Positions 1 to 20,000 of a DNA stretch of 20,000 nt are shown piece after piece. A program made the translations under genes and the position numbers. This DNA is from an uncultured virus (IMG/VR IMGVR_UViG_3300042891_001399). Lineage: Duplodnaviria; Heunggongvirae; Uroviricota; Caudoviricetes. The stretch lies in the IMG/VR virus record IMGVR_UViG_3300042891_001399; one strand, 5' to 3'. Within the stretch, counting starts at the first letter, position 1; every line of letters starts with the position of its first letter. The notes beneath the pieces were generated by a model. That model ran no database searches. It had not been told where the DNA came from and saw only the letters and a program-made list of their open reading frames with translations.

Positions 1-2
1 TA

Positions 3-623
3 AATTATCAAAAATTTTGGGGTAGTTCAGACTTGTTCAAGTTTAAGTTTAAACGTGAACCCAAGGTTTGGACTATTGATGAAGTTCATGACTTATATCT
101 TAAAGCTTTAGATAGACACAATAAAAGATTAAAGCTTTGGATTGACTGTGTTGATAGAATTGTCAATGAGACTAATGAATTTGAGAAAGATAAAAGAAAA
201 ATATTTTTTACAAAAGATGGTAAATTTTATCAAAGAGAACTTAGTAAAAACCATGAGTATGACTCTTGGGGAGTTCGTTCCGCAGACTTAGTAAAATTTT
301 CAAGCACCTCAACATTAGTTGATAGAAATGAAAAATTAGAATTCTTACTTTCAAATGAAAAGGCATTTGAGCTTGGAGAGTTATATGAATCTTTGCAAGG
401 TAGAACAAGACATCTACACCTTTATGTAAAACAAATTTTATCAGAAATGGTACAAGATAAATTGAGATTTAAATTTAAAAATTGCGAATCTCCCGAAATG
501 CTTACTATTTCAATTGGTGAAAAAAGATACTATGTTAAATGTGACGACCAATACAGACGTAGTAGAATTTATAAAAAATTTGAACTCTTAAATGAGGTAA
601 CAGAAGAAATTAAACTAATATAG
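3..623 (+). CDS. Hypothetical protein, probably 5'-truncated by the window edge
   Basis: The frame of the track ORF 33..623 is open back to position 3, so the TTG at 33 is probably not the true start. No motif recognised. Confidence 0.75.
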   Translation, partial: NYQKFWGSSDLFKFKFKREPKVWTIDEVHDLYLKALDRHNKRLKLWIDCVDRIVNETNEFEKDKRKIFFTKDGKFYQRELSKNHEYDSWGVRSADLVKFSSTSTLVDRNEKLEFLLSNEKAFELGELYESLQGRTRHLHLYVKQILSEMVQDKLRFKFKNCESPEMLTISIGEKRYYVKCDDQYRRSRIYKKFELLNEVTEEIKLI

Positions 624-1037
624 TAAACCTTTTGACTTAATTAAAAGTTCACCAACAACCTCAATCTCACCCATTAATTCTTGGAATTCAATCTGTTCCA
701 TATTAATACCATCAGTTGTAGCATTAACCAACTCATCAACTAAGTCTTCAAAATGAGCTTTGGCTCTTGTTACATTAAACTTACCATCAACAGCTTGTTC
801 GTAATAAGGTAATTTAACCTTGAAGTGATGATATGTTAAAAGAGCATCGCCACCTTTTTCTTCAGCATTATTTACAATTGTAGTAGCACCATCTAATCTA
901 TGTTCAGAGAACTCTTCAAATTTTATAATATTATCGTTTGTAGAGTTATCATCTGAACCAGATGGTTGAGGCGTATCACCACTAACCTGGTGAGGTACTT
1001 CAGTTTGAAGTTCGTTAAATCTTTTAAGTTTTTTCAT
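615..1037 (-). CDS. Hypothetical protein with N-terminal MKKLKRFNE leader (putative capsid-targeted internal protein)
   Basis: 140 aa. Shared leader, TAATATATA 4 nt upstream, and a second leader-like segment IIKFEEFSE after an S/G/D/P-rich linker. Confidence 0.8.
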   Translation of the reverse strand: MKKLKRFNELQTEVPHQVSGDTPQPSGSDDNSTNDNIIKFEEFSEHRLDGATTIVNNAEEKGGDALLTYHHFKVKLPYYEQAVDGKFNVTRAKAHFEDLVDELVNATTDGINMEQIEFQELMGEIEVVGELLIKSKGLLY

Positions 1038-1041
1038 AAAG

Positions 1042-1050
1042 TATATATTA
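1042..1050 (-). promoter_or_regulatory. Putative phage late promoter TAATATATA
   Basis: Minus strand reads TAATATATA-CTTT-ATG(1037). The motif recurs before 13 starts in the window. Confidence 0.7.
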
Positions 1051-1068
1051 AAATTTAAATATTATTTG

Positions 1069-1076
1069 TATATTTG
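1069..1076 (+). promoter_or_regulatory. Bacteroidota sigmaA-type -7 element TATATTTG
   Basis: Matches TAnnTTTG and ends 4 nt before ATG 1081. Confidence 0.6.
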
Positions 1077-1080
1077 TTAA

Positions 1081-1422
1081 ATGAGGAATTTTATAATTGC
1101 GTTTATTTTAATTATTGTTGGTCAATCATTGGCTTATTTACAACTACAAAGTCAATTTTTTTGGACTTGGGCAAAAAATCATCCTTTATTAATGTCAATA
1201 ACAGGTTTTCCAATTTCTATACTTTTAATTTATTTTACAAAGTATTGCGCTTTAGCATTTGATGGTCAAGTTTGGCCGGGAAGGCTTATTGGCTTTGCGA
1301 TTGGTGCAATTGTCTTTGCTTTACTTTCTCACTTTATTATGAATGAGCCATTTAACACAAAGACTATAGTTTGTTTATTTTTGGCAGCAGGAATATTATT
1401 AGTTCAAGTTCTTTGGAAGTAA
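1081..1422 (+). CDS. Small multi-pass membrane protein, DMT/SMR-like
   Basis: 113 aa with about four hydrophobic segments. The C-terminal FALLSHFIMNEPFNTKTIVCLFLA resembles the DMT-superfamily ..EP.. pattern. Confidence 0.65.
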   Translation: MRNFIIAFILIIVGQSLAYLQLQSQFFWTWAKNHPLLMSITGFPISILLIYFTKYCALAFDGQVWPGRLIGFAIGAIVFALLSHFIMNEPFNTKTIVCLFLAAGILLVQVLWK

Positions 1423-1433
1423 GATATATATGC

Positions 1434-1442
1434 TAATATATA
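1434..1442 (+). promoter_or_regulatory. Putative phage late promoter TAATATATA
   Basis: Exact motif 20 nt upstream of ATG 1463. Confidence 0.6.
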
Positions 1443-1462
1443 GTTAAAAGAAATATTTAATT

Positions 1463-2281
1463 ATGAGAAAAATTTTAGTAGCATTTTTACTACTTTTAAC
1501 AATCGGTCAAGTATCTGCCCAGGTTTCAAAAGATACATCACACTTAAACATAGTTTCATGGAACATACAAAATTTTGGTAGATCTAAATCTGCTTCAGAT
1601 ACTGTTATGAAATACATATGTGATAAAGTAAAGGGTTATGATATTGTAGCAATACAGGAAGTATCAACCTCTGAGTTTGGCGCACAAGCAGTTGCTAAAC
1701 TTGACGAATTACTAGATAGAACAGGAACATCTTGGGACTATGTAGTATCAGATCCAACTACTGGTGCTGGTTCTGAAAGATATGCTTATCTATATAAAAA
1801 GAGTAAAGTTACATTAAAAGAAAAACCTTGCTTAGAAAAAACATTAGAAGATAAATTAAACAGAGAACCTTTCAAAGCCGTTTTTGTATTTAAGGGTAGT
1901 GATTATTATCTTTTCAATTTACACTTAGTACCAACAGATAAAAATCCTGCTTTAGAAGCGGCACATTTGGCTTCTTTAGGTGAAACTTATAAGGGTAAAA
2001 AAATTATATTTATGGGTGACTTAAATCTATCACAATCTGATCCAGGGTTTGATGGTGTTAAAAAGTGGGCTAAACCTACTTTAATTGGTAAAAAGACATC
2101 ACTTAAAATGAAAGAAGGAGAAGAAGGAGAAAGACTTAATATGGAATATGATAACTTTTTTGCTACTACAAATATAATTGTAGCTAAAAGTGATGTTATA
2201 AATTTCTTTTCAGAATTTAAAGATTTGAAATTAGCCAGAAAGGTTTCGGACCACTGTCCTATTTATTGTGTTATAAAATAA
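1463..2281 (+). CDS. Secreted DNase I-like endonuclease/exonuclease/phosphatase (EEP) family protein
   Basis: Signal peptide MRKILVAFLLLLTIGQVSA. Motifs WNIQNFG, DIVAIQEV, ERYAYLY, REPF, HLVP, GDLN, YDNFF and VSDHCPI. Confidence 0.92.
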   Translation: MRKILVAFLLLLTIGQVSAQVSKDTSHLNIVSWNIQNFGRSKSASDTVMKYICDKVKGYDIVAIQEVSTSEFGAQAVAKLDELLDRTGTSWDYVVSDPTTGAGSERYAYLYKKSKVTLKEKPCLEKTLEDKLNREPFKAVFVFKGSDYYLFNLHLVPTDKNPALEAAHLASLGETYKGKKIIFMGDLNLSQSDPGFDGVKKWAKPTLIGKKTSLKMKEGEEGERLNMEYDNFFATTNIIVAKSDVINFFSEFKDLKLARKVSDHCPIYCVIK

Positions 2282-2284
2282 AAG

Positions 2285-2312
2285 AAACCCACTCAAATTG
2301 AGTGGGTTTTTT
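2285..2312. terminator. Bidirectional intrinsic terminator
   Basis: AAACCCACTCA-AAT-TGAGTGGGTTT followed by a T-run, A-rich on the other side, between convergent genes. Confidence 0.85.
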
Positions 2313-2314
2313 AT

Positions 2315-3421
2315 TTAATCTCTTGTTAATGGTGGAATATTTAATCCAAAATAATCTCCCCATCTTCTTATTAAACCTCTATCATATCCTTTACTAAAAT
2401 CACCTTGAGTTGAAGTTAATATATGGCCTCTCGTTCTTTGATTTTTATCCATATCATTCCAAAGTAAACCAGTAACATAATCATATCTTGAAAATGTATC
2501 CATATAAGGATATTTTTCATATTTTAATTTTTTAATCTGAACAGATATTTTAACACCCTGATGTTTTTTACCTTGATAAATTAGAGATTTATTCCAATTT
2601 GAAGTACCCGGTGTTCTATAAGCCCATCCTTTCTTTTCAGCAAAAGACATCATTACTTTTTCTTGGTGATCTCTTACAGTGTAAACTCTATCCATATAAT
2701 AAGTAAATCCTAATTGTGGATCACTTGTTTTAATTTTCCAAACTAAAGCTCTAGCAACTATTTTATCACCAGACTTCATAATAAGTAAATTAACAGATTC
2801 TGGATTCTGCGTGTAAATATCAAAGAAGTTTTTATCAACCATACAAGAATTGCCTAATGATCCACCTGAGTAACAGTTTTCTGATTTATACCACTTTGCA
2901 ATTTCATCACCACTCACCAATTCAATCTTTTCTTTTAAGTTATCTTGAACAGCTTTTAATTCATTTACAAATTCTTCAATTTGAGTATCTATTGTAGAAG
3001 GTAAAACCTTTTTAATAAACTTACCAATTTTAACAGCATTTTTATTACCGGTATAAATTGATAAGTAAGTTCTACCATTTATCTCATTATTATAAATAGT
3101 ATCATGATATTCTTTATTAGGATTAGTTTGAATATCCAATGGATCACCGGACATGGTTGAATGTACCTCAAAATCTTCACTATAAGTTTTTTTAATCTTT
3201 TCAATAGCTTTAGCCATTGGATGGAATGTTAAATAACCAACATCTTCAGCAGAGTTAACAAATGTAATATCTGTGGGTAAGTCTTTCATTTCAAGTTCTA
3301 AAAGTTTAGAAGCAATATCAGATCCACCTTCTTTAAGTATCTCTAATTGTTCTCTAAATGGAGGAGCATAGTAAAGCACAGACTCGTCTATTCTATTAAA
3401 TTCATTAAAACTCTTAATCAT
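2315..3421 (-). CDS. Conserved-looking phage protein with leader MIKSFNEFNRIDES and a C-terminal SCM/ARALVW/DRVY/YPYMDT domain
   Basis: 368 aa. Leader variant, AAATATATA 5 nt upstream, and motif-like blocks SLGNSCM, ARALVW, YMDRVY, YPYMDTF. Function not assignable. Confidence 0.8.
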   Translation of the reverse strand: MIKSFNEFNRIDESVLYYAPPFREQLEILKEGGSDIASKLLELEMKDLPTDITFVNSAEDVGYLTFHPMAKAIEKIKKTYSEDFEVHSTMSGDPLDIQTNPNKEYHDTIYNNEINGRTYLSIYTGNKNAVKIGKFIKKVLPSTIDTQIEEFVNELKAVQDNLKEKIELVSGDEIAKWYKSENCYSGGSLGNSCMVDKNFFDIYTQNPESVNLLIMKSGDKIVARALVWKIKTSDPQLGFTYYMDRVYTVRDHQEKVMMSFAEKKGWAYRTPGTSNWNKSLIYQGKKHQGVKISVQIKKLKYEKYPYMDTFSRYDYVTGLLWNDMDKNQRTRGHILTSTQGDFSKGYDRGLIRRWGDYFGLNIPPLTRD

Positions 3422-3426
3422 AAATG

Positions 3427-3435
3427 TATATATTT
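3427..3435 (-). promoter_or_regulatory. Putative phage late promoter variant AAATATATA
   Basis: Minus strand reads TAAATATATA-CATTT-ATG(3421). Confidence 0.65.
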
Positions 3436-3460
3436 ATTTCTTAATCTCATTATCTTTTCA

Positions 3461-3468
3461 TATCTTTG
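3461..3468 (+). promoter_or_regulatory. Bacteroidota sigmaA-type -7 element TATCTTTG
   Basis: TAnnTTTG 5 nt before ATG 3474. Heads the 3474-5190 operon. Confidence 0.65.
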
Positions 3469-3473
3469 TAATT

Positions 3474-3584
3474 ATGAAAAGACAAGAACTAGCTTGGGAT
3501 GAATACGGAAACCCCGTAATCATAGAAATTGATGACGATAACAATGTAATTGATTCGGATGAATTATTGGATAAACTCAAATAG
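3474..3584 (+). CDS. Small acidic protein, 36 aa (not in ORF track)
   Basis: MKRQELAWDEYGNPVIIEIDDDNNVIDSDELLDKLK*. Starts right after the -7 element and overlaps the next gene's ATG at 3559. Confidence 0.65.
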   Translation: MKRQELAWDEYGNPVIIEIDDDNNVIDSDELLDKLK

Positions 3585-3879
3585 TGGTGATTATATAGTT
3601 GAAGACGGTGGACAACATCGTCTTCATTTAATTTCAAGATGGATGGATAATGTCTTCCAACCAAGTGAAATCATTGAATTAACTCAATCTCAATTTGAGT
3701 CAATTAAAGGTTTCATACCTATTAAAGAAAAGAAATTATTTTCTCGGTTAAATACGTTCAATCCGGGTAAAAGATACGCACCTACTTTATCAGATGGTAC
3801 TAAAGGCAAATCAACAAGAGTTGAAGTACCAACTGTTCAAGACGCAAGAGAACAAAGGTTAAAAGAATTAGGATTATAA
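3559..3879 (+). CDS. Hypothetical protein with C-terminal REQRLKELGL tail
   Basis: ATG 3559 preferred over TTG 3550. TAATG-coupled to the next gene. Confidence 0.75.
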   Translation: MNYWINSNSGDYIVEDGGQHRLHLISRWMDNVFQPSEIIELTQSQFESIKGFIPIKEKKLFSRLNTFNPGKRYAPTLSDGTKGKSTRVEVPTVQDAREQRLKELGL

Positions 3880-4331
3880 TGGATGAATTTGTAAAACAAA
3901 TCACAGATAAGTGGAAAGAAATGATTGATTCTACTACTGTTAGTGGATACTCACGCAAAGTAGAATCAGTTAATTACTTCAGAATGGATAAATGGTATAC
4001 TGGTTATCCAGAGATTGAATTCTGTTATAAAGTTACTTTTAATTTTGAAGATGGAATCTCCAATTCAATTTATTCTAATGTGACAAATCCTTATATTGAT
4101 AATGCTAAAGAAAAATGGCATAAAAGAATAGAAGATAGATTTACTAATATGTTTTGGAATCCATCCGATGAAGTTATGCCAAGAGCCGGTTCTAACTCTG
4201 GTGAAACCAAATTTGAAAATAGTAAAGTTGATTATATGACTAATCAAGGTTATAGATTTATTATTCAGTTTTATCCAAAAGGATTTGTGTCGGAATTTAG
4301 AAATGAAAAATTAAAAGAGTTAGGTATATGA
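3879..4331 (+). CDS. Hypothetical protein with C-terminal RNEKLKELGI tail
   Basis: 150 aa, coupled on both sides (TAATG and ATGA). Confidence 0.8.
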   Translation: MDEFVKQITDKWKEMIDSTTVSGYSRKVESVNYFRMDKWYTGYPEIEFCYKVTFNFEDGISNSIYSNVTNPYIDNAKEKWHKRIEDRFTNMFWNPSDEVMPRAGSNSGETKFENSKVDYMTNQGYRFIIQFYPKGFVSEFRNEKLKELGI

Positions 4332-4990
4332 AATTAAGACCAGACTATATAGAAAGAATAAAAAAGCTAGAGGATCTTAAATTTAATAACTTTTTAATTA
4401 AAGATAAAAACATACATCATATAAGTAACCATGCTCGCGGTAATCTATATGATAACATCACAAGAATAGATTTCAACGCACTTTATCCAAATATTTTAAT
4501 TGGTCTTTTTAATGAGGGTTTATTGAATGAAAAGTGGAAAAATGATATTAATAAAGTTAAATGGTTCTTAGAAAATAGATCTGATTTAAAACTATTGAGT
4601 CCAGATGAATATGGAAAATGGAAAATACACTGTAATTCACTTTATATTAAAATAAAGTCACCGTATGTAGTTGAGTATATGAATATATTTTATTCAGAAC
4701 TAATTGAAAAATATGGAGACCTAATAATCTATATTGATGTTGATAGAATTTATTTTAAACTTAGTAAAGAAGAATTTCAAACCAAAACAAACATTGAAGA
4801 GTTAAATGATTTTAATTATTATGTTGAATTCATTAATTACTTTTATGCTGAGGAATTAAAAAAATATATAGAACAGGACTCTTTCGGTCAATTGGCTTGT
4901 TCAGGATTTAAAGAACCAAATAAAACGAATTTAGAAAACCTAATTAAAAGAGAAATCCGAAGAAGAAAATTAGACAATTTAGGAATATGA
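4328..4990 (+). CDS. Miniature family-B DNA polymerase palm-like protein with C-terminal RRRKLDNLGI tail
   Basis: PolB-like motifs in the correct order: A = DFNALYPNIL (D48), B = KIHCNSLY (K99), C = YIDVDRIYF (D137/D139). Only 220 aa, no exonuclease domain. Confidence 0.7.
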   Translation: MKLRPDYIERIKKLEDLKFNNFLIKDKNIHHISNHARGNLYDNITRIDFNALYPNILIGLFNEGLLNEKWKNDINKVKWFLENRSDLKLLSPDEYGKWKIHCNSLYIKIKSPYVVEYMNIFYSELIEKYGDLIIYIDVDRIYFKLSKEEFQTKTNIEELNDFNYYVEFINYFYAEELKKYIEQDSFGQLACSGFKEPNKTNLENLIKREIRRRKLDNLGI

Positions 4991-5190
4991 TAGAAGTTTG
5001 GGGTTACATATCAATGGTAGTAGTACTTGCTTCAATGATGATGAAAAACATTAAGATACTAAGAATTACAAATTCAATTGCTTGTGCTATGTTTATTATT
5101 TATGGATTGGCACATGGAACATATCCAGTTGTTATAATGAACATATTGGTTATTTGTATAAATATTTTTCAATTAAAAAAAGGAGAATAG
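4987..5190 (+). CDS. Small 3-TM membrane protein, YgjV/SemiSWEET-like
   Basis: 67 aa with the pattern GYISMVVVLASMMMKNIKILRITN..C.MFIIYG....YPVVIMN. Confidence 0.7.
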   Translation: MIEVWGYISMVVVLASMMMKNIKILRITNSIACAMFIIYGLAHGTYPVVIMNILVICINIFQLKKGE

Positions 5191-5221
5191 TTTGATAATT
5201 AAAATATTTTAATTATATTTG
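5191..5221 (+). promoter_or_regulatory. Complete Bacteroidota sigmaA promoter (TTTG-N19-TATATTTG)
   Basis: TTTG 5191-5194 and TATATTTG 5214-5221, with ATG at 5226. Confidence 0.8.
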
Positions 5222-5225
5222 TCGT

Positions 5226-5315
5226 ATGAAAGATATTCTAAAAAGAACTCCTATAGCTGTTTATGTCATCACTTGGTTTATTGTTATTGGTACAATTGCA
5301 CTTTTATTTTCATAA
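5226..5315 (+). CDS. Single-pass membrane microprotein, 29 aa (not in ORF track)
   Basis: MKDILKRTPIAVYVITWFIVIGTIALLFS*. Basic N-terminus plus a hydrophobic helix, behind a consensus promoter. Confidence 0.7.
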   Translation: MKDILKRTPIAVYVITWFIVIGTIALLFS

Positions 5316-5366
5316 AATAATTTAATTTTTTTTTAATCTTGTAACCATACTAATGTCTATTATCAC

Positions 5367-5374
5367 TATATTTG
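5367..5374 (+). promoter_or_regulatory. Bacteroidota sigmaA-type -7 element TATATTTG
   Basis: TAnnTTTG 30 nt upstream of ATG 5405, followed by an A-rich leader. Confidence 0.6.
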
Positions 5375-5404
5375 TAAGTAATAACCCTAATTTATAAAAA
5401 CAAA

Positions 5405-5596
5405 ATGACAAAAGAAAAATTATTGATGGACCAGTTTAACATTTCTCAAACAATGGCTAAACTGATGGTGAAGTATGATTGTCAAACTCCTGACGAGTAT
5501 CGTGCAATTCGTAAACAACGAAGAGTAGATGTTCCGAAAAAAGAACCTAAAGCTAAACCAGCTCCGGTTGTTCAGCAAAAAGGTAAGAAAAAGTAA
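5405..5596 (+). CDS. Small basic protein with Lys/Pro-rich tail (possible nucleic-acid binding)
   Basis: 63 aa ending PKKEPKAKPAPVVQQKGKKK. Has its own promoter and terminator. Confidence 0.75.
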   Translation: MTKEKLLMDQFNISQTMAKLMVKYDCQTPDEYRAIRKQRRVDVPKKEPKAKPAPVVQQKGKKK

Positions 5597-5610
5597 TCTA
5601 ACTAACTAAC

Positions 5611-5640
5611 AAAAAAAGACACCTAAGGGTGTCTTTTTTT
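5611..5640. terminator. Bidirectional intrinsic terminator
   Basis: Perfect inverted repeat AAAAAAAGACACC-TAAG-GGTGTCTTTTTTT between convergent genes. Confidence 0.9.
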
Positions 5641-5881
5641 ATTCAAAATCTTCAAAATCTTCAAGATTTTCAATATCCTCTTCAATCTCTTCGTATTTTT
5701 TCTTCTTTACAACCTCTACTACTTTATCTGATTCTTTACCAAGTAGTTTATAAGTTATTCCGTTATAAACTATGTAGTTATATGGATCACCACCACCTGT
5801 ACTCCAAACTTGAGTTATGTCGCTTTTTTTTGTGATTATTCTACCTTCCATAATTTTAATGGTTCCTAAGTTTTCACCCAT
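5639..5881 (-). CDS. Hypothetical protein with acidic C-terminus
   Basis: 80 aa ending EEIEEDIENLEDFEDFE. CAATATATA lies 20 nt upstream and the gene ends at the terminator. Confidence 0.7.
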   Translation of the reverse strand: MGENLGTIKIMEGRIITKKSDITQVWSTGGGDPYNYIVYNGITYKLLGKESDKVVEVVKKKKYEEIEEDIENLEDFEDFE

Positions 5882-5901
5882 ATGTTAAAATTAATTTTGA
5901 T

Positions 5902-5910
5902 TATATATTG
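5902..5910 (-). promoter_or_regulatory. Putative late promoter variant CAATATATA
   Basis: One mismatch to TAATATATA, 20 nt before ATG 5881. Confidence 0.5.
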
Positions 5911-5935
5911 ATTTTTATTTTCAAAATATCAATTT

Positions 5936-5944
5936 TAATATATA
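5936..5944 (+). promoter_or_regulatory. Putative phage late promoter TAATATATA
   Basis: TAATATATA-TTCT-ATG(5949). Confidence 0.7.
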
Positions 5945-5948
5945 TTCT

Positions 5949-6347
5949 ATGAAATATCTAAAAAAGTTTAATGAAAATGTGGCTGAGAAGTATCTACAAA
6001 TGCATGAGATACTTAAAGATGTATTTGCTGAGTTGATAGATGATACTACTATTCAAGTAGAGTTTGGATATGAATCCGATGATAGTGAAATACTTGTTAC
6101 TATAAAACCTTGGACTAAAACACAAACAGCTGGTTTGGGACTTTCTATGATGAAGCCTACTGAAATGACCACAGAACAAATGGTTGAAAGATATTCAAAA
6201 TATCTTGAGTTAGTTAAAGATATTGAAGTTTGTTATAAAAGAGCAGTTGATGAATTAAATACCAAAGGTAAATTAATGGTAGCTGTTGATAATAGAATTT
6301 ATATGGCATTCCAAATACCAGGTGCTAAAACAGAATATCCTTTTTAA
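5949..6347 (+). CDS. Leader-tagged protein (MKYLKKFNE), divergent member of the repeated DILLELxD domain family
   Basis: Leader followed by EILKDVFAELIDD. Confidence 0.8.
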   Translation: MKYLKKFNENVAEKYLQMHEILKDVFAELIDDTTIQVEFGYESDDSEILVTIKPWTKTQTAGLGLSMMKPTEMTTEQMVERYSKYLELVKDIEVCYKRAVDELNTKGKLMVAVDNRIYMAFQIPGAKTEYPF

Positions 6348-6622
6348 TGAAATACTTAAAGAAATATAAAATATTTGAGAGTGATTCTTTCAAATGGGTT
6401 GAAGAGAATAATAAATTAAAAATAAAATTTGAATTCAAAGATTTTAACGAGGCTTTAGATTTCATAAATAAATTAGCATCTATCTGTGAATCAATGAATC
6501 ATCATCCTGAAATTAATTGGGTTTATAATAAAATTGAACTTACTTTATCTACACATGACGATGGTGATAAAATTACAGAACTAGATTATCAATTAGCAAA
6601 TAAAATAGATGAGATAATATAA
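6347..6622 (+). CDS. phhB: Pterin-4-alpha-carbinolamine dehydratase (PCD/PhhB family) with N-terminal MKYLKKYKIFES leader
   Basis: FKDFNEALDF, NHHPEI, LSTHD and ITELDYQLA are PCD family signatures. Confidence 0.9.
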   Translation: MKYLKKYKIFESDSFKWVEENNKLKIKFEFKDFNEALDFINKLASICESMNHHPEINWVYNKIELTLSTHDDGDKITELDYQLANKIDEII

Positions 6623-6628
6623 TATATA
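6620..6628 (+). promoter_or_regulatory. Putative late promoter TAATATATA overlapping the PCD stop codon
   Basis: TAATATATA-CAATA-ATG(6634). Confidence 0.7.
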
Positions 6629-6633
6629 CAATA

Positions 6634-7518
6634 ATGAAACATTTAAAAAGATTTAACGAAGAATTAAAACCCGATACTTATAGAAAAGCGGCTTATAAAC
6701 TTCGTGACTATAACAAAGATAAAAAGTCTAAAGACTTATTAGATTGGGCTGATAAACAAGAGTTTGGTTATTATAATATGTGTCTTACTAATAGTAGCAC
6801 CATTATTGCTAAAAATGATACATTTACAAATCCTAAACTAATTGGAATGTATTATGGTGAAGTTAAAACTGGTGAAAGAAATAAACCCATATATGGTGAG
6901 GATGTTTTAAGACATAGTGACTCTGAGGCATTGGCTAATAGGCTAGTAAATGATTGGAAAGAAGGTAGAGCTGAGTTAGCTATAACATTTGAGTTTGGAT
7001 TTCAAGCAACCAGTCAAACAAAGAGTAAACATGAATATTTAAATAATCCGTCAAAATATTCTCAAAGGTGGAATATAGGTCAATCAGTACCAATGTTTTC
7101 TATTGAGTTACAATTAAGTAATTGGCACGATGGAATAGAAGATTGGGATAGTGATGCTAAGTGGGAAGCTGAACATAGAGGCGAGGAATTCACACCTACA
7201 ACTTTATATGATTTTTATAAATTCTCAGCAGAAGAAAGTTTATATCTTAAAAGACCAAACAATGAACAATACTATGGTGTATTCACTGATAGAGGATCAT
7301 CTTCTAAGTTCTTAAAATTCTTACAATCATCAATAGATGATAAAGTAAAAGAAAAGATAATGGATGTTTTAAGTATTATAGGTGGTGAGGCAGAAGACTT
7401 AGAAAGAATACTTAATTCTTTTAATAAAGTAAGAGTTCATGGTCTATATGATAATGAGTTTACAAGTAGTAGTAATGGTAATCTCGGACAAAAATGGTTT
7501 AATAAACCTATAAACTAA
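6634..7518 (+). CDS. Leader-tagged hypothetical protein (MKHLKRFNE)
   Basis: 294 aa with the shared leader. No domain recognised. Confidence 0.8.
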   Translation: MKHLKRFNEELKPDTYRKAAYKLRDYNKDKKSKDLLDWADKQEFGYYNMCLTNSSTIIAKNDTFTNPKLIGMYYGEVKTGERNKPIYGEDVLRHSDSEALANRLVNDWKEGRAELAITFEFGFQATSQTKSKHEYLNNPSKYSQRWNIGQSVPMFSIELQLSNWHDGIEDWDSDAKWEAEHRGEEFTPTTLYDFYKFSAEESLYLKRPNNEQYYGVFTDRGSSSKFLKFLQSSIDDKVKEKIMDVLSIIGGEAEDLERILNSFNKVRVHGLYDNEFTSSSNGNLGQKWFNKPIN

Positions 7519-7524
7519 AATATT

Positions 7525-7547
7525 AACCCTCTTAAATGAGGGTTTTT
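7525..7547 (+). terminator. Intrinsic terminator
   Basis: AACCCTC-TTAAAT-GAGGGTT followed by TTT, just after the stop at 7518. Confidence 0.7.
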
Positions 7548-7560
7548 AATTTTAAATACT

Positions 7561-7568
7561 TATATTTG
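7561..7568 (+). promoter_or_regulatory. Bacteroidota sigmaA-type -7 element TATATTTG
   Basis: TAnnTTTG 5 nt before GTG 7574. Confidence 0.6.
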
Positions 7569-7573
7569 CCCAT

Positions 7574-7984
7574 GTGAACACACACAAGAAATTAATAGGA
7601 ATGGGTTTCAAAAAATGCGAACCTCATATAAAACACTATGATAACAATAAAGAGTCCATTTATGGAATGATACCTGATGTGTATGTTAATGAATATAAGA
7701 TTGTTAATAGTAAAAGAACTTTAGTTACAGTCAAGAAAGTTCATCCAAAATGGAGATTGTTTTATAAGATGGTTTTTACTGACACTGTTAACATTTGGAT
7801 TGATACTGATAAAGGACAAATAAAAACAATTTGGTTAGAAGGAAATATAGCTAAAAACGGTGTGGAAGAGATATATGAGTTCTATAAACACGGGTCAATT
7901 CTTTTGGAAAGTAAAAAAGATATAATTAGATTATTTCCTAAGGCAATTCAAAGAGACTTTATAATAAATGACTTGTTTAGTTAA
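7574..7984 (+). CDS. Hypothetical protein with C-terminal RDFIINDLFS tail (variant of the shared tail)
   Basis: 136 aa, GTG start directly after the -7 element. Confidence 0.75.
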   Translation: MNTHKKLIGMGFKKCEPHIKHYDNNKESIYGMIPDVYVNEYKIVNSKRTLVTVKKVHPKWRLFYKMVFTDTVNIWIDTDKGQIKTIWLEGNIAKNGVEEIYEFYKHGSILLESKKDIIRLFPKAIQRDFIINDLFS

Positions 7985-8333
7985 GAGGTTTAATGTAGTT
8001 GTTGAAACTATCTTTTAAACCTTTTAATTCAAATCCCATTGATCTATAAAGATTATTAGCAACTGTATTATCAATCTCAGTATTTAACTCAATTGATTCA
8101 CACATTCTTTGCTTACATCTAACGATAGCATTTTCAACTAATCTTTTACCATAACCATTACCACGGTGAGAATTAAGAACTTCTACCGAATAAATAGAAG
8201 CTTTATTTTCATTGTATATTAAAAGTAAACTACCTACTTGTTGTTCACCTTTAGTGATGAATAATAATTCAGTATTAAGTGGTTGTACATTAACACTTAC
8301 TTTTTCGTTGATTAATTCTGTTAGTTTTTTCAT
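7977..8333 (-). CDS. GNAT family N-acetyltransferase with leader MKKLTELINE
   Basis: Acetyl-CoA motif VLNSHRGNGYGKRLV and C-terminal NTVANNLYRSMGF. Confidence 0.9.
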   Translation of the reverse strand: MKKLTELINEKVSVNVQPLNTELLFITKGEQQVGSLLLIYNENKASIYSVEVLNSHRGNGYGKRLVENAIVRCKQRMCESIELNTEIDNTVANNLYRSMGFELKGLKDSFNNYIKPLN

Positions 8334-8338
8334 ATAAG

Positions 8339-8347
8339 TATATATTA
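8339..8347 (-). promoter_or_regulatory. Putative phage late promoter TAATATATA
   Basis: TAATATATA-CTTAT-ATG(8333). Confidence 0.7.
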
Positions 8348-8386
8348 ATTAAATAAACTATTTAAAATATTATTGATATAAGACTA

Positions 8387-9262
8387 ATGAAGACAATTAT
8401 ATTATACTCTAATAAAGGATATGAAGGAATGGTAGACTCGTTTTTAATATCTATGAAATATGCTCAATGTGAGAATATCCCAGTTTTATACTACACAATA
8501 GGTTTTGACTCTGAGTTAAATTATCCAAACTTAACTAAGATTAGATGGGAAGTAGATCCAAATAAAACAGACTTAACATATTACAAGCCAGAAATTTTAT
8601 TAGACTCACTTAAATATTCAAGTGAAGTTTGTTATATGGATTCCGATATTGTACTTGGTAAAAGATTTAATATAGATTCTTTATTTAATAAAGACATAGA
8701 TTATCCATTCTGTTGTAGAGGTCCTTTAGAATTTGTTTGGGTTTGGTGCACACAGAATGGTGAAAATTTCAGAATAGATGAAAATAATTTAATGGATTAT
8801 TATGGAGTTAAAGAAAGAAGTAGCACATATTTATGGGCATCAATGATGTCATTTACGGAGAATTGTAGAGACTTTTTAGAAGAGTGGTCTTCAATTCTAA
8901 ACAATCCATACTTATTAAAAAGAGAATATAATATTAATTATAAGAAAATTAAGCATTATTTCCCATTTAGAGAAGAAACAGCTTTTAATGTTACTTTTTG
9001 GAAAAGAGGATGTAATAGAATTTTAGATTTAGTGTTCTTCAATACAGTCAAATTTGAATCATTTTTAAAAGTTGAAACTGAAGATGACTTTAATCAAGAA
9101 ATTAGAAACTACACAAGTCACTCAACAATTGATTATGGAATATATGAAACTTGTAATAATTCATCAATAGTACAATTCTATCATGGATTAAAGCCTGGTG
9201 AGGATCTTAATAATGTTATTAATTGGATGAAATCAAAAATAAATGAAAGAGAATTAAATTAA
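8387..9262 (+). CDS. Putative GT-A fold glycosyltransferase
   Basis: YYKPEILL followed by the DxD motif CYMDSDIV, then EETAFNV and a late FYHG.K. Confidence 0.65.
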   Translation: MKTIILYSNKGYEGMVDSFLISMKYAQCENIPVLYYTIGFDSELNYPNLTKIRWEVDPNKTDLTYYKPEILLDSLKYSSEVCYMDSDIVLGKRFNIDSLFNKDIDYPFCCRGPLEFVWVWCTQNGENFRIDENNLMDYYGVKERSSTYLWASMMSFTENCRDFLEEWSSILNNPYLLKREYNINYKKIKHYFPFREETAFNVTFWKRGCNRILDLVFFNTVKFESFLKVETEDDFNQEIRNYTSHSTIDYGIYETCNNSSIVQFYHGLKPGEDLNNVINWMKSKINERELN

Positions 9263-9795
9263 CTATTAACTTTATTGAAAACTAATTTACAAGTTAAGTT
9301 GTGTGATAGTTGTCTAATGAAATTATAACTTGCTTTTTCTTTATGTAATATTGGCGCTTTCTTTATAATTTCAAAATTCAAATTCTCATCCATATAAATA
9401 AGTCCAGCATACTCAGGGACTTCTTCAGCTGTTACTAATCCAGTTGGAACAACAAAGTTAAAATAGTTACAAGTTAAATATAAAGTGTCTTTAACCTTTT
9501 CATTATTTTCTTTAATCATTCTTACTTTAGTACACTTTCTTTCTAACATTAATTTATGTTTGTCTTTATTAAAATCAGCTTTGAAATCTGAACGTGAGAT
9601 TTTAATTTCATATTCATAAATATAATTTGCTTTACTTATTGATATAACATCACACTCGGCTAAACCATAACCAGTAAATCTTGTTGTGATTGGTGAATGT
9701 TGTTTTTCATATAGATACATAGCTAAAGCCGATTCTATATTCTTAGATTGAGAATTATCTCTTTTAATCTTTTTAATTGATGATTTTCTTGACAT
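9259..9795 (-). CDS. MmcB-like PD-(D/E)XK nuclease-fold protein
   Basis: ECDVISI...YEYEIKISRSDFKADFNK, YFNFVVP and EEVPEYAGLI. Confidence 0.75.
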   Translation of the reverse strand: MSRKSSIKKIKRDNSQSKNIESALAMYLYEKQHSPITTRFTGYGLAECDVISISKANYIYEYEIKISRSDFKADFNKDKHKLMLERKCTKVRMIKENNEKVKDTLYLTCNYFNFVVPTGLVTAEEVPEYAGLIYMDENLNFEIIKKAPILHKEKASYNFIRQLSHNLTCKLVFNKVNS

Positions 9796-9799
9796 AAGT

Positions 9800-9808
9800 T
9801 ATATATTA
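9800..9808 (-). promoter_or_regulatory. Putative phage late promoter TAATATATA
   Basis: TAATATATA-ACTT-ATG(9795). Confidence 0.7.
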
Positions 9809-9841
9809 TTAGGAATTATAACCAAATAATCTTGAACCCAT
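9809..9841 (-). CDS. Possible 10-aa micro-ORF MGSRLFGYNS
   Basis: Exact TAATATATA (9847-9855) lies 5 nt before its ATG, and its stop abuts the next promoter motif. Confidence 0.35.
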   Translation of the reverse strand: MGSRLFGYNS

Positions 9842-9846
9842 AAAAG

Positions 9847-9855
9847 TATATATTA
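9847..9855 (-). promoter_or_regulatory. Putative phage late promoter TAATATATA
   Basis: TAATATATA-CTTTT-ATG(9841). Confidence 0.6.
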
Positions 9856-9888
9856 AATATACAAAGGAACTATTCAAATTTATAAATT

Positions 9889-9897
9889 TAATATATA
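9889..9897 (+). promoter_or_regulatory. Putative phage late promoter TAATATATA
   Basis: TAATATATA-ATTCA-ATG(9903). Confidence 0.7.
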
Positions 9898-9902
9898 ATT
9901 CA

Positions 9903-10313
9903 ATGAGATACTTAAAATTATTTGAATCATTCATATCTAGGGGAGAGTTAGTACAAGATGCTAAGGATATTTGTTTAGAATTAAATGATAATAATATTGT
10001 AACCAAATGTTATTATAATCCTCCTTATATCACTGATAGTAAATTAAATCCAGGCTTTATAACAATAGGGATGGAAAGAACTGAATTTGAAGATGATGAT
10101 ATGGGTTATGGCTTGGCTGGTATTTTAGAATGGCATGAAATTGAAGAAGTGATTGATAGATTAATTGAATATCTTGAATCAAACAATTGGAAATTAGCAT
10201 CAATTTTAATGGATGGAGATAATCTAATTAATCCTAAAGAGTGGGTAGAAACTTTGAGAAAAAAAGTCAGCTATACATTTAGTGGATTAACAATTAATTT
10301 TACACAAGAATAA
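9903..10313 (+). CDS. Leader-tagged protein (MRYLKLFES), one copy of the repeated domain
   Basis: DAKDICLELNDNNI ... IEEVIDRLIEYLESNNW. Confidence 0.85.
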   Translation: MRYLKLFESFISRGELVQDAKDICLELNDNNIVTKCYYNPPYITDSKLNPGFITIGMERTEFEDDDMGYGLAGILEWHEIEEVIDRLIEYLESNNWKLASILMDGDNLINPKEWVETLRKKVSYTFSGLTINFTQE

Positions 10314-10347
10314 TGAAACACTTAAAATCATATAAGTTATTTGAATC
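10313..10347. repeat. 35-nt leader-encoding repeat, with an inverted copy at 13697-13731
   Basis: ATGAAACACTTAAAATCATATAAGTTATTTGAATC versus ATGAAATATTTAAAATCATATAAGTTATTTGAATC, 33/35 identical. Confidence 0.8.
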
Positions 10348-10846
10348 CCGTATTGATGATATGGAAGATAATATTCAAGATATTTTACTTGAATTAGAAG
10401 ATATTGGATTACAAATAGAAATGGATAGAACTCGTAAAGATGTTGAAGATGATACACTACAGAGAAGAGTAAAAAGAACTGATGTCTTCGTAGAAGTTCG
10501 TATTATGAGACCTTTTGGTGCTCCAGATAGAGTTATACCAGGTGTTCCTCAACCTCCAGGTGGTAGATATCAAGGTAATCTTTTCTTTTGGTATGAGGTT
10601 AAAGATGCTATCATTAGATTGAATGATTGGTACTATGAATATTCTGGTAATGAATATACACCTGGAATTGATAGTAAAACCTCATCAGAACTTGCTAAGA
10701 TAGGAATCAAATATAATACTAATTCACCTTTTAGAATGTTTAATGGTGGTATTGAATTTGGAATAGGCTGGTACAAACCAGAAGACTTTGATGGTGTTGG
10801 TGATTATATTTCTTTTGATCGTTTAAGAATTGAAATGAAACTATAA
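10313..10846 (+). CDS. Leader-tagged protein (MKHLKSYKLFES), one copy of the repeated domain
   Basis: NIQDILLELEDIGL ... VKDAIIRLNDWY. TAATG-coupled to the upstream gene. Confidence 0.85.
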   Translation: MKHLKSYKLFESRIDDMEDNIQDILLELEDIGLQIEMDRTRKDVEDDTLQRRVKRTDVFVEVRIMRPFGAPDRVIPGVPQPPGGRYQGNLFFWYEVKDAIIRLNDWYYEYSGNEYTPGIDSKTSSELAKIGIKYNTNSPFRMFNGGIEFGIGWYKPEDFDGVGDYISFDRLRIEMKL

Positions 10847-10870
10847 TTTCATTTTCTCATATAATATTCG

Positions 10871-10878
10871 TATATTTA
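10871..10878 (+). promoter_or_regulatory. Variant sigmaA-type -7 element TATATTTA
   Basis: One mismatch to TAnnTTTG, 4 nt before ATG 10883. Confidence 0.45.
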
Positions 10879-10882
10879 TATT

Positions 10883-11392
10883 ATGAGAAATGAACACGGA
10901 AATAGTGAGAAGGATCCAGTTTATGGATATTTAGAAAATCCCAGAGAATTATTATTTATTGATATGGATGGTGTCTTAGCAGATGCTGAAGCCGGTATGA
11001 AAGTTTGGTCTGATAAGTTAGGGATATCAACAGATGAACTTTTCAAAAAGAAGCTTTATCACATGCCTGGTTTTTATTTAGATTTACCACCAATGGAAGG
11101 AGCAATTGAAGCTTTTAATAAACTATCAGAAAAGTATGAAGTTTATATTCTAACAGCACCATCTTGGGAAAATCCATCTTGTTATACTGATAAAAGATTG
11201 TGGGTTGGTAAATACTTAGGTGATGTAGCTTATAAAAGGTTAATCATATCTAATGATAAAAGTTTATTTACAGGTAGAGCTTTAATTGACGACAGAACAA
11301 AGTATGGAGTAACAGAATTTAAAGGAGAACATATTCACTTTGCTACTGATAAATTCCCAAATTGGAAATCTGTTTTAGAATATTTAATATGA
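10883..11392 (+). CDS. 5'(3')-deoxyribonucleotidase (NT5C-type HAD)
   Basis: FIDMDGVLAD, LPPMEGAIEA, YILTAP, DKRLWV and ALIDDR. Confidence 0.9.
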   Translation: MRNEHGNSEKDPVYGYLENPRELLFIDMDGVLADAEAGMKVWSDKLGISTDELFKKKLYHMPGFYLDLPPMEGAIEAFNKLSEKYEVYILTAPSWENPSCYTDKRLWVGKYLGDVAYKRLIISNDKSLFTGRALIDDRTKYGVTEFKGEHIHFATDKFPNWKSVLEYLI

Positions 11393-11766
11393 ATCCATTA
11401 AAAATTAGTTTTGATTTTGATTGTACGTTAGGTGAAGATATCATTCAGCGTAAAGCCAATCTATTGATTAAATCTACTGAGTATTGTAATGTTTATATTA
11501 TTACTGCTCGTTGTAAGGATCAAAAAAATCCAGATGTTTATTCCGTTGCTAAAAGATTAGGCATACCTGAGTCTAATATTCACTTCACTGAAGGTGCTTG
11601 GAAATGGCATAGGATAAAAGAGTTAGAAATTGATATACACTTTGATGATGTTCCTGAGGAATGTGAATTGATATCCAACAACACAAATTGTTTACCACTT
11701 TTAATTTGGGATGAATTTTGTAAAGAGTCAATTAAACACGATTCATTTGGTAACGGAATCTACTAA
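11389..11766 (+). CDS. Small HAD-superfamily phosphatase
   Basis: ISFDFDCTL, IITAR, K and IHFDD motifs. The start at 11389 (ATGA overlap) is preferred over 11362. Confidence 0.8.
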   Translation: MNPLKISFDFDCTLGEDIIQRKANLLIKSTEYCNVYIITARCKDQKNPDVYSVAKRLGIPESNIHFTEGAWKWHRIKELEIDIHFDDVPEECELISNNTNCLPLLIWDEFCKESIKHDSFGNGIY

Positions 11767-12884
11767 TTAATCATGTCAAAATAGATATAAACTTGCTCGC
11801 GTGAACTACCTTCATTGATTATCTCTTGCCTTACTTTAAAACCAGTGTCTGTTAAATAATCTTTGACTCTTTCTAAGGTATCATTTACTTCATTCCAAAA
11901 TTCATCATGTGGTAATCTTTTAAAATTTTTAATCCAAACATATGGACTTTCTGAAAATCCCTTTGTAAATCCACTAAGTTGAGGTCTATATCCTAAATCA
12001 GTTATCTCTAAAAGAATCTCTCTTAGATATTTTTCTAATTCTTCTCTAACTGGATTACCAGGTCTTTTCCAGTCAGCATCATACTCAATTTTTGACTCTG
12101 ATATATTATCTTCTTTGTTACTTATAATAACTTTAATATAATCAATAGGTACTTTATAATTACCTATTATTGTAACATCATTTTCAATTAAACCATCTTC
12201 TGATTTAGAACTTAAATGGTCAATACATTGTGAATTACATATACTTTCTATTTCAATATCATAATCTTGACTAACATATGAAATTAGATGTTGTAAAGCT
12301 AGTACAAACTCTTGACCCGGTATATAAGGCAATGGTCTTGGTTCATCACTAAATCCATAAGTATCAAACTTCTCAATATAGATTCTTGTTACTTCACCTA
12401 CACCACCTCTATTGTATTCAACTTTGAAACCAAGGTCTTCTATCTCACGGAAGATATCTTCAATGTTATTTAGAACTTCTTTATTAGAATTAGATTCTCT
12501 AATAATAGGTGAGTTAGTCATACTACCATGTTTATCAAATTTGAATACAGCAAAATGATTACCACCAGACATACCTCTTGGATTCATACCATATGACTTT
12601 AATGTTTCTATGAAATCTTGTATAGTATCAGTAAAATATAAATCAGCATTAAATCTTTCATTGTCATCAGTTACTTTCATAATTATAAACTTCTTATAAT
12701 CATCTGTATATCTTGATCCGGTATGAATAGAAACTCTAGGATCTCTAAGTAAATAAGAATGTGATCCATTAATAACTTCAACTTGAAGACCCTCATCTTG
12801 AAGCTCTAAAGATAAATCTTTAAGTAACTGAATCTTCTTATCAACAAGTGATTCAAATAGTTTATATTTCTTTAGGTACTTCAT
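11763..12884 (-). CDS. Leader-tagged (MKYLKKYKLFES) putative polyprotein with three copies of the repeated domain
   Basis: KDLSLELQDEGL / EDIFREIEDLGF / REILLEITDLGY, separated by IRES and ISES. Confidence 0.85.
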   Translation of the reverse strand: MKYLKKYKLFESLVDKKIQLLKDLSLELQDEGLQVEVINGSHSYLLRDPRVSIHTGSRYTDDYKKFIIMKVTDDNERFNADLYFTDTIQDFIETLKSYGMNPRGMSGGNHFAVFKFDKHGSMTNSPIIRESNSNKEVLNNIEDIFREIEDLGFKVEYNRGGVGEVTRIYIEKFDTYGFSDEPRPLPYIPGQEFVLALQHLISYVSQDYDIEIESICNSQCIDHLSSKSEDGLIENDVTIIGNYKVPIDYIKVIISNKEDNISESKIEYDADWKRPGNPVREELEKYLREILLEITDLGYRPQLSGFTKGFSESPYVWIKNFKRLPHDEFWNEVNDTLERVKDYLTDTGFKVRQEIINEGSSREQVYIYFDMIN

Positions 12885-13731
12885 TTGGTATAAATTCTAA
12901 TTTTACTTTTTGTATCATTCCTATGACCTCCGAAAGATCATCAATAGTATCAAGGTTCTCCCAATCAACTGGATACTTAATAGATAATAAAGTTTTAAAT
13001 CCTTCAGATGACATATAATCTTCTATTCTTCTACAAGTCTCAATAAACCATTCTGGAAATGGACCAAACCCACTTCTTTTCTCATCTTGTTTAATTATTC
13101 TTCTGTCAATATCAATTGATAAATAAAAAGGTTGTTTTATACTTCCAAGATGTCCTCTACTTTTTAGAGAAACAATATTTAGATGAATATCATTTTCTGG
13201 AGATATTTCACATTTACAGTTATTATCTTCAAACTCTTGACAGATATCTTTAATGGTGGAAATAACTTCTCTAAATTCTACAAATCTTGATTCAAAAATA
13301 TCTTTATCAATTGTGTATTTTCTCTTAAAAGGCGATACTCTTGGATTATTATAAATAAAAATATTAATGTGATATAATTCTTCACCGGAAAATTCTTTCA
13401 TAAAATCATCAATATCTGAATAACCATCGGAGTTAAGTATTCCTAAATCAATTGAATAATCACTATCTTTTAGATAGTCTTTTATTCTTAATAAAACATC
13501 CATTATATCTTCTAATCTGAAAAATCTATCTTGATTATCTTTAATATAAACTCTTAAACAATCTTCACCATTTATACCATCTTTATAATATTTAACCGCT
13601 TTAACATTATATTCAATCTGATAGTCAGTTAGCTCTAATAATATATCTTCAATGTCAGCTTTTATTTCTTGAGCGTTTCGGTAATCAGAGGCTAATGATT
13701 CAAATAACTTATATGATTTTAAATATTTCAT
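12862..13731 (-). CDS. Leader-tagged (MKYLKSYKLFES) putative polyprotein with two copies of the repeated domain
   Basis: EDILLELTDYQI / KDICQEFEDNNC, separated by KRKYTIDKDIFES. Confidence 0.85.
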   Translation of the reverse strand: MKYLKSYKLFESLASDYRNAQEIKADIEDILLELTDYQIEYNVKAVKYYKDGINGEDCLRVYIKDNQDRFFRLEDIMDVLLRIKDYLKDSDYSIDLGILNSDGYSDIDDFMKEFSGEELYHINIFIYNNPRVSPFKRKYTIDKDIFESRFVEFREVISTIKDICQEFEDNNCKCEISPENDIHLNIVSLKSRGHLGSIKQPFYLSIDIDRRIIKQDEKRSGFGPFPEWFIETCRRIEDYMSSEGFKTLLSIKYPVDWENLDTIDDLSEVIGMIQKVKLEFIPNEVPKEI

Positions 13732-13736
13732 TAGAC

Positions 13737-13745
13737 TATATATTA
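13737..13745 (-). promoter_or_regulatory. Putative phage late promoter TAATATATA
   Basis: TAATATATA-GTCTA-ATG(13731). Confidence 0.7.
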
Positions 13746-13746
13746 A

Positions 13747-13778
13747 CTTGACATTTTGGAAAGTAATTTGTACCTTTG
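13747..13778 (+). promoter_or_regulatory. Bacteroidota sigmaA promoter (CTTG-N20-TACCTTTG)
   Basis: CTTG 13747-13750 and TACCTTTG 13771-13778. Heads the 13812-15177 operon. Confidence 0.7.
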
Positions 13779-13811
13779 TAGTAATTAATAAACTATTTAC
13801 AAATAGAAATC

Positions 13812-14519
13812 ATGATTTATATACAATCCGACACCGATAGAAAATTACCACATCACTTTGATTGTGCCTGTGGACTCTATGGTGCTTTAGACCATGGACA
13901 AGACATTCGTCTGACTACATTTGAAGAAGTTCAGTCTGGTAAGTTTGATAACTTAATTAAGTTAAATTTATTTATAGGCTCTGTTGAGTTTATGAAAGAA
14001 GTTTTTTCAAGAATTGGTAAAAACAATATTAGAGTTCCTGAAAACTCAAATCGTGATTTTAAATCAATGACATTAGGTGAGGCTAAGATATTATCTAAAT
14101 CTAAAAGCATTTTCATTAAACCTTTTGATATTAAATTATTCACCGGTTTTGTACTTGACCAAATGATTAACATGTCAATATCAAGTGTGTCGGATGATAC
14201 AATGGTGATGGTATATGATGTTTTCTCAAGTCCAATTAGAAGTGAATGGCGTTGTTATATCGGAAGAGATAAAGTTGTTGACATTCGTAACTACTCTGGT
14301 GATATATTTACCACACCAAGTAAAGAGTATTTACAATCAGTTTTTGATTCAAATAGGTCTAAATTTCCAACCGCTTATACAATTGATATTGGGATTTTAG
14401 AAAATGGAGATAATGTAGTAATTGAATATAATGATATGTGGGCTATTGGTAATTATGGTATTGATAATTATGAATACTTTAGTTTGTTAAAATCAAGATA
14501 TTTTGAAATAGTGAGATAA
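13812..14519 (+). CDS. ATP-grasp domain protein (DUF4343/R2K-like)
   Basis: FIKP...KLFTGFV, SEWRCYI, AYTIDIG and VIEYNDMWAIGNYG. Confidence 0.8.
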   Translation: MIYIQSDTDRKLPHHFDCACGLYGALDHGQDIRLTTFEEVQSGKFDNLIKLNLFIGSVEFMKEVFSRIGKNNIRVPENSNRDFKSMTLGEAKILSKSKSIFIKPFDIKLFTGFVLDQMINMSISSVSDDTMVMVYDVFSSPIRSEWRCYIGRDKVVDIRNYSGDIFTTPSKEYLQSVFDSNRSKFPTAYTIDIGILENGDNVVIEYNDMWAIGNYGIDNYEYFSLLKSRYFEIVR

Positions 14520-14932
14520 TGAATAATTACATTTTTACAGATATAGATGGTGTTCTAAACACAATTAATAGAAATCAGTGGAATAAAACCTCTATTGATT
14601 TGTATAATAAATTGTGCCATGAATTTAATTTAAAGCCTGTTATTTCTTCTACATGGAGATTGAATCATACAAAAGAACAACTTCAGAAGATATTTACTGA
14701 ACAGGGCGTAACTGTTACTATTTATGACTTCACAGATTCTTTTCCAGATGAAGGTAGAGGTCGTGAAATTGAAGATTGGATTTTTAATAACTCTTATGAT
14801 AAGTTTATTATATTAGATGATAGTGTTAGAGATATAAATGCTTGGGGTTTGCCTAATGTGGTTAGATGTAGAGGATGGATAGGCTTTTCTGAAGAAGAGT
14901 ATGACTTGGCGGTTTCTTTATTAAAAAAATGA
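14519..14932 (+). CDS. HAD phosphatase, Swiss-Army-Knife RNA-repair-like (HAD_SAK_2)
   Basis: FTDIDGVLN, VISSTWR, RGREIEDW and FIILDD. Confidence 0.85.
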   Translation: MNNYIFTDIDGVLNTINRNQWNKTSIDLYNKLCHEFNLKPVISSTWRLNHTKEQLQKIFTEQGVTVTIYDFTDSFPDEGRGREIEDWIFNNSYDKFIILDDSVRDINAWGLPNVVRCRGWIGFSEEEYDLAVSLLKK

Positions 14933-15177
14933 GAGTTGTTTGTATTAAAAAGTTAAATGCGGAGGGTAGTAATGTTAGTAATCTAACAGAGGGTAAACTG
15001 TATAATATTTCCATTTTACCGACACCAGTACCAGAGGGTGATGAAATGGATGAAAACCCAAAAATAAAAAGATGTATAGTTTGGAGTGATGATGTAAATA
15101 GCGAATATATTTATCCGCTTGAAGCTTTTATAAGTTTAGAAGACTGGAGAAATCAAAGACTTGATAATTTATTATAA
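14929..15177 (+). CDS. Hypothetical protein with C-terminal RNQRLDNLL tail
   Basis: 82 aa, ATGA-coupled to the upstream gene. Confidence 0.75.
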   Translation: MRVVCIKKLNAEGSNVSNLTEGKLYNISILPTPVPEGDEMDENPKIKRCIVWSDDVNSEYIYPLEAFISLEDWRNQRLDNLL

Positions 15178-15199
15178 TAAAAGATTGATTTATGTGATT

Positions 15200-15208
15200 T
15201 AATATATA
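15200..15208 (+). promoter_or_regulatory. Putative phage late promoter TAATATATA
   Basis: Exact motif 21 nt before ATG 15230. Confidence 0.65.
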
Positions 15209-15229
15209 CATAAAATTGATAATTATAAT

Positions 15230-16591
15230 ATGCCAACAGTTAATCCAAATACTTTAACAACAACAAGAATACCAAATGCGTATGTAACCGAGGGGAATCC
15301 TTCTAACCCAGGTGGTACTGAAAATGTTTTGAGACCAGTAGATTTCTCAAACAATTATTGTAAAATTGTTATGGGTCCTAAAAAAGGATTTCAATACGAC
15401 GGGCTTCAGTACAATTGGAGAGCTGGTTTAACCCCAATTGATAATGGATATTATAATGATGGTATTAGTCCAGGACACGATCCATCTGCTTTTCCAGCAG
15501 CGCCTTCAAGATATTATGATTCCAATAATCCAAATGGTGTATTTGAATGGTGGGATAATTATGTTATTTATTGCAATAGTGGTGATAGTGAAGGCCCTAA
15601 CGGCATTGACGGCTTAGAAGTATTTGTGGTTGATGATTCAACAGCTCTAATAGATTTAACTAATAAATTACTTAATATATCTACAACTGATGAAGTTGGT
15701 GCTTTATCAGCTATTGCTAATAGTGATCTTTCTACAGAATTTTTATGTACTAATACACACTATCCTAATATACCTTTACATGATTATGTTGGTATTAATG
15801 GTGCAACATATTCATTAAGATTATTACTTGATTTTGGATTTATACCTTCTTATCCAAAAGGCGGAACCTACTCATATGATATATCCAATAAAGATCATCA
15901 TACTATGATACTTACATCAACATCTAATATTATTTATGAGGCTGGAACAACCAGTGGTTTGAATTGCTTAGGTGGTTGTTTGAAATTTGATAATTCAACA
16001 TCTCTTGATTATGGTTACATACCATATGTGTCTGATTTATATCCTCTAAGCACAACTGTTAATACTTGGATTAAAGTTCAATCTACTTCTTTAAACAGAT
16101 GTATAATTGATACAACAAATGGATGGCCTGGATCCGGTCTAGGTACTGGTTATCAGTTATGGATTAATGGTACTCAAGTAACATTAATCGTATTAACATC
16201 AACTAATATTTATACTTGGAGTTCCAATATGGGGGTGATATTAGCGGATACTTGGTATAATATTACTTTTACTATATCACCTAAGTTGGGAAATATTAAT
16301 ACCCATGTTGAGATTATAATAAGTGACTATAAACAATTTTATATTGATGGTAATAGCCGTCAAGAACCTGGTTCCCAAGGCGGAAATACTAACGATTTTG
16401 TTATAGGTGTTAGAAAAACTACACCAGCAACTAATCCTTTTGACTCATATATTAGTTTAGTTTCAGTCTATGAAGGTGCTTTAAATACTAACGATATTGA
16501 AAAACTTTGGGCGGCTTACGCACAGTGTACTCCTAAGCCATTTTTAAGTCCAGGTGCTGGTAGATATGATACTTATTACGAGATCGTGTAA
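15230..16591 (+). CDS. LamG/concanavalin A-like domain protein, putative virion surface or tail-associated protein
   Basis: LLLDFG..SYP..G, GGCLKFD...DYG, TVNTWIK, WYNITFT and PFDSYISLVSVYEGALNTNDIEKLW. N/T/G/S-rich composition. Confidence 0.8.
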   Translation: MPTVNPNTLTTTRIPNAYVTEGNPSNPGGTENVLRPVDFSNNYCKIVMGPKKGFQYDGLQYNWRAGLTPIDNGYYNDGISPGHDPSAFPAAPSRYYDSNNPNGVFEWWDNYVIYCNSGDSEGPNGIDGLEVFVVDDSTALIDLTNKLLNISTTDEVGALSAIANSDLSTEFLCTNTHYPNIPLHDYVGINGATYSLRLLLDFGFIPSYPKGGTYSYDISNKDHHTMILTSTSNIIYEAGTTSGLNCLGGCLKFDNSTSLDYGYIPYVSDLYPLSTTVNTWIKVQSTSLNRCIIDTTNGWPGSGLGTGYQLWINGTQVTLIVLTSTNIYTWSSNMGVILADTWYNITFTISPKLGNINTHVEIIISDYKQFYIDGNSRQEPGSQGGNTNDFVIGVRKTTPATNPFDSYISLVSVYEGALNTNDIEKLWAAYAQCTPKPFLSPGAGRYDTYYEIV

Positions 16592-16657
16592 AAGTAAAAG
16601 CACTTAAAGTGTTGAAAATTTACGCAGAAAAAAAAGCGATTGCACCCCGAGAAAAAA

Positions 16658-16689
16658 TTTGTTTTTATTAAATAACTTTTGTATTTTTG
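16658..16689 (+). promoter_or_regulatory. Complete Bacteroidota sigmaA promoter (TTTG-N20-TATTTTTG)
   Basis: TTTG 16658-16661 and TATTTTTG 16682-16689, with an A-rich leader to ATG 16712. Confidence 0.75.
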
Positions 16690-16711
16690 TATAAAATATA
16701 AAAACTTACAA

Positions 16712-17236
16712 ATGAAAATATTGATTCTTGGAAATGCTCGTCATGGTAAAGACACTTTAGCTGAATTGTTTAATGAACACTTTGGTTTAACCTTTATGTC
16801 TTCTTCTCAAGCTTCTGCTGACTTTTTCTTATACGACCAACTAAAAGATAAGTATGGTTATACTTCACCAGAAGAATGTTTCAATGATAGAGTAAATCAT
16901 CGTGATGAATGGTATTTAGCCATTTGTGATTATAATAAAAACAACCGTGCTCGTTTAGCTCAAGATATTCTTAGTCGCACTGATTGTTATGTTGGTATGC
17001 GAGATAAAGCAGAGTTTGACGAATGTGTTAAACAAAAGCTATTTGATTTAATAATTTGGGTGGATGCTTCTAAAAGATTACCATTAGAACCTGGTACATC
17101 ATTTAATATTAATATGTCAGATGCTGATATTATTGTAGAAAACAATGGAACATTTGAAGAATTTGTAGAAAAATCTAAACGTATCGGTAAGATATTATTT
17201 GGTAATAACTCAGATGTTGTTTGGGCTGGAGTTTAA
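16712..17236 (+). CDS. P-loop nucleotide kinase, dNMP-kinase-like
   Basis: MKILILGNARHGKDT Walker A, YVGMR..AEF and ADIIVENNGT. ATG 16712 preferred because the track start 16679 lies inside the promoter. Confidence 0.75.
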   Translation: MKILILGNARHGKDTLAELFNEHFGLTFMSSSQASADFFLYDQLKDKYGYTSPEECFNDRVNHRDEWYLAICDYNKNNRARLAQDILSRTDCYVGMRDKAEFDECVKQKLFDLIIWVDASKRLPLEPGTSFNINMSDADIIVENNGTFEEFVEKSKRIGKILFGNNSDVVWAGV

Positions 17237-19128
17237 GCGTAGAAAAATAAAATTTGTATTTTACCATTTAATGTTCCAGTAAAAGCGGCTTGAGTATTTG
17301 GTGTTGAGTTTGGTATTAAAAAATCAGCAGAAGAAGGTCCGCCTGTTACTGCTATGTAAATCCAAGAATTTCCGGTGTGATTGCCACCATTAGCAGGCTC
17401 ATAAGGTGCTTGTCCTAAATAAATAATATAGTTAAAATTATCACTATAAGAACCACCCGCTGAACTATTGTTATATGGTCCAAAAAAGTTTTTTTGAAAA
17501 GCATATACATCCATACTGGATTTTACACCAAGTATATTTTGATTACCAGCACCAACCGGTAAACCATAATTCAAATCTGGGTATGTTTGGTAAATACCAC
17601 TTGGATCAAAATAACCAGTCCAATCTTCACAGAATCCATGATTCATAGCTACAAAATCTTCATTTTCTGTACCTGTAAGAAGCTTAGCATAATTAGCAGT
17701 TCTATAAAACGAGTTAGTACCGTAACCACCATCATCAATACAACTAATTGATATTAAACTCTGAGTTCCTAAACCTGGACCAGACCCAACCCAAATTCGT
17801 CCAAAATCTACAGCAACTGCTCTTTTAAGAGAGAATGTTAAGCCGGAAACACGATTTTCCTTGTAATAAATACCGTAGTTTAAATAAACAGGAGTAGGAA
17901 AAGTACTTGAATTAAAACTTCCAGAAGGATTAATGTAGATAAACCAACCTTTAATTACTGGTGGATTCCGAGCTTGTTGATCATCTCCAATAAAAAAATA
18001 ATCAGTTCCAAGCAACCAGTTATAGTCAATATCAAAAACATTAAGATCAGTAACAACTTCAACTTCAACTGGTGCAGAATTTAGATTACTCATATATGTG
18101 GAAAATTCTCCAGATGAACCATTTTGAGCAATTAAAATCACGTCATTAAAATCAGAATAATTAGCAGCATCTCCTTTAATAAAAGAGAGATTTCCACTAG
18201 TTACGTCAAGTTGCCATACATCACCTGAAGTAGAACCACCGGCTACAATTAATAAGTAATCACGCCCACTTGTGTATGATTGTGGTGCTCCCCATTTTGA
18301 TAAGTAGAAAATATCATGTTTACCACTATATGGAAATTCCAGGTATGGATTAGTACCATTTACAGATGTTAAATTATAATTCCATACACTGGATATAGAA
18401 TTACCACTCAAATCCCAACGAAATAACTCATAATATGTATTGGTACCATCCCATGCAAAAAATGCAATTAGTGGATTAACACCACCACCTGCACCACTAA
18501 CATTATCAGTAGTAAACCCAGGACTTGTAAATACTCTACAATTTTGTGTTGGGCATGGGGAACCAGAAGTTACTGATACATTAGCAGTTGCCATAAAATA
18601 AGGATCAGAGCTTGAGACATCAATTCTATAAATATTAATTGTATTTCTATTTGGAGCAGGGTCAAATCCGGCTTCAACCCAAGCACCATCTCTCTCATTA
18701 TTATAAAGTGTATTATCTCTTATATCACCTAACGCCGATGGATAACAAGTTTGGTCCCAGTCTCTTATGTGAGCCTGATTTACTTTAGGAACAGGCTTAC
18801 CTACAAAAGTATTAGATAAATAAGCAGCTTGTTGGTCATTAGGAGCTGTAGTTGTAAATTTAGTAGAATAATGTTCAGGGGAACTACCATTACCTTCGTT
18901 ATTTAATTTATAGTTTTCTTCAGTAGAAAGAACGTCATAAGTAGTATATGTTTCTGATATATACTCTGCTAAACTTGATGTAAATCCTCCATAAAAAGGC
19001 GAACCATCACCCATTCTAATACTAGAAGTAGCAATTCCAATACTATAAGTTCCAATAGACGAAGTACCCCATGCTTGGTTTATTGCATAAGCTCGTTGAT
19101 AAAAATCAAATTTATTATATGATGGCAT
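17233..19128 (-). CDS. Putative virion structural or adhesin-like protein
   Basis: 631 aa, G/S/N/T/aromatic-rich and Lys-poor, beta-rich appearance. Late-type motif 22 nt upstream. No family recognised. Confidence 0.65.
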   Translation of the reverse strand: MPSYNKFDFYQRAYAINQAWGTSSIGTYSIGIATSSIRMGDGSPFYGGFTSSLAEYISETYTTYDVLSTEENYKLNNEGNGSSPEHYSTKFTTTAPNDQQAAYLSNTFVGKPVPKVNQAHIRDWDQTCYPSALGDIRDNTLYNNERDGAWVEAGFDPAPNRNTINIYRIDVSSSDPYFMATANVSVTSGSPCPTQNCRVFTSPGFTTDNVSGAGGGVNPLIAFFAWDGTNTYYELFRWDLSGNSISSVWNYNLTSVNGTNPYLEFPYSGKHDIFYLSKWGAPQSYTSGRDYLLIVAGGSTSGDVWQLDVTSGNLSFIKGDAANYSDFNDVILIAQNGSSGEFSTYMSNLNSAPVEVEVVTDLNVFDIDYNWLLGTDYFFIGDDQQARNPPVIKGWFIYINPSGSFNSSTFPTPVYLNYGIYYKENRVSGLTFSLKRAVAVDFGRIWVGSGPGLGTQSLISISCIDDGGYGTNSFYRTANYAKLLTGTENEDFVAMNHGFCEDWTGYFDPSGIYQTYPDLNYGLPVGAGNQNILGVKSSMDVYAFQKNFFGPYNNSSAGGSYSDNFNYIIYLGQAPYEPANGGNHTGNSWIYIAVTGGPSSADFLIPNSTPNTQAAFTGTLNGKIQILFFYA

Positions 19129-19150
19129 TAATAATAATTATTTTGTCCTG

Positions 19151-19159
19151 TATATATTA
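19151..19159 (-). promoter_or_regulatory. Putative phage late promoter TAATATATA
   Basis: Exact motif 22 nt before ATG 19128. Confidence 0.65.
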
Positions 19160-19208
19160 ATATATCTATTATCTTTTAAACTTTTTAGTTAATATTTAAT
19201 ATCAGTAG

Positions 19209-19216
19209 TATATTTG
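19209..19216 (+). promoter_or_regulatory. Bacteroidota sigmaA-type -7 element TATATTTG
   Basis: TAnnTTTG 42 nt upstream of ATG 19259. Confidence 0.5.
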
Positions 19217-19258
19217 TTTATATCATAAAAAATTGATATACCTATTAATTTATAATTA

Positions 19259-19726
19259 ATGACAAAAAAGAAAGAAAAAACGGAACCTGTTCAACAAACT
19301 GAAACCGAAGTAAAAACTGAAGTAGTAGTAGAAACAGTGTTAGCAGAAACTTCTAAAGAAGAACCTGTTAAAAAAGAACAGGTAGAACCTGTTAAAAAGA
19401 AAGATAATAAACCTTCAATCTCTGATATTGAAGTGGCTAAGAAACTTGTCAATATTCATTCGTCTGCACAAAATAGAAATCTTGAATTTAATCTAACATT
19501 TGAATGTGTTAAAAAACTCCTAGAATACACAACTTGTTATTATACAAATGTTCAATTCACAGAGGATGGTCCTAACGCTAGATCTTTTGATAGAGTAGAT
19601 AATGAGAAGGGATATGTAGTTGGTAACGTTGTAGCTTGTACCGTAGATATTAACGGCAAGAAAAACAATTTAAGTATTGACGAGATTGTTTGCCTTTATA
19701 AGAAGTTAGCTTACTTGAAAAAGTAA
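19259..19726 (+). CDS. T4 Srd-like / HNH-related protein with a low-complexity E/K/V/P N-terminus
   Basis: SAQNRNLEFNLTF..VKKLL...CYYT...F...SFDRVDNEKGYVVGNVV recalls the T4 Srd N-terminal pattern (from memory) and the His-Me-like SxDRxD..GY..GNV family. Confidence 0.6.
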   Translation: MTKKKEKTEPVQQTETEVKTEVVVETVLAETSKEEPVKKEQVEPVKKKDNKPSISDIEVAKKLVNIHSSAQNRNLEFNLTFECVKKLLEYTTCYYTNVQFTEDGPNARSFDRVDNEKGYVVGNVVACTVDINGKKNNLSIDEIVCLYKKLAYLKK

Positions 19727-19727
19727 T

Positions 19728-20000
19728 TTACTTTTGTATTAACATTTGATAAACAGACATGCTTTTACCATTCTCACCTTCTCTTTCCCAAGTGCCAAAT
19801 CCAGTAGCATAACCTTTTGAACTGGTATATTCTTTAATCCTTTCAAATGCTGAATCAATATCATATTTATTATCTGAACATAGTAATGAATCACCTTGAA
19901 CCTCAGCCATTATCTTGGGTGTCTTTTCTCTATAAACTAAAGTCATTGGTGTATAACCAACCGTTATGAATAAACCAATATCTTGTAACTCTAATAACAT
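19728..20000 (-). CDS. Partial ORF (5' end beyond window), member of the repeated domain family
   Basis: MLLELQDIGL ... IDSAFERIKEYTSSKGY match both family motifs. Confidence 0.8.
   Translation of the reverse strand: MLLELQDIGLFITVGYTPMTLVYREKTPKIMAEVQGDSLLCSDNKYDIDSAFERIKEYTSSKGYATGFGTWEREGENGKSMSVYQMLIQK

Follow-up and report, generated by a model that had tools for sequence, protein, structure and literature searches.

Two adjacent genes in a 20,000-nucleotide stretch of DNA from an uncultured virus of the Caudoviricetes (IMG/VR record IMGVR_UViG_3300042891_001399; the whole stretch is called the window) raise the question of whether a tailed phage carries several proteins into its head as one chain, which is cut apart at sites resembling the end of its leader. 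The window appears to derive from an uncultured huge phage of very high AT content that has a T4-type head module, and the chance that the two gene products are cargo chains cut at their joints is judged to be about even. The features of the two genes are as follows.

11763–12884, minus strand: gene P0001, an intact ORF whose translation of 373 amino acids consists of a leader and modules D1, D2 and D3
12849–12884, minus strand: P0001 leader MKYLKKYKLFES, residues 1–12, ending in L-F-E-S (LFES at 9–12)
12504–12848, minus strand: module D1, P0001 residues 13–127
12492–12503, minus strand: joint 1, I-R-E-S, P0001 residues 128–131 (pLDDT <50 at 126–135)
12105–12491, minus strand: module D2, P0001 residues 132–260
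12093–12104, minus strand: joint 2, I-S-E-S, P0001 residues 261–264 (pLDDT <50 at 259–264)
11766–12092, minus strand: module D3, P0001 residues 265–373
12862–12884, minus strand: overlap of P0001 and P0002, 23 bases, in which the end of P0002 is the DNA of the P0001 leader in another frame
12862–13731, minus strand: gene P0002, an intact ORF of 289 amino acids, with a leader and modules E1 and E2
13696–13731, minus strand: P0002 leader MKYLKSYKLFES, residues 1–12, LFES at 9–12 (pLDDT <50 at residues 1–17)
13300–13695, minus strand: module E1, P0002 residues 13–144 (AF2 model)
13288–13326, minus strand: decayed internal leader KRKYTIDKDIFES, P0002 residues 136–148
13288–13299, minus strand: P0002 joint, I-F-E-S, residues 145–148, directly after KRKYTIDKD (pLDDT <50 at 133–149)
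12865–13287, minus strand: module E2, P0002 residues 149–289
13736–13745, minus strand: promoter-like element TAATATATAG, 4 bases before the start codon of P0002

The original prediction placed LFES, IRES and ISES in P0001, and LFES and IFES in P0002, as linkers in front of repeated domains. These linkers are found at the predicted positions in both intact minus-strand ORFs, and the new N-termini that their cleavage would create (SNSNKEV, SKIEYDA and SRFVEFR) match the translations. Each internal site was also said to precede a first motif, and a helix motif, h-x-D-h-x-x-E-h-x-D-x-G, indeed comes after each E-S site. Within P0001 and P0002, [ILV]-x-E-S is confined to the leader ends (LFES) and the three joints (IRES, ISES and IFES). 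The leader of P0001, residues 1–11, is predicted at pLDDT <50 in the AF2 model.

The leader is shared widely. Its type is found on 9 of the 29 ORFs of the window and on 276 of the 341 relatives collected, and its consensus of about 11 residues is M-K-Y/H-L-K-x-Y-K-L/I-F-E, followed by S. Among 105 distinct N-terminal leaders, P3 is L in 61, I in 36 and V in 4, P2 is F in 102, and P1' is S in 92 and A in 6; the pattern was preset to P3 [LIMVK], P2 [FSL] and P1 E, so that the informative part of these counts is the spread within the sets and the unconstrained P1'. Promoter-like motifs of the TAATATATAG type also precede other genes in the window and, in relatives, the gene for the head protease, and there are 123 of them in the relative genome G001. 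A role of the leader at the RNA level, as the start region of a leaderless mRNA, was set aside because 30 untagged genes share the promoter spacing of 3–8 bases, 31 of 57 tagged genes are without a promoter-like motif, the codons vary synonymously and there are internal copies. The cultured phage pT24 of Tenacibaculum, a distant relative by its capsid, was rejected as a model, because the strict DNA pattern of the leader does not occur in it.

AF2 predicts the layout helix-strand-strand-helix-strand-strand for each of the five modules; the elements predicted for D1 are H13–30, E34–39, E66–72, H86–97 and E104–117. Profile comparison relates D3 to E1 (95%) and, more weakly, D2 to E1 (69%), E1 to E2 (58%) and D2 to D3 (33%). 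D1 shares with the other modules the first helix motif only, with a profile probability of 12.5% or less. The earlier description of the modules as copies of one domain therefore needs a caveat, as homology is detected for some of the modules only and, for D1, does not extend beyond the first helix motif. P0001 and P0002 match no family in Pfam and PHROG, Pfam detects no peptidase family in them, and the P0001 model gives no Foldseek match at E <=0.001 against PDB and BFVD. A wide VIA-align search with the P0001 model gave, as fold candidates for D3, a part of nitroreductase (Z 8.1) and tail-terminator-like proteins (Z 6–7); these scores are in the range of common arrangements, and neither a fold nor a function was assigned. 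D3 matches only unnamed viral clusters in the ESM Atlas and has 51 representatives among 1.84 billion proteins in a sequence search, and in relatives it sits between a 2H phosphoesterase (2_5_RNA_ligase2/Acb1-like) domain and an RNase_T exonuclease. The matches for P0001 and P0002 in the phage collection are from uncultured huge phages only. Both proteins are acidic, with a predicted pI of 4.9 for P0001 and 4.7 for P0002.

Full-length three-module homologs of P0001 are 41–86% identical to it, and the full-length family of P0002 (n = 70, P0002 and 69 homologs) spans 42–97% identity. P0225 lies on a contig of 816 kb. There are also stand-alone genes for four modules of the five (D1, D2, D3 and E2), in which the leader is joined exactly at the E-S border; stand-alone E1 was not found among the collected relatives, and E1 with the same tail is joined to a different module in relatives of 213 amino acids. 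Stand-alone tagged D1 is represented by LR756502 and LR745206, D3 by P0181 and P0185, and E2 by P0293, P0307 and P0308. Stand-alone tagged D2 is represented by P0105, which is 95% identical and in which leader-FES is followed directly by DSNKEM; in P0032, leader-LFES is followed by NSNKEV at D2. The syntenic slot of the relative L006 contains E2 (a 153-aa gene, 9998–10459) and D2 as separate tagged genes, and the overlap between E2 and the next tagged gene is the same as that between P0002 and P0001. Separate tagged genes in relatives, which were to be looked for according to the original prediction, are thus present and are joined at the exact E-S point. Each of the two ORFs encodes several predicted folded modules together with a recurrent short site, and modules of this kind are also independent genes, as is expected of a polyprotein.

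BLAST breakpoints of the two proteins against the 341 relatives cluster at residues 128–134 and 257–265 of P0001 and at residues 138–149 of P0002. In these relatives, [ILV]xE[SA] is present at 90 of 114 distinct joints and in 39 of 570 control windows, and [ILV]xE at 102 of 114 joints and in 209 of 570 control windows; these joints include phylogenetically non-independent ones, so that P values derived from them are overstated. A change of E to D is seen at only two of the 114 joints. The tails of D1 that precede any of about ten different modules end in hydrophobic-x-E-[SATG] in 41 of 41 distinct cases, whereas the joint motif is absent from all five terminal D1 tails. The tails of D2 in front of D3 end in [IV]SE[SEGVA], with one ISDS, whereas terminal D2 ends just before the Glu (...ISNKD, ...NKEDN or ...DEIS). 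Between E-S and the core of D3 there are 0 to about 18 residues. As judged from these tails and this spacing, the motif is specific for joints and lies outside both flanking folds. The part SP-I/L-I/L-R of the joint is also present in terminal D1 tails, and the hydrophobic P3 at the D1 joint may be D1's own.

The joints represent different stages of decay, from full internal leaders (..RYLRKYNLL[KN]ES) through KRKYTIDKDIFES to SPIIRES. The P0002 joint had been described as a decayed leader, and the alignments agree with this: in 17 of 26 E2-only matches, the alignment starts at P0002 residue 138, which corresponds to residue 2 of the match's own leader. Each of the 48 distinct linker strings in the 70-member family of P0002 keeps x-E-[SA], and the indels are located in the linker part upstream. 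P2 of the joints is variable (R, S, K, F, L or N), whereas P3 and P1 are retained. A strict L/I-x-E rule does not describe the distant relatives of D3, in which 5 of 11 internal joints have T, Q, K or S as P3. Selection is at the level of the peptide, as the E-S codons vary among copies (GAA TCA, GAA TCT, GAG TCA and GAG AGT). Extended DNA identity between leader and joints is no longer found, so that ongoing gene conversion is not indicated. The expectation that the xES linkers would be conserved among homologs is borne out, the joints being kept down to 30–40% identity.

The protease and capsid genes considered here are those of relatives, which are 56–74% identical to the window in these modules, and not of the window's own genome. 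Relatives that share the leader have a capsid protein of the Gp23 family (89–97 bits in Pfam) and, about 2 kb from the capsid gene, a protease-scaffold gene. The S77 scores of the protease ORF in relatives, 16.7–22.7 bits, do not reach the cut-off of 27, and in one relative Peptidase_S80 scores 24.5 bits, above the cut-off of 23.4; a PDB sequence search with the protease domain gave nothing relevant. G002 and G003 have no protease match, but are fragments of 155 and 59 kb only, so that this absence carries no weight. The protease-scaffold protein of G001 (gene at 32744–34882, with the protease domain in about the first 170 residues) contains 37 [ILV]xE motifs in 712 amino acids (5.2 per 100 residues, compared with 1.64 in the proteome), with IRES at 15, LNES at 166, 440 and 640, LSES at 544 and ten repeats of Y-[LI]-A-E-[NH]. 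The capsid protein of relatives keeps ..S-I-N-E-N.. at residues 41–45, upstream of the Pfam Gp23 match, with the border between E and N.

The joint motif might be a tetrapeptide that is common in an AT-rich proteome and is located close to domain borders by chance. The 29 ORFs of the window contain 13 [ILV]xES motifs in 6064 amino acids (2.1 per 1000, compared with 1.1 per 1000 predicted from composition), five of them in P0001 and P0002 and four at the leader ends of other tagged ORFs, and the count of three internal motifs in 638 residues of the two proteins is only mildly above expectation (Poisson P of 0.03 to 0.16). However, all three are located within 33 inter-module residues at pLDDT <50 in the AF2 models, for which the chance is 8e-6 to 6e-5, and the enrichment of the motif at joints over control windows and its absence from terminal modules make this explanation extremely improbable. 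A more serious alternative, although still an unlikely one, is that the chains are uncut multi-domain proteins, like beads on a string, in which the joints are flexible hinges left as scars of fusion or recombination between leader-coding sequences, and match the protease rule as a by-product of descent. The joints clearly arose by fusion through leaders, because full and decayed internal leaders exist, and by our inference a single indel in the 23-base overlap of start and stop would fuse P0002 to P0001 through a full leader. Modules swap exactly at the E-S border, and part of the D1 joint is the tail of D1 itself, as this alternative would have it. A neutral scar is expected to decay evenly, however, whereas in the joints the upstream leader residues are lost and P3, P1 and P1' persist, at the low identities given above, across about ten downstream partners, with E changed to D at two of the 114 joints and without a sign of gene conversion.

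The remaining alternative is that the leader and joints are read by a factor other than the head protease, either a cytoplasmic protease of phage or host or a sorting or assembly system for an amphipathic N-terminal helix, and that the proteins are not capsid cargo. This is improbable, although less so than chance occurrence, and several observations that count against packaging speak for it. The broad leader class is present on 57 of 437 ORFs (about 13%) of G001, and the tagged ORFs include a membrane protein and metabolic enzymes, such as a PQ-loop membrane protein (G001) and a pterin dehydratase (window), which would be odd capsid cargo. The modules are acidic, and the tagged genes form arrays that adjoin nucleotide-metabolism genes and lie outside the head module. 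The distance from the promoter-like motif to the ATG is mostly 3–7 bases at tagged genes, but about 21 bases at head genes. Against this stands the same motif in the head proteins of relatives, with a strong enrichment in the protease-scaffold protein and an occurrence at the N-terminus of the capsid protein. The leader is laid out like the capsid targeting sequence that PMC9026906 describes for T4, and Pfam and PHROG identified no further protease or sorting system within the window.

Import into the prohead followed by cutting at the joints is the most likely reading, because the joint residues match the P3/P1 rule of T4- and phiKZ-type prohead proteases, whose cleavage is behind Glu. The joints are, on the evidence of sequence, under selection, derived from the leader and in agreement with a T4-type cut rule, because the rule is general in relatives, stand-alone tagged forms exist and the motif is present in the protease-scaffold protein of relatives; they probably mark cut points of the head protease. 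We infer that the leader is a capsid-targeting signal and that the joints are cut, and likewise the place and time of this cutting; the effector role that the original prediction gave to the modules is putative. The two genes are natural fusions, in frame, of small alpha/beta modules that are elsewhere separate leader-tagged genes. At each joint, the putative targeting part of the leader has decayed or been deleted, and its last residues, [ILV]-x-E-S, are held by selection. According to the mechanism proposed, the single N-terminal leader would carry the whole chain into the assembling prohead, where the head protease would then strip the leader and cut every joint, and the released modules would be the same mature products as those of the stand-alone genes.

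A broader proposal, with a probability somewhat short of even, is that this clade uses a portable code of two parts, an N-terminal address and a minimal [ILV]-x-E-S release site, with the head protease as the universal releaser and one leader loading a multi-cargo chain. Such a code would allow modules to be moved, fused or split at the E-S border without a change in the mature product, and would explain how dozens of different proteins are shipped with the DNA. If the joints are cut, P0001 and P0002 represent a natural cargo polyprotein strategy in tailed phages, which extends the T4 capsid-targeting paradigm to shuffled chains. The sequence rule, a leader and [ILV]xES joints with module borders at E-S, would then predict virion-delivered proteins in uncultured huge phages, most of whose genes are unannotated. 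The defined neo-termini would be a prediction for metaproteomics, and the strategy would offer a design principle for loading engineered phage heads with multiple proteins. If the joints are not cut, the genes still show with unusual clarity how modules are shuffled at a fixed joint of four residues.

A literature search, covering papers apart from their supplements, found no paper on this leader or on such polyproteins in huge phages. The closest known system is the capsid targeting sequence of T4 (IPI–III and Alt, with gp21; PMC9026906, PMC3012670). In both systems, as far as these two accounts describe T4, a short N-terminal leader is shared by otherwise unrelated proteins and ends in L/I-x-E before a small residue; the T4 rule on which the original prediction relied, L/I-X-E, agrees with the account in PMC9026906. 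According to this account, P3 and P1 of the T4 leader are needed for processing and the targeting positions are located further upstream, and the upstream residues and P3/P1 of the window leader presumably have the same respective roles. The same paper describes that Asp in place of Glu at P1 prevents processing in T4. Relatives of the window phage also have genes for a gp23-type capsid protein and a putative gp21-like protease. The window leader differs from the T4 leader described there in that it has another sequence, is one residue longer, covers a far larger share of the proteome and has a cut-site end that is repeated between the modules of a single chain. No homology to the internal proteins of T4 is seen in the sequences of P0001 and P0002, whose packaging and cutting are proposed from sequence. 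The T4 internal proteins are described as lysine-rich (PMC3012670), whereas P0001 and P0002 are acidic, which counts against the cargo reading.

For phiKZ, 201phi2-1 and SPN3US, PMC10052503 and PMC9026906 describe a protease of the same clan that cleaves short motifs behind a Glu, many processed head or ejection proteins, and substrates that may contain several copies of the motif. All SPN3US cuts identified in these accounts, except for self-cleavage of the protease, produce N-terminal propeptides, and multiple sites are located within the discarded propeptide. In contrast, the segments between the sites of P0001 and P0002 are predicted folded modules, four of five of which also have their own genes. 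The polyvalent proteins, as described by Iyer et al. 2017 (PMC5512222), are likewise multi-module, shuffled, and predicted to travel with the DNA and be processed. They are defined there by conflict-related enzymatic domains and often contain an embedded peptidase, whereas neither is recognisable in P0001 and P0002, for which processing is proposed to occur in trans at leader-derived sites. In the engineered T4 fusions of IPIII or the capsid targeting sequence described in PMC9026906, one leader imports a chain of unrelated parts, which is trimmed by the protease. Those fusions are laboratory constructs, whereas P0001 and P0002 would be natural and evolutionarily stable chains with cut sites between every cargo.

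The G+C content of the window is 29%. In the phage collection searched, all matches, at both the DNA and the protein level, are to uncultured huge phages (635-642 kb). Two neighbouring genes encode a leader followed by modules, D1, D2 and D3 in P0001 and E1 and E2 in P0002. They overlap by 23 bases, and their products share the N-terminus M-K-Y-L-K-K/S-Y-K-L-F-E-S. Of the 29 larger ORFs of the window, 9 begin with a leader of this type; genes carrying it are called tagged.

11763-12884, minus strand: P0001, intact ORF, 373 aa
12862-13731, minus strand: P0002, intact ORF, 289 aa
13736-13745, minus strand: promoter-like TAATATATA[CT]
13812-14932, plus strand: R2K-clade ATP-grasp gene, then HAD_SAK_2 gene
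6347-6622, plus strand: pterin-4a-carbinolamine dehydratase (87 bits to Pfam Pterin_4a, with the domain starting at residue 16), leader MKYLKKYKIFES

The tagged dehydratase is an odd candidate as capsid cargo.

The original prediction placed cut-site-like joints between the modules. Both the sites and their positions hold: IRES at residues 128-131 and ISES at 261-264 of P0001, and IFES at 145-148 of P0002. Beyond these and the leader ends, neither protein contains a further [ILV]xES. By number alone, the three internal motifs are only mildly unusual (P = 0.03-0.16). All three, however, are located within 33 inter-module residues with pLDDT below 50 in AlphaFold2 models (P = 8e-6 to 6e-5). In BLAST against the 341 collected relatives, the alignment breakpoints cluster there too. 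The leaders are also below pLDDT 50.

P0001 residues 126-135 and 259-264: low-pLDDT (<50) inter-module segments, AlphaFold2
P0002 residues 133-149: low-pLDDT (<50) inter-module segment, AlphaFold2

Homologs were collected from three protein searches (102; the best 120 of 153; the best 120 of 161). They form a mosaic family; one regular expression finds a near-identical leader in most members (276 of 341). Relatives were expected to encode the modules as separate tagged genes, and D1 (in the related phages LR756502 and LR745206), D2, D3 and E2 are each found alone behind a leader. Stand-alone D2 (P0105, 95% identical to D2 of P0001) is joined as ..KIFES|DSNKEM, D3 as ..NLFES|IEYDADW and E2 as ..KLFEA|RF... 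P0032, consisting of leader, D2 and D3, is joined as ..KLFES|NSNKEV, where P0001 has ..PIIRES|NSNKEV. No stand-alone E1 is found among the collected relatives; E1 with the tail KRKYT-V-DKDIFE-[AT] is fused to another module in 213-aa relatives. In a syntenic 155-kb IMG/VR record (L006), the same slot contains a 404-aa chain of other modules, a separate tagged E2 and a separate tagged D2, in this order, and the 23-base overlap with the following leader is present here too. The adjoining ATP-grasp/HAD_SAK_2 pair is also kept there; these domains occur in 'Swiss Army Knife' RNA-repair proteins. Four stand-alone genes (P0133, P0149, P0281 and P0324) have a doubled leader, MKYLKKYTLY-[KE]-RVSKETK-[IL]-FES, with a variant first end and then a second cut-site-like end.

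The joint observation is confirmed and generalised to the relatives. Internal joints were located without using the motif, by BLAST of post-leader segments against all proteins and retention of internal matches, and 570 length-matched windows from the same proteins served as control. The xES linkers are conserved among homologs, as the original prediction required: [ILV]xE[SA] is present at 90 of 114 distinct joint contexts versus 39 of 570 control windows, and [ILV]xE at 102 of 114 versus 209 of 570, although P values overstate independence because joint contexts are related by descent. Half of the 24 joints without [ILV]xE[SA] still have [ILV]xE. Among the 20 listed contexts without [ILVFY]xE[SA] are some with T, K, E, G, V, L or N at P1', four D1 tails truncated before the motif is reached, the E-to-D joints ISDS and LNDS, and TNES and TTDLLS. 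Hydrophobic-x-E-[SATG] is present in all 41 distinct D1 tails that precede any of about 10 different modules, whereas five terminal D1 tails end ..SPLIRN, ..SPFLRK, ..SPLLKDY and similar. Likewise, terminal D2 ends just ahead of Glu (..ISNKD, ..NKEDN or ..DEIS), whereas, where D3 follows, D2 runs on into ..N-[IV]-S-E-[SEGVA]. An independent D3-only search of 1.84 billion representatives gave 51 matches; among the 48 examined, x-x-E-[SAGT] precedes 11 of 11 internal D3 copies, the distance between E-S and the D3 core ranges from 0 to about 18 residues, and P3 is hydrophobic at only 6 of the 11. The D1 and D2 contrasts and the D3 search show that the motif is a property of the joint and not of the flanking folds.

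In the relatives P0083, P0084, P0086 and P0095 and at L003 1278-2594, a 2H phosphoesterase (2_5_RNA_ligase2/Acb1-like) and a DEDDh exonuclease occur with or without D3 between them. Here the leader is a variant, ..QFIKES, and the parts meet at INES/ISES and LNEN. Such chains could be candidate anti-signalling enzymes using the same joint code.

The joints arose by fusion through leaders, of which the last residues alone have since been retained, at the protein level. Intermediate states can be seen, namely full internal leaders (..RYLRKYNLL-[KN]-ES) in relatives, the decayed KRKYTIDKDIFES of P0002, and minimal joints (SPIIRES and DNISES, for example). The IFES linker had been likened to a decayed full leader, and it does align with stand-alone-E2 leaders in 17 of 26 cases. 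In the P0002 family (P0002 and 69 full-length homologs, 42-97% identity), x-E-[SA] is kept in 48 of 48 distinct linker strings, while the upstream part has indels and substitutions. F occupies P2 in 102 of the 105 distinct N-terminal leaders, whereas joints have R, S, K, F, L or N there, and the E-S codons vary from copy to copy. The start/stop overlap would make fusion a one-indel event.

Every module is predicted to fold as helix-strand-strand-helix-strand-strand. The view that the modules are copies of one domain is partly justified: the profile-profile probability is 95% for D3-E1, 69% for D2-E1, 58% for E1-E2 and 33% for D2-D3, but at most 12.5% for D1 against any other module, with the first helix motif alone covered.

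Relatives with the strict leader encode T4-like head genes. LR745206 contains 24 copies of the strict leader DNA pattern and the related phage G001 contains 11, whereas reversed-pattern controls give none. Relatives with it encode a Gp23-family capsid protein (89-97 bits), distantly akin to the capsid proteins of Lak phage and of Tenacibaculum phage pT24 and to cyanophage gp23. Upstream of the Gp23 match it retains ..S-I-N-E|N.. (residues 41-45), which, if T4 gp23 is a guide, is probably a maturation site. About 2 kb away is a protease-scaffold gene of about 700 aa. Its N-terminal domain scores above the Peptidase_S80 cut-off in one relative; scores against Peptidase_S77 stay below cut-off. 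The G001 protein has ten Y-[LI]-A-E-[NH] repeats and 37 [ILV]xE sites along its 712 aa, a density of 5.2 per 100 aa versus 1.64 for the proteome, including IRES at 15, LNES at 166, 440 and 640, and LSES at 544. The annotated prohead core scaffold of pT24 (L038 4355-5938) is also a protease-scaffold protein full of x-E-S sites. The strict leader pattern is absent from pT24, a cultured Bacteroidota jumbo phage, whose protease-scaffold might give an experimental handle on protease specificity.

According to the available part of PMC9026906, T4 gp21 cuts after L/I-X-E; residues 4 and 7 of the 10-residue capsid targeting sequence (CTS) serve targeting and residues 8 and 10 (P3, P1) processing, which Asp at P1 blocks; and IPIII or CTS fusions bring foreign proteins into the head. 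The joint pattern matches what this model would predict for internal release sites, with the targeting part lost and P3/P1 kept. The original polyprotein interpretation as a whole is partly supported, and the chance that the chain is loaded via the leader and then cut at the joints by the head protease is about even. Several findings count against such loading. The modules are acidic (pI 4.7-4.9), P3 is non-hydrophobic at some distant joints, and tagged arrays adjoin nucleotide-metabolism and replication genes. The broad leader class comprises 57 of 437 ORFs in G001; 48 of the 53 scanned have no Pfam family, and those matched include a NUDIX plus kinase, a 2H phosphoesterase, a nucleotidyltransferase and the following.

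G001 142092-142766 (L024 2092-2766), minus strand: PQ-loop membrane protein, leader-like N-terminus

This protein speaks against an interpretation of all members of the broad class as capsid cargo. The promoter-like motif [AT]AATATATA[CT] is common to tagged and head genes, but its spacing differs (3-7 versus about 21 bases), which also counts against loading. It is possible, but less likely than cutting, that the chains are uncut fusion proteins with the joints as conserved hinges; recognition by another system is improbable.

In the window, TAATATATA[CT] is located 3-7 or about 20-35 bases ahead of start codons, upstream of genes starting at 1037(-), 3421(-), 5949, 6634, 9903, 8333(-), 9795(-), 15230 and 19128(-). 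G001 contains 123 copies, ahead of 96 of 437 ORFs: 26 of 57 tagged (mostly short spacing) and 70 of 380 untagged; head genes have the long spacing. Three consecutive plus-strand ORFs of the window (3550-3879, 3879-4331 and 4328-4990, the third with a weak PHROG DNA-polymerase match) share a C-terminal [RK]-L-[KD]-[EN]-L-G-[LI], and a fourth (14929-15177, plus strand) ends RLDNLL. Such an ending, found in 2 of 437 G001 ORFs, may be a candidate C-terminal tag.

The literature search found no paper in which tailed phages place release sites derived from a leader between cargo modules. The closest known system is the T4 CTS with gp21. In giant phages (phiKZ, SPN3US) proteolysis also occurs after Glu, and the SPN3US cuts, apart from protease self-cleavage, give N-terminal propeptides only, as far as the available part of PMC10052503 describes them. 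Polyvalent proteins are multi-domain virion cargo, but, in the available part of their description, depend on embedded peptidases and on enzymatic domains of known kinds (PMC5512222).
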